DNA of 63,963 nucleotides, filler included, from Olpidium bornovanus S191 (lineage: Eukaryota; Fungi; Olpidiomycota): NCBI GenBank assembly GCA_017911155.1. It is 26 parts of 26 records of this genome, joined end to end, with 100 filler letters (N's around TTAATTAATTAA, not from the genome) between each part and the next. Parts side by side here need not be neighbours in the genome. Positions count along the whole stretch, not along the records: positions 37,144 to 38,831 come from JAEFCI010012114.1; positions 38,932 to 41,432 come from JAEFCI010006615.1; 24 more parts are not named here. One strand, 5' to 3'. Under the pieces are notes generated by a model that was not told the DNA's origin, made no database searches, and saw only the letters and a list, made by a program, of their open reading frames with translations. Position 1 is the first letter of the stretch. Every line of letters begins with the position of its first letter. Made by a program: the position numbers and the translations under genes. Of the stretch, positions 1 to 63,963 are shown piece by piece.

Positions 1-6
1 CATGGT

Positions 7-223
7 ATCACGATCAATGAGGAAAAACGTGGGACGACAGAGTCGTCATAATCAAAGAGGGGGGAAAACGTGGGAACGACGCGGGTGTCGCAATCGAAGA
101 GAAAAAAAAAACGCGTGCGCAACAGAATATCGCGATCAATGAGGAAAAAACGTGGTAACGACCGAGCCATCATCTTAATCCAAAAAGGGGGGAAAAACGC
201 GAGAGCGAGCGTCGCAATCGAAG
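7..223 (+). repeat. Imperfect ~95-bp direct repeat (two copies) in an intron
   Basis: ATC(A/G)CGATCAATGAGGAAAAA...CGTGG...AGGGGGGAAAA...GTCGCAATCGAAGAG at ~7-101 and ~129-223. Confidence 0.8.
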
Positions 224-293
224 AGGAGGAAATGAAATTGCTTGGCGCGACCGACGAAACGAAACCAAACGCGCTTTCGGTTGGGTGGAGTAC

Positions 294-1142
294 CTGGACC
301 ATGGAGTCCGCGTTGACGAAATCAACGCCCTGGCGGATGCCCTTCTCCATGAATTGGACGCGCCAGCGGACGAAACGGTCGACATCGGCGAACACCTCGG
401 GCGCGAGGTTGCCGTAGGCGTTGAAGCAGACGGGGCGGCCATCGCGGTCCGTCTTATGGAGGTAGCCTACGTTGCGAAACACATCCTCCGGGAAGCGCTC
501 GTCGAGGATCGCATCGACGCAGAATTTTTCTCGCCAGGCGAGCGACGCGGCCAGCATGGCGGCGGTGGCGTCGACGTGGAGAGAGCTGGCGTCGGGTAAG
601 GGGGGGGGAGAAGGGGGCGCGCGGGTGTGGAAGAACGGGAGGAGTTGGGGGAAGAGGCGGCGGCGTTCGCTTTTTCGCGTCGAAGAAGAGGAGGGGGAAG
701 AAACGCGAGCGGAGGAAGCGCAGGGAGCGGAACGGAGGAGCGCGCAACGAAAGCGAACGGAAAAGGCGTTCTGCGCCGCGCCGAAAGTGGCCCGTTCGGC
801 GCGTGGGGGAATGGGGGAAAGGTGGGCAGGGGTAACGGCGCGTACCGGGCCCTCAGGAACTTGATGAGGATCACGTCAAGGCGCGGGTCGGTCGAGTCGG
901 CGGCGAGGGGGACGCCCCACAGCTGCGGCGGAGGCGGTGTCGGCGGCGGCGGCGCGGGAGCGTCTGCGCCGCAGGCGTTCTTCTGGTCCTCCCCCTCGGC
1001 GGGCGGCAGGCGGGCGGTCAGAAGCGGCAGCCTGTCCCTCAGCTGCTTCAGGGCGGCCCTCTCCGGGTCCGTGAAGGCGGCGACGAACTTGTTCGCGGCG
1101 GCGGGGGCGTCAGCATTCGTGGCGGCGGCGTCGGCGGCCATG
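294..1142 (-). CDS. Sec14/CRAL-TRIO lipid-transfer protein (SFH5/patellin-like), 3'-partial
   Basis: Exon 1142-846 (MAADAA...QLWGVPL...DVILIKFLRAR), GT-AG intron 845-586, exon 585-294 (SLHVDATAAMLAASLAWREKF...DRDGRPVCFNAYG...FVRWRVQLMEKG...DSMVQ). WGVPL, LLKFLRAR and RWRVxLME are characteristic family motifs. Confidence 0.88.
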
Positions 1143-2454
1143 GTGAGGCGCCGCGGGGTGGGTGCGACGCGGGACGCGGGGTGCGGGTATAAGGTTGTGA
1201 AAGTCGAGTGATTTTTTCTTTTTTTGTTTTTTTTTTTTTCTTTTTCCCCGAGCTCTGAGAGAGACAGAGGGAGCGAGAGCGAGTTGTGAGCGTGAGCGTG
1301 CGGCGGCGACGGCGGCGGCGGTGAAGCGGGAGGAGAGGAGAGGCGGCGCACGGAGGCAAGAAGGAGGGCGCGCCCAAGCGGGGGGCAGGGGGCGGGCGGG
1401 CGGGCGCAGCGGCGCAAGCCTCTCTGCCGCGCTCTCGGCGTGGGGTGTTCCCGCTTCGCGTCGTGGCCACCCACCTGGTCTTCCGCGTTGGCGCCCGAGC
1501 GTCGTTTCGGGACGGGACGTCCGGCCAAGGTCGCGTGGATTGTTTCGCGGGGCAACGGAGACTGGGCCGACGGTGGTCGGTGGAGATGGACGAGGAAGAA
1601 AAGCACGACCGGGGGTGCTTTTGGCCGGTCGGACGGCGTTTTCCGAGCATTAGATGACCTGGCCGTGCGCCGTGAGGGCATCGACGACAGCGACAGATCT
1701 CCGGTTGTTCGCTGCCCGTTGTCTAATTGTACCAGCCCCTGCGCTACGATCCGAAGGCTCTGCAGCAGCGGCGCGCGTCGGCGAAAGGGTTCGGCTTCAG
1801 TTGAAGAGGTCCGCGGGGTGATTCCGAAAGGTTGTGATGGAGGGCGAACCTGGGAAGCCGCACGTTCGTTCGCGCGCGCTTCGTCGTGGTGTCCGCCGCC
1901 GGCGGATACATTGTTGTAGGTCGCGGCGTGGCAGTGATACAGTAATACAGTGGTGCACCTGAGTCATCTGCGGGACAAAGGTTGTCGCGGGCGTTTGCCG
2001 CTTTGCCGCGTGCACTACAGTGTGTCCGCTCCGTCTCAGATGTCATAAACATTAGAGTCATCGCGAGTCCGCAGCACTTTTGCGAGGCTTCATCCGAAAC
2101 TCTCCGCGGCGAGAAAGAGAGAGAGGATCGACGTCGTCGATGGTAAGGCCGCAACCTCAGAATGCGCCAAGCGCTACTTTCACGCCCGTCCCGCCGCCGC
2201 GAAGGAGTTGATCAAGGCATGGAACATTCGCGCTATTATTGATCGCCAGTGCCGTCGTATCAACTCACTGGCAGTCTGTTGGTCACAGCTGACAGTTTTC
2301 TTTGGTTTCGCTCGTTTCCTTGCGCATTGTTCCCCAATGTTATGCGCAAGATAATAGTATTTGTCCCTTGCAAGGCCAGGCGTGCAATTCACTCCCGGCA
2401 ACGAGAAGTCCGCACAAAATGATGAGGATTTGGAGGAGAAGCCTGCAGCACATG

Positions 2455-2554
2455 NNNNNNNNNNNNNNNNNNNNNNNNNNNNNNNNNNNNNNNNNNNNTT
2501 AATTAATTAANNNNNNNNNNNNNNNNNNNNNNNNNNNNNNNNNNNNNNNNNNNN
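2455..2554. other. Artificial contig-joining linker (first of 25)
   Basis: 44 N + TTAATTAATTAA (stops in all six frames) + 44 N. The TTAATTAATTAA core recurs at 2499, 5252, 8435, 10355, 13573, 16083, 20276, 21702, 23320, 27524, 29860, 31264, 33206, 35579, 37088, 38876, 41477, 43219, 46394, 50323, 53702, 54994, 58914, 61116, 62731. Confidence 0.99.
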
Positions 2555-2723
2555 AACATATGTCCTGCAAGGTCCAAACCTGACGGTTTCGGGAAAAACC
2601 CGCCCCGCGCGCTGCTTCTTTGATCGGGCTCTCTCCCATGCGCCGCCCGGCCTGACAGCGGAGTCCCGGCAACCAGGGCGCATCCTCCCGCCCCACCCCC
2701 TTTTCACTCCCCGCACTCCGCTG

Positions 2724-4046
2724 GAAGGTCCCTGCGAGGAGGCCGCCGCGGCGGCGGCGGCGGCGGCGCCGTCGTTCGTCTTGGGGTCGCGGAACTCGCA
2801 GCTGGCGCTCGTGCAGACGGAGCACGTGCGCGCGCGGCTGTTGGAGCTGCACGGGCGGCGGCTACCAGACCTCCGGGTGCCCGTCGTGTCCATGTCCACC
2901 ACGGGCGACCGCGTCCTGGACGTCGCGCTGTCCAAGATCGGGGACAAGGGCCTGTTCACGAAGGAGCTCGAGGCCGCGCTCGCCGAGCTCAAGGTGGACG
3001 CCGTCGTCCATTCGCTCAAGGACCTGCCCACGACCCTGCCGCCGGGAATGGCCGTCGCCGCCGTGCTCGAGCGCGAGGACCCCTGCGACGCCGTCGTTGT
3101 TAAGAGGGGCTCGCCCGCCCGGTCGCTCGACGACCTGCCGGACGGCGCCGTCGTCGGGACAAGCTCCCTCCGGAGGACTGCTCAGCTCAGGAGGAGGTAC
3201 CCGGGGCTGGAGTTTCGGGACATCGTACGTTTTTGCGTTGCGAAGGGCTTCCGTCCTCCCAGCGACCCGCTTCCCCGCTTGCACCGCGGTTTTTGTTGTT
3301 CCGTCGAGCCGACTGCGACGCGCGCTCACGGTTTGTTACCGTTAACTGTTGGTTTTTTTTCTCTTTCTCTCTCTCTCTCTCTCCGTGTCTCTCCCTCTTA
3401 ATCTCCCTCCCCCTCCCTCTCTCCCCGCTTTCCCGGCGCGCTGGTGCTTTTCTTTTTCTTCTTCTCCGTCTTCTTTTTCTTCCGCCAGCGAGGGAACCTG
3501 AACACCCGCCTGCGGAAGCTCGATGACCCGGACGGACCATTCTCGGCAATCATCCTCGCGTACGCCGGCCTCCACCGGCTCGGGTGGCGCGACCGCGCGA
3601 CCGCTCGCCTCGCGCCGGAGGGGTCCATGCACGCCGTCGGGCAGGGGGCGCTGGCGGTCGAGTGCCGCAAGGACGACGCGCGGGGCATCGCCTTCGTCGC
3701 CGGCCTCGACCACCGCCCGACGCGCCTGCGCTGCCTGGCGGAGCGGTCCGTCATGCGCGCCCTCGAGGGCGGCTGCTCGGTTCCGATCGGCGTGCACACC
3801 GAATGGGTTGAGGGCGGCGGCGAGGGAGGCGGCGGGCCGGCGACGGTGAAGCTGCGCCTCCGCGCCCTCGTCGTGTCCGTCGACGGCGCCGACGTCGTCC
3901 GGGCCGAGGGCGAGCAGGACTTGCCCGAGGCTGCCACGCCGGAGGAGACGGACGAGCTGGCGAACGCGCTGGGTGTCCGCGTCGCCGCCGACCTACTGCG
4001 GCAGGGCGCCGACGAGATACTGCGGCCCATCAAAGAAAAACGATGA
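2724..4046 (+). CDS. HEM3: Porphobilinogen deaminase (hydroxymethylbilane synthase); start codon not resolved
   Basis: LGSRNSQLALVQT, GDKGLFTKELE, VHSLKDLPT, VGTSSLRR; intron 3225-3488; RGNLNTRLRKLD, AVGQGALAVE, LEGGCSVPIG; stop at 4044-4046. Confidence 0.97.
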
Positions 4047-4486
4047 AACACGCTCCTTTTTTCCCGGCTCCTTGTGGAGAACAGGACGCCTTTTTTGGCC
4101 GGGACACCCTCCGCACCGCACACAGAACTCGGCACAGTAAAAAGGTGAAGGGGGCCGCGTCTCCCCCGTTCCCCGGTCCTTTGAGTAGCTCCACGCACGC
4201 GCATGACGCCTTCCTCTCGCTCCTGTGGCGGGACGACGCAAGAGGACCAAGACGTACAAGAAAGCTGAACAAAACCGCCTATTACAGTACAGAACGTGCG
4301 ACGCGCCCGGGAGGGGCGTCCGGCCGAGTGCGACCGGTTATAATATAAACAAAAGTTGTGACGGCGAAAACGAGGAAAGCCAGGAGGAGCGAGCAGTTTT
4401 GAAATAAAAAAAGGGAAACTCGGAAGAAGGCGGCAGCAAAGACGATGAAGGCCGGAATGAAACGAGCAAGTAAAAAAAAAAAAATT

Positions 4487-5036
4487 TCAGAAGAAGGCGG
4501 CGGCCAAGACGACGAAAGCCGGGAGGGCGTACGCGGCGGCGGAATAGGCGTCTGCGGAGGCGTCGGCGGCGCCGCTGTTCCCAACGGTCGCCTTTGGGGC
4601 GTCGATGTAGTCCGGGCCGTTGGCGGCGTCGAGGGAGGCGTCGCCGGGGTAGCCGGGGTCAGGGACGACGGCGAGGACGGAGTACCGGGTGGCGTTGAGG
4701 ACGAGGGAGCCCGGCCACACTTCGACGTCGAGGGTGAGGTTCGCGACGCCGGCGGGTACGCGGGGCCAGCGGAGCTTCGCGCTGACCGCGTAGTCGCCGG
4801 GGGCGGTCAGCAGGGCGCGCAAGCGGTCGGAGATCTGGTCGACGAACAGCGTGAGGTTGCCGGCGGGGTCCGTCAGCTTCAGCGGGGGCCGCACCTGCGG
4901 CGGGTCCACGGGGAAGGAGGACGAAGGCGGGGCGGCCGCGGCGCCGCCGCCGACGACGGAGTAGTTGAACTGGAGCGGCTGGCCGACGGTCACCGTCGGG
5001 GGGAAGCTCAATGTCATGCGGGCCGCGCCGGGGTCC

Positions 5037-5067
<31 letters not shown>

Positions 5068-5125
5068 GCGCGGCGGCGAGGAGGGCGGCGGCGGCGGCGA
5101 GCGCGGCGGCAGCAGACGGGCGCAT
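4487..5125 (-). CDS. Probable secreted, GPI-anchored protein of unknown family (212 aa)
   Basis: Intronless ORF with Ala/Leu signal-like N-terminus, beta-rich core with NxS/T sites, and a small-residue segment (NSGAA) followed by a hydrophobic C-terminal tail (YALPAFVVLAAAFF). Convergent with HEM3. Confidence 0.7.
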
Positions 5126-5157
<32 letters not shown>

Positions 5158-5379
5158 TTTTTTTTTCCCGAAAGGGGGGGGGGGGAGGGGAAAAAAGGGG
5201 GGGGGGGNNNNNNNNNNNNNNNNNNNNNNNNNNNNNNNNNNNNNNNNNNNNTTAATTAATTAANNNNNNNNNNNNNNNNNNNNNNNNNNNNNNNNNNNNN
5301 NNNNNNNCATGCGAATAGTTCGGCGTTGCAAAAGGAGCCTACGGTCAAGGGGGAAAAAAAAGGCAGGGTAAAGTTAGTT

Positions 5380-7250
5380 AAAGCTTTCCTGACTTTGGCC
5401 GAATGTATCGACAAAGGCAATCGTACAGCAAAGTTGCGAGCCGGCGTCGGAGGAGGGGCCACCTCGAGATACTGAACGTTCAAAGACGCACAAATGTCGT
5501 ACCATTCCGAACTGCATTGTCAGAATAAGAACCATACTGGCAGCGCAACCGAAAAGGAACGCGGAGACAAAAAAAATGCGGAGAACCTTACCGAGTATTC
5601 GAAAAGGTTAGAATTTCCGGGCGAAATGACGCTCGCTGTTCCCGGAATGGAGACCGTGTTGTGGCAGTAATCATCACTACAGTTATCGGAAGTGGCTGCT
5701 GAACCATCATCGGCGTTGCGAGGGGTCCCGTGCTGGAGCCGAGAGCGACGACCAGAACAAGTCTGTTATTGCCATTTCCTACGGACAACGGAGACGACGC
5801 AGAAGACGAGTGGACGAGGCGGTCTTACCGCCAGGAGATAATCGCCACTCCGTTGAATAGAGTTGCTTCCGCTGCCCTGGTCAGGCACGGCAGCATCTTT
5901 GCTGCCGCCGCCCGAATCCGGCAGATCTTCGACGCTCGGATATGGCCAGCGGTGTTCCGACGGCGATGGTTCGACAGTGCGAGACTCGGTCGCCGACGGC
6001 CCGCCGTCGCGGTCAGATTCCATGTGCACAACGGTCCCGGATGCGGCTTCGTAGCAATCGCGGCCCCCCGCCTCGACCGCCGCCTGGTCATAAGCACCAT
6101 CGCCTCCCGCTGAGGGGTTTGCCTGCGAATGGACTTCCGTAACATCGCCTGGTTTCGCTAAGCACGAACCGGTCGAAGCAAAAGCCTGCTGGACACCGCC
6201 CTGTTCATTCATTTGGATTGCTCCGAGCTCTTTGCAGACCGAATCGGACAACTCTTCAATCTCTTTGCGTCTGGCGACGTCGCGTTGGCTGGGGGCCGAT
6301 TTTTTTGGTGAGTTTTTTTTTATAATTTCGTACAAGATAGGCGCCATATGTAGAAAAAGACGGTATAACGATACTGTTAAGGTTCAGCCCGCAAAGAGAA
6401 GTATACGGTAATAAAAAGGAAACGCGCTGCCAGACGCGGACTGACGCTGGACGACGCTTTCCGACGTTCCAACGCCAAAAATGACAGCAACTCCGGGAGG
6501 CTATTCTAAACGGGGAACGCCTGGAGAGGCCGGACCGGCCGACATATCGCCTTCGCCAACAATTTCTCGCAGCGAGAGAGCCGCCGCGCCTGACCGAGTT
6601 CCGGCCAGCGAAGCTGTCGACCGGGCCAGGCGGAACCAAAAAAAAACTGCGCAAACCGAACGGATCCGCCCGGACGTACCCGTCGGGGACGCAAGCAGAG
6701 AACTTGCGGTTCTCTGCCGACGGCGATGAGCCGCCGACGTTTCGTCCTTCGACAGGAGCGGCCGGGCCGACGCCGTCGCCGAAGTGCGGTATGTGGACGT
6801 CACTGGTCAACGCGGGAGGAGCGGTCGCAGCGGCAGCGGGGTCGCGCCGCGCTTCGCCGTCGAAAAAATTGCTATCGGGCTGGGCGAGTCCCTTAAGCAT
6901 TGAAGAACGCGTGAGGACGGCGGGGGAAGCGCCGGCTCTGCTGTAGCACGGGTAGGGTAAAGCGGGGCGCGCGCGGAACTCCTATAGGAGGTAACAGAGG
7001 TCCCAGAGTCAGACGACGGATGCGAGAGCTAGCGAGCCTCCGGCGGCGCCGGGAACCAGCAGGCAGAGTTGCCAGGCTGACCTTTTCCAGAGAGTCTCCG
7101 GGTTCTCTGGGACCGGGCGAAGGGCGGCGCCCGGGAAGAGCAAGAAAGGGAGGCCGCGGGTCCCTTCCTCCTGCGGCGGCAACAGCTCCGTTTTTCCCGC
7201 TGTGCCGCCTCCTGCAGGCACCGGGAACAGCGAAAACGCGCGCTCCGCAA
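5380..7250 (-). CDS. Probable multi-exon gene, product unassigned
   Basis: Several open stretches bounded by plausible AG/GT sites (AERAFSLFPVP...PENPETLWK; SRAGASP...ACVPDG; acidic low-complexity 6347-5766; NVQYLEVAPP...AVRLPLSIH). Exon chain not fully resolved; no family recognised. Confidence 0.3.
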
Positions 7251-7321
7251 CTGGCGGCGCGGAAGGGGAGTGGGGCGGGAGGTTTGCGCGCGTTCCCAGC
7301 GGTCGAGGGGGGAGGGGACTT

Positions 7322-7352
<31 letters not shown>

Positions 7353-7354
7353 CC

Positions 7355-7401
<47 letters not shown>

Positions 7402-7572
7402 GGGAAGCCCCGCAAATTCTCGCGCGCGAATCGTCTCGGCCAAACCCGGGGTGCAACCGCGCGCGGTGGCTGGCGCTGCCAGGGAAAAGAGATTTTGCGT
7501 TAGGAAGGGAGAGAAAGAAGAGGAGGTGGACAGACCGGCCGTTGCGAGCGGAAAAAAAAAAAAAAAAGAAAA

Positions 7573-8304
7573 ATGGCCCCAAGCACGAGCCGGAGTCCGG
7601 CCGCCGCCGTGCCACGCCGGGCGGCGGCGCCGGCGCCGGCGGCAGCAAAAACGGCAGCAGGCCCGCGCGCGGAGGAAGCCGCAAGCGTCCTCGCCGTCGC
7701 CTACCGGGACGTGCCAGACGGAGACGGCGGCGGGGACTTGGCGTGCTTTGACCGGCGGGTGCCGGGGATGATCGCGGCGGAACCTCCGCAGGATCCGGAG
7801 CCACCGCCGGTCGAGAGCGCGGAGTCCCCGAGGCTGCTGCCGGTGTCACGCGGAGGGCCTGCGGGGCGCGCCGGCGGCCGGAGACGGGAACTGCCGCCGC
7901 CGCCGCCGCCGCCGTCGCGGATCGTCGTTCCTTTTCCTTTTTCGCCGCCGCGCGGAGACCGCTGCGCGCCGATCGGAAGCGCCGCCGCCCCAGCCGCCGC
8001 CGCGCCCCCGGTGCGCCGATGGCCGTCCGGGCGTCCGCAGCCGCCCCAGCCGCCGACGACGCTCCTCTCGCGGCGCACGCTGTCGCCGCACCACCTGTCG
8101 CTGCACATCCCTCCACGCCCGGGCGGCGCGGCGGCTGTCGAAGTGGGCCCGTGGCCCGAGGACGGCGGCGGCGACGCGGAGCGGGGGCCCAGGCCGCAGA
8201 GGGCCGCCGCCGCCGCCGCCGCCGCGGGCCCGTTTGAGGTGGACGCCGACGCCCGCGTCTGCCGGGCCGGCATGTCGGACCTGTCGCTGTCGCTCGCCTT
8301 CTGA
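7573..8304 (+). CDS. Pro/Ala-rich hypothetical protein (243 aa)
   Basis: ATG directly after an A-rich leader, as for other genes here; single ORF; low complexity; no recognised domain. Confidence 0.35.
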   Translation: MAPSTSRSPAAAVPRRAAAPAPAAAKTAAGPRAEEAASVLAVAYRDVPDGDGGGDLACFDRRVPGMIAAEPPQDPEPPPVESAESPRLLPVSRGGPAGRAGGRRRELPPPPPPPSRIVVPFPFSPPRGDRCAPIGSAAAPAAAAPPVRRWPSGRPQPPQPPTTLLSRRTLSPHHLSLHIPPRPGGAAAVEVGPWPEDGGGDAERGPRPQRAAAAAAAAGPFEVDADARVCRAGMSDLSLSLAF

Positions 8305-8684
8305 CAAATCCCCGGGCGACACGCGTGTCTCCCGCCCGCGCCGCTGCTGCCGGGAGGGAAACGCGAGATGGGGCGCGCCGCCCGCGGGGANNNNNNNNNN
8401 NNNNNNNNNNNNNNNNNNNNNNNNNNNNNNNNNNTTAATTAATTAANNNNNNNNNNNNNNNNNNNNNNNNNNNNNNNNNNNNNNNNNNNNTGGGGGGGGG
8501 GGGGGGGGGGGGAGGGGAGGAGAAAGTGGGTGAGGGGAGGGAAATATACAGGTTTGCTTTTCTTGTCGCCGTCAACACCGGCGTTCGAGCAGCGCACGCG
8601 TTAATTATCTAAGCGCGCGGGCGGGCGCATGAATTATCTAAACGCGCGAGCGGACGAAGGGAACGCTGCCGCCCCTCCCCAATT

Positions 8685-10060
8685 CTAGTTCATGTCCATC
8701 GCGGAAACGCCCGTGATCTCTCCGCGACAGGTCGAATTGACGAGCTCGCGCCGGACCTCCGGGGAGATGGCCTCGTGGGTCTTGTGCTTGAGCAGGTCAA
8801 GAAGGGCGTCTTTCTGCTCGGGCGTCATGTCTTCCTTATACCTGCAAACAAAACGGACATCGCTCGATAATAAGAATCAAAAACGCAAGCCCAAGCCCGC
8901 CCCGTATGCCTTCCCACCCCGTCGCCACCCCCGAACGCGCCAAGGGCAACGTCTTGAATCAAAGGCGGGCGAAATTCCATCCGCGAACGAAAGAATCAAG
9001 ACAGCCACGGACCTCTGCGCAAACACCAGCAGCGACTGGTGCCACAGGACGGGCATCTGCCTGGGGTCGTTCCGAAACCTCAGGAAGTGAAACACGACCG
9101 CGTCCACCACCTTGAACGGCAGCGCGTACTTCTTGTCCAGGAGTATTCGGATAAAAAGGCTGTTCGGGCCTGCGAAAAGCAGATTGGCGCCGGAGAGGAA
9201 ACGCTGGTCAACGGATGAAAAAAAAAAATGGGAGAGGGGGGGGTTCGGCAGGAGAGAAAGCGACGCCGCGCGCCCCAACACGCACCGGTGTACTCCATCT
9301 CCGCCACCTTCAGCAGTGCTGCACTCGAGTGCAGCACGGGTATGCTGACCTTCGAGATGACGCTGCCGATGATGACGGCCTCCCGGAGGGTGCAGGTTCC
9401 GGACTGGGCAGAAAAAGGCAACCGAAACAGGTCTCAACAACACCGGCAGAGGCTGCGCCCCTTTCTTTTCACGGCCCGCGGAAAAACCCGATTCGAACCC
9501 CTCCGCCCGCAGAGTCGTCCCTTTTTTCTGTTCGTTTCTTTGTTTTTTTTTTTTCCGTTGTGTTCCCCACCTCGCAAATCGGGAAGAGTATGCCCTTAAA
9601 GAACCCCGCGGGCTTGTACAACGCCTTCTTGAGGGCCATGTACAGGTGGTAGTTGAGGTTTTTGTTCTCGGCGATGTCGCTGCGCACGCGGTCCAGAAGG
9701 ACCAGCTGGAAGAACCGCTGCGACTGCTTGGCCTTTAGGTTCGACACAAAGATTCGGGTCGCCTGGTACATTGCGTGCGGCGTCCACCGTTCGGGCGCCG
9801 TCAGGTACAGGATCTCTTCCCAGTTGCGCAGCGACGGGATGATTTTAAACGCCTTGGGCAGCTTGCCTGACGTGTACCGGCTCAGCAGCTGGCCGACCCT
9901 TGAAAGAGATCGGGCCGACGTTACCCCCGGTGGGTCTCGCGCGCGACCTTAAAGAGCGCCGCGCGTGCCTGCGACTGCGGAGAGACGTACTTGGTATACG
10001 CTTCGACAACCTTTGGATTCAACCCTTGCGGCACGCTCCGGTCATCCAGACCGAGTTGCG
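8685..10060 (-). CDS. ENP1: Bystin / Enp1 (40S biogenesis), 5'-partial, at least 5 exons
   Basis: [11 protein letters not shown]|[84 protein letters not shown]-like [15 protein letters not shown]|YKED; stop at 8685-8687. Confidence 0.96.
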
Positions 10061-11944
10061 CTGCGAAAGATCATGCACGCAAATCAGCAAACGTCTATTA
10101 TCGCAGAGTTGGCAGGGGAGCGCTGCAGCAAAAATCAAAAAAAAAGAAAGAAAAAAAAGAAAGACAGAAAAAAAAAGAAAGGGAAAAAAAAAGAAAAAAA
10201 GAAGAAAAAAAGAAGAAAAAAGGAAGAAAAAAAGAAGAAAAAAAGAAGAAAAAAAGAAGAAAAAAAGAAGAAAAAAAGAAGAAAAAAAGAAGAAAAAAAG
10301 AAGAAAAAAANNNNNNNNNNNNNNNNNNNNNNNNNNNNNNNNNNNNNNNNNNNNTTAATTAATTAANNNNNNNNNNNNNNNNNNNNNNNNNNNNNNNNNN
10401 NNNNNNNNNNCATGGGTCAGTCGACGAAAACAGAGATGTATCATAATGGTCGGTGCTTAGAAACAATTTCGTAAAGGTTTGCTGATCTATCTTTTTAGGT
10501 CAAACAGCAGATTAAGTTTACCTCACTGTTTTGCTTTTCCGTGGATATCTCGATTGTCGTTCAAACCTGCAGTTGAGAGTACTCCAAAATTCGAACGATT
10601 TCCCCAATTTTTTCGAAAGAAAATACTTTTCGCCTACAGGAACGGGATGGAAACGAAGCCGGAGGAGATGTCTGCCATTAAAGGAACTTTATTTGGGCCT
10701 GCGTGACGCCAGCTTGATGCCTCTGCGCGCGGTTGATAGGGCCGTCCGAGCGGTGTTTTGGCCGCCGCTGCCGCCGCCCTCGCATCGTTGTCCGGCAAAA
10801 TACCGACCTAAAGGCATCCGGATGGTATACTTAGCGTTTTGCATCTAATGTGATGTACAAATGTAGAGTGCGTTCTACGGTCAATCGATCAAACCCGCGC
10901 CCTCTCTTTAGAGGGCGCAGCGCGCGTAGCTCCGTCCCTATGGTAAGCACGAATCAACCAAAACGAAGGAAACATAGACTTTGCCTCGTCCCCTCCATTA
11001 TTGGCTTGGTGCGTTGCGTCCTGGCTAGGGCCTTAATTCCGTAAAATAATGCCAAAGTTTACTGCCTATACTACCTAACGCCGTGCCCTTTTCAGTGCGG
11101 TCGTTAATAGGTCCGTTTCGCTGGTGTTTGTCCATTTCACCACAGCTGCCGCTGCCTCCGATTCTGCGGGCCGTCCTCTTTTGCCGCCCTCGCTACCGCC
11201 GCGCAGTTGCTGCCTGCCGGCTCACCGTTTGCTCCCTGTCCCGCCCCGTAAGTATAGGTTCGAATCCTTTTAGTTAGAGATCAATGGTTAGCTAATAATT
11301 ATAAATAAACCATCTGCGAAAGCGCCTCTGCGCGTGTTTGTTGCCTCGGGGGCCCACGCGCCCCCCGACGTTTGCGCTTGCAAACGGATCTTGGTCGTGG
11401 CCGGAGCAGACGCTGGCGCGGCCGGGTGACGCTGGCCAATTCCAGGTAGCTTTTTTTTTTTTTTGACCTTTGCCGCATCCGGAACACGGCGCGCCAGCCA
11501 CACGGAATTGTGGCTTGGCGCGCGCCAGGGGTCACAAGCAGCAGCAGCAGCCGCAAGCACCGCCGGCAGCAGCAGCAGCAGAAGCCGGCGGGAGGCGGTC
11601 CCGCCGCCGCCGCCACAGCAAGAAGAGGGCGTTTTCTCGCTTCCTCTTCTCCTTCCTTCCGCGAGCGCGAGTGGGGCACGTGAGGGGCGGGCGGCCGGGC
11701 GGCGGCAGCGCCTCCCGCAGCCGCTCACAAGGAAACTCCTCCGCTCCCGCTCCTCCGCGTCCGGGCCACCCGGCGTGTGCGGGCCACTCGAGCGGCTCCG
11801 TCTGATCTCCGCTTCCCCACTTCGGCTATTCACTCCCTCTCCCTCCCAGCTCCCGTTTCTCGTACCTACCGCCGCTCTTCCCACGTCCCAAACGCCGGTT
11901 TCCACTCCGCCCGCCTCGAAATCTTCCGGCTTCGCCCGTAAAAG

Positions 11945-11998
<54 letters not shown>

Positions 11999-12132
11999 CA
12001 CGTCCCGGTCTTCGCGTTCCCCCCCTCCGGCGTCAAAGCGGAGGCCAGGCGTGAACGGAGTTGTCGACCGCAGCGCGCCCACACTCGCCCCCTTCCCGCC
12101 CCGTCACCCACCAAAGTGCCGAGTAACAGAAG

Positions 12133-13284
12133 ATGGTCGTCCGTCACGTGACTTCTGAGAGCGAGTTTGCGGATGAGACGCGGAAGAAGAACCGGCTGGT
12201 GGGAAACGGCGGAAACGCGTCTTTCCGATTGCGTCTTCCGAGACTTCGCCGTGTCTTTTGCACCTACTCGACTTTTCCAACTTTCCCCCCCTTCGCGTAG
12301 GTCATCGTCGACTTCTTCGCAACCTGGTGCGGTCCGTGCAAGGTTCTGAACATCACCGTGCTTTTAAGCTGCGGCGTGGTTTTCGATACGGCTAAGAAAC
12401 CAACGGCTTGTTCTGATTTTGTGGATGTGCAGGCAATTGAGGGACCCCTGGAGGCGCTCTCGGCCAAGTACACAAAGGCGGTGTTCTTAAAAGTTGACAC
12501 CGACAAGCTGCAGTCCGTCGCGTCGTCCTGTGGGATACGCGCGATGCCAACCCTGCAGCTATATAAAGACGGCGTCATGGTGCGTCAAATCGTCGGCGCG
12601 GACCTCAAAGGGCTTGAGTCGGCGATCCTGGCGCACTACGAGGTGTTCGACAGCTTCTCCGGGAAGGGCCAGACTCTTGGCGGTTCGCCAGCGTCGGCGC
12701 CGCCCTCGTCCGCCGAAAAGGGACGGGCGTTTTCCGCTGCCTCTGCCGAGGCTCAGAGTTCGGCCCCGTCGGCGCTGAGCGCAATCAGCGGCACAGTCGG
12801 CAGCATCCTCGGCGGAGTGTATTCGATCGGGTCGGGCGTCGTGTCCACCGTCGCTCAAACACTTGGCGCTGCCGGGACCGCGACGGTCCCGACGTCGACC
12901 CGTGTGCCGCCGCCATCCGAACCGGAGGAGCCCAAAGACGGGGATTGCGAGATGCAATTCCGGATGCCGGACGGGCTGGTGTTACGGAGAAAATTCTATT
13001 CGTCTGACAAGGTGGAGAGCGCACGAGCGTTCGTCGCCGGGAGGTTGCCTCCGGGGTATAATTTCAGACTCCTGACGAATTACCCGAAGAAGTATGTCAC
13101 GACTGTGTCGCGTGGGGGGGGGGGGGGTCTCGCTAGGTTTTTCGAAAAGGCCGCTTTTGCGTTGATTGCGTTCTTTTTCACGTGTCCCCACAGACTGTAC
13201 GAAGGCATCGAGCTCCACAAGTCACTCAAGGAGGAAAAACTCTGCCCGCGCGGCCAGTTCATCGTGTCGCCCGCAAATTCCTGA
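12133..13284 (+). CDS. Thioredoxin (WCGPC) - SHP box - UBX domain protein
   Basis: Exons 12133-12198, 12301-12342, 12433-13091, 13194-13284 splice in frame: VIVDFFATWCGPCK...FLKVDTD...AMPTLQLYKDG; FSGKGQTLGG (SHP box); CEMQFRMPDG...RRKF...FRLLTNYPK...SLKEEKLCPRGQFIV (UBX). Confidence 0.88.
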
Positions 13285-14907
13285 GTTTGCGCCTCATTTA
13301 CCCTCGTTGGTGTCCCCACGAACTTTTTTGCCCCGGATGGTGCCCGCGATGAACGCGCTTTTCACCGAAGTCGTTGAAGACATCCCCGGGTATGCCGCCT
13401 GAAACGCTTCCTTAATTGACACTTACCAGGTCGTTCGAAATCTGCGCTGGCGCAGTCCCCTGTCATTTGCCCACTGACGTTATTACACACTCTGCCGGTT
13501 CTGCTGTCGAGTTGAATGGTTTTCATGGNNNNNNNNNNNNNNNNNNNNNNNNNNNNNNNNNNNNNNNNNNNNTTAATTAATTAANNNNNNNNNNNNNNNN
13601 NNNNNNNNNNNNNNNNNNNNNNNNNNNNATAGAATATGTACCTGTTTACCGGTATATGCCTATCCGTGTTGAGGAACGCGTCCGCTCCCGGCGGTGAGCG
13701 TATGCGCAGGGGGTATCGTGCGAACTTGCTGCGCACTCGAGTCCGCAACCCCCCGCCGGTACGAGGGGTTCGTATCTTTGCGGAGGCCGGCGGACATGAG
13801 TCTTAATGCCGAGCGGGAGATGTTTTCGTTGTCGCAGGCAGCCTGATATCATTCTCTGGCACTGCCGAAATCTTGGGTAATCTCGCGCTGAGGCTGGGAG
13901 AAGTGAAAGGAGCACGCGGGAGCGTTAAGCGTTCTAAAGCAAGGAGGACATCCGCAGCTGTGGTGCCCGTACGGCCGAGGATGGGTTTGCTGAAGGGGTG
14001 CCTCAGGTCGTACAGGCGGAGGCGGAGGCTGCCGTCGCCCGGAATCGTCCGGAGCACGATGCGCCCGAGCCGCCGCTCCCAAAAGGTGATTGATCGTGCG
14101 ACCAGTCAGCAACGCGCGGAAGCATGTTGAGCGAACAAGGAACTGAACGGAGGGGGGAAGGCGGGGGGTGCGCGTCATCGATAGGCCTCGGCGTCCGTTT
14201 CACGAGGCACAACGCGTCAAGAGGGGAGGGGTTGGGTGGCATGAGGCCACGCAAAAATTAGCCGCGGTCAAACTGTTTCCGAGGTGCGCAGCAGAATCGC
14301 TCGGCTGTGGTCCGGCGGCTCCAACAAGAAGGGGGGAGGGGGGGGGGGACCAAGGGAATTCGCATCATGTGCCAAACGGAAAAGAGCGGCGGCATCCACC
14401 GCCGTGGACCGTCGCCGTTTCTGCCCTCCGGCGCAGGGATGTCTCGGCGGCCGCCTGCGCGCGACCTGCCGTCGCGGGACGACGACGGACGGGAACGCGG
14501 GGCGGCGCGTGTCCGCGTGCGCGTTGTGCTCTTGCGCGTTCGCAATTTTCACGCGGATTGCGGATGCATGTGCGGATAAATGTATGTGCGGCACTGTTTC
14601 ATGCAAATGTTTGGATATCTTGCGCTTTGCGCTTCCCTGTGCCTTTTTTTTTTTTTTTTTTTTTTCTCCCGCCCGTGGCAACCGCGGAAAATACAGGGCG
14701 CGCACTTGACGAGGAATTCCAAAAATCTGCCCATGACGACGAGCGACGGGGTTTCATAACTCAAACCCGCCTTTCCTCTCCTGCTGCTTGCTGAATCTCT
14801 TCTTTTTATCCTTCTCCATCTTATCGTTCTTCTGCTTCTTCTATTCCTTCTTCTTCTTTTAACCCTTTTTCTCCTCTTTTTCTTCTTCCCCTTCTTCGCG
14901 GGGCGGA

Positions 14908-16038
14908 ATGGAAACCAAGCCGTCACTCCCGGCAGACGAGAAGCGTTCTCCTTCTCCTTCTTCCCCTTCTTCTTCGCCGGCCGGAATGGAAACTAAGCCG
15001 CCACTCCCGGCCGACGAAAATCGTCCTTCTTCCCCTCCTTCCCCTTCTCCGCGGGGCGGAAGGGTAACCAAGCCGTCACTCCCGGCCGACGATAAATGCT
15101 CGGGGACGCTCGCAGACCGCAGCGTGGCGGGCGGCGGCGGCGGGAGCGGCGGAGGCGAGGACGAAACTCTAGCTGGAAGCGGGGGGACACGGGAACCGGC
15201 CGAAGCGCCCGTAGGATGTGACGCCGACGGCAGCAGCCACCGCCGTTGCGAGGAGGGAGCTCCGGCCGGGAGCGACGGGGCGCCAACGGCCGAACCGTCT
15301 GCCGGGGATGACGTTGCCGCCGCGGGGCACATGCGCGGCGGGGAGTCGCCGCCGCCTCCGAGCCGCGCCGTCGGGCAACCGGCGCGATCGGCGCCGGCCG
15401 ACGGTAGGGCGGCGGCGCTTCGTCCGCCGGCGACCTGCCCTCCGGGCCGCGGCGGCCCCGGCCTCGCGGCCGCGCAGTCGGGGCCTCGCCTGCCGCAGTT
15501 GCCGGGCGATCACGTCCCGGAGACCGCCGGGTTTGCCGACGGCCGACCCGGGCCGCTGTCGTCCTGCCCGCCGCCGAACAGGAAACGTTCGCGGTCCCCG
15601 TCGCCGCCCGGGGACGATGTGCAGGCGAGACGCCCTCGCTACGCGCCGCCCGTGCCGCAGGCCGTCGAGTCAGGCCACCCCGCGAGCAACCGTGCGGTCG
15701 CAGATCACTACAACGCGCGCCCGGACCAGGGCATAGAGCGGAGGAAACAGTCTCCAATTTTCAGGCTTCGAGCTTTCAACAACTGGGTCAAGACCACACT
15801 CATTAACTACTGTACTCGCGGGCCAGGCGCCAGCGTCCTGGATATGGGCTGCGGCAAAGGAGGGGATCTGAACAAGTGGGCGCGAGCCAGATGCGGAAGC
15901 TACATCGGCGTAGGTGAGTTTGTGTCTTCAAATGGTAATGTGCGCCCGGAGACCCGCCGACGTTTTTCCAACCTCCACAAAAAAAAAGACATCGCCGAGG
16001 TGTCAGTAGGACAGGCACGGGAAAGATATCAAGGCATG
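14908..16038 (+). CDS. ABD1: mRNA cap guanine-N7 methyltransferase, 3'-partial, long low-complexity N-terminus
   Basis: VADHYNARP...[32 protein letters not shown]; intron 15914-15988; [14 protein letters not shown]. Confidence 0.93.
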
Positions 16039-16216
16039 NNNNNNNNNNNNNNNNNNNNNNNNNNNNNNNNNNNNNNNNNNNNTTAATTAATTAANNNNNN
16101 NNNNNNNNNNNNNNNNNNNNNNNNNNNNNNNNNNNNNNCGCGCGCGCGGGGGTTGCTGACACCACCCACCCCCCCTTTTTCCCTGCAATTATGGCCGGTA
16201 CGACCTACGGTTGCAG

Positions 16217-17744
16217 TTTGGTGAAATCAGATTCGTCTTGGTCGGGTTTCTTCTCATGGTCAGTGGCAGCTTCGTTGCATTTAACGCTTCGAATATTTCA
16301 TTATTGCATCCGTAATTACTATTGCATCGATGTCGGTTCTGGCGCGGCTCTGAGCGTCCGTTGCTTTGCTCAACCGTCGCTTCGCTCATTCCAAATTGCT
16401 TTCTACGTAGTTGGCGGGAATTTCGTTCGACGCCGTTCGGCTGGTTATGATCCAGAAGCTCCTGAAGAGCGAATCTTTGCAAATGGACACTCTCACGTCG
16501 CTTTACTACATCGCGCCGGTTTCAGCCGGCTGCAACATGCTGATCAGCATCATTTTTGAATCGTCCTCGGTGACCCTGGACAAGTTCCTCAATGTCGGGC
16601 TCTGGCCTTTTGTCCTCAACGGGATAGGTAAATTTATCTGACAACTGGGTGTGGCAAACCCGTATTTGCCGATGCCTGCATTTGTTTGTTGTGTGTTTTT
16701 TTTTTTTTTTTTTTTTTTTGCGGATCGGATGTTGAGCGAACGAGTCCCCGCTTATTAGTCGCCGTGTGTGACTACCTTCGGTCTCACCCGATCTTCTCCG
16801 CCGTGCGCAAAACGCAGTTTCCTTTGGCCTCAACGTAGCCGCCGTTTCCGTGGTAAAGAACACGTCCACGTTGACTCTCGGCTTGGCCGGTGTCCTGAAA
16901 GACATCCTCATCGTCGGCATGGCCATGCTGTTCTACGGCACGCCGATGACCTTGCTCCAGGCTTTTGGGTACACCATGGCGATGACGGGCTTGATGTATT
17001 ACAAAAACGGCAAGGACGTCTTCGGGTTGTGTTCTGGAGGGTGCAGATTCGCGAGGCCGTCAGTGCTCCATTACCGCCAGGTCGCCCAAATCGGCTTGCT
17101 GTTAATGGCCGTCGCCTCGTGCGTGCTGCTATACCGCGTCAAGGACGAGGTCCAATACGTCGATCAGACCGCGGCGTGCGCGGACAGGGTCGTGCAACTG
17201 ACAGTCGTCCAGTCGGCGCACATCGGCCTGCCAGCCCCAGAAGGCTTCCCTACCTCCGACAAGGTGGCCGTGATCGTCGAGACGAGGGCCCTGCCGACGC
17301 TGGTCCCCCTGATAATGCATTTTGCTGGCGTTCTGGCTTGGGACTGGCACTGTTGGTTTTTGTCCGATGACCGGTCCCTCGTCGTCTACCAGCGTCTTTT
17401 CATCCGTTTCGGCCGAAAGCGTCGCGTGGTAATGCGGAAAGTCTATCTTGGGGGATGGGTCCTCGCCTGGTAACGCCTCGCCCGCTTCGCCTTTTTTTTT
17501 CCGCCTCCAGTTCACATATTTTACAGTGACGCAAACAGCCACATGTTACTTAGCTCGAACCCGATCCAGCGGATGATCGAGTCGGGAAAGCTGAACATGA
17601 CGCTAATACCGCCGCTGATAGAGATGGGCAACGGCGAGCTCACCAGCCGGTTCATGACGGATCCATGGTTGTGGTCCCAGATCCAGCAGGAGAACGTACG
17701 TGTGTGCAGTTGTCGCGCGGAGAAAACGGGCGCAGCGAGCCGGC

Positions 17745-17775
<31 letters not shown>

Positions 17776-18645
17776 GAAAGAAAAATGCGCCGGCTTGAGA
17801 AACCTCACGGAAAACGCGCTCAAAATTCTTATCAGCTCTTCCCCCCCCCCCTTTTCCCCCCCCCAACGCCGCAGATCCTCATATTCCAAGCGGATTCGGT
17901 CTTGTGCGCGCGGTCAAACCGGCGGCCCGAGGATTTCTTTGAGTATGACTACGTGGGCGCACCCTGGCCGGCGTCGGACGAGTCGGGGAACGGCGGGCTG
18001 AGCCTCCGCAAGCGGTCGCACACCCTGCGGTGCATCCGGGAGCAGCCGCGGAAGCCGGGCATGGCGGAGGACGTCTATTTCAGCAGGACGCTGCAGAGCA
18101 TCGGCGCGCTGGTGGCGCCCCGGGACGTCTCGGCTGCGTTCAGCGTCGAGGCGGAGTTTGAGGCCGAGCCGCTGGGCGTGCACCAGCTGTGGGCGTCGGC
18201 GTTCCCGAAAAACAAATTATCGAAGCTGTACGAGTACTGTAAGCGTTTTTTTTTTTGACGCGCCAGGAGGGATCCTAGTCTTTTTCGCGGGAGAAAACGC
18301 GCGCCACGGGTATCCTTTCCCCCCCTGCCCTCCGTCTTCCGGTTCATCGAAGCCTTCGTTTGTTGTACTTTGGTAAACGCCCCCGTTGACACTCTTCACG
18401 CGTTTTTTACTTCTTTTTTTGTCTCAGGTCCAGTACGTTTCTCTTTCCTTCGCAGGGTTTCGGTCAAAAGTGGGGGTGCAAAAAACAAAAAAAAAAAAAT
18501 AAGAGTAAAAAAAGAAAACAAACGAACCGCGTCCTCCCTAACGATTTTTCGCCCGGCCGGTCTTTTGCAGGAGATTGCGCTCACCGGATGGCAGCCCGAC
18601 GACGTCACCCCTTTAAGCTACTCGCTGCCAGTTCCGCAGAACTGA
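16217..18645 (+). CDS. TPT-family nucleotide-sugar transporter fused to DUF5672 (putative glycosyltransferase-like) domain, 5'-partial
   Basis: Exons 16217-16258, 16411-16627, 16818-~17351, 17511-17695, 17875-18238, 18428-18432, 18571-18645. TPT motifs: DAVRLVMIQKLL, TSLYYIAP, NTSTLTLGLAGVLKDIL. DUF5672 motifs: KVAVIVETR, LVPLIMHF, PWLW, ILIFQADS, YDYVGAPW, GNGGLSLR, EDVYF, FSVE, PLGVHQ, YCPE. Both halves share one open frame in 16818-17351. Confidence 0.82.
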
Positions 18646-18996
18646 AAAAAAAACGTGCGGCACCACCCTGCACCACCCCACCCCCCCCCTTTTTTCATCA
18701 CTCGCCACAATTTCTTGTACCAAAATTTAACACGCTTGGCCCTCCCCCCCCCTTCTTCCCTCCTACTTCGTCCCCGGGGTTTCCGGTCAAACCCCCCCCC
18801 CCTCCCCCCCCTTTCCTCTTCCCACCCCCCAGTAGCAAGCACCCTGACGCTGTTGCCGCGCGCCCGGATCCCATTTTGCGGCCCTCCCCCCCCCCCCCCC
18901 CCCTCCCTGGCGGGAACCTCGGCAAGTTTTCGCGCCGCTGACCGGGGCGCCCACCCCGCCGTCGCCGCTCTTTGTCGTTTCTCGGCGGCTAAAAAG

Positions 18997-20150
18997 TCAT
19001 TACTGTTGTTGACGTGAGTTTAGCTACGCGTTCGGTCCGGGTTGTTGCGCTTTGCTGAAGCGGCCCGGAATTCCCCGTTTCCGGAAACGGGCCGTCCGGC
19101 CCCTCCCCCCGCCCCTCTCCTGGCCGGCCGGCCGCGGCGATTTGCGCGGGCGTTATTTCGGGAACTGGCCACGCCAACTCCCGGCCACACGCCCGGTTTT
19201 GCGGCTCATGCGGGCCCGCGGAAAACGAGGACAGTGCGAGAACTTTGCGGGCTACGAGGACACGTCGTACACAGCGCGCATGCAGGCCCAATACACGGAC
19301 GTCATCCTGCTCAACAAGCACGAGCATGTACGGCGACGCAAATCCTTTTGTAACTCTCCGCGGCTTGCGCGTGCGCTTGAAAGCTTTCCGCAGAAGAGTA
19401 ATTCCCCCCCCCCCCCCCCCCCCCCCCCCCGGCCCCCCCCCCCGGCTGACGCTTGATGACCCGCGCCGCCGCCGCCGCCGCTGATCGGGGGAAAAAAAAC
19501 CGTCGCAGGTGTCGGAGGCAAAGCTCGACGAGGTTCTCGACCGCGTCAACGACCTGAACACCGACACCGTCAAGGTCCGGTGCGAGGAAAAAGCCGGCGT
19601 GCACCCCGACCTGGTTTTCGGGTTGGACACCAAGCTTTTCCAGCTCTCGGGGTCCGCCCCGCCGGACGACGCCGGCTGCTGCTGCTCCACCATCTCCTCC
19701 CCCCCCTCCGGCGACGACGACGGCCGCCGCGCCGAGTGCACCCGGCACATCCGCCGGGACGGCCTGATCGACGAGCGGCACCACGACCGGGAACTCGACC
19801 TCGTCAAGATCCACCGCCGGCTTTCGCCGCCCGGGCGGTCGTTGGCGACGGTGGGGGAATTCGAGGCCTTCCTGGCGGCCCTCCCGAAGGAGGACGTTTA
19901 CCGCGTCAAGGGCCTCGCGAGGCTCGAGCCCGGTGCCGGGGGAACGCCCGCGCTGTACATCGTAAACTGGGCGTTCGGGAGGACGTCGCTCGTGCCCGTC
20001 ACCAGGACCGTCGAGGACGAGGAGAGGAAGAGCTTGCAGTACCGGATTACCGTTATGGGCGTAGACCTGCTCGTGCACAAGGACAGGATCGTCCGAGGAC
20101 TTTGCCTCGACGCCGCGGAAGTCAGCCTCCACCTTAGACGCGCCGCGTAA
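18997..20150 (+). CDS. CobW/COG0523-type metallochaperone GTPase, C-terminal half only
   Basis: 17-nt exon 18997-19013 (VITVVD), exon 19235-19327 (CENFAGYEDTSYTARMQAQYTDVILLNKHEH), exon 19509-20150 (LDEVLDRVNDLN...VYRVKG...IVNWAFGR). Confidence 0.85.
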
Positions 20151-20592
20151 TTTTTTTTTTCCCGTTTTTTTTTTTTTTTTTCTTTTTTTTTTCCCCCCCC
20201 CCCCCCCTCTTCACGGATTTTCCACGCAACCNNNNNNNNNNNNNNNNNNNNNNNNNNNNNNNNNNNNNNNNNNNNTTAATTAATTAANNNNNNNNNNNNN
20301 NNNNNNNNNNNNNNNNNNNNNNNNNNNNNNNAAAAAAAAAAAAAAAACACAAAAACAAAAGGCAAAACGGAAATAGACGACAGAAAAAAAAAAAAAAAAA
20401 AAACGCGGCGGGCCAAAAATGGAGGCCACCGAGGACTTGCGAGGGCTTGCGGGGAGCGCGGGCGAGGGGGCCGCGCGGGGGGTGGGGGGAAAGTGGGAAG
20501 GAGGAGGGGTGAAGGAAGGGATAGGAACGGGAAAAACGCACATGCGTCAACTGCGTCATCGCAATCACGCGTTTGCAAACCGGCTCCCTCTC

Positions 20593-20623
<31 letters not shown>

Positions 20624-21538
20624 TTCTGTCTCTCTGCCTTCTCTAGCTCTCTCCGCTCTCTCACTCTCCCCTTCTCTGCTCTCCCTCTCTCCCTTCCACT
20701 GTCCCTCTTTCTTTCTCTTTCTTTCTCTCTCTCGCTGGCGAGACCCGCAGGATTTCCCCTCGCCCGAACGAGCGCACAGCCCGCCCCTCTTCCCCGGGCA
20801 CGACCGCCCGCCGCGGCCTGACCCCGAACCCCGCGCTCTCCGCGGAGGCCCCCCGGGGAGCGGCGCGACCAGGGTGGGATGGTCGTTCCGCGGTCGCCCC
20901 GCGGCGCCGCCACGCGGGAGCCGTGCCGCCGCCGCCGCCCGCGGAGAAAGGGGTGCCGGGCGCTTTGCCCGGCCCCGGACGGGCCGCCCGCGCGCGCCGC
21001 GGCGCTGCTTTCCGGCCAAAGAAGCAGGAAAAAAAAAAAGAAAGTACAAATATGAAAAAATGAAATAGAATATTGCGAGGCGGCACACCCGGCCCCGAGA
21101 CTTCCCTCCCACGCCCGGCGTTCTGTCTCAACACGCGTTCGGCGTTACAGCGCCGCGCGCGAAAGCGGGCGACACGAGAGCGGCGCGTTTGTTCGCGCGG
21201 GGGGGGGGTTTCTTTCCGGCAGCCGGGGGCGGGGGCACTGCGGAATTCCCCGGGTGTTCGAGTGACGTTTTGCGCCCGGCCGGCCTTTGGGCCCGCCCCG
21301 GTGTCGTGTCGGCGGCGGGGACCCAGTCGCGGTCCGCGCGCGGGGGGCCCCCGACGGAGACCGACGAGAGCCTCGACGAGAGGTGGCCGGGAGCGGGCCA
21401 AACCTTGGGCGGGCGGCAGCCCCTCTCGGGCGGCGTGGCGGGCGAGAGGGGCCGCCGCGGTCGGGGCGGGGGTCGTCGTCGGCGCGCGCGTGCGGGGGAA
21501 AAACGGGGGGGGGGGGAACGCTCTCTCCCCCGCGACCC

Positions 21539-21582
<44 letters not shown>

Positions 21583-21757
21583 CAGCTTTTGCTCCGTGGG
21601 GTGGGATTGTCAATGAAAGACAACCGGCCGACGTCGCAAACGGAGCACACGCTTTCTNNNNNNNNNNNNNNNNNNNNNNNNNNNNNNNNNNNNNNNNNNN
21701 NTTAATTAATTAANNNNNNNNNNNNNNNNNNNNNNNNNNNNNNNNNNNNNNNNNNNN

Positions 21758-23175
21758 CATGACTGCCCTGATGGCGGCGGACGCCTCTTCGGCGTGGTAG
21801 AAGGGGATGGTGCTGACGTAGTGGTGCAGGACGTGCGTCTCGGCGATGCAGTGGAACAGATTGCGCCCGATGAATCCGATGTCGCGGTCGATGGTGGCCG
21901 CCGCGCCGCGCACGAAGTTCCACTGCTCGGGCGTGTAGTGCGGCAGCGTTGCGTCCGTGTGCTGCAGGTAGGTGATGGCCACTGTCGGAATCGTTAGGCC
22001 GACGGCCAGTCGCACCCGTTCTCGGGGAGAGGGCACCGGGGAACGCCGGAAGCGGGTGAGAGAAAAGGGGGTGGGGGGGCGGGGGGTCACATACCGAGCC
22101 AGTGGTTGACCCACAAGTACGGCACGAAGTACCACACCGCCAAGTTGGCCCACCCGAACCTGTTTCCGATATAGGCCAGGACGCCTAACGCGATGGCCAG
22201 ACCGAGGTCGCTCAGCAGGATCAGTTTGGCGTCCTTGGCGTCGAACAGAGGGCTGCGCGGGTCGAAGTGGTTCACGCCGCCGCCCGCGCCGTTGCGCTTC
22301 CCCTTGCCGCGGCCCTCGCGCTGGCGCTCGTGGAAGTTGTGTCCGGAGATGTTCGTCAGCAGGTAGTTGGGCCAGCCGATCAGCTGCTGGACGGCGATCA
22401 GCATGAGCGTGTAGGCGGGCGCGTCGGCCGCGAGCTCGGTCAGCTCCTCGGGGAGGCAGCGGGCCCACCTGGCGTAGCGGGCGCGGGTCCGCGGGAGGAA
22501 AACCATGTCCCTCTCCATGTTCCCGGTGGCCTTGTGGTGGCCGCTGTGCGAGAGCTGCCAGCTGAAGTAGGGGACGAGCAGCGCCGAGTGCAGGACCCAG
22601 CCGACGAAGTCGTTGAGGGCCCTGTAGGGGGAGAAGGCGCCGTGGCCGCACTCGTGGGCTATCACCCACAGGCCCGTCCCGAACAGGCCCTGCAGGAAGG
22701 TGTAGGCGGCCCACAGGGCGCAGCGGAGCAAATAGGAGGGGACGGTCTCGGGCGTCACGAGGGTGTGGAAGGCGGCGAAGACGGCGGCGATGCACGCGAC
22801 GTCGCGGGCGATGTACGCGAAGCCGCGCAGGGGCGAGCGCACGAAGCAGCGCCTGGGTATCGCGTCGCGGATGTCCTTGATGGTGAAGTCGGGGACGCGG
22901 AAGTCGTTGCCGCGGGCGTCGACCAGGCGGCCGAACTCGGCGCCGCCACCGCTCGCATCGACGGAGGACAGCGACGACAGCGAGGCCGACGAGGCGGAGC
23001 GGCGCGGGGAGTCTGCAGGCGAGGGGGAGGAGGAGGCGTCGTCGGACGCGGGGGACTCGGACGCGTCGGAATCCGCGCCCTTCGACGCGGCCGCGCGGCG
23101 GAGGAGGACCCGGTCCGCAGAGGCCAGGCCGCAGGCGGCGGCGGCGGCGGCGACGGCGGCGGCGTCGGAAGGCAT
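21758..23175 (-). CDS. FAD2: Delta-12 (omega-6) fatty acid desaturase, 3'-partial
   Basis: His boxes HECGH, HSGHH, HVLHH; PDFTIKDIRDAIP, PYFSWQLSH, WVNHWL|VAITYLQHTD; intron 22094-21982. Confidence 0.96.
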
Positions 23176-23213
23176 GCGGGAGGCGGGGGAGAAGAGGCGG
23201 GGGGGGTTCCTCT

Positions 23214-23275
<62 letters not shown>

Positions 23276-23790
23276 NNNNNNNNNNNNNNNNNNNNNNNNN
23301 NNNNNNNNNNNNNNNNNNNTTAATTAATTAANNNNNNNNNNNNNNNNNNNNNNNNNNNNNNNNNNNNNNNNNNNNGGAAAAAAAAACAAAAAAAAAACCC
23401 CCCGAACCAGCGGTTTCCCCCCCCCCCCCCCCCCCCCCCTTAACCGCCCAGATTCCCCCCTGGCTCCCCGTTCCCCTCTTTTCCATGCGCCCAGTCCGAG
23501 TCAAAAGCCTAAAATTTTAATTGCCAGGGGCGCGTGCCACCCGGCGTCCTTTCTCTTCCCTGATTCCTGTACACTTAGGTTTGGGCCGTCAGAAAAATCC
23601 GCAAAATCCCATGCAAAAAAGCCAAATCTGCTTTCCAAACCTGCCTTGTAAAGCCGACCTTTTCCGAACCTGCCTCTGAATCTGTCCGACAGGTCGCAAC
23701 GGGTGCAACGTTATCGAGCGCTTCCCACAGCGTGTTCATCTTCTAAAACGGACGACACGTCCTCCAGCTATTCGTCCACGGAGAAGATCC

Positions 23791-23844
23791 CCGCCGTGCG
23801 GTTATTCCCCTCGACTGCCGCCGTGCGGTTATTCCCCTCGACTG
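23791..23844 (+). repeat. Perfect 27-bp tandem duplication
   Basis: CCGCCGTGCGGTTATTCCCCTCGACTG x2. Confidence 0.9.
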
Positions 23845-24462
23845 TCTCTCTGAATTTTTACCAGGTATATCTCGACGCCGTGAAGGTCGCGTGCGAAAAG
23901 AAGAGTCGTTTTGCCGTTCTTTGGATGGCTGTGGCGCGTTCCGCCGCCGTTCCGACACGCGATATTTTCCGGCTTTTCAAACCCAACCCGGCGACCAGGA
24001 ACTCGCAGTGTTCCGTTGCGAAGCAAAGATTCGGGCCCGCAGACGTGGCAAGGTCAGGGCGGCAAGAGCGTGGTGCCGAGATCCGGGCGCGTGGTTTTGT
24101 GGCCGGTGGTGGTATGTCGGGGAGAAAAGGGGCGGAGAACGGTGGGTAGCGGGGGGGAACAATGAAAAACCGACACTGCGCGGCGGACCCTGAACACCGC
24201 GACTGAAACCCGAACCGGGAAGACCCACAAACCCACCGCCCTCCCCACAAAGGGCACGGAACTCCAAGGGCCACAACACGCACCAACGTTCTCCTCAAAC
24301 AGACGCACCGCCTTTTCAATGGTCGACAACACGGCGCCGAACGGAAAATTGGTAATTTCTATTGCAAAACAAATAATATTCCAGGAAAAAAAAGAATTCC
24401 AGAAACAATGGTCACAAAATACAAAAATGCACTTCAGATATTGACGCGTATAAAACGCCCGA

Positions 24463-26829
24463 TTAGACGGCCTTCTCGATGATCAGCACCGTGCCTTCGT
24501 TTTGGATGCCTGTGAACTCGCCTGTCTCGCAGCCGGCGGAAGAGGGGCGCGCAGCGGCGTGTTCCTCACCGCCGACTTTCCAGCTGCCTTCAAGTACGCG
24601 GCCGGCGTAGACGAGGTTCATCGTTGCAGGGCGCGCGGGCCAGTTGCCCTTGAAGTAGATGAGCTCTTTGAGGTAGCGGATGCTGATGAAGGTAGGTACA
24701 CGGACGCACAAAGCGACCTCGCCCGTGAGCGTCCGGCAGTAGATGTCGATCTCGGCCGGCTTGTTGCAAGCGGCCTGTACGGCAAGGGGGGAAGACATTG
24801 CGGCGAGACGAGCTGCCTTCCGGCGGGCGATCTCCCCGGCGATGGCCCGGCGCATGATCTCGGCCCGGATGGCGCGCTTGCGGATCACGGGGACGTCCAC
24901 GGGGCGGCGGGAGAAATCCTGACGCCTGGCAATCTCGGCGCGGAGCTCCCGGCGGCAGCAGGCGGCCCAGAGGGCGGCTGCGAAACCACCGGCGCGGGGC
25001 CGGGCTTCCCTGCGCTTGGCAATTTCAACGCGTAGCGCCCGCCGGAGGCAGCCGGCCCTCAGCGCGGCAGCCGAAGGGACGCACCGTCGGCACGCCGCCT
25101 GCTCGCGCCTGGCGATCTCGACCCGTAGCTCCCGGCGGATGCAGGCGACCCGGAGAGCGGCCTTAAACGGGCCGGTCCGGTGCCGCGCGTCCAGGCGCCT
25201 GGCGATCTCGGCGCGGAGCTCCCGGCGAAGGCGGCGGCTCGCCGCGGGCGCGGCCGCGCGGGGGCGGCGGGTTGCGACCTGGCGCCTGGCGATCTCGACC
25301 TTGATTTCGCGGCGGATGCACGCGGCGCGGATAGCGGCCGCGAGCGGCGCGGCGCGGTGCCGAGCCTCCTGCCGCCTGGCGATCTCGGCACGCAGCTCCC
25401 GGCGGATGCAGGCCGCGCGCACGGCGGCCAGGAGCGGGCCGCTGCGGCGGTGCTGGGCCTCCTGGCGCCGGGCGATCTCGAGCCGCAGCTCCCGCCGGAC
25501 GCAGGCCGCGCGCAGGGACGCCGGCGAAGGGGCGCCGGCGCGGCGGCGGGCGCGGCGGCGGATCTCAGCACCGAGGGCGATGCGGAGGGCGCCCGCGCGG
25601 AGCGCCGCTGCCGAGAGCCGCTGGGCGGCCGTGCGCTGCCGCCGCGCGCCCCGGTTGAACAGCTCGGCGCGGATGGAGCGCCGCAGGATTTCCGCCGCGA
25701 TCCGGTGCGAAAGGGTGCGCTTGGAGGACCCGACCGCGGCGGGCGCGGGCGGGGGCTGGGGCACGTTCGCCGCGGCGGCAGGGAGGATCCCGAGGGCTTT
25801 CTCGAGAGCTTCCAGGCGGAGTCTCAGTTCGGCGTCCTGGCGAAGCTTCTCCTCCAGGCGACGGACGCGGGCAGTGAGCAGCGCTTCCCGAAGTTCGGCG
25901 TCGTGCGCCGCTCCTTTGATCTCCGCTTCCTTGCAGCTCAAAAGTATCGACTGCTGCTGAGTCCGGTGTTCCAGGACCGGGACGACCGTGTCCGCGAGGT
26001 GCTGGACGACGTCCTCGGTTCGTTTGACCCGGAGAGCAAGCTGTCGGGAGTCCTCCCACATATCCATGTGCTCCTTGGTCAGCCTGTCCACTTCCTGGGC
26101 GGCCGCCGAGCGATCGTTTTCTGCGTTCTTCCGAACGGAGGCGGCTTCGGCCGCCATCGCCAACACGAGTTCCGTTCGGAGTTCCGAAAGCTTCCGATCG
26201 ACGGACCGGGCGCGAACGCCGGCTTCGCCGGCGATGCGGCGGATGTGCGTCAGGCCGGCACCGTTGAGCATTTCGGATAGGTCCCGCAGGGAGGCCTCCG
26301 TCTGCACATGCCATTTTTCCTGATCGAGCTTGATGACCTGGACCTTGGCCTCAATGGACGGCAGATACCGGACGACGATGCGGTCGAGGCGGGTAGAGTT
26401 GTCCTTCGCTAGCATCGAGGCCTCGTCGAGAGAGCGGCGGAGGGCGTCCAGCGCCTCCTGCTTGGCTGCCGACCCGTCGACCTGACGCTTGACATGCTCC
26501 ACCGCCTTGCAGAGAGATTGGATCTCCGCCTCGCAATCGTCGAAGCAGTACTCCAGCGTCCGAACGCGGCGGTCGTGGGTGACGGCTCTATCGCTCGCCG
26601 TTTTCGTCAGGCTCTCGACCTGGCGGCGGATCTCGCCGATCTGCGCCTGGTTCTCTTTCTGAACAACCGCATGGAGAGGAGCTGTTTCGGTCGACGCATC
26701 CGCTGTTTCGAGGAGCACGTTTCCCGTGATCTCCTCGGAGGGTTTGGTGGCGACGCTATCCTGAGCGACGGCTATCGGTGACTCGACAACTTCGAAGTCG
26801 TCGGCGGCGACGAACATGAACGGCCGCAT
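24463..26829 (-). CDS. 788-aa protein: coiled coil + ~10 Arg/Ala-rich ~30-aa repeats + C-terminal ubiquitin-like domain
   Basis: Uninterrupted 2.37-kb ORF; repeat core AAxRAACxRRELRxEIARR; C-terminus IDIYCRTLTGE...IRYLKELIYFK...LVYAGRVLE...GIQNEGTVLII aligns by eye with ubiquitin; no terminal Gly-Gly. Confidence 0.8.
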   Translation of the reverse strand: MRPFMFVAADDFEVVESPIAVAQDSVATKPSEEITGNVLLETADASTETAPLHAVVQKENQAQIGEIRRQVESLTKTASDRAVTHDRRVRTLEYCFDDCEAEIQSLCKAVEHVKRQVDGSAAKQEALDALRRSLDEASMLAKDNSTRLDRIVVRYLPSIEAKVQVIKLDQEKWHVQTEASLRDLSEMLNGAGLTHIRRIAGEAGVRARSVDRKLSELRTELVLAMAAEAASVRKNAENDRSAAAQEVDRLTKEHMDMWEDSRQLALRVKRTEDVVQHLADTVVPVLEHRTQQQSILLSCKEAEIKGAAHDAELREALLTARVRRLEEKLRQDAELRLRLEALEKALGILPAAAANVPQPPPAPAAVGSSKRTLSHRIAAEILRRSIRAELFNRGARRQRTAAQRLSAAALRAGALRIALGAEIRRRARRRAGAPSPASLRAACVRRELRLEIARRQEAQHRRSGPLLAAVRAACIRRELRAEIARRQEARHRAAPLAAAIRAACIRREIKVEIARRQVATRRPRAAAPAASRRLRRELRAEIARRLDARHRTGPFKAALRVACIRRELRVEIARREQAACRRCVPSAAALRAGCLRRALRVEIAKRREARPRAGGFAAALWAACCRRELRAEIARRQDFSRRPVDVPVIRKRAIRAEIMRRAIAGEIARRKAARLAAMSSPLAVQAACNKPAEIDIYCRTLTGEVALCVRVPTFISIRYLKELIYFKGNWPARPATMNLVYAGRVLEGSWKVGGEEHAAARPSSAGCETGEFTGIQNEGTVLIIEKAV

Positions 26830-27579
26830 CTTTGTTTGGTGGAATTGTGGGGCAGTGGATTCCCCGGCTCTACTGTGACGAGGATTACCAGGCTCTACTG
26901 TGACCAGTTCTCGTTTTTCAACCCCGTTCTACGGTGAGTTTTTTCTTCCTAGCGGGCGGGGAACGACTCTGTTCGTTTGTATGTATAAGTCGGCCGGAAA
27001 CGGGGAAAGGGCGGGCTCTAAGTCCGCGGGGCAATATGGGCGGCGCAAAAACCCCGGTTCAACAATTCCGGCCCCGTCTGGGGCCACGCGGAGCGCGCCT
27101 TGCCAGTGGCAATTCGGGGCGTGGGGGCGAACGGGGTGGGGGGGGGGGGAAATTAAAAATATAAAATAGAAAATGTCGGCACTTCCGCCTCCACCGGGGC
27201 GTTATCGTTGGAAATGAAAGAGAGCAGATTGCATGAAATACGCCAACCGGAAAATTCAATTTCCGGACTTTTTTTCTTTTTTCTCGCTGCGGGGCGCCGT
27301 TTAATAGAACCCCGCTGCAAACTAAAAAATTCCGGCAGCCCAAAACCCGAAGGCAAACCATGCTGCCGGGGAGGAGGGAGGGGCGCCGGGGCGCCGGCCA
27401 AAAAAAAACCCGCAGCAAACTAACAAAACTGCCGGGGAGGGGGGAGGGGCGCCGGGGCGACGGCCAAAAAAACCCCGCANNNNNNNNNNNNNNNNNNNNN
27501 NNNNNNNNNNNNNNNNNNNNNNNTTAATTAATTAANNNNNNNNNNNNNNNNNNNNNNNNNNNNNNNNNNNNNNNNNNNN

Positions 27580-29027
27580 CATGACGAGATAATAGCCAGG
27601 CGAAAGGCTGCTGTGGAACCCGACAAGAAACGCGAAACTGTGGAGGAGGTGATTGGAGTGAAGATTGGTGTCATCCAGTTGTGGAACTGGCCCTTATATC
27701 TGATATCTCTCTTTATCGCTTCGAAGGACTCGGCGTCAAAGAAGCCAAAGGGGAGGGGAAAGGATGAACCACGGGTAGGTTATTTGCGAACGACTGCGCG
27801 TCATGGTCGGTCGCCTTTGCTCGCGCTCGCTCTGATATGTCTTCCGGGCAGGCCAATATCAGGTCCGCGAAGAAGGACGAGACACTTGGGGGGACCAAAG
27901 GCAAGGACGCGAGCTCTGGCGGCGGAACAGATTCGGGTGCTTGCGCGATTGGGAGCGTTTCCGTCCCGGGATCATCAACGGGACTGGCGGCGAAGCCGGC
28001 TAAGAAAGGCGCCAAGGACACCAAAGGCACAACAGGCAAAAAGGATAAGGACTCGGCCTCCGCGACAGCCGATATTCCGGCAGTCGGAGCGGCGGCCAAG
28101 GGAGTCAAGGGGGCCAAGACCGCCAAAAGCGGGGAAAAGGGCGTTGGGATAGGCAAAGACGCCGCCTCGGAGAAGGCAACAGGTTCCGCGACGGCTGGGC
28201 CGCCAGAGAAGGAAAAGGCCGGGGCTGGCGTGAAGGCGGCAGCCGGAGGAAAAGCGGACAAGAAGGGCGGGGCTTTAGTCGCGTCGGTGAAAGCCGGGAA
28301 GAAGGGGAAGGCGGACGACGCCAAGGACGAGGAGGTTGAAGAGGTGCGGACCGACATCCCGTCCGGAAAGAGATTTGCGGTGTCGGTTCTGTTCCTCTCA
28401 CGTGCGGGCCTCTGGATTGCCGGAAGCAGGTGGAACCGCCACCAGCCCCCGCGGAGCCGATGTTTGAGAGCAACGGACAGTGGTTCGTCTGGGGCAATCG
28501 CGTGCTAGCCAATCTCAACCTTTCCTACACCGGCTGCTCGGAGACGGTGCTCAAAGCGTTCTACGATGCTGTAAAGGAACAGGACTTTAGCTCGGAGCAG
28601 TTGAACGATGGGAACGTCGGGCTGTGCCGCATTAATTTTCAGGTGTGTTTTGGCTGATACGGCGTAACGGCTCGTTATGAAGCACCCCTTCCGCTTTTTT
28701 TTTTTTTTGTAATCAGGCGGCATTGACTCTGCGATGACATCTCAACGGCAGCAGATGTCAGCTAACCTTCACCCATCGCTTTGTGCCGCCGCAAAACCAC
28801 AGGGAAACAAGTTCGGAATGGACAACCAGGTTCTCCGCGGCATCTATGCCATCACCGACAAGCGAAATCCGTACCGAAACCTGCAAATCGGCGGATTCGC
28901 CCGGCCGGACGCGCCGTTCTCCGGCACCGCTCAGCAGCCGCAAGCAGGGCGGGAATATGTTCGCGGCAGTGCGGTAGCTGACATCGAGGAGGAGGGCTCG
29001 GAGGGGGCTGTCGCGGGAAAGGAGTGA
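27580..29027 (+). CDS. LRRC71-like leucine-rich-repeat protein, C-terminal part (5'-partial)
   Basis: Lys/Ala/Gly-rich exon (~27870-28343), then exons 28430-28642 and 28803-29027: MFESNGQWFVWGNRVLANLNLS...VLKAFYDAVKEQ...GLCRINFQ|GNKF...KRNP. This resembles the LRRC71 C-terminus (xGKVFMPGNKVLLHLNL...GLLWLSLAKN) as I recall it. Confidence 0.6.
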
Positions 29028-29917
29028 CCCCTATATTCGCGCTAGTTTATTATTGGTACTAGGACGAACCATTTTCAAAATTTTGTGCGTCTTAATACTC
29101 CATCAGTTTCGAGTGAGATATTTAGTAGCTAATTATGGTGTGAGTATAATTATAAAATAGATAAAGTAATTCATAGTTGTAGTAATGACAGGAAATGAGT
29201 CGACTAATATGTTTCGACTTGTATATAATGATGATTCAGCAAACACCGACAATTATTGTCCTTGTACCCGGTTCAGCACCGATCTATAGTGCATTCCATC
29301 AATGGGCTCGTATCCGATGACCAGGATAATGTAATAGTTGAGTGCTGTACGCTCAGCGCCGAAATTCAGAGCCGGCTTGTCTCCGGCCGGAAGGGGAGAT
29401 GTTCGCCGGCAAGGAATTTCCGTGAGGGAAGCGGGATTCCGACAGCGGAACCAGTGAACGCAAACTATTTTCTCGCGCAACGCGGGGCATATAAAATGAA
29501 GCGCAAACGCAGGGCGCATTGGAAACGGAAGCACGCGCGGCACAACGCTGTTGAATCACCTGCCTCCCCCACCACCCCTAAGCAACGCCGAATCGGGGGC
29601 CAGCTTTCGCCCCGATCTCGGCCGGCCCACGCCTCCCTCGTGTTCGACGTCGCACATTCGGCGGCACAGTCTCCCTCTTACCGAAAAGCGGACCCGACTC
29701 TGGCCTGCTAGCCTGAGTGTTCGTGCTCGGCAAGAAAAGTTTCGCGATCCGACGCACACGTTTGGCAGCTTCTTTCCGGCCGCCGCACTTCAGCTTGCCG
29801 GTCCCGCGTGTTCCCNNNNNNNNNNNNNNNNNNNNNNNNNNNNNNNNNNNNNNNNNNNNTTAATTAATTAANNNNNNNNNNNNNNNNNNNNNNNNNNNNN
29901 NNNNNNNNNNNNNNNAG

Positions 29918-29993
<76 letters not shown>

Positions 29994-30347
29994 GCTGAAC
30001 ATTCGTGGTTATTTACGTGCAGCGGACTGCCCGACTTCTTACTCGCTCACGCGGTTGCATTTTACCGCGACCATAACCCGCCAGGAGGCCACCAATTCAC
30101 GCCCTCGCCTCTGCGCGCTCAAACATCTCGCTCGCTTTGCTACCGGACCGACCGTCGGCCTTTCGACCTCGCCGGGCGTGGAGCTGAAGTCGGCCGAATC
30201 CGAGAATCGTCAAATATCCTTTCGCCGGCCGGTCGCGACAGGCGCGCTTTCTCTCTCTCTCTCGGTCTCTCTCGTTTTTATTTTTTGCGAGGGAAACTTT
30301 TTGGGCATGTGTGTTTCGTTCCTCGCGTGTTCGCAAAACAAGCAACG

Positions 30348-30348
<1 letters not shown>

Positions 30349-30390
<42 letters not shown>
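30349..30390 (+). repeat. (CAA)n microsatellite
   Basis: About 14 CAA units. Confidence 0.95.
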
Positions 30391-31091
30391 AAAACAACAA
30401 ACATTAAGAAGGCCAACTCCCACCCCCGTTTAAAATCCCGGTTTGCACCGATGAAACGTCCGCGAGCATGCCGCAGGCCCAAGGCCGCATTTCTGCAAAA
30501 AGAAGAAAGAAAAACAAAGCGCGTCACGCGAAAAGGCGGAAATTTTGAACGCGAGGGCGGGAATCGGCGATGAAAGGGTGGGGCGTGGGGGAAGGTGTGG
30601 CCGAGGAGGGTTGGGGATTTTTTTTGGCGCGTCCTGGTATGATGCCGCGTGGCAAATGACGAACGGGCCGGGATTATCGGGGGAGGGGGGGAGGGGGGCG
30701 GCGCCGCAGTTACCAGAAAGGTCCCTCGACGGGGCGAGGGAAGGAGGGGTGCGCCAGGCCGAATGACGCGAAACCGACGCCGGGACGCCAACACCGAGCC
30801 CGCGCGGTTTCGAGGATCCTCCCCTTCCCAGCGTACCGGGCGGCGGGGATGATCCCGGAACCGGCGGGGCCTGACTTCCCTGACTCCCCTGCCCGCCGCC
30901 CGCCGCCGCCCGCTCTCGCTCTCGCCCTTGACATTCCCGTCCCGCGCCGCTTCAACACCCACCCACCTCCGCTCTCCGCGAAGCCTCGCCATAAACCGTC
31001 GGGCGAATCGCGCACTTCGGCGGCGGGTCTGCCGGGCCGACGCGGACGTCTCTCCCTTCCCCTCCCCCCCCCCCCTTCCCCCCCCCTTTTC

Positions 31092-31122
<31 letters not shown>

Positions 31123-33261
31123 GGTTTGCCCCAACGTTTCCTGCTTTTTTGATTCTTCTTTACGCCGCCAGAGCCATGAGGCAAGTAAAACTAAATAATT
31201 AAATATAAAAAAAAGAAAGNNNNNNNNNNNNNNNNNNNNNNNNNNNNNNNNNNNNNNNNNNNNTTAATTAATTAANNNNNNNNNNNNNNNNNNNNNNNNN
31301 NNNNNNNNNNNNNNNNNNNCCATCCTTAGCTGCAATGCTTCAGGCACATTCGCCATTGGCGCTAATGGTTCCAAGTACGTTCTTACGTACACCGATTAAT
31401 CTGCACAACTCATTGTCTCCTATTTTATCAGCAACCATGTGAACGTGACACCCTGCTTTTACCTTGACGACCACCTTGTTTAGCTTGAGCGCCGCACCGG
31501 CATCAGTCCACTGCATCATACGGACAAAGGCGGTGAGTTCCTGTCTGCTTACTGTATTAACTACCTGCGTGAGCTCGGCAACGGCCAGACAACCGGGGCG
31601 CGTGACGCGCCGAGCCCCAACAGGATTAGCGAACGTGCCTATCAGATGCTCGAGGGCCGCGTTCGTTCCATCATGGCTGACAACCCTGCACTTTTCGCGG
31701 CACATGTGGGCGGAGGCGCGGAGAATGGTCGTCTACTTCTGCGACGTTCCGCACTGGCATCATGGTCGGATCCTGATGGAGCTGAACCAGCCGGACCGTC
31801 CGCCTGTAACCCAGTCCCGCCTTCGCATCTTCGGTTGCGTTTCCTTCGCCCAACCTCACCCGTGCCGCGTGCGCGCGCACAAGTCCGCGCCGACGGCATA
31901 GAAGGCACTTTTGGCGGCTATGGCTCCGCCTCCGGCATCTTTCGCCTTTGGCTCCCGTCGACGACGAGATCATCGAGTGTCGCATCGCGGCATGGTCAAA
32001 ACCCGCGCCATCACCTCCGATGACAACGTCGTTGATGGCTTCACCAAAGACTGTCTGTGCCCCCAGCTGTAAAGTATTCCGCGTCCATCTCAGTCTCTGC
32101 TCGCTGCTGACCACCTGACCCGCTGCTCCGAGCTCAATTTAGTCCCGTTACTTCAAGAACAAGGCACAAAGCACTGGGCAACGTTGTGAACCAAGCACGA
32201 AACATATATTTTTTATTATTACTTCTTTTTTTATTTCCGCGCTGAGTTGCCCATTTTCTTTAGGCCGACCTCCATCTTTCCTTTGCTCGGACTGTTCTTT
32301 TCCCTTCTCCCCGTTTCCCATGGTGTCTCGTTTGCAGGGGGGGGGGGGGTTTGCGCAGCGTAGGTCCCACATGAATTGTGCGTTTTTTCCACGCCCCTTT
32401 CCTTTCCCCCCGCCCGCTCGTCCTCGTTCTCCCATCGTTCTCCGCTCGTCCTCGTTCTCCCCTCGTTCTCCGAAAGCGAATGAATCGCACCATCCCCCGT
32501 CAGCAACAACAAACAAGAGTAACACGCCGTCTCTCGCCGTCCATCGGCGCTTCCGCAGACGTACCGTCCCGCCTGCACCCTTGGCGCCCACCCACACCGG
32601 TGGGGAAAAATCGGTCACACCAAATTTCTTACTTCGCGTCCAGGGTAATGCGGTTAACCCTTGGAGGGAGAGAGAAGGGCACTCGCTGGCGCGCGAGTTG
32701 AGGATGGCAGATGATATAGGGTCGTTTCGGGATCTGCAGCAGCAGATTTATCTTCGCTCAAGAGGTCGACCTGGGACCTGTCGAAGCAGCTGCACTACAA
32801 CACACGTGTTTAGCACCTAAAATTCCTCGGGTTCTGAAAAAGCATCCAAAGTAAACGAAACGCAAAAAATAAGCCTCGCTTGGAACCACGTTGGGTCTGT
32901 TCTTGCAATGTGAGGTGTCTCCACGACATCGCTTGTTTCTCTGCTTCCCAACCTCCGCCACTTCAACCTGCATTTAAACGAGAACAACGCCGACTGCGCC
33001 CTAGAGTAAGGAACATTTTTGAATGCCGATTCCATTCAGCGCAACTGCGGGGTCGCTATCTCACAGTAGCCGGGGTTAGGGAGGTGTTGACAGTGTTCGA
33101 AGGCATAACCGCGCTGGCAAACTTCGTAATGCGCTTCGTTGTTTACAGGCATTCTGCATGANNNNNNNNNNNNNNNNNNNNNNNNNNNNNNNNNNNNNNN
33201 NNNNNTTAATTAATTAANNNNNNNNNNNNNNNNNNNNNNNNNNNNNNNNNNNNNNNNNNNN

Positions 33262-33845
33262 CGGGCGTTAAGGAGCGAGAAGCGTAAGCGATGGCGTGTG
33301 ATTGGCCATCAGCGCCGATGTGCGTGAGAACAGCGCCGATGCCGGCGTCAGAAGCATCGGTTTGCAGGGTGAAGCGGAACTGACGGATAAAGTCAGGGAG
33401 CTTCAAAACGGGAGCGGTCATCAGCTTCGTCTTTAGAAGCTCGAAAGCGCGTTGATGCTCAGGCTGCCACACGAAGGGCAAGCCGGGAGATGGTTTCGTT
33501 AGTGCGTAAAGCGACCAGGCAATGATGGTGAATCAATCGATGAATTTTCGGTAATATGATGCCAGGCCGAGGAAGCGCTGAACGTCAGTAACGGTGGACA
33601 GGACGAGCCATTGCGCGATTGCCTCAGTTTTTCGAGGGTCCGTTCGAAGGCCCTCAGCGGTAACGAGATGTCCGAGATACGACACTTTGTCGCAACAGAA
33701 GGAGCACTTTTTCGCTTCCATGCGCAGGCTGGCGGTTTCGAGGCGATCGAAGACCTTGCGCAGATCGACGAGGTGTTGATTGAAGGACGGCAAATAGATG
33801 ATCACGTCATCGAGGTACACCAAGCAACATTGCAACCTGAGACTC
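33262..33845 (-). mobile_element. Ty3/gypsy RT-RNase H fragment, frameshifted
   Basis: CCLVYLDDVII, KKCSF...VSYLGH, VQRFLGLASYYRKFI, AFELLK..LMTAPVL, TLQTDASDAGIGAVL, IAYASRSL. Confidence 0.95.
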
Positions 33846-33849
33846 CAGA

Positions 33850-34666
33850 CAGCCACCTATTGTCCCTTAATTCTTCAAGTGTTTGGCGCCTCAACAAAGC
33901 CTTGTACGGCTTGCTACAATTGGCGCATGAGTGGAACGCGGAACTTGACAAAGAACTGAAGAACATGGGTTTTGTTCCAGTTTTGCACGAACCCTGCCTG
34001 TATGTACACAGAGGTGCAAATCGGCCCAATGCTTTGATGGCAGTTTATGTGGATGACATCATCTTGGCTGGACCGGATATTACGGAACTGTCATGGTTGG
34101 AGAGGGCTCTTGCAGACAAATTTGAGATGAGTGGCGGTGGTCCATTAACACAGATATTGGGCATGCGTGTTTCTGCAAAAGGAACTGATCGTTACCTTGA
34201 TCAAGAAAAATATATCCTTCGCCTCCTCGAAAGGATGCATTACACAAATTGCCATCCGGTTGGATCTCCGCTCGACACAGACGCTATCCGTCACCTCCAC
34301 CCGCGAGTCAACACAGCCTCCCTCTCTGAACAAAAGCATTATCGTGAACTTGTCGGAAGCCTACTTTATCTCGCGACATGCACGCGTCCTGATCTCTCTA
34401 CAGCTGTCAGTTTCTGCTGAGGAGCACTGGGGTGCTCTAAAGCGCGTTTTACGATACTTGAAAGGCACATCAGGTCTTCAACTCAAGTTCTCTTCGCATT
34501 GATCACCGACACCAAACAGACCTGTTCTAGTTGGTTATGCCGACAGTGACTATGCCAATGACCCGGTTGATCGACACTCCATAGCCGGCTACGTCATTAA
34601 GTTTGCCGGCTCATCCATCGCATGGAAATCGACCAAGCAGCAGTGTGTTACGCTATCCTCTTGTGC
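33850..34666 (+). mobile_element. Ty1/copia RT-RNase H fragment, with stops/frameshifts
   Basis: LNKALYGL, EPCLY, VYVDDII, YRELVGSLLYLATCTRPDL, HWGALKRVLRYLKGT, GYADSDYA, IAWKSTKQQCVTLSS. Confidence 0.95.
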
Positions 34667-35193
34667 TGTCGCACGGCCCTCAAACCGCCCGTCGACCGGC
34701 GCCACGGAAGAAGGAAGGCGGTGTCGGGGAAGGTTTCGCCCGGTCGCTTGCGGCCGAGCGGTGGGCGAGCCCCGTCGGAGAAAAAGACCCCCCCCGAACA
34801 ACAACAATAACAACAGCAGCGACCGTAGCTTTTTCCTTTCCTTGCGCATAAACCTCCCGAGAGAATAATAAACAAACAATTCGAACCCTCCCGTCTTCGG
34901 CTGCCTTGCGACCGCGGCGCCTACGAACGGCGTCGGCGCGCTCCCTGGAACGAGGCGGAGGCAGCGAGGGGAGGAGGAGTAGGGGAGGAGCCGAGATAGT
35001 CAAGCGCCGTGTCTCTCTTCGAAGGGTCCGTCGAAGGGAGTTGGTCGGCACTGGCACTGGAGAGCGCGGTAGGGTGTCCCGGGAGGGAGAGAGGTACGTC
35101 CTGCACACCGTCGTCGCTGGCATCCCCCGCAGCAAGGGCCCTAGCGATCCCGCCATCCTGCAACCCCTTGAGGGAGGGTTATATTCCTCGACA
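34667..35193 (+). mobile_element. Probable 5' LTR (~527 bp)
   Basis: Begins TGTCG and ends CGACA (5-bp terminal inverted repeat). Followed after 2 nt by TGGCGCTCCCGGGCAGG (PBS-like) and then a gag-like ORF. Confidence 0.7.
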
Positions 35194-35263
35194 ACTGGCG
35201 CTCCCGGGCAGGACCGGTGGGGCGGGCGAAGCCAGCACGTCGAAGCAGGACGTGCGGTTCGGG

Positions 35264-35534
35264 ATGGAGGAAGTATACCTACTTGCCGCGCAGATGCGCG
35301 CGGCTGAAGTGCCGGCAGCAGTGGTCCAGTTCACAAAGGAGAACGGGCTGTTTAAGGAGGAGGACGTCTCGGCGTATCTGCGGCTGTTCGAAACAACGGT
35401 CCGCCAGTGGGAATTGACTGATGCGGAATTAATGAGGTGTTTCAAGTTGACCGTCCATGAGAACAGCTCCGTCAAGGTGGCAAAGGCCACGGCTCTGGCG
35501 GACACGTGGAACGATACCAAGGAGTGTCTGAGAG
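35264..35534 (+). mobile_element. gag-like N-terminus of an LTR retrotransposon (partial)
   Basis: LFKEEDVSAYLRLFE...TDAELMRCF...TW pattern directly downstream of the LTR/PBS. Confidence 0.6.
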
Positions 35535-35649
35535 NNNNNNNNNNNNNNNNNNNNNNNNNNNNNNNNNNNNNNNNNNNNTTAATTAATTAANNNNNNNNNN
35601 NNNNNNNNNNNNNNNNNNNNNNNNNNNNNNNNNNACGGGGGGGGTTCCC

Positions 35650-35698
<49 letters not shown>

Positions 35699-36409
35699 CC
35701 GTCCCATTTTTTTTTCCGCAGCCGCGTGGCGCTCCCCCTTCCCCCCTTCCCGCCCCTTCCCGGCCGCCTTTCACAGGCGGGAAAAACGGGGGGGGGGAGA
35801 AGGGGGGGGGGCCTTGGGAGAGCCCGAGGGGCGCTTCCCTGGGGAAGGGGAGAAAGAACAAAAATTAAAGAAACTAAAAAAAAGGGGGGGCTAGGGTTGC
35901 GGCAGGAAGGGGCGGGGGGGCTCGCTGTCTCTCTCCTTCTTCCCCCGGAAAGGGCAAAAAGGGGGGGAGGAGGGAGGGGCGCACGCCCGTTATGACAGGG
36001 CCGGGTCTTTTAAGGGGGGGGGGGTGGGGGGGGGACCAGGGGGGAAAAAGGGGGGGAAAAGGGAGGGGGGGAATAATCCCTCCCGTACTTTTTTCCCTCT
36101 CCCCGTTATTGGCCCTGAAGAACGTAAACGGTTTTTCGGGGTACGGAGGAGCTCTGCTCTGCCGGGGCTGTATTTTCCGCCGCCCTTTTGTTTACTCTAT
36201 ATTTGTACAGAAAGGGGAAACTACGGTCCAGGGGCAGAGAGTGCGCAGTGCCCCCTTTACTTTGCCTTCCCCTTTCCAACACCCCGCCTCACTGGGCACG
36301 CTATCGCCCATGGTCATCTATAAATTCTATGAATCGCCTCAAAGTGCCTTTGGTGTCGTAATCTTGAGGTGGTTTTTTGTTTGCGCTTCCAGGGGTGATT
36401 TTCACGCGG

Positions 36410-37043
36410 TACTTGCCGGCATGCCGATTTGATCGCGGAATTTTGCGAACTTCCAGCGGTCCAATGGTTTGGTGAAGATATCAGCCAGGTTTTCGGCTGT
36501 TCCAACGCGGCAGATCCTGATGCTCCCTTCCGCCGTGCACCAACAGAGATGGTGAAAGCAAATGTCGATGTGTTTGGACCTTTTGGATATCTTTGGTCTG
36601 AGGCCAACTCAGCCGCACCAGTGTTGTCTATCATCAGCCAGGTGGGCCCGACCACTACCTGCAGATCGATTGCCTCGAGGAGGGAACGAAGCCATTTGAT
36701 CTCCTGTGCTGCTGCCGACCCGGCGGCAACCTCAGCTTCGCAGGAGGAAGTGGAGATGCATTTTTGCCGTGCAGATCTCCACAATACCGCGCCTCCCGCG
36801 AGTTGGATTATTATCCTGGTCGTGGATGCCCTCGTAATGCGACATCCCGCACAGTCTGAATCGCTGAATGCTGCGAGTTCATCATTGCCCGAATCCTGTT
36901 CATTGAACCACAGGCCGAGATCCTTGGTTCCAGTGAGGTAACGCATAACTCGTTTAATCGCTCCCCAGTGCCTTTCGGTCGGCGCACTCGTGAAGCGTGC
37001 CAGGAAAAACGTGGCGAATGCCAGATTGGGTCTTGTCATGGTC
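36410..37043 (-). mobile_element. Ty1/copia RT/RNase H C-terminal fragment, frameshifted
   Basis: TRPNLAF, HWGAIKRVMRYL, AFSDSD, VLWRSARQ..ISTSSCEAE, IDNTGA, KHIDI, ENLADIFTKPL. Confidence 0.93.
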
Positions 37044-37143
37044 NNNNNNNNNNNNNNNNNNNNNNNNNNNNNNNNNNNNNNNNNNNNTTAATTAATTAAN
37101 NNNNNNNNNNNNNNNNNNNNNNNNNNNNNNNNNNNNNNNNNNN

Positions 37144-37490
37144 CGGCCAAGTATTCGCACGCGCCGAACCTCGAGGCGAAAACCTTCATGCAGCCGGAGC
37201 AGGCCTATTACGCGCATCATCCGGGCCGCTTCTTCTACGTGAAGGACGAAGAGACGGGCGAGATCTTCTCGGCCCCGCACGAACCCGTGCGCGCGGCGCC
37301 CGACCGCTTCAGCTTTTCCGTCGGCCGCGACGACCTCGCCTGGACCGTCGAAAAGCTGGGCATCCGCATCGACCTGCGCCTGGGCGTCCCGGTCGACGAC
37401 GTCGCCGAGCTGTGGACCCTCACCGTGACGAACGTCAGCGGCCGGCCGCGCAAGGTCAGCGTCTATCCCTACTTCACGATCGGCTACATG
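37144..37490 (+). CDS. Bacterial GH94/GT36-associated (NdvB / cellobiose-phosphorylase-like) N-terminal fragment
   Basis: AKYSHAPNLEAKTFMQPEQAYYAHHPGRFFYVKD...FSAPHEPV...ELWTLTVTN.SGRPR..SVYPYF; bacterial high-GC codon usage; homology stops abruptly at CATG (37487-37490). Confidence 0.75.
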
Positions 37491-37780
37491 GATTCAGGTC
37501 TGCAGAGCACAACCAAATGGTGACCGCACAGTCGGGCTAACAGTGGCTTTGTGATATGGCGGCGAACTACGTTTATCTTCAATCCACGTCAACTGATGCC
37601 GCTTCCTTAGGCACCGCAGGACGTGCCGTTGATGTGTAAAACCGAATGGCCGCTTATGGCCGATCTCGGCCGTTCGGGTAAGCATAGCAGTTTGCCAGGT
37701 TGGAAAATCCACAAACTGTCACGACCGGCCGCTACCGACCCAAACCGGACATTGAAAGGCGCAGCAGATGGCCGGATGAG

Positions 37781-38077
37781 CTATTCGTATAGCTTCCCCA
37801 TGTGAAGAATTTGTGCAGCGCGTTTCCACGCGTTACTCGGCTTTTCGTAGAATCGGAGCCCGCCTATCGACTCATCGCCCCATCTAACAGCTGCGTTCAG
37901 ATACGCGCCAATCGTACCGTTCTCCCATCCATTTGCACCAGGGCCATAAGGGGAACTTGGGTTCGCCAACTCTTTTTGCTGCTCGTCTTCCCAGTCTTCT
38001 GCAAGAGCCTGCACAAATCGGAGAAAGGACTGCTCATCATTCACTGCGTCAAGGATTCCTTCTAATTGTGAAGTCAT
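37781..38077 (-). CDS. Bacterial small acidic hypothetical protein (98 aa)
   Basis: Intronless; VNDEQSFLRFVQALAEDW...GWENGTIGAYL.AA..W...NAWKRAAQILHMGKLYE resembles small immunity-protein-like hypotheticals. Confidence 0.8.
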   Translation of the reverse strand: MTSQLEGILDAVNDEQSFLRFVQALAEDWEDEQQKELANPSSPYGPGANGWENGTIGAYLNAAVRWGDESIGGLRFYEKPSNAWKRAAQILHMGKLYE

Positions 38078-38247
38078 AATGTCGGTTATTTACAGAGGTT
38101 ATTTGGGTGGCGAGGTGACGTTCTTGAACGCTGCTTCTGGCCGATCCCGGCCGTTGGGGACCGCACAACATCGTGCCCCGCTGAAAACTCCACGCACAGG
38201 CACGACAGGCAGCATCCAATCTGGTTGAGACCTCGCGTGGCACACTG

Positions 38248-38535
38248 TTACCGGACCGCCTTGCCAAACACGCGACCATGCCAGTACGTCTGCGGTGCCG
38301 CGAACCAGCCTTCGTTTCTGGGCGTACGGAACTGAGCAAGTTGAGACATCGGTATTCGATAGCGACTGAACAGAGCTAACAGGTCCCTAAGGGACGCCTG
38401 CGACGGGTTCGCTTTGACCACCGATGTATCGTGTTCCCAGCGAAGGACTCCGGGAATCTCCATGGCCCATTCAAACAAATGCTTCTCGTCCAGCCGAGAG
38501 CCAAACCGCACGCCCGAACAGTCGAGATAAATCGT
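38248..38535 (-). CDS. Bacterial small hypothetical protein (~95 aa), probable ACG start
   Basis: GAGGA RBS, then ACG ATT TAT CTC GAC TGT TCG GGC GTG (xIYLDCSGVRFGSRLDEKHLFEWA...LRDLLALFSRYRIPMSQLAQF...YWHGRVFG). Confidence 0.75.
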   Translation of the reverse strand, partial: TIYLDCSGVRFGSRLDEKHLFEWAMEIPGVLRWEHDTSVVKANPSQASLRDLLALFSRYRIPMSQLAQFRTPRNEGWFAAPQTYWHGRVFGKAVR

Positions 38536-39243
38536 TGGTGTCCTCGTTCTTTTGAGTCCGCTTCAGGCCGATATCCGACGGTATGAATAGCGCAGTGTAC
38601 GCGGCTGTTACTCTCGGAGCAACTTCAGGGTGTTGCTACGGATAATGAAAACGAGAACGTCGCGCATCAACCGCGAACACAGTCCCCAAAAAAAACAGGA
38701 CCGGAAGCGATAAGCGACCAGTCCCTAAGAGGAGATATTTGAAGAGTGCGCAGCCCCCCGCGCACCCGCACCGCCTGCCGGCGCCACCGGCTGGTAGCGC
38801 TAACAAGCAATGCTGACAGTGTAACGTTTCCNNNNNNNNNNNNNNNNNNNNNNNNNNNNNNNNNNNNNNNNNNNNTTAATTAATTAANNNNNNNNNNNNN
38901 NNNNNNNNNNNNNNNNNNNNNNNNNNNNNNNTGGAATTCATTGAGGAGCTCATGGTGATTACTAGCCGGAGGACGCTGGGGTTTACCCAACCCGCCGTTT
39001 TTTCTTCTCTTTTTCGCTTTTTCTGTTTTTCTGTTTTTTTTTTTTTTTTTTTTGTTTTTTTTTTTTTTTTTTTGGTTTTCTTTTTGTGTCCCCTTGTTTT
39101 TACGATCTCAGACTTCTCACGAGTGGGCCCGCTTTTTATTTTATTTTAATTTCTCTTTTTTTTTTGTCGAAATGGCCGCTTCATATTTTTTTTTTTTCAT
39201 TTTTGTTCGATTTGCTGTCGTTGTTGCCTTTCGCTATAAGTAG

Positions 39244-41108
39244 GCAACAGTGCGCAACGCCAAGTTATTCAGGCACCCGAACATTCTCCCGCTGTATACA
39301 AGTTTCGTCAATGACGAAGGACTGTGGGTAGTCTCGAAGCCCGCCCACGCCGGTAAGTCGGCCAAATCCTTGGCCCGCTGACGGGCAGAAGCGCCGTTCG
39401 GGGGAAAAGTGGGGGGGGAGGGAGGAGAGGGAGGCAGCAACCGCCAGCTGGCTGTGCGACGAGAAGAGCAGTGCGACTGACCTTTGCGGTTACTGCATAT
39501 ACCCTCTCCATTTCGCCTCCCTCCTCGACGGGCCAAGGCTCGTTCAACAGCCTGCTCAAGTCGCATTTCCCAAGCGGCCTGCCCGAGCCCGCCGTCGCCA
39601 CGGTGGTGCGGAGCGTTCTCAGTGCTCTCGCGTACCTGCACGCGGGGAAGTACATTCACAGGTGCGGGGAGGGACGGACGCGGCCATTTTAACGCGACAC
39701 CTGGATATCTTTTTTTCTTTGGTTTTTTCGTTGGACGCCGCGGTCACCGGTTTGCGAAGGGCCGACTGCGATGGAACCCCCCCCCCTCCCTTACCCCAAC
39801 CCCGCCCCGTTTCTCGTCGGAGTCGGCGGCGGACGCTCACGGGCCCGTGGGGGCGGCACGGGAAAACACAGTGACGTGCGCGCCGAGAACATCCTATTGG
39901 ACAAGGACGGCACCGTGTACCTCTCCGGGTTCCACCAGCTCACGTCGCTGTGCTCCGAGGGGATTCTGCGGAAGTCACACTTTGGTTTCGTCGGCGAGTT
40001 AGAATGGATGGCTCCCGAAGTAACCGTGCAGGTGAGGGCTACGGTCATTTTCGTTGCCCCGCACAACCCGCGGCGGCCGCGCCGCCCAGGATTTTCTTTT
40101 CTCCCCCTCCTTTTTGGGCCCGCGCCGACCGTTTCGATCGTGTGGTGAATTTTGTTGTCTGGCGACACCCAGGATTTTCGTCACGACCAAAAAATTGACA
40201 TCTACAGCCTCGGCATAACGGCTCTTGAGCTCGCATACGGGAGGACGCCGTTTCACGACTGGCCGCCGCTCAAGGTTCGTCCAAGTTTCCAGAACGCCTT
40301 TTTGCGTGCCGGTCGGAAATTTCGCCCCCGTCGTGACCATTTTTTTCTTTTTGCCTTCTCCTTCTGTGCTCCCAGATGCTGCTGTCCAAACTGGAGCACG
40401 AAGTGCCGATGCTGCTGGACGAAGATAAAATCCTTTCCAGGGATTTCTACAGCTTCGTTCTGCTCTGCGTGCAGCGAAACCCGGCGGCCAGGTGAGAAGT
40501 TTTCACGACGTCATACAAAGCGGGGCAGGGCGGTTTTTTTTCTTTCTTGGCCGAGTTCGTTTTGCTTGCTTCTATTGTAACCAGCCTTTCATTCCAAATG
40601 CGCGCCGTTCTCAAAAACAAACAAACAAAAAAAAACACGTCTCAGGCCGACAGCGGCGCAACTGCTCGAGCACTCGTTCCTCAAGCAAGCCCGGACGAGG
40701 GCGTACACCGCGAGCGCGGTGGTCGCCAAGTGTCCCGCCGTGGACCGCAGCTGGGCGGTCTTCGCGGCGCGGGCGCCCGAAGAGCGCGCCGAGGAGAACC
40801 CGACGACGCCTTCGGAGGCGCCGGGCGCGGCGGCCCCGCGGGCCACCAGGACCGCCTCCGCGGTCGGGCCCCCCACCGGCGACATTTCCGCGAACGCCGC
40901 GCCGCCGTACCCGATAAGGTCGTCGGCCGGCTCGCTGAAGTCGAGGGTGAGCCTCTCGAGCCTGACCAAGGCGGCCGCGCTCGTGAGCCAGAGCAACGCC
41001 AAGCTGCCGCCGGCCCCGGCGGCGAAGGGCGGCGGGGCGGAGCAAGCGGCAGCAAGGCCCGAGGTCCTCATGACGCGGGCGCTGGACGACGGCGGCTGGG
41101 TGGTTTAG
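39244..41108 (+). CDS. STE20-family, STRAD-like (pseudo)kinase, 5'-partial
   Basis: LFRHPNILPLYTSFV, GLPEPAVATV, YLHAGKYIH|SDVRAENIL, VYLSGFHQL (DFG replaced), WMAPEV, DIYSLGITALELAYGRTPF..WPPLK|MLLSKL, RPTAAQLLEHSFLKQ. Confidence 0.85.
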
Positions 41109-43328
41109 CGGGTCGCCCGCGTTGTTTTCCCGACAAAACGGAAGGGCGGGCTCTCCATTGTGTTTGACGGCGGGGAGCGGAAGGGTGTGTGCGCGTGTGC
41201 GTGTGTGTCCGCGCCGCGTCGCGGGTGAAGGCGGGGGAGGAGGCGGGGCGGGCCGGTTCGGCGAGCAGCAAACAACGGAATAACAAAAAAAAAAAAAAAA
41301 AAAAAAAAATTAAAAAAAAAAAAAAAAAAAAAAAAATTAAAAAAAACCCCCCCCCCCGCAGCGGAAACCCCCCCACCCCTTTCATCACACACCAAAAAAT
41401 TTCACAAAAAAAAAAAACTCAAAAAAAAAAAANNNNNNNNNNNNNNNNNNNNNNNNNNNNNNNNNNNNNNNNNNNNTTAATTAATTAANNNNNNNNNNNN
41501 NNNNNNNNNNNNNNNNNNNNNNNNNNNNNNNNCTGGTAAAAGATGTTTGACTCTCGAAAAGTGAGTAATTTTCCCGGATTTTAAGCCGGGAGCACACTGG
41601 AACCGCCCTCGGCCGTGTCTATGCCACTTGCCGGCCGTGCCTATGTTCACATGTCGCTGTCGGTATTGCGCATCGCCGTTGATAAGTGAAGCCATAGCCA
41701 TCATCGTCATCTGCTTCCACAATACAGTCACAGGGGCGACGAAAGGGGACCGGCGACCTAGTTTTCCGGACACGTTGCCGAGAAAGGAAACTGTGTTGTG
41801 CCATATCACGCGAAAAAAAAACCCCCCGGCCAAATTACCTGTACCCGCCAAATGCCCGCCCTCGCACGTGTTGACCTCTCGCCGTGCGCAGCTCAAGCCC
41901 GCTTTCGCGGTCGCCGGCCTCTCTGTTCCTGCTCTCAACGAGGTTCGTCTCCCACCCTTGCCCTCGCCGGTAGTTCGCGGTCGCACGAGCTTTGACGAAT
42001 GACTTTTTGGAGAGCCGGCGCCACGATACGCGTCGGCCGCATTGGCCTCAGAAGAGTGCTGATGGTATCAACGACGCGCCATCAATTTTCGGAGCCGTAC
42101 TTGATTGTAGTTCCAGCATTGCGACATTCCCTTGAGCCGCGCGGCTGCCGGCGGCGCCCTCGCAACGGACGGGGAGACGGAGCCAAATTCCTTTGACACA
42201 CCACGCAAAACCGATGGAGGGGGAGGGGGGGGGTAATCCAAGCCCGCCCCCCCGGAATCGCCGGGCAGCGCCCCGTTCCCGCATCCGTGGCGCGAACGGT
42301 GCGGGAAAGACGGCGCCCGCCTGGCGCGCTCTCTCCGTCGACTTTCGGGAGCGAGGAAGGGCACTCCGCGGCCCCGCTTTGTCGCGTGCGCCCCGGGCGT
42401 TGCGCCACGTCGAAGGGCCCCAACGCACCACAAAAGCGACTGCGACCGCTCGAACGGGGTAAACTGTCGGACAGAAGCGCGCGCGGCAGTGCGGCCTCGA
42501 GAGGAGAGCCTGCGCAAAGCACGGCAGGGGCAACGTTTGCGACGGAGGTTGCCCGCTTTGATCCTGAGCACCCGTCCCTCGGGAAACCAGCCCCTCTCGA
42601 CGCCACCCCAGTCGAATGCAGTCACCCGTGTTTTTTCAGGTTTTTTTTTTCTGGCCTCTCGTTACTCGCTTTGTGTGAAGAATGCGAATGGTCTGGGCGA
42701 CCCGCCCTTGCACACCGGCCGGCCTCCGCTCGAGAAGCCGTGGCGGTACCCCTGCACCGGTCGGGAACCGCCTGTGCCCGTTATTGGTGCAGGGAACCAC
42801 GCGCCAAATCGGAGCCGTCGTCGCGCCACGAGACGCCTTCGTGGGTGTTGCGCGGGCTGCTGTGCTAAGGGGTGAACTTCCTTGTGACGACATTGTGGGA
42901 CCCCACCTGGAATTACATCAAGCGCGGCGCCCTGTCCAGAACCGCCCGGCGGTGCTCATACTGTAGATGCTTCCGGTTTTGACAGGGCCGGCTGATTGGC
43001 GTAACGTAGCAGTCGGCCCCCACACGGCAGCGTTAGCAGCCGCAGGCTCTAATCATGGCGAGTTGTCTACCCAAGGAGCCCAGGAGAAGATGGATGGTGG
43101 AGAGAGAAACAATATCCGGTTGGGGGAGGTGCTGGGCCGGAGAAAAACACAATATTTGCCAAATACACATCAAANNNNNNNNNNNNNNNNNNNNNNNNNN
43201 NNNNNNNNNNNNNNNNNNTTAATTAATTAANNNNNNNNNNNNNNNNNNNNNNNNNNNNNNNNNNNNNNNNNNNNAGACGAGGGGGGGGGGGGGGGGGGGT
43301 GGGGGGGGGGGGGGGGGGGGGGGGCCCC

Positions 43329-43362
<34 letters not shown>

Positions 43363-46146
43363 CGTGCGGGTTTTGAGCTCCTCTCCTCCCTCGCCCGCCC
43401 ATTTCCTCCTCAGACGGACCGCGGACGAAAACACATCAAACCCACACGCGTGGACTCCGGCCATGCCGGGGGGCCCGCCGTCGTCGCGAACGGCCGCACG
43501 CTCGGGGACGGGCGCGCCGGCTTCCCGCAAGCTCGCGGGGCCGGAGGGCGTCGCGGCGTTGGCCACCCCAGGGAACGCCGTGGCCGCGTCGCCGCCACCT
43601 GCGAGCAGCGCCGACCCCACCGACAACGCCGCCCGCCCCGGCCCAACTGCCCGGCGCTAGGCGGCAGTCGCAGCCCCAGACAGAGGACTTTCTTTTTCCC
43701 CGCAGGCGTCAGAAGACGCAGCGTCCACTTCCGGAGGCGGCGAGGGGGGGGAGGAAGGGGAGAGAAGGAGAAGGTGCGGCACGGTGCGGGGCTCACGTTC
43801 GGAGCGGGTGCGTCGGGCGCGGCTGCGGTGTTCGGCGCCCGGCACGGCGCCGTTTGGTGTCCCGCTTGCGCCCAACGACGCCCGTCGGCCACAACTCCAC
43901 TCGCTGGCTCCGTGAGTAAGTTGCCCGCCGCGCCAGTGACGACGACTGCCAGCAGACCCGCGGTGCACTCGCGCGGGTCAGCCGCACCGTTCTCGTACAC
44001 GAGCCGCCGGCCTCAGGGGCCGTTCCCGCTTTTGCCGCAGGGCTCGGCGGCACCTAACTTGTTCAGACCAGGGGAGACCAAGGGAGGAGCTGATAATTTC
44101 CTTCGTGTGAGCCAGCTATTCTTAAATTTGGCTGCTAGTATTACTTATAAGAAAAACGCCAGTTGTTTACGTGCAGTGGATCGCAAAAGTTCACCGGACA
44201 CCTCTGCGCTGAATACAGTTCTTCCCTCGCATAACTTATAACCCCGGTAGAAGCCCCACCCTATAAGTTACGTGCGTGAGCGTGGCTGGGCCGACAACCA
44301 AACCTGAGCAATGTGGAGCCCATGCCGGGCGAGGCGACTGGTGCTGGCGATGTTGGGGGGGCGAAGGCGGTGCCAGAGGACGGGGTAGTGGCGCGTTGTG
44401 GAGAAGACGATTGATGGAGACACGGAGGCCATCATGATGCCGCGAGCGTCGATGAACCGGTCGAAAGTGACATCGACGATGGCCACGGATCAAGAAATGA
44501 CTTGTGCCCGGGAAAGCGATCGTCACTCGTGACCGTGAGTTTTCCCCATATATACTATAAAAAGCCGTCGATGCGCAGGAGAGAGAAGACTTGCCGAAGC
44601 GAGAAACATACACCCGTACTGAGCGGAAAAACCCCCCCGAAACAACCCCGTTTGTCGACCCAAGTCGAGGAGGTATCCCTCAAACCGTCACCCGCCGGGG
44701 GCATCGTCCACGATCGAGGCCTCAGGCGGCTGTGACGACGCGGGTGTGAGGCGGGGAACGGCGTCGAGTGAGACGGACGGGCAAAGGGCGATCCGCGAAA
44801 GACACGGCGATTAGGGCGTGTGGGCCAACGGCGTGGCGACGGGCGAGCTTAAGGGAAACCGCCTTCACGCGGCCAAGGACGCCGAAAGAGCTCCGCCGGC
44901 GGGCCGTCACCACTGCTGGCCCCATATTGACAGAGCCGACCGACAGGCGGGATTCCACCGAGCGGCGCCTTGTTACATCTCAGTAAGACGGCGTTGAAAT
45001 ATTTCGTTTTTTCTCGGAGCGTCATTGTCGAACAAACAGTGTGGCTACCGGCAATCCCAGTTCCCCGGGCGTTCCGTATCCCCCATTCTTGGAAGTAAAC
45101 ATGAATAATTGTGAAAATATCTAGGCATCTCTGGGAAATATGTTCAAGCCGTAAAAATCCGTTGACTTCGACGAGCGACGATAAATAAAAGTTGCAGGTT
45201 TCAGATCTTTGTTTCTATGCTCTTACACTAAAATGATGGCAAACGAGCAAAACAAGCAGGCCATGTGGCGCCGCACAGATTTTGCACCGCTTGCAAGGGT
45301 TATCCGAAGGTAAATAATTCCGACCCCCGATGGCTAACAATTGTTTTTCGTTCTTCCAACATCTCACTGATACTTTACACTACATGACTTGCGACAGGTA
45401 GATAATAAAGGTTGTCAGACTTAGGGACTTTGAATTACAAAAATCAAATTTTGTCACTATTTTTCAAAACTAAATCCACTGCTTTGGGAACGTTTTTGAT
45501 ACTTATTACATAGGAGGGGGAATTGGCTGGCAAAAAAAAAAAAAAAAAATGGAGGGGGGCCCTTCCGACGGAAGTCAGCCGGACAGAGACCGCTGTACGT
45601 TTTGCCTCACCCTCCCAGCAGCAGGCGCGAAAAAGCGCCCGGAACAGACATATGCAGCGCGCATATTCAAATAAGGCGCAGTCTCACAGTTGCTAGAACG
45701 TAAGGGGAGAAAAGAGACGAGTGACGGAGAACGGACCGGAAGAAAGGAAGGGAGGGATTGGTCACGCTTACAAGCGCCGATGTCGTTACGAATTCCGACC
45801 GCCCGCGGTCGCCTCTGCCGCCGATGGCGGAGCTCTCGCTGTAACTGCGCGAGGACGAAACAACCAGGAATCCCAAGCACGGCTCCGCGTTAGCTTTATA
45901 GGTCAAAAGAGTAAATAAACTTTTGCGGACGAATGAAAATTCCACCAGCTCGTTTCCGCCAAAATTCGCGGTTGAAGCCGAGAAATTTGCGGTATGACAT
46001 CTCGCACCCGCCAAAACGTCGCAGAAATTCTGCGATAATCGCGAATAGGCGCAAAAACAGTGACATCCTCTTGGCCTCCCCGGCCCCTTCGCAAAAAAAA
46101 AAAGAAAATGGACGAGGGGGAATGGGAGGAATGTTTCCGGGCGTAC

Positions 46147-46272
46147 CCCAAGGCCGGCGGTCCAACGGGCAGGTTCCTTCGTTGCTGCTGCCGCTGTTGC
46201 TGTCGTTGCTGGAACCCTTGAGCCACTTCTCTATGCAGTGCAGATGGAAGACATGCGAGCACTCTCCCCACG
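46147..46272 (-). CDS. RING-H2 exon of an Rbx1/Apc11-family E3 subunit (gene partial)
   Basis: AG/GT-bounded exon: [41 protein letters not shown]. Missed by the supplied ORF track. Confidence 0.88.
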
Positions 46273-46300
46273 CTGTTTTGCGTGGAGCCGCCGACGGGCG

Positions 46301-46338
<38 letters not shown>

Positions 46339-46601
46339 CCGGCTCCCCCNNNNNNNNNNNNNNNNNNNNNNNNNNNNNNNNNNNNNNNNNNNNTTAATTA
46401 ATTAANNNNNNNNNNNNNNNNNNNNNNNNNNNNNNNNNNNNNNNNNNNNAGCCTTAATCGGCCTTCGATTCAGCGACAATCCCGAGCAGAATGCGGAAGG
46501 GTCCCTAGTGTAGAGTCTGAGATCTGTAAAGCAAATGTGATTTGCCTAGCAGCGGACTCCTCTCCTCATGCCCCGTCGCACCGCCAGGAACAAGCTGGCT
46601 C

Positions 46602-47805
46602 CTACGCCGCAAATGCCCGCGAGCGGTGGGCCTTGAACGCGGGCGTACGGCTGTGAAAGCGGAGGGGTGAGTGCGCAGCGGAGAGCATCTGCCGGGACAG
46701 ATCTATCTCCCACAAGACCGCCCACTCACTAAATGCACACGATGTTTGCGATGAGCACGGCGATGACGAGCACGGTGACCAAGAGGGGGTACCAGAGCAA
46801 GCTGTCGTCGAACGCGTCCGCCTGCCTGACGAGATCGCCGCCTTCTTCGCGCGCGGCGACGGTGTTCGAGCGGCGGCGCAGCAAGCGGGGACGTGCGACA
46901 TTGGGCACCCAGCTCTGGTTGCCGGCGAGCGCTGCCTGCCGCAGGCCGAACCTAATTGCCGAGCACGCCACCAGGACGAGCGCCGCTGCGGAACCGAACG
47001 TCGCCGCGGTGTCTGTGGCCGGGTTTTCTCCCGCGAAATGCGGGTATGCGTACAAGGAGAGACTGTACGAGAGCGTGAGGAAGTTTCTTGGGGGAAATGA
47101 GGAAGGACGTCCCGATCGGGTTGTCAGCAACGAAATTTCCCCCTCCCCCTTCCTTTTCCCCATCTTGGCCCCGCGGGGCGCGGCAGCTCCAGGGCAAGCG
47201 AGCGAGCGAGCTCACAAGTACATCCAGGAGTACATCGTCCTCTCGTTGGAGAAATAGGACTTCGGGTCAGACCTGGTGAAAACCCTCTTACGCTTGATGC
47301 GCCCTCCGCGCCGCCCAGGATCTCCACCTCCTCCTCCTCCCATGCCTTCCTCCAGGGCCTGTTCGCCGCCAATCGTTGACCCGCCGCCTTCCTTGGTCGG
47401 CCCGCTCCGCAGCCGCGAAGGTGAATCGGCCCGGTCGCTCGCGAAAGCCCTGGGGCCCCGCGGCCGGCCGCCGCTTTCTCCGCCGGTGTAGGCCTGGCGG
47501 TGCTGCTCGACCGCCGTCTCGGTGGAAGAGGCCGACCCGGTCTGCTCGGCGGCTCCCCTGACGCCCAAGTTCTCGAGCGATCTGCGCTCGGCATCGAGCC
47601 GGAGGGTCGCGGGCGACGCCGCGGCCCCAAGAAACGACGGGCCCCGACGGCGACTGCCCGCTTCGCCCGCATCCCGCGACGGAGGGAACGGCGACTTTAT
47701 CGCGACCGGGTCGAACGTATTTGCGTGCTCCGGCGGTCTTGGCGACGACCTCGCCCTGGAGGAGGTAGAGGCGGAGTGGGGGTTTGGATCCGGTTGGTCG
47801 GCCAT
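46602..47805 (-). CDS. Vtc1-like DUF202 membrane protein with long disordered N-terminus
   Basis: RSDPKSYFSNERTMYSWMY|LNFLTLSYSL matches the PKxFFANERTxLSWL pattern; three hydrophobic segments; FDD...PLLVTVLVIAVLIAN C-terminal pattern. Confidence 0.75.
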
Positions 47806-48147
47806 GGCGGCCGCAAAGTTGTTTTTTTTTTCTTTTCTTTTTTCCCTTTTTTTTTTTTTTTTTCTTTTCTTTTTTTTTTGTTCTTTCGCGGCACTTCGGG
47901 CGATGGGCGGATTTTGCGCGCCGGCCGCGGGCGGGATTTACCAGTTGCCCGTGCGTTGGACGGCGGGAAGGAAGGGCCGTTCGATCTCGCTCCCGATCGA
48001 GATCCACAAAGGCGCGGATGGCGGCGGCGCGGCGCGGCGCCCGGGCGCATCCCCGCAGCCTCGTTCAAAGCGCTGTTTTTTTTTCTTTTTTTCTGTTGGA
48101 TAATCCCCCGACGCTCGGCCCGCGGCGGTGCGGAAACCATGGATACG

Positions 48148-48185
<38 letters not shown>

Positions 48186-49002
48186 ACCCCCACCCCCCCC
48201 CCCCCCCCTTCCCCCCCCCGCTCCCCCCCGCCGCAAAATTCCTCGGCCTCCGAGACCGCAAAACGGCGTTCCGGGAAGCGGCCGCGCGTGCTTCCGACCT
48301 CTCCCCCCCAGAGACACGACACACACACCCACGCACGCACACCCCCCCGGGGCAGGTCCCTCGCGCGGACAGACGGGCTGCCGGGCAACGCGAGGTTTAT
48401 TTGTTTCGACCGCTTGGGCGCCCAAGTGCCCCCGGCGTCGGGGACGCCTTCGGTCGGAGCGGTGAGAACCGCGCGTCGCCTTGGGAAAATATTGCCACTG
48501 TCCGCTGCTCCCCCTCACACTCGTTACCAGCCTTCCCGGAGAACATGTGGATACCAACAAACTATGGACAGATCCCGGTACAGTGTAGTGGTGTCCGGCT
48601 GACTCATTACAATTGGGGGCGGAGGGGTCAAAGTTAAATACATTGCGGACGGCAATACTTGCGTATTTGAGTATTGGTTGCAGCAAAAAGAAGCAAGGCC
48701 AAACACACAGTCCAAAACAAAATTGGGCCAGGCGAGTTTCAGACCAGGAGTAATTACGGCAATTCGCTGAAGAACGCAAAATTGGCCGTAGAATCCGCTC
48801 CAGGATTCGGCCAGACGCCTCGGGATTCGCCCAAAGCGAGTGATAAAACGTTGTATCATGACACTTCGTACGTCGAAGGAGGGCAGAATGGGAGGCTGCC
48901 ATTTTGCACATGAACATGTGGTTCTTCTGGAAGAGACGAAACAAGTGATAAAACCGTTGCATCATGCACTTCGTGTGTCGAAGGAAGAACCACACGGGGA
49001 GG

Positions 49003-49620
49003 CTACCAGACGAGGGTTTGGTGCCCGCCTTCCACCTTCCCGTTGGCTTCAGGATTGTAGGCGACGGTGAGCTGGATGTCCACGCCGAATTGTCGGAAGA
49101 ATTCCCTCACCGATACCGGGTGCAGTTCCCCTCGATCTTTTTTCGATGCGCATGACCGGTATCGGCAAATAACATCTTCCAGCAAGAACTTGCTGACGCT
49201 GGCGGTATGCTTCGAATGTAACGGCCGACCCTCAACGTAATTTGATAGCCACTCCCGCGCCAAGACCGCATACCGGAAACCGTGGCACCGAGGCAACTCC
49301 ACCAAATTGACGTACCACTCCATGTTTATCGCCCGAGGGAAAGACGGCCGCAACTCTTCATAATAACGAGTCCTCAAGTACTCTTGACAGGTAGGGCACC
49401 CTTCGACGTATGCAGCTACATCTTTTCTGAGCCCGGGCCAGTAGTATCTCTCCCTGGCCTTTTGGTACATCCGTTCCACGCCGAAGTGCCCGCTTGCCAA
49501 GTGGTCGTGGACTCCCTCCAATATCACCAGCCGCTCCTCAGGGCGCCCAATCACCCGTAGCGGCATGTCTGATGCCAGCCCGGCCTTCCTCCACAGGTAG
49601 CCATCCTGCAGGAATTAGCA
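49003..49620 (-). mobile_element. Ty3/gypsy integrase (zinc-binding + core), degenerate
   Basis: HDHLASGHFG...RYYWPGL..DVAAYVEGCPTCQ, EDVICRY, DRGEL, TVAYNPEANGKVE. Confidence 0.93.
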
Positions 49621-49964
49621 GTCCGTTCCTCTCGGTCTCCTTGGTTGCTCTGTCGAACGCTCCGATTGGGCCGCCCATAGGTACTCGCCAATTTGCCCGC
49701 AGCGCGGGTTCGTAATCATCCGCGCGAAACCGCGCGACGCGCAGCAGGGCTGCACATCCACTTGCAGACTACGTGCTCGCGTGTTAACTGCAGCAGTCAG
49801 GACCAGTAACGGGCATCGGAAGGTTACCAGTACAGTTGGACCTGCCTAAATGCACACCATCGGTGGATGCATTTGCTGTGCACTTTGACAGGGTGTGCAA
49901 GGTGGCATGTGGCACGTGATAAGCAAATCATATCCCGCTTGGAGGACGATGTGTTGCGAGGGCA

Positions 49965-50278
49965 ATGACTAGACCGAAACATCCCCTTCAGGCATCCAAC
50001 CTGACTTATGACCAGAAAAAGCAGGTCAGCAAACATTTGGATGCCAATCCGGGAAAGACACAGTGTAATCTGGCAGAATGGGCGAAAACCGAATTTAATT
50101 TGGCATGCGCTCCGAATAGGACCGCTGTTTCGAGAATTTTGAAGGATCGCGAAAAGTACATGAACGTCAATGAAGCAGATCGTGATATCAAACGAGCGCG
50201 TGTTGTAATGAACCCAAACTCTGGGTCGCGCACTTGCGATTTGGGTCTTGCAATGTCAGCACGCAAGAATGTCCGTCA
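49965..50278 (+). mobile_element. CENP-B/ABP1-type N-terminal HTH of a pogo/Tc5-like transposase (partial)
   Basis: LTYDQKKQV..HLDANP..TQCNLAEWAKTEFNL...PNRTAVSRILK. Confidence 0.8.
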
Positions 50279-50378
50279 NNNNNNNNNNNNNNNNNNNNNN
50301 NNNNNNNNNNNNNNNNNNNNNNTTAATTAATTAANNNNNNNNNNNNNNNNNNNNNNNNNNNNNNNNNNNNNNNNNNNN

Positions 50379-51702
50379 CATGAACAGGGCCTTTCTCACG
50401 GATGGGCACGATCCCTGGGCTTTCGGAGCCGGCGGTGTCTGGTCGGCAAGCGAAACAGTTCCAGAAACACATCAGCAATAAAGTTTGTGTATCGCCACAA
50501 CGGTGTAATGGCCCGCATCTCGATGTCGGAGTTGTAAAAAGTGCCATTGCAAAAATAATGGCGCATTTTCAGCAGATTTAAGCTTTGCTCGTACCTACAC
50601 TGTCACTACTGCTCTTTGCTTCTGTTGTCGGGGACGCTGGAAGCAGTGCGGGCGAGTTAGGCGCGGAGTTGCCTAATCTCTGCTGCGGCGCCAAGGTGGA
50701 GTTGACCATCCGGACGTCGTGGCGAGCCCTCGCCTGCCGAAACTTGCGCTGGGCCATCTGAGAGCGCCTTTGCACGAGGCGTATCGGAGTATCCTTGCGG
50801 TAGACCTCATTGTCGGCCTGCCCGGGAGGATACAGGTTGACCATATACCGCGTGAGGACGATGACACCCTTGCACTCCCTCTGTGCTTCGCTGTCGTAAA
50901 GGAAAAGAGTGTCCTTCCGCAGGAGCGCGTAGAGAAAACCTTTGTTGAGCAGCCGCGAGCGCTCTCTCCCTTTGTCGAGAGTAGCCGCCGCTCCTCCAAT
51001 GAAGCCGGACCCCGAACCTCCGCCGCCTCCAACCGCAGACCCTCCTGATCCCGCCACGTTGCGATTTCCAAAACTCGCGTGCCCTCCACCGGAGGCGGAA
51101 TTGAGCCCAAACTTCGTCCTGGCGCCGATGTACGATTGCATTTGGTCGATCTTGCTAGAGACGAATGATGATATGCTGGAAGCTGCCGAGGTCGCGGCTG
51201 AATGGTCAAAATGCGTGTGAAGGTGGGCTTGAAGAGTCTTGGAGGCCGTCACGGAGGATAGCGCGACCTTGTCAAATAACGAGGACGGCGCCGAAAAAGC
51301 ACTGCGGTCGCGGTTCCCGTCCCCTTGCGTCCCGTCTGGGAAACCGCCTTCAGCGCCGGCGTCGCCTTTTGTGCCGTCTGCTGCCGCGGGCAGTTGCCCG
51401 TCCGCACCAGCCAACTCATCCGCGCCGGTAACCAGAAGATACCCGATCTTCACTATGGTCTCCTTGGCGGCGAGCTCTTCAAAGCTAGAAACCTTCGAGG
51501 TGCCGTCGGTGAAGGGCGTAAGCTTCGGCAACGCGACGCCCCATGATGTGTGGCGCGAGTGTCCCCGCAGAGGCCTTAGCGGCGGCCTGACGTAGTTCCA
51601 GTAGAAGTGAAACGCCCCGACGGTCACGACGAAAAGCGCCGGGACGAACAGCAGGCCGCACACGAACGCGAAGAGGATTCCGAACGAAATGGTCACCAGC
51701 AT
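50379..51702 (-). CDS. Nvj2/TEX2-like membrane-anchored PH-domain protein, 3'-partial
   Basis: N-terminal TM segment (MLVTISFGILFAFVCGLLF...), split PH domain KIGYLLV...FLYALLRKDTLFLYDSEAQRECKGVIVL..YMVNLYPPGQADNEVYRKDTPI. Confidence 0.75.
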
Positions 51703-52478
51703 GTTTCCGGCGACCGTCCAAGTTTTTGTTCTCAGTTTCCCGGCGCTGCTGCTGCAAACGCGGGCCACGACCACTCCTGCTTTCTGGCCATCCTTTGGGG
51801 AGGGAGGGTCGAGCGGCACGGCGGGCGGGTTGGAAATTCTCCGCAGTGCCCGCACTTCACCCCGAACGACGGGTGTAAACCCGCGGCCCCACCGAACTGC
51901 CAATTGGCCATTGCTGGTGTAGAATTGGGATCTGCCCATGGATAGTCAGTCGAGGCAAGCTGCACTCTGAAGATAAACGTGCTGGGCAGTTCTGCCCTGC
52001 ACTGGAATTGGACAATGCACAATTGCTCATGCAGAGCGAAGCCAGCGAGGCTACGTTTGTAGCGACTGTGCCGCTGGTGGTCGTTTGGAATGTTGTGGCA
52101 AGCGCACTCAAACGCTGCGAATCTGGGGCATCTGACACAGCATAATCCCTATGACACTAGCTGTCAGGTCGGGCCTCATATTCGTTTTGAACCGTAGAAT
52201 CACCCGTGACGGCCTACAATGTGCCATCATCTGCGCCACTCACCTTCCGGCATGTTCTCACTCGATGCCAAACGGACATCGCACCTGAATGAGTCACCAA
52301 TTCGCGTGGCGTCGGGACGTAGTATTGACTGGGCGGCCGGTACCGTCCAGATAGGCAGATGTGTGTTGGCGCCAGCCGACGGCAGCGCATAAGGGTTCTA
52401 TGGTGCGCTTGGTGTTGCCTATGCCGACGTCTATGGTTGCGTCCTGATCCACTTTGGTTGCGGATCTCTGGGCGAATT

Positions 52479-52610
52479 CTAAATTCTAAGTGGCTTGTCG
52501 ACCTTCCTGGCGCCCGCCTCGGACATCAAAATTCCAGAACAGCCACAATCGATTGTAGCCACCACCGGGTGGCATTGATATCGAACGAGACAAGATGGTT
52601 GGGTAGCTCC
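52479..52610 (-). mobile_element. Possible degenerate retrotransposon aspartic protease
   Basis: PVVATIDCGCSGILMSEAGARK resembles AxIDSGAxxxFMS; stops follow. Confidence 0.35.
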
Positions 52611-52678
52611 CTTATTCTGCACTAGGCAGGCGTGCGCTGCCAGCGGTCGCGCCCGTACGGCGTAAACGTCGGAGAAGA

Positions 52679-52821
52679 CGCAGCAACCAACGTCTGCTTG
52701 TCTTCGCGCGGGATGACGCCACGTGACGCGCGCCCGTAAACGTTTCCGGGCGTAAACGGCGTTTCCGGGCGCAACACGTGGCGTCATCCCGCGCGAAGAC
52801 AAGCAGACGTTGGTTGCTGCG
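52679..52821. repeat. 143-bp palindrome with perfect 47-bp arms
   Basis: 52679-52725 is the exact reverse complement of 52775-52821; the 49-nt spacer is itself partly self-complementary. Confidence 0.97.
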
Positions 52822-54499
52822 CTGCGCCTGTGTTGTGCTTCGCCTGCAATTCAAGCTTCGATTCGAGATTCAAGAATCAGAATCAGAATCGCAGAATCTT
52901 GAATCAACCCTAACCCCTAATCATATATCCTCCTTGATTCGACGCTCGCTGCCTTTTCGAGTCCTGCTCCCCAACCGCCCCTCGTCTCGTACGCCGATTC
53001 CCGACGACTGGCAATCCCTCGTTTAGGCGCGTGCTAACTTTCCTTTCCCACACCGCGCGCATTCCATAGATCCCCACAGATCCAGATCCCTGATTCAGAC
53101 GCAGACCCAGAACCAGGGCCAGACTCGTGAATACGAACCTCCAGATAGCACAGAACGCAGATTGCGTACTTTACTTGTTATACCAGGGTGCAACCAATGG
53201 CGACGCGCGCCACGCGCGCCCTACCAAACTCCTCTCCTTCGTCCTCCCCTCTCTGGACGACGCCTTCGGCAAGGCAAAAAACGCCTGCCGTTGCGAGAAA
53301 TATAAATAGCGCACTTGTCATACCTTATTCCTCCGTAACGAACTTCCCAACCCCGAACCCGTAACTTAACTGTTTAAACAATAAGAAAGAAGACTTGAAA
53401 CCATAACCTCTCGCAGTACAGACGACGCCAACGATCTGTCACTTGCTGACGGCGGTGAAGGCCAGACCGGCCGCAAAATCAAACGCCGACGCTGGAACGC
53501 CAACAGGAGAAATGCAGGACCAAAACGAACGGGCAACATGCCGTGACGAGACAACATACCTAAATATATCGGGTTCCTCCTCTTTGCGAACTACGTTTAT
53601 CCTGATTCCGGCGACGCAAGCCGGTGATATGTCGAAACCTACATCACCGAAGCCAAGNNNNNNNNNNNNNNNNNNNNNNNNNNNNNNNNNNNNNNNNNNN
53701 NTTAATTAATTAANNNNNNNNNNNNNNNNNNNNNNNNNNNNNNNNNNNNNNNNNNNNCATGTTCTGATGCCACGGTCAGGATCTTAAGGTCAGAGTCGAA
53801 GCACGACACAGATCAGATGCAGAGGAGGTTAGGCGGGTTCACATCTTGTGGAATGCACCTCTTAAGACCGCGATCCGGCGAGTCGCGATCTACCGACGTG
53901 CGCAGAGGGTACTAATCGCACCAACGGAACATGGTTGGCTGCCCTCACACAAAACGAGAACGGCAAACGCCAACCACCAAAGACTCGAAAGGGGTAATGA
54001 ACGGTAAGCGGGTGAAGATATTTTATAAGGGCAAAAAAGGTTGCTTTTGCGTGGGGGGTCGGACAGTGGCTTTGGTTCCCACATGAGCAATCAAACCGCG
54101 CTGAGCCATTCGCGTAGCGCGCACTATTCCTCACCTTCACCAGAAGGTGCGGCCGGGCAGTAAAGTTGCGAAGGCGCGACACGCGCCGCGCTTCTTTAGT
54201 GGATCGGATCAAGCAGGGTTCTGCCAACGTCAGGCGCGATCCTCGACCGCCCTTCAGATCTGCCTCGAACGGCCACGGCACCCGAGGGAGAGAAGGCTAG
54301 TAGGAACAGGAGAGATCTCCGGCAGGCTAGCGCTCCGGCAAGCTAGATGATGCGGGGGACGTACGGTTTGGCGTGGCGTGTGAGTAAGGCCGGGGCGGCG
54401 CGACCACTGTTGCGCATCCACACCGGCGGGACCCTCGGGCCGTCGGAAAGGCAAGCAGCAGTGTCCTTGAGGTAGGAGAGGACGAAGGGGGACATACCC

Positions 54500-54705
54500 G
54501 GCAACAGATTACGATGAGATAGAGCGGCGGGAGGAGCGTTCGGGCGGCGGATCACGTCCGCGACCGCGGCGGCCGGCCTTCTGGAGGGTTTTGGTGTTGG
54601 GGGAAGGGGGAAGGGCCAGCAGGGTTGGGGTTGGGTTTTGGGGGGTGTTTCGTCTCCGTGTGCGTGCGGGCGGGCGAAGGAGTTCCCCCGGCTCTGACTC
54701 CCGCG

Positions 54706-54744
<39 letters not shown>

Positions 54745-54949
54745 CCCCCCCCCCCCCCCCCCCCCTCTTCTCCCCCCCCCCCCCCCCCCCCGCCCCCCAA
54801 CCCCCCCCCAAACCCCACCCCCACCCCTGCTGGCCCTCCCCCCTTCCCCCAACACCAAAACCCTCCAGAAGGCCGGCCGCCGCGGTCGCGGACGTGATCC
54901 GCCGCCCGAACGCTCCTCCCGCCGCTCTATCTCATCGTAATCTGTTGCC
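54500..54949. repeat. ~130-bp inverted duplication ending exactly at contig end
   Basis: 54500-~54630 is reverse-complementary to ~54820-54949, with homopolymer-length differences. Confidence 0.9.
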
Positions 54950-55081
54950 NNNNNNNNNNNNNNNNNNNNNNNNNNNNNNNNNNNNNNNNNNNNTTAATTA
55001 ATTAANNNNNNNNNNNNNNNNNNNNNNNNNNNNNNNNNNNNNNNNNNNNGTTCTTCCCCGGGGCCCGCCGTCCCCGCGGGG

Positions 55082-55130
<49 letters not shown>

Positions 55131-55284
55131 CCGTCTGCGATCTTGCTGCGCAACGCGAGCCTGCGTCGTTTTTGCTCGAGCCCTCGACTACGGCGCCCGA
55201 TGCCATATTGCACGTGCCCACTCTTGTCCTGCCATCCCCCCCCCCCCCTCCCCCCCAAACCCCAACCCATTTTTGCGCATGTTA

Positions 55285-56443
55285 CTACATTTTGTTCGCG
55301 ACTCGCCCTCCGTTTCCCGGGTACCGATGCCGTAGTATGGTCCTGTCCAGCTCGTGGCTCCTAGGTTGCCGTCTCTGTGTGGGCCGTGTGAACCACGTAG
55401 TGCCCTGCCCATCGACGGGTGGACTTCCGGTCTGTGGCATGTCGCGCGCCCCATGCTTCATCCTTCTTACGACCCAATCCCTGGTTTTCAGCGGCTCTGG
55501 TCTCCATCTGCGTCGATCAGCCGGCTCTTTCATCGCCTCCATCTGGCGCGTGGCTTTGGGCAATTGTGGCTTGACTTCTTCTTCTTCACACCTCTCGAGC
55601 TGCCGGGTCAGTAAGGCTATCAGCTTGCCCCTGCTGATTCCGTCCTCCAGGGGAAGACCGCCCAGGTTCGGACGTCGTCATCCAACGGGAGGCACGTTCG
55701 TTCGCCGACGTTCGTTCACCGAATTTCAGGACTGCTGTGACGTGGCCTCGCGCTCTCGTTTGTCGTCGTGCAATCCGCCCAAAACGCGAGAGATAGGAGA
55801 TGCGGCCATTCCCGGGCGTCCCCCGTCTGCAGCCTCGCCAAGGCACTGATAATATTCTTGAGCCCACGCTCTGCTTGCCCGTTCGACTCTGGGATGTATG
55901 CCACCGTTAGGTTGAGGCGGACGTCCATCGTTTAGAAAACTGCTGCTCTTCCGACTCGCCGAGTTCCCAGCGGTCGGCGCATAGTCGTTCGAAGATCCCG
56001 TATCACGATACGGTTTCGTCAACCGCAAATCGTCGGACTGTCGCGGTGTGGTTGGAGCGTAGCGCGCGTCCTTCGACAGGCCCTGTCAGCTCCTCGCAAG
56101 CGAGAACCAGGTACCTGAGCCGCAGTGCCTTGGAGCAACACCGCAAGGTCGACCGGCTACGAGAACAGCGGGCCCTAGGGAAGATTGGGTGCAGCTCGTC
56201 CCGGTGTCGATGGGAGGAGAGGTGTATCGACGCGTCGAACCTTAGCAAGAGCTCCTCGGTGTCTTTAGTCGTGCACCTCCAGAAGCAGCGTTCGCCAACG
56301 CAAAGGTAGATTTTCTCGGCACCGCGGCGGCCGCCGTGGTTTCCGCTACGGGTGCGGCGTTGGCACAAAGCGAGCGGGTTGTCACGTGATTGCCGGAACG
56401 CAGCCGTGTAATATCTCTCACAAACCAGCCCCTTCGTGCCCAC
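55285..56443 (-). mobile_element. Ty3/gypsy integrase and post-integrase region, heavily degenerate
   Basis: HGGRRGAEKIY...CFW, RYLVLACEELTGPVEGRAL, LTVAYIPESNGQAERG, WPHLLSLAFWAD, ELDRTILR. Confidence 0.85.
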
Positions 56444-56578
56444 GCGGCGAAGCCTTCCGAGCTGGAGAACAGCGTCCCTGGTGCAGCCGCCTGTGGATCA
56501 GGGCTTTCCTGGTCGTCGTCGTCGTCGGTAAGGCGGTAAGGCGGTCTCTTTCTCCGTCTCTCTCTCCGCCTCTCTCTC

Positions 56579-56625
<47 letters not shown>

Positions 56626-56934
56626 AGAGCTTTATCTGAGAGAGAGACAGAGAGAATCTCCGCCCGCATATTTTCATATTCCCGCATATTCTTCGCCGCC
56701 CTCTTTCTTCCCGCTGTGGCGGGCGGGGGCTGCCCTCCGGGGCGGGAAGAAAAAAAAAACGAACAGAAGGAAAAAAAAAAAAAAAAAAAAAAAAAAACGA
56801 CAAGAAAACGCGTCGAAAGCCAAAACCGATACGAGGTATGCGCTGCGCGAGGGGAGGACCCCCCCCCCCGCCAGGCGGTGGCGTATGACCGGTTGCCAGG
56901 TCGCCGCGGGAAGGCGGGAAAAGCGCCTGGGTAG

Positions 56935-56970
<36 letters not shown>

Positions 56971-57155
56971 CGGAGTCTCCGCTTTTGCCCCGCGCTTGCC
57001 TGCCGTGACTTCCCCCCATCCTCCCTCGGGCGAGCGAGGCCCGTGTTTGCTGTCTGCGAAAATCTTCAACCGTGTCCCCGTCCGCTCGTCACAAACGCGC
57101 GCGTCGCTCCTGCCTATGGTCCCCCCCTCCCCCCTCCTCTTTCGGGCAGAAATCA

Positions 57156-58869
<1,714 letters not shown>

Positions 58870-59048
58870 NNNNNNNNNNNNNNNNNNNNNNNNNNNNNNN
58901 NNNNNNNNNNNNNTTAATTAATTAANNNNNNNNNNNNNNNNNNNNNNNNNNNNNNNNNNNNNNNNNNNNCGACAAAGGAATCTACGCAGGGGTGACGCGG
59001 GCTGGTGCGCACAGTGCGTCTGCGGCTCAGCTCCCCCCTCCCCCCCTT

Positions 59049-59960
59049 TTATTCTACACCCCGCCTCATTGGGCGCGCCCTTGCCCATGTCCGCCCGATA
59101 CAGGCCAAGACCACATCCCGTTGGCGGAGGATCCGATTGTTGCGTGTGGCTACGGCAATGATGGTGCGGATCGCCACCGCAGATACTACCGGCGAGAATG
59201 TCGCTTGGTAATCAATCCCTTTCATTTGTGTGCACTCTTGGGCGACGAGCCGTGCATGGTACTTATTGATGCTTCTGTCGGGATTCAACTTTTGCTTATA
59301 TGCCCACTTTCCCCAGAGGACATGGCATTTCTCTGGTCGAGGAACGAGGTCCCAAGCCGGAACGCTTCTCAGAGTATAGATCTTGGTCTGCATTGCTTGG
59401 CACCACTGCGCAGCTTCTGGTCCATCCATGGCTTCCCTGTACGTTTTTGGTTCCGCAGCATGACGGGCGAGGCCGGCCGCCGCGGCGAGCGCCTGTTCCA
59501 GGACAGGACCAGTCATGGCGTCTTCGATATCTGTTGCGGTTGCGAAGAGGGGGTGTGTGGAACCTGGGCGGCGCCGGGGCCCCGCCCAGACCATAGGTCA
59601 TACACTATTCCCGAGGCCAACACAGCCCCGGGGGCCCCCACCCCGGGGCCAACACAGCCCTGAGGGACCCACTGGGTCCGCCCTGCTACTGAATGGCGCT
59701 AGCGCACTGGCTAATACAATAGCCCGTAAGGGCGTTGGTCTATTTCTAGCTATGGCTCGCCATGGGAACTCGGTGTCACGCGGAGCGGCCCCCACCATAT
59801 CCAGCGGTGTCGGGAGGCTTGACCGTTTGGAGTAATTTCTGGCCATCTCGGCAGGGAGCGTGTGCGCTTCTTCCCAGCTGACGGTGTCGTCAGTCCATTT
59901 TGCCTTGAAACGTAGGGCTCCTCCTTTCGCCTACTGTACTGCGGCAAGGTTCAGCGAGGT
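59049..59960 (-). mobile_element. Ty1/copia integrase remnant and RT N-terminal fragment
   Basis: EPYVSRQNG (integrase remnant); EPKTYREAM...W.LVPRP...KWAYKQK.NPD.SI.KYHARLVAQ...GIDYQATFSPVV. Confidence 0.88.
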
Positions 59961-61176
59961 TCAAGTCTCTTTTCTATTGCGATGTCAGGTCCGAGCGGGT
60001 GCTACGGGTATGGTGACGAGGCTACCAAGTTAGGTGGTGGGTCCAAGGTCGGGGTGTCGGGGTCGGTGGGGAACGGAGCTACGGAACGGGGAGGACGCTA
60101 TTTATGCCTGTCGACCGAGCGGAGAGGCAGAACGACGGGAGAGCCCGTCCCTCGTACGCGTGGTCGCGGGCGCGGTCGCGGTTCCTCCCACACGGTCGTG
60201 GTTCCCACACGGGGTTCCGTGTTCGCGCTATTGCGAAGGCAGGTTTTCACGGTGGCGCAGGGCCTCCTTTTTGTGGGACGGTTTATGTTAAGAGTGGGCA
60301 ATTACGCGTTAAGAAAGAGAGGGAGAGAGAGCGGGAGGAAGGAGAGTCGGCTGCCTTTCGTGTGGGTTCGCACGCGTTTTTTTGGGGGGGGGGGAGAAGA
60401 GGCCTACGCGTAGTACAGAATTGCTCCGCGTCAACCAGCCTCTCACTCTTCTGCAATAATTGGAATTCTATGCTCGTTTTCTGGAAATTAATGCGCGGTT
60501 TCTGGTTTCCTCACAATTTCTCCCGTTTTCCCCTCGCACCCTTTGTTCCCCTTCACTACAGCCGCCCCCCCCGTGACTGATGAGCTTGTCTCGAAAGTCA
60601 CGGTCCACCACGTGACGAAGCTTGTGGTGGTTTCTCGCGGTATCTTTTTGGTTTTTGCTCCTCTGTTCTTTCTTAAACTCGCCGAACGCCACCCGCGACG
60701 CCGTCCTTCTCAATTCGTTTGCGAAGTCCTCTGCTTTCAAACACCTGTGTGCACAATGCCTTTTCGCAACCGTCGTCACAACGAAGCAACCCGACAGGTG
60801 TTCACCGCCTTCTGGAACCATCGTCTTCGAGACTTTCGCAGTCTTTCGCGACGGCTGCTGCCTGCGTCGCGCAACGACCTTCTCCCGAACGCGAAACGAC
60901 CCTTCGCGGCCGAATGATCTGCTTCGTGCACTTCTGTTGGCATTTTCCGGCCATGGGAGATGGCGGCGACATCGAAGTTTGCGTCGCCCTACTGCAGTAT
61001 GCCTGTTAAGCACGACGACAAGTTCGCAGTGCATTTCTCTCTAGTTCTGACTGCTTCTCTTCTCTGCAGACNNNNNNNNNNNNNNNNNNNNNNNNNNNNN
61101 NNNNNNNNNNNNNNNTTAATTAATTAANNNNNNNNNNNNNNNNNNNNNNNNNNNNNNNNNNNNNNNNNNNNGAATC

Positions 61177-61258
<82 letters not shown>

Positions 61259-62440
61259 CCTTCCTTTTGGCCGGGCCGGAGTGGGGCGGAAAAGGCCGAA
61301 AAAAGCGAAGGGCCGGTCCGCTGCGCCGCGCGCGATCTCTTGTTCCGTGCGAAGGAAGCCGGACGCGGGTGGAGAACGGGGCCGGGTTTCGTGGAAGGCG
61401 AGCTCGAAGCGAGGCGGGGTTTTGGCGGCGGCCGGGCTGCGGAACCTCCGGCGTCTCGAACGCGCGCGCGCGCGCGCGCCCGACGGGCAACCCGCCCGAG
61501 GCGCCCGGAAATCCCGCGGGCAAAACGGGCCGGGCTTCCGTCGTCGGCGGGTCGCCATGGCAACTTCCTGGCAACATCCCGAGGACCCCCCTATCCTCCC
61601 ACCCCCGAGCCGAACCCCCTGCCAGAATTCGGATGGAGTGGCAACCTCGTCCACTCCCGACCGCCCGCAGACGACCGGATAGTCTGGGCGCGCGCGCCGC
61701 GGCGGCCAGGCGTTCGGCGTGCAAGTCGCAAAAGCCCCGAATGAATTGACTTTTTATGCGCAGCCCCCCCCCCCCCCTTCTCCCCCTCCACACGTGAAGC
61801 GCCCCTGTGCGCAAATTCCCCAGCTGGTGAACAACCGCAACGGGTTTCTACCTCCCGCGGTGGCGCAACCCTCGTGTCTCCCGAAGAGCTCTGCGCCATG
61901 GGCCCCATGAGGTTGTGTGCGGCATACACACCGATCGTGCAAAAGCATCACGATTGGTCCAAAAACAAAAAACGCCTAAGAAATTAATTACAGAATCATT
62001 GTTTCCATGAGGAATGACCGTGTGCGGGAACAGTAAATGTCACCTGCCCACATTTCTCGCTGGTGCAGTAAAACTCGGGAACTCTCCGCGTTGTTCTGAG
62101 AGCACATGACGTGCAACTCCCCCGAGTCTATTAGCATTTCAGGCCTGCTGGACAGCGCGTGCCCGCGTGCGGGGTGCTGTACGATCCTCCTCCTCTGCGG
62201 CCGTTGTGCGGGAGGATTCTCCCGGGGAATTGATGCGGAGATGATGATGCTCTCGAGTTACCAGAAGCTGCTGTGGGAGGACCGTGTTCCCGCTCGACGT
62301 TTCTTCCGCTGGGGCGAAGGGTCCTTTGGACAGCGTCCTCTGGGGGAGGAGAAGAAGGTTGGAGGGGGTGTGTGTGAGTCCCGTTTTGCGGGGGAGAAAG
62401 CGGAGGGGGCAGGTTGGCGGGGGGGGGAGGGGATGTTTCG

Positions 62441-62510
62441 CCCTGCTCCGCCCTGCTCCGCCCTGCTCCGCCCTGCTCCGCCCTGCTCCGCCCTGCTCCG
62501 CCCTGCTCCG
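62441..62510 (+). repeat. 10-bp minisatellite (CCCTGCTCCG)x7
   Basis: Seven perfect copies. Confidence 0.97.
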
Positions 62511-62604
62511 CCCGCCCGCCCGGCCTGTGGGGGGCGCCCTCCTCCCTTTCCTCCCTCCCTTTTCCCTCCCTGCCTCCTCCTCCTCCTCCTCCTCCCCCTC
62601 CTCC

Positions 62605-62686
<82 letters not shown>

Positions 62687-62911
62687 NNNNNNNNNNNNNN
62701 NNNNNNNNNNNNNNNNNNNNNNNNNNNNNNTTAATTAATTAANNNNNNNNNNNNNNNNNNNNNNNNNNNNNNNNNNNNNNNNNNNNCATGGCATAAATTC
62801 GCCGATATTATGGCTACGGCGCCCCCACGCTGGCGCGCGCTATATGCACCGGGTCCTGGCCTGGCCTGGGCTTCCCTACGCAGCTAGACACACTGCGTGC
62901 GCAGGTATGCC

Positions 62912-63030
62912 GTCACGTGATCTGCGCAGCAGGCCCACTCGGTGTGGCCACTTGCCTTGGTGCAGGTGATGTCACGTGATTCTGCGCAGTGGGCGCACTC
63001 GGTGGGGCCGCTTGCCTTGGCGCAGATGAC
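62912..63030 (+). repeat. Imperfect ~60-bp tandem duplication
   Basis: GTCACGTGAT(T)CTGCGCAG...CACTCGGTG.GGCC.CTTGCCTTGG.GCAG.TGA twice. Confidence 0.85.
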
Positions 63031-63963
63031 ATTAGTTGTGGGGAGATTTCCGTTAGGGCAGGCGGAACAAGCAGCGCAAGGCGGGCTTATGGAGGGCGTC
63101 GACAAGGAAGGGCTCATTGATGAGCAGTGGGAATTTGCGCCAGTAAAGATGGAAGGGGCTAACTGTGCTCCGGCGTGCGCCGAGGCTAGGGCCGCCCGGT
63201 GTGGGCAAGAACGGCTCTGCTTGTCCCAAAGGCAGTCTCTTTCGATGACCGCTGGGGTGCTAAGGCCGGGTGTCTGTTTTCCTCTTCTTCTCCCTTTCTC
63301 CTTTCTCTTCTTTCTATGCCTCGGCGGCTACTCTGAACGGGGCCGAATACACTGAACTATTCTCTGAGAACACTCACCTCGGCGGCGAGGTAGATGGGGG
63401 TTCCGAACGTCGTATTTCTATGTTCTAAAACTATGTCTCGCCTCGGCGGCGACGGGGTTCTCCTGGGCGGAGAGTGGGTGATGCAGGTTTGATTTTTTTT
63501 TGGATATGGCGTCGGGAATTCGCGTTCGAGCCGGGGGGTGGGGCTTTACGCGTAGTCTACTTTAATTACAGAACCCTCGGCCGCGACGCGTCATCCTCCC
63601 CTTGCCGCAGTGCTTGTGTTACCCATCGAAGTACCTCTGCTCACGCCGGGTACTCTCGGTGCTCTCTCCAATAATTGGCACCAGTCGGAGGAGTGACTTG
63701 GAGTATTGGAGAATGCACTCCCACTCCGGAGCGGGTTGACGGCACCGCCGAGCCCGGGCTTGGTCCCCCTTCCTTCCCAGCGCGCCTCCACCGTCGGCAG
63801 GGCCTCCCCCTGGGGCTTGGCTCGATTTTCCTTCCACACTGGCGTGGTACTTCCACGAGGAAGCGAGTAAATTCGACGAGTTAGCAGGAAGGGGAGACGA
63901 AATGCCAAGTAGAGGCTGTTGGCGACGGGGGGAATGACGCGCCGAGTGGGCGGCGCAATTCAA

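Follow-up and report, generated by a model that had tools for sequence, protein, structure and literature searches.

An Olpidium bornovanus gene that joins a TPT-family transporter in frame to a DUF5672 domain

Olpidium bornovanus is a root-parasitic fungus. On one of its contigs, the end of a TPT-family transporter lies directly upstream of the start of DUF5672, and the locus raises the question of whether the two are made as a single polypeptide that would import a sugar donor and use it. The window (the whole stretch of DNA that was analysed, 63,963 nucleotides in 26 joined parts) contains, at positions 16139-20231, the entire 4,093-nt contig JAEFCI010006315.1 of assembly GCA_017911155.1 from O. 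bornovanus S191, and the attribution to an early-diverging fungus was right. The S191 assembly was binned from non-axenic zoospores in cucumber root washings (PMC7865070). The contig has a G+C content of 59%, spliceosomal introns of 138-190 nt and long homopolymer runs. Our assessment is that one gene probably encodes a TPT/SLC35-type transporter followed by a linker, an 11th helix, a stem and a complete DUF5672, which would form a glycosyltransferase-like domain of GT-A fold in the lumen.

Gene model and the in-frame junction

Exon borders were fixed by RNA contigs, by alignment with a 78%-identical relative and by alignment with family members. The RNA contigs come from two runs (X1 and X2) of two studies and are cDNA derived, since they are spliced. 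Family, homologue and structure work used single exons or database relatives as queries or models. The gene model, with the main evidence for each feature, is as follows.

16217-16258, + strand: transporter exon (FGEIRFVLVGFLLM); joint 16257/16410 in the X1 and X2 RNA contigs; conserved in loci L001, L002 and L005
16411-16627, + strand: transporter exon, middle helices of the TPT family; translation, RNA joints, conservation
16818-17005, + strand: junction exon part 1, the final pair of TPT helices, up to GLMYYK; Pfam TPT profile; dN/dS 0.02 against the Olpidium relative
17006-17077, + strand: junction exon part 2, basic, predicted cytosolic linker of ~24 codons; charge count; no stop or indel against the relative
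17078-17134, + strand: junction exon part 3, extra (11th) membrane helix; hydropathy peak 1.92; conserved in P0001, P0004, P0005 and P0006
17135-17263, + strand: junction exon part 4, predicted luminal stem of ~40 codons; no indel against the relative
17264-17351, + strand: junction exon part 5, the strand and helix that open DUF5672 (VAVIVETR...HFAGVLAWDWH); alignment with DUF5672 proteins; strand 1 of the model
17352-17510, + strand: intron 3 (GTTGGT...CCAG, 159 nt), containing the in-frame stop TAA at 17471-17473; alignment with the relative; retained in RNA contigs
17511-17695, + strand: DUF5672 exon (F-HIFYSD...TDPWLWSQIQQEN); gapless alignment to P0002 and P0153; conserved in L001, L003 and L005; dN/dS 0.26
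17875-18238, + strand: DUF5672 core exon (FQADS, YDYVGAPW, GNGGLSLR, EDVYFS, FSVE, PLGVH); Pfam PF18922; joint 17695/17875 in the RNA contigs
18428-18432, + strand: 5-nt micro-exon GTCCA, needed to complete the CPE motif at the C terminus of the family; CTCAG and GTACGT flanks; RNA contigs
18571-18645, + strand: last coding exon, with stop TGA at 18643-18645; translation; 3′ untranslated part to at least 18731 (X2 contig)

The sequence-only reading of this locus held that the last TPT helices run without a stop or intron into another membrane helix, a stem and the start of DUF5672. This was borne out: exon 16818-17351 is open for 177 codons (codons counted from 16820) and encodes these elements in that order, which confirms the fusion in O. 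bornovanus. An open in-frame link of 86 codons between the domains would arise by chance in ~2% of cases at the local base composition.

Both expected Pfam families, PF03151 and PF18922, were matched when the profiles were run exon by exon. Residues 4-61 encoded by the junction exon match positions 233-290 of the 291 in the TPT profile PF03151 (E 7e-6), a significant match; the score of 26 bits lies below the gathering threshold of 30 because only 58 profile positions fall within exon 16818-17351. P0005, a collinear relative, reaches 94 bits across profile positions 4-290, and the upstream Olpidium exons match the same relatives. Exon 16411-16627 is 49-85% identical to its counterpart in four other loci (dN/dS 0.18). 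In a feature search of the ESM Atlas, the junction exon matched generic transporter clusters only. The contig starts within the transporter, and the 5′ exons of the gene lie beyond its edge; the X1 RNA contig adds 185 letters upstream, and the N-terminal helices are present in the paralogue P0004 and in P0005.

At the other end of the gene, exon 17875-18238 matches the DUF5672 profile PF18922 with E 1.4e-22 and 80.6 bits (cut-off, 24.4). The segment KVAVIVETR...LIMHF corresponds in alignment to the strand and helix at the N terminus of DUF5672 proteins. Residues 100-127 of P0153, like all the DUF5672 proteins of our family alignment (A2), line up with part 17264-17351. Across A2, four Olpidium exons are collinear, in order, with 16 family members, including regions outside the Pfam model, namely, the N-terminal AVIVExR strand and the C-terminal CPE. 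The motifs FQADS, GAPW, NGGLSLR and YCPE, anticipated for the later exons, were all found, the last of them only with micro-exon 18428-18432. At this point, the X1 and X2 RNA contigs have CCA between 18240 and 18571. The micro-exon was overlooked by automatic gene prediction.

The borders of intron 3 determine where the junction exon ends. The relative has the donor GTGAGT aligned to GTTGGT, the acceptor CCAG (17507-17510) is conserved, and the exon flanks are conserved, while the intron interior is 48% identical with 18 gap columns. The junction exon thus ends at 17351 and not at the stop at 17471-17473, and the rest of the open frame is intron. With the intron set at 17352-17510, the protein aligns gaplessly to standalone DUF5672 proteins. 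An intron at 17470-17526/17538, with the donor used in the public model P0003, was ruled out by the alignments with the relative and with P0002. The likeness to the DUF5672 family of a segment that begins HCWFLSDDRS was spurious.

Introns and intergenic DNA contain long tracts of homopolymer or GA repeats, at 16690-16720, 17745-17776, 18480-18500, 18880-18905, 19406-19443 and 20150-20205. These tracts drew spurious low-complexity reads from RNA run X18.

Recurrence of the fusion and related transporter fusions

When 1.84 billion representative proteins were searched exhaustively by HMMER with the junction exon, five proteins were found to span the whole junction. P0003 is the public model of the Olpidium gene itself. 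P0001 (from a Logan contig) and P0004 (from another contig of the same assembly) are Olpidium copies, ~80% identical. P0005 is from the chytrid Borealophlyctis nickersoniae; it is 47% identical and has a full transporter from the Met, so that the proposed search in other early-diverging fungi succeeded. P0006 is from an AT-rich organism in an ENA metagenome and is 36% identical. In all of these proteins, the frame runs from the transporter through the extra helix into an AVIxExR...HF...LG.(D/E)W segment and ends at a shared intron position; the position of intron 3 is common to L002, L003 and L005. In L003, the downstream exons encode DUF5672 (Pfam E 6e-7). Altogether, four other independent contigs, drawn from three other data sets, show the junction again.

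Comparison of this gene copy with L001 indicated that the link is translated. The exons align without indels, in contrast with three introns that are 48-73% identical and contain 18-65 gap columns. dN/dS was 0.02 for the transporter end, 0.38 for linker, helix and stem together, 0.20 for the DUF5672 start and 0.26 for the next exon. By block, it was 0.36 for the linker (17006-17086, 27 codons), 0.23 for the helix (17087-17146) and 0.42 for the stem (17147-17263). Indel-free exons with dN/dS below 1, set against gap-rich introns, argue that the link is translated and under selection. Among distant relatives, the stem is poorly conserved in length and sequence, as stems usually are. At least three copies of the fusion gene are tied to Olpidium, at ~80% protein identity and with two in the same assembly; they include L005 (JAEFCI010003852.1) and L001 (Logan SRR10938843). 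These copies may be paralogues, divergent haplotypes or mixed strains.

Many of the proteins nearest to the transporter end are longer, and some carry other C-terminal domains. Of 10 longer relatives scanned, 8 carry DUF3431 (PF11913) after the transporter, and 6 also match TPT, with DUF3431 there lying behind an extra helix. Relatives of the DUF3431 type are P0010, P0033, P0034, P0036, P0070, P0097, P0117, P0133 and P0181, and among the named sources of TPT-DUF3431 proteins are Irineochytrium annulatum and Gaertneriomyces sp. JEL0708. The DUF3431 domain of P0117, when modelled (pLDDT 71.5), matched only GT-A enzymes, more weakly than DUF5672 did (E 8e-6, TM ~0.3). P0090 (Geranomyces variabilis) and P0112 (Synchytrium microbalum) have a transporter, an extra helix and a domain of 330-370 residues with a K(I/L)DDD motif. 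Pfam has no family for these two C-terminal domains, and they may represent a third kind of transporter-enzyme fusion. Several further relatives have the 11th helix only. In addition, P0158 and P0160 (795-875 residues) contain two DUF5672 stretches followed by DUF3431, a direct tie between the two domains. The three pairings, transporter-DUF5672, transporter-DUF3431 and DUF5672-DUF3431, form the pattern that a shared pathway would produce.

DUF5672 is also fused elsewhere to domains of GT4 type (PF00534/PF13692), GT10 (PF00852) and GT17 (PF04724), as well as to DUF3431. The earlier proposal, that the Olpidium fusion is a Rosetta-stone clue to a Golgi glycosyltransferase with its own donor importer, gains strength from the fusions of the transporter with DUF3431 and of DUF5672 with DUF3431 and with glycosyltransferases. 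Golgi location, sugar transport and transferase activity, the remaining parts of that proposal, we infer.

Transcripts across the junction and retention of intron 3

RNA was expected to cover 17000-17300 if the fusion is transcribed as a unit, and the junction is crossed by contigs from both X1 and X2. The X1 contig, 1,776 nt long, runs from upstream transporter exons to beyond the stop codon and has four GT..AG joints; it is unspliced from 16816 to 17695. An X2 contig spans 16468-17373. In the two RNA assemblies with coverage of the gene, intron 17352-17510 is still present, and every other intron has been removed. Contigs of this kind show the presence of a form and not the absence of another; minority isoforms are dropped, and a spliced form may exist. 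Two raw-read RNA runs with the same species label, X18 and X21, consisted of low-complexity poly-A/poly-C reads only and left the gene uncovered.

Retention of intron 3 has a clear consequence for the reading frame. The in-frame TAA at 17471-17473 would stop translation 40 codons into the intron and leave most of DUF5672 untranslated. The intron 3 donor is a weak GTTGGT in this copy, compared with GTGAGT in the paralogue. Given the weak donor and the retained intron, a transporter that ends in a short luminal stub may be a further product of this copy, or its main one. The stronger claim of a one-polypeptide module therefore stood in part: the fusion does exist in frame, is conserved and has RNA contigs running across it, but the transcripts seen keep intron 3 with its stop, and for this copy the complete polypeptide is a prediction.

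These observations raise the alternative that the fusion is effectively off in this copy. If intron 3 is not removed, the product would consist of the transporter with its 11th helix and stem, followed by 30 DUF5672 residues and 40 residues encoded by the intron, and the downstream DUF5672 exons would be an untranslated relic or would be used only in paralogous copies. The X1 and X2 contigs, with 17352-17510 and its TAA in place, and the weak donor are what such a state predicts, and shares of sequence words in nine runs (0.62-0.65) are nearer the value expected for the retained form (0.64) than that for the fully spliced form (0.56). However, exon 17511-17695 is under purifying selection (dN/dS 0.26), the motifs of exons 4-7 are intact without a stop or frameshift, and the downstream introns, including those around the micro-exon, are spliced accurately. 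A spliced minority isoform would be dropped by the contigs, and word shares in two runs (0.57 and 0.53) are nearer the spliced form, although with a sampling error of ~0.03 they are a hint only. We regard a switched-off fusion as unlikely.

In a second alternative, the locus makes two proteins: the transporter stops near GLMYYK, and a type-II DUF5672 protein is made separately, its transcription or translation beginning internally, for example, at Met codons of the last transporter helix, so that the shared frame is incidental. In-frame Met codons do lie directly before the linker, standalone DUF5672 proteins have exactly this layout of tail, anchor and stem, and overlapping transcripts are compatible with the contigs. 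Against this, no stop separates the domains in five of five loci from at least three species, and the linker keeps its frame without indels and with dN/dS below 1. The depth of the X1 contig is uniform over the junction, with no excess of molecule starts reported. Moreover, in other chytrid transporters of the group this position is occupied by different luminal domains, which points to true fusions. Two separate products are therefore very unlikely. An artefact of assembly or annotation in a fragmented, metagenome-binned genome, as the non-axenic zoospores and the clearly wrong public model (P0003, merged with a neighbouring CobW-like gene) might suggest, is effectively refuted, because the junction lies inside one continuous exon and is seen again in RNA contigs of independent studies and in the four other contigs from three other data sets.

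Several features of the RNA contigs around intron 3 were also recorded. X1 has TT inserted in the T-run of the intron behind 17491. In X2, contig 3 ends at 17373, and the assembly graph breaks at 17364-17373; contig 4 covers 17364-17601 at a depth of 25, compared with 6-10, and has 215 unrelated letters before 17364.

Predicted topology, fold and the proposed glycosylation module

The TPT family is part of the drug/metabolite transporter (DMT) superfamily. In plastid-free organisms, its members are ER/Golgi antiporters of nucleotide sugars or related substrates, with both ends in the cytosol. Since the C terminus of the transporter is cytosolic by family knowledge, the one further helix at 17078-17134 would place DUF5672 in the lumen, as the sequence-only reading had supposed. 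The charges agree with a cytosolic linker and a luminal DUF5672: the 30 residues before the helix contain five K+R and one D+E, and the flank after it contains three K+R and four D+E. This is the layout of a type-II Golgi enzyme, with a single helix, a positive cytosolic side, a stem and a predicted luminal domain. Standalone fungal DUF5672 proteins have 345-400 residues and an N-terminal type-II anchor, in agreement with the sequence-only reading. The 11th helix thus appears, from sequence comparison, to take the place of the type-II signal anchor.

A DUF5672 relative is predicted to have a Rossmann-like GT-A fold. This answers the question of fold for a member of the family rather than for the Olpidium protein itself; the modelled relative is 31-37% identical to the main Olpidium DUF5672 exons and 27% identical to the short last exon. 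Neither the DUF5672 exon nor P0002 gave a meaningful match when searched by sequence against the PDB, and no solved relative emerged. In place of the DxD motif of GT-A enzymes, the family has a conserved QxD(S/T) after strand 4, where DxD normally sits (FQADS in the Olpidium exon; residues 195-199 in P0153). DxD is also missing from metal-independent GT-A enzymes, BoGT6a among them, and its absence thus does not exclude activity.

Judging from its family, the transporter most likely exchanges nucleotide sugars for nucleoside monophosphates as an antiporter in the ER or Golgi. The UniRef label of P0003, GDP-mannose transporter, is an automatic annotation, and the only solved relative of this TPT clade by sequence is the plastid-type phosphate translocator 5y78 (E 1e-5). 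In the arrangement that we propose, the transporter would stand in for the short tail that an ordinary type-II Golgi transferase has in the cytosol and would import an activated sugar, and the catalytic domain would lie in the lumen beside the pore that delivers the donor. The tethered GT-A domain could then place the sugar on a glycan, protein or lipid acceptor, and the nucleotide product, once dephosphorylated, could exit as the antiport substrate. Fusion would set a 1:1 stoichiometry and a common location for donor import and donor use, and retention of intron 3 could give a transporter-only isoform. Here we infer the substrate class, catalysis, the organelle and any advantage of channelling.

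The two halves of the protein can be compared with known systems. As in ER/Golgi TPT/SLC35 transporters of the DMT type (yeast Vrg4 and plant UDP-sugar transporters), the Olpidium TPT match reaches the last profile position, and P0005 covers the full profile with hydropathy peaks consistent with a multi-helix DMT transporter; the Olpidium protein differs in its 11th helix and a predicted luminal extension of ~290 residues. Compared with type-II Golgi GT-A enzymes (GT8 glycogenin, the LARGE1 xylosyltransferase domain and LgtC; GT6 BoGT6a; GT15 Kre2/Mnt1; GT24 UGGT), the Olpidium domain lacks sequence similarity to any solved structure, has QxD in place of DxD and would be anchored by a whole transporter and not by a short tail. 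The chytrid TPT-DUF3431 proteins, which exist as database entries only, are the closest transporter relatives and share the order of transporter, extra helix and luminal domain with a GT-A-like predicted fold, but their luminal domain is PF11913, not PF18922, and the evidence for its fold is weaker.

Nucleotide-sugar transporters and Golgi glycosyltransferases work together and sometimes associate. Noncovalent assemblies of the two have been described, for example, SLC35A3 with MGAT enzymes (PMC6453868); these also place donor import beside donor use, whereas in Olpidium the two would form one polypeptide. A literature search for a natural covalent fusion of a transporter and a transferase found no paper. 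What appears to be new, judged by its domains, is thus a combination of known kinds, a nucleotide-sugar transporter and a type-II transferase. A natural covalent fusion across fungal lineages would be direct genetic evidence for transporter-transferase coupling. DUF5672 and DUF3431 are widespread in fungi, neither has a published function, and a literature search on the function of either returned nothing relevant, with the name DUF5672 occurring only in an unrelated context. The fusion suggests a concrete, testable role for DUF5672, luminal sugar transfer from an imported donor, and the parallel fusions suggest the same for DUF3431. The transporter partner also narrows the search for the donor sugar, as its cargo suggests the donor of the enzyme.

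A broader reading, which we offer tentatively and consider somewhat less probable than its negation, is that zoosporic fungi possess single-polypeptide glycosylation modules in which one clade of nucleotide-sugar transporters repeatedly gained luminal GT-A-type transferases (DUF5672, DUF3431 and the K(I/L)DDD domain). DUF5672 and DUF3431 would then be new glycosyltransferase families of one pathway, and retention of intron 3 in Olpidium would be a switch between a transporter-only product and the full module.

The fusion might already have been annotated and characterised. The PF03151-PF18922 architecture is indeed on public record, as the unremarked entry "MAG: hypothetical protein BJ554DRAFT_8268" (P0003), but it has not been characterised. 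This model skips part of the linker, includes intron-coded residues, loses the FQADS segment and is merged with the CobW-like neighbour; the public gene model at the locus is wrong, and its correction is due. No GTPase-domain exon was visible between 18650 and 19200, and no Pfam family was found for the open reading frame at 19052-19453. The downstream gene itself (19238-20150, + strand) matches CobW_C weakly (E 0.004), is interrupted by an intron at ~19331-19508 and looks like a fragment or a gene with an unusual 5′ part.

Follow-up and report, generated by a model that had tools for sequence, protein, structure and literature searches.

Single-gene cassettes with hairpin-type repeats beside a GH94 gene of a Massilia-type chromosome: a probable integron-like, IntI-independent gene-capture array

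The array and its chromosomal setting

The window, that is, the whole stretch of DNA that was analysed, comprises 63,963 nucleotides, and the piece of it considered here occupies positions 37144-38831. The setting of this piece is a Massilia-type (Oxalobacteraceae) chromosome, with a LacI-family regulator gene on one side and a GH94 gene on the other. Its features, in window coordinates, are as follows.

37144..37490, plus strand: truncated GH94 gene (cellobiose-phosphorylase type), 5' part only, flanking the array on the core chromosomal side (Pfam PF06165, E 1e-17)
37487..37490, no strand: junction at which GH94 interior meets a cassette leader, with microhomology of CATG (from homology end points)
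37491..37647, minus strand: 5' leader of the next cassette, truncated 22 nt ahead of the gene start (100% identical to L122 2609-2766)
37648..37750, minus strand: repeat A, full hairpin site, with right arm 37648-37676, centre, and left arm 37716-37750 (nhmmer 103 bits, E 1e-30)
37781..38077, minus strand: cassette gene, 98 aa, DUF7660 (PF24693, E 2e-7)
38129..38231, minus strand: repeat B, a full site whose right arm spans 38129-38157 and whose left arm (38197-38231) is degenerate (59 bits by nhmmer, E 4e-17)
38248..38535, minus strand: cassette gene, 95 codons, without Pfam match (the L143 relative has an ATG start and 95% DNA identity)
38556..38608, minus strand: half-site C, the array head, with right arm 38556-38581 and a centre-like stretch but no left arm (78% match to the core)
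38609..38831, minus strand: non-coding leader from the array to the upstream LacI-family regulator gene, which lies off the piece (80-82% identical to the PDC64 leader)

The GH94 fragment is 94% identical to an intact 783-aa GH94 gene of Massilia sp. PDC64 and has a GC content of 63-70%, while across loci the arrays have 52-56% GC versus 63-68% in their flanks. Identity to contig L122, which carries the allele of the window's lineage and has the LacI gene at 340-1368, stops at 37487, and GH94 homology stops at 37490; beyond the same point eight other contigs contain a Tle1-like gene, not GH94 interior, and the left junction of the piece (37487) is either a deletion or an assembly chimera. In relatives, the cassette with the leader 37491-37647 encodes a 487-aa Tle1-like protein (L122 2789-4252, PF09994 match). 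An Rfam scan of positions 37144-38831 gave no match, and neither the piece nor the 10 kb around the syntenic array of PDC64 contains a recombinase.

A sequence-only reading of this DNA had described three short minus-strand ORFs following one another. That at 38077-37781 proved real, with a Pfam match to DUF7660 and exact copies of its 98-aa protein on 14 contigs, and the second (38535-38248) is indeed a minus-strand ORF which, like the first, lies directly upstream of a repeat copy; its first codon, however, is ACG in the window and the first usable start is a GTG at 38511, which gives 87 aa. The third, a partial hydrophobic ORF ending at 38608, is not supported: its frame has closely spaced stops, identical contigs carry no gene call there, no intact ORF is present in 38609-38831, and the stretch belongs to a leader that PDC64 shares at 80-82% identity.

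Three co-oriented copies of one motif are present, at about 37648, 38129 and 38556, as had been noticed from the sequence. The unit previously taken to be a palindrome of about 30 bp is instead the right arm of an imperfect hairpin of about 103-109 nt, because repeats A and B (each 103 nt) match over 84 nt with 73% identity and both belong to a family of about 109 nt. Likewise, the inverted motif at 37716-37750 exists, but it is the left arm of A and not a separate fourth copy, and C, in which the right arm is joined by no more than a portion of the centre, is regarded as a half-site. The 22-nt core has two exact matches, against none in 100 shuffles. Copy A is predicted to fold into a long imperfect hairpin (-23.9 kcal/mol on the gene-sense strand, z -2.2, versus -22.0 kcal/mol on the opposite strand). 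In this prediction the internal loops are symmetric (1x1 and 2x2), and extrahelical bases confined to one side are lacking. Synteny with PDC64 extends precisely to 38556, where the arm of C has its 3' end, and the homology of L122 and L143 breaks at the 3' end of repeat B.

A polar and clustered repeat family

The repeats belong to a family of imperfect inverted repeats of 60-125 nt with a long form of about 109 nt and a compact form of 60-66 nt, and the hairpins fall into size classes of 109, about 65 and 24 nt. The right arm of 29 nt is near-invariant across genera (consensus CGAACGGCCGAGATCGGCCAnAAGCGGAC) and a logo of 121 distinct right ends has the conserved terminus AAGCGG(A/T)C; the left end is GTCCGCTT, with GAAY ahead of it in only about half of the copies, and the centre varies in length, its central part being conserved in the long form. 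A first genome scan with a loose pattern yielded at least 120 loci, mostly chance matches in Streptomyces, which were sorted by blastn and nhmmer. Among the genome matches listed, full-length relatives are confined to Massilia, Pseudoduganella and a single isolate labelled Herbaspirillum, and Duganella has the right arm only. Full-length relatives are also present in 59 metagenome stretches, soil metagenomes being among the sources; the pattern of the exhaustive metagenome scan is matched by about 40% of copies.

The repeats are not spread genome-wide, in agreement with the initial expectation: four contigs of 0.8-1.9 Mb contain one repeat stretch apiece, with at most five arms per stretch, by a pattern that catches about 40% of copies, and in PDC64 all copies lie inside 2.4 kb of 20.7 kb. 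All well-scoring full-length copies of a locus are on one strand (L100, L050, L130, L131 and L178), in 52 of the 60 intervals between repeats (median length 857 bp) the strand of the array carries the longest ORF, and the repeats sit just 3' of co-oriented low-GC accessory genes, which bears out the idea of one repeat per gene boundary.

In a hand-drawn structure of the family 69.8% of positions are paired versus 69.6% in shuffles, the long hairpin was missed by RNAalifold, and the conserved wobbles (T.G and G.T) favour the gene-sense strand. Selection on structure was rejected, as this pairing comes with no covariation beyond shuffles, and a folded substrate is for the same reason not supported. 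Other candidate functions were discarded as well: a sigma-54 promoter in the conserved centre has its spacing off by one (by eye), and a promoter scan found no sigma-70 site there. Intrinsic terminators were dismissed since none of the terminator-like sites coincides with any repeat, so that at each of A, B and C the search gave no stem with a T-run.

Cargo, alleles and breakpoints

The cargo of the arrays is diverse and includes SUKH, SUFU, Imm32, Imm35, DUF7660, Tle1-like, toxin-deaminase, CAP12 TIR, AAA_21, SAD/SRA-HNH and VIT1 families, each with one occurrence in the census; the Tle1-like protein is an effector and the TIR and HNH cassettes are defence genes, in keeping with the immunity- or defence-like cargo suspected at the outset. 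The ORF upstream of the L050 array (232-972) has no family match. Three alleles of the locus between LacI and GH94 have the following content.

PDC64: cassettes of 171 aa, 111 aa, SUKH 107 aa, 224 aa and 126 aa
L122 (the window's lineage): the 95-aa gene, DUF7660, Tle1-like, and small ORFs
L143: the 95-aa gene again, with a gene of 179 aa and Imm32

What distinguishes these alleles is entire units of gene plus repeat, and the breaks lie at the arm end. Gene content at one locus thus varies among strains; invariance would have spoken against the earlier proposal. Homology breaks lie 1-4 nt from the right-arm end in L122/L143 (both junctions, from alignments), L136/L167, L104/L175 and L121/L122. 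No cassette was found to be common to unrelated arrays, sharing being confined to an IS110 element and near-identical strains, and an arm pairs with its own partner about as well as with the previous one (6.4 vs 6.0, random 6.3), so that the crossover can be placed within bounds only. Homologous recombination between repeats would likewise produce breaks where a conserved repeat ends. The IS110-family transposase was rejected as the array recombinase, given that it belongs to an element inserted within arrays at two loci and does not adjoin the sites.

An associated tyrosine recombinase

The sequence-only reading had asked whether a recombinase family co-occurs with the repeats, and in the loci of other genomes there is one, a tyrosine recombinase of 208 aa that consists of the catalytic domain only and is repeatedly bracketed by family sites in Massilia. 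Its sole family match is PF00589; residues 22-195 align to XerD residues 105-281, without a core-binding domain, and this alignment leaves no room for an IntI insertion. The enzyme is found in Beta- and Gammaproteobacteria and is present in cis in 5 of about 75 loci, most arrays being without it. An inverted site lies upstream of the recombinase start, with the arm about 105-145 nt from it, in L136, L189 and L195, the loci in which the gene is divergent from the adjoining site or array; often it is co-directional with the array. Downstream, a co-oriented arm follows, its core motif starting 39-95 nt past the stop (L136/167, L195/196, L193, L097, L191a), and CGGCCAnnAG occurs within 160 nt past the stop in 6 of 13 recombinase loci (0.03 per locus expected), a Pseudomonas aeruginosa plasmid among them. 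In L192 and L199 the downstream site is inverted, and L189 and L194 have no site within 160 nt of the stop.

This physical association extends across genera. A Paraburkholderia plasmid has the same layout with a diverged 47-nt repeat in seven co-oriented copies, one of them 32 nt past the recombinase stop, and related sites follow recombinase homologues in Noviherbaspirillum, Paraburkholderia plasmids and Pseudomonas plasmids. An exact-protein look-up of the L100 recombinase returned no match, and the literature search found neither a described system of such kind in Massilia or betaproteobacteria nor any report on two protein accessions.

A gene-capture system and its alternatives

The array in the window probably represents a recombinase-less array of an integron-like gene-capture system that is independent of IntI and distinct from integrons. 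The initial suggestion of a site-specific system parallel to integrons is supported by the clustering of the repeats, their non-attC core, the variation among strains and the co-occurring recombinase. Each cassette comprises a single short accessory gene of low GC and, behind it, an imperfect inverted repeat of 60-125 nt, and the array begins at half-site C, which provides a right arm only. Cassettes would be gained, lost and swapped by recombination, with the junction among the final bases of the right arm (around AAGC^GGAC), and would presumably excise via circular intermediates. The likely catalyst is the 208-aa Xer-like tyrosine recombinase, which is encoded elsewhere in such genomes, itself between sites, and would act on the sites of the family. 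We give even chances to the broader proposition of a widespread IntI-independent cassette platform in Beta- and Gammaproteobacteria, on chromosomes and large plasmids, in which this recombinase without core-binding domain captures, excises and reshuffles single-gene cassettes via hairpin-type sites that co-diverge with the enzyme.

It is unlikely, although several features would suit such an origin, that the hairpins are selfish, non-autonomous (REPIN- or MITE-like) derivatives of a small element in which inverted repeats enclose the recombinase gene, and that they accumulate after genes in accessory islands while the genes are not mobilised and island content changes otherwise. The recombinase gene lies between inverted arms as a RAYT gene does between REPs, the repeats are extragenic hairpin doublets of a short imperfect palindrome after genes, the three size classes suggest internal deletion, and covariation is lacking. 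RAYT, however, is an HUH (Y1) transposase, and the gene flanked here matches PF00589; REPINs number tens to hundreds and are dispersed, whereas the present repeats are few, clustered (one stretch per large contig, n=4), polar and bound variable genes, and the view that they are not REPs therefore stands. Inverted arms are shared with MITEs, but the well-scoring full-length copies are co-oriented and no direct target-site duplications are visible at the repeat ends in the alignment. Against the selfish origin there are also the strict co-orientation within arrays and with the upstream gene and the alleles that differ by gene-plus-repeat units with breaks at the arm end; tyrosine recombinases, moreover, perform conservative site-specific exchange and are not known for replicative spread.

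It is less probable still that the repeats act passively at the 3' ends of genes, for instance as transcript stabilisers, terminators or protein-binding sites, and that variation arises only via RecA-dependent homologous recombination after horizontal transfer. Breakpoints at the edge of conserved sequence are equally expected of homologous exchange, and both the slightly better fold of the gene-sense strand and the wobbles that favour it would agree with a role in the transcript. On the other hand, no terminator-like site coincides with A, B or C, it is the sequence and not the structure that is conserved, and a near-invariant 29-nt arm is kept across genera. Such a role would leave unexplained the link to one recombinase family, including diverged sites beside diverged recombinases, and the acquisition of a repeat by each of several unrelated genes.

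Comparison with integrons and rAID-1 clusters

The bottom strand of attC folds with two extrahelical bases on one side. The attC site, an imperfect palindrome 57-141 bp long, closes each cassette at the 3' end and terminates in an RYYYAAC inverse core and a GTTRRRY core (PMC3053210); the integron integrase, encoded next to attI, has an IntI-specific insertion in its catalytic domain (PMC8138268), and clusters of attC sites without integrase (CALINs) are common (10.1101/030866). The arrays described here resemble integrons in having one gene per cassette with a 60-125-nt imperfect palindromic site at each 3' end, in both the long and the compact form, as well as in uniform site orientation, a half-site at the array head (cf. 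attI), diverse low-GC cargo, recombinase-less arrays, a recombinase that is divergent in some loci (L136, L189, L195) and an IS110-family element within arrays. Unlike integrons, they lack RYYYAAC/GTTRRRY cores, GTT being found at +1 to +3 in only 15 of 121 right ends with no conserved AAC...GTT pair, which confirms the earlier statement that the repeats do not correspond to attC. They further differ in the predicted fold of copy A, which is without one-sided extrahelical bases, in the conserved central part of the long form, in the recombinase gene being bracketed by sites and often co-directional with the array, and in the enzyme itself, which has 208 aa, the catalytic domain only and no IntI insertion, and scores 22 bits on TIGR02249 (cut-off 265).

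That the sites are ordinary attC of a CALIN, served by an IntI encoded elsewhere in the genome, is very improbable: their size range, their position at the 3' ends of promoterless-looking short genes, the variable-length centre and the simple half-site at the array start would fit, but the attC core is absent, copy A is predicted to fold with symmetric internal loops, and no IntI is present in any locus nor any integrase within 10 kb of the syntenic PDC64 array.

Another close parallel to the proposed gene-capture system is found in the recombinase-associated acquired interbacterial defence clusters of Bacteroidales (rAID-1; Ross et al., 10.1101/471110), the XerD-family recombinase of which has been reported in Bacteroidales only and the intergenic repeats of which have been termed "reminiscent of integrons" (10.1101/471110). 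Both are arrays of orphan, immunity-type genes with skewed (here low) GC and repetitive intergenic sequences, and in both the stop codon of a tyrosine recombinase gene is closely followed by a conserved motif, with a co-directional array behind it (here L097, L193 and L198). Unlike rAID-1, the present arrays belong to another phylum, with a 208-aa enzyme of Beta- and Gammaproteobacteria, and their cargo adds effectors, anti-phage genes and transporters; the rAID-1 repeats were compared by description.

Concluding remarks

Among dedicated gene-capture devices integrons are the textbook case, and rAID-1 clusters have hinted that other recombinases may run similar arrays. The available data point to a second, undescribed gene-capture system that works like an integron, with a 208-aa non-IntI recombinase. 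If this is true, a second proteobacterial system with its own enzyme and site grammar would mean that cassette platforms have evolved more than once, this "integron" independently of the first, and that current integron finders, which rely on IntI and attC models, would miss it. The combination of a very small recombinase and a defined arm of about 30 nt may also become a useful tool. The recombinase family is likewise present on large plasmids of Pseudomonas, Achromobacter, Ralstonia and Paraburkholderia, so the system may move accessory genes well past soil commensals. Such arrays would stock genes for interbacterial immunity, effectors and anti-phage defence, and would account for the reserves of orphan immunity and defence genes in soil bacteria such as Massilia.

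The array fragment and its repeat unit

The piece under study, positions 37144-38831 of the window (1,688 nt), is a Massilia-type (Oxalobacteraceae) chromosome fragment in two parts, a GC-rich part holding the beginning of a GH94 gene and then an array part, with GC falling to about 54% beyond ~37490. An Rfam scan of the piece returned no match, and its features are as follows.

37144-~37490, plus strand: GH94 glycoside phosphorylase, N-terminal part (PF06165; GC 63-70%)
37648-37750, minus strand: full hairpin repeat A
38077-37781, minus strand: DUF7660 gene, 98 aa (ORF and Pfam match)
38129-38231, minus strand: full hairpin repeat B
38535-38248, minus strand: 95-codon ORF (ORF call)
38556-38581: half-site C, at the head of the array

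A sequence-only reading had proposed gene capture parallel to integrons, with a palindrome of ~30 bp at each gene boundary. Its core motif was indeed found at 38556, 38129 and 37648, with an inverted copy at 37716-37750, and the 22-nt core gave two exact matches against none in 100 shuffles. The repeat is nevertheless far longer than proposed: because A and B are 73% identical across 84 nt, and A is predicted to fold into a single long imperfect hairpin (-23.9 kcal/mol, z -2.2), the supposed palindrome is the right arm of a unit of ~103 nt and its supposed doublet partner is the left arm of A itself. C comprises no more than a right arm with an incomplete centre, and the partial hydrophobic ORF placed upstream of it is no gene.

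In the 95-codon cassette gene, codon 1 (38533-38535) is ACG where the 95%-identical comparison locus L143 has ATG, so that the gene may be decaying in the window lineage; by count, the two differ at 6 codons with non-synonymous and 3 with synonymous changes. At the left join (37487-37490), the leader of the cassette that follows A is fused through CATG microhomology to GH94 codon ~117, 22 nt short of the start codon of a Tle1-like gene. This join holds no repeat, and eight further contigs of that strain type lack it; it reflects either a deletion or an assembly chimera and lies outside the cassette mechanism.

Distribution and conservation of the repeat

Species-representative genomes were scanned by pattern, and the matches listed were sorted by blastn and nhmmer; among them, full-length relatives occurred only in Massilia, Pseudoduganella and one isolate labelled Herbaspirillum, and Duganella carried the right arm alone. 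JGI metagenomes, scanned exhaustively with a stricter 23-nt core, yielded 59 stretches. On the gene-sense strand, an alignment of 23 copies has a looser left arm (GTCCGCTTnGGGTCGG...), a conserved centre and a near-invariant right arm, terminating in ATCGGCCAnAAGCGG(A/T)C in a logo of 121 ends. Compact copies without the centre, 60-66 nt long, are also present, as is a 24-nt minimal form in which the left-arm stem is fused straight to the right-arm end (L137, about 1040-1065; also L175); in L137 the cassette preceding this minimal site is truncated at its 5' end compared with L097.

Arm-to-arm pairing reached 70% of cells, compared with 22-41% when the partner was slid, and the shuffled expectation was 69.6%; since pairing equals this expectation, the arms are conserved as sequence and not via compensatory change, and the alignment gave no covariation supporting a fold. 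The left arm also shows conserved departures from the complement of the right arm, suggesting an inherent polarity.

Clustering, orientation and cargo of the arrays

In each locus all full-length copies that score well share a strand, and the longest ORF is on the array strand in 52 of 60 inter-repeat intervals (median interval 857 bp). The core occurs in a single stretch on each of four metagenome contigs of 0.8, 0.9, 1.7 and 1.9 Mb, a copy-number argument based on metagenome contigs and on a pattern matching about 40% of copies. Across 20.7 kb of Massilia sp. PDC64, the half-site and all four full copies are confined to 2.4 kb, and no copy was found among the neighbouring core genes. Arrays have a GC of 52-56% against 63-68% in their flanks. 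Cargo varies between cassettes and includes SUKH/SMI1-KNR4, SUFU, Imm32, Imm35 and DUF7660 proteins, a Tle1-like T6SS phospholipase, a BURPS668_1122-type toxin deaminase, ankyrin, CAP12/Pycsar TIR, AAA_21 and SAD/SRA-HNH proteins, as well as VIT1, ADP-ribosylglycohydrolase, methyltransferases and esterases. An IS110-family element (NF033542, 354 bits) sits within arrays of two Massilia genomes (L100 2710-4100, L060 7263-8000), the two sharing 73-82% DNA identity and lying in opposite orientations relative to the repeats.

Three alleles of one locus and their junctions

The PDC64 array is flanked by a LacI-family regulator on one side and by an intact, convergent GH94 gene of 783 aa on the other, and its cassettes are of 171, 111, 107 (SUKH), 224 and 126 aa. 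Window positions 37487-38831 are 100% identical to several Logan metagenome contigs (L122 and others), in which the order is LacI, leader, C, 95-codon gene, B, DUF7660, A, 487-aa Tle1-like gene, small ORFs and GH94 end. The Tle1-like cassette (L122 2789-4252; DUF2235) encodes a T6SS phospholipase-type protein among array neighbours that are otherwise immunity-like, and no repeat was detected 3' of it. L143 has the 95-codon gene and B in common with the L122 type at 95% identity; beyond B it carries a 179-aa gene and an Imm32 gene, with one repeat each, and then rejoins the L122 sequence. Invariant gene order, which the sequence-only reading had named as an argument against capture, was not what was found: the three alleles differ, with breaks at the sites.

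Leader and C are 82% conserved between PDC64 and L122, and homology ends exactly at the 3' end of the C arm (window 38556). Junctions sit in the final one to four right-arm bases in L122/L143 (both, read from alignments), L136/L167 and L104/L175, all compatible with exchange at about AAGC^GGAC; two pairs break at the left arm, L104/L181 at its edge and L097/L137 about 14 nt inside. Homologous exchange between repeats predicts the same break positions, and junctions alone are no proof of site-specific chemistry. Pairing each site's own arm against the previous arm gave no signal for the exact crossover.

A candidate recombinase and neighbouring sites

The array in L100 holds a small PF00589 gene, found by tblastn also in L097, L050 and two metagenome loci. 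Its 208-aa product scores far under every Xer and IntI cut-off (TIGR02249: 22 bits versus 265); because residues 22-195 align with XerD 105-281, it comprises a catalytic domain, with neither a core-binding domain nor the IntI insertion (cf. PMC8138268). It has >8,000 database relatives, many above 80% identity, and all those returned are annotated solely "tyrosine-type recombinase/integrase"; a literature search on two of the accessions found nothing.

Across thirteen recombinase copies from twelve independent loci, picked for long contigs, CGGCCAnnAG occurs within 160 nt past the stop in six, one of them on a Pseudomonas aeruginosa megaplasmid, against 0.03 expected per locus. A co-oriented right-arm core motif starts 39-95 nt past the stop in L136/167, L195/196, L193, L097 and L191a; L192 and a Methylomonas plasmid have an inverted downstream site. 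An inverted arm lies about 105-145 nt upstream of the start codon in L136/167, L195/196 and L189; L193 and L194 have weaker upstream matches of left-arm type, at about 50-85 nt. In M. arenae (L193) the recombinase precedes a site, then a transporter gene and a full repeat; M. brevitalea (L097) has a decayed recombinase with a site and two compact-repeat cassettes after it; and in M. norwichensis (L189) a divergent array begins at the site upstream of the recombinase. On a Paraburkholderia megapolitana plasmid (L198, NZ_CP041744.1) the recombinase is 73% identical, and seven co-oriented copies of a diverged 47-nt repeat (CGGCCAGGAnnAG ... ATCGTCGACAATC; 4924-11629), the first 32 nt past its stop, alternate with VapBC, GIY-YIG, GNAT and other small genes, most of the copies lying 3' of a small co-oriented gene. 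These layouts are integron-like or rAID-like. Enzyme and site thus travel together and, it appears, also diverge together.

Several further features of these loci were observed. The Paraburkholderia plasmid has a second run, VapBC first, headed by a recombinase fragment. On the clinical P. aeruginosa megaplasmid pPA942-IMP45 (L197, NZ_CP129201.1) the family member (6986-7700) adjoins a ptx/phn phosphite cluster, with a GC-rich hairpin and a CGGCCAAGAGC motif 39 nt past its stop. Noviherbaspirillum pedocola (L191) has two copies 5.8 kb apart (10001-10627 and 15821-16447), both with accessory genes behind them, a methyltransferase in the first case and a RelA/SpoT-domain protein in the second. 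An H-NS-family gene directly adjoins the recombinase gene in two unrelated loci (L192 665-994, L194 8748-9077), and this neighbour may silence the low-GC array.

Relation to known systems and proposed mechanism

A MITE reading was rejected, since orientation is uniform and target duplications are lacking. REP/REPIN elements occur dispersed and rely on HUH transposases, whereas the repeats described here are clustered, polar and associated with another enzyme. The attC sites of integrons consist of RYYYAAC and GTTRRRY cores around a 57-141-bp palindrome, whose bottom strand is bound by IntI and, when folded, has a pair of extrahelical bases on one side (PMC3053210; 10.1101/030866). The Massilia-type repeats agree with attC in size and position only: 15 of 121 sites carry GTT after the arm, the internal loops of the predicted hairpin are symmetric, the gene-sense strand folds slightly better, and no IntI is present, which bears out the initial view that they are not attC.

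A literature search on Massilia, Oxalobacteraceae and other Proteobacteria found no such system, a blank that is no proof of novelty, and the closest described analogue is rAID-1 of Bacteroidales (10.1101/471110). The most economical model would be conservative site-specific recombination between two co-oriented sites, putatively catalysed by the small tyrosine recombinase, which would excise a gene-plus-site circle as a putative intermediate; this circle could then be reinserted, either into a half-site like C or into the site that follows the recombinase gene. Under such a model, the array in the window would be a recombinase-less one served in trans, comparable to the CALIN clusters of attC sites that lack an integrase.
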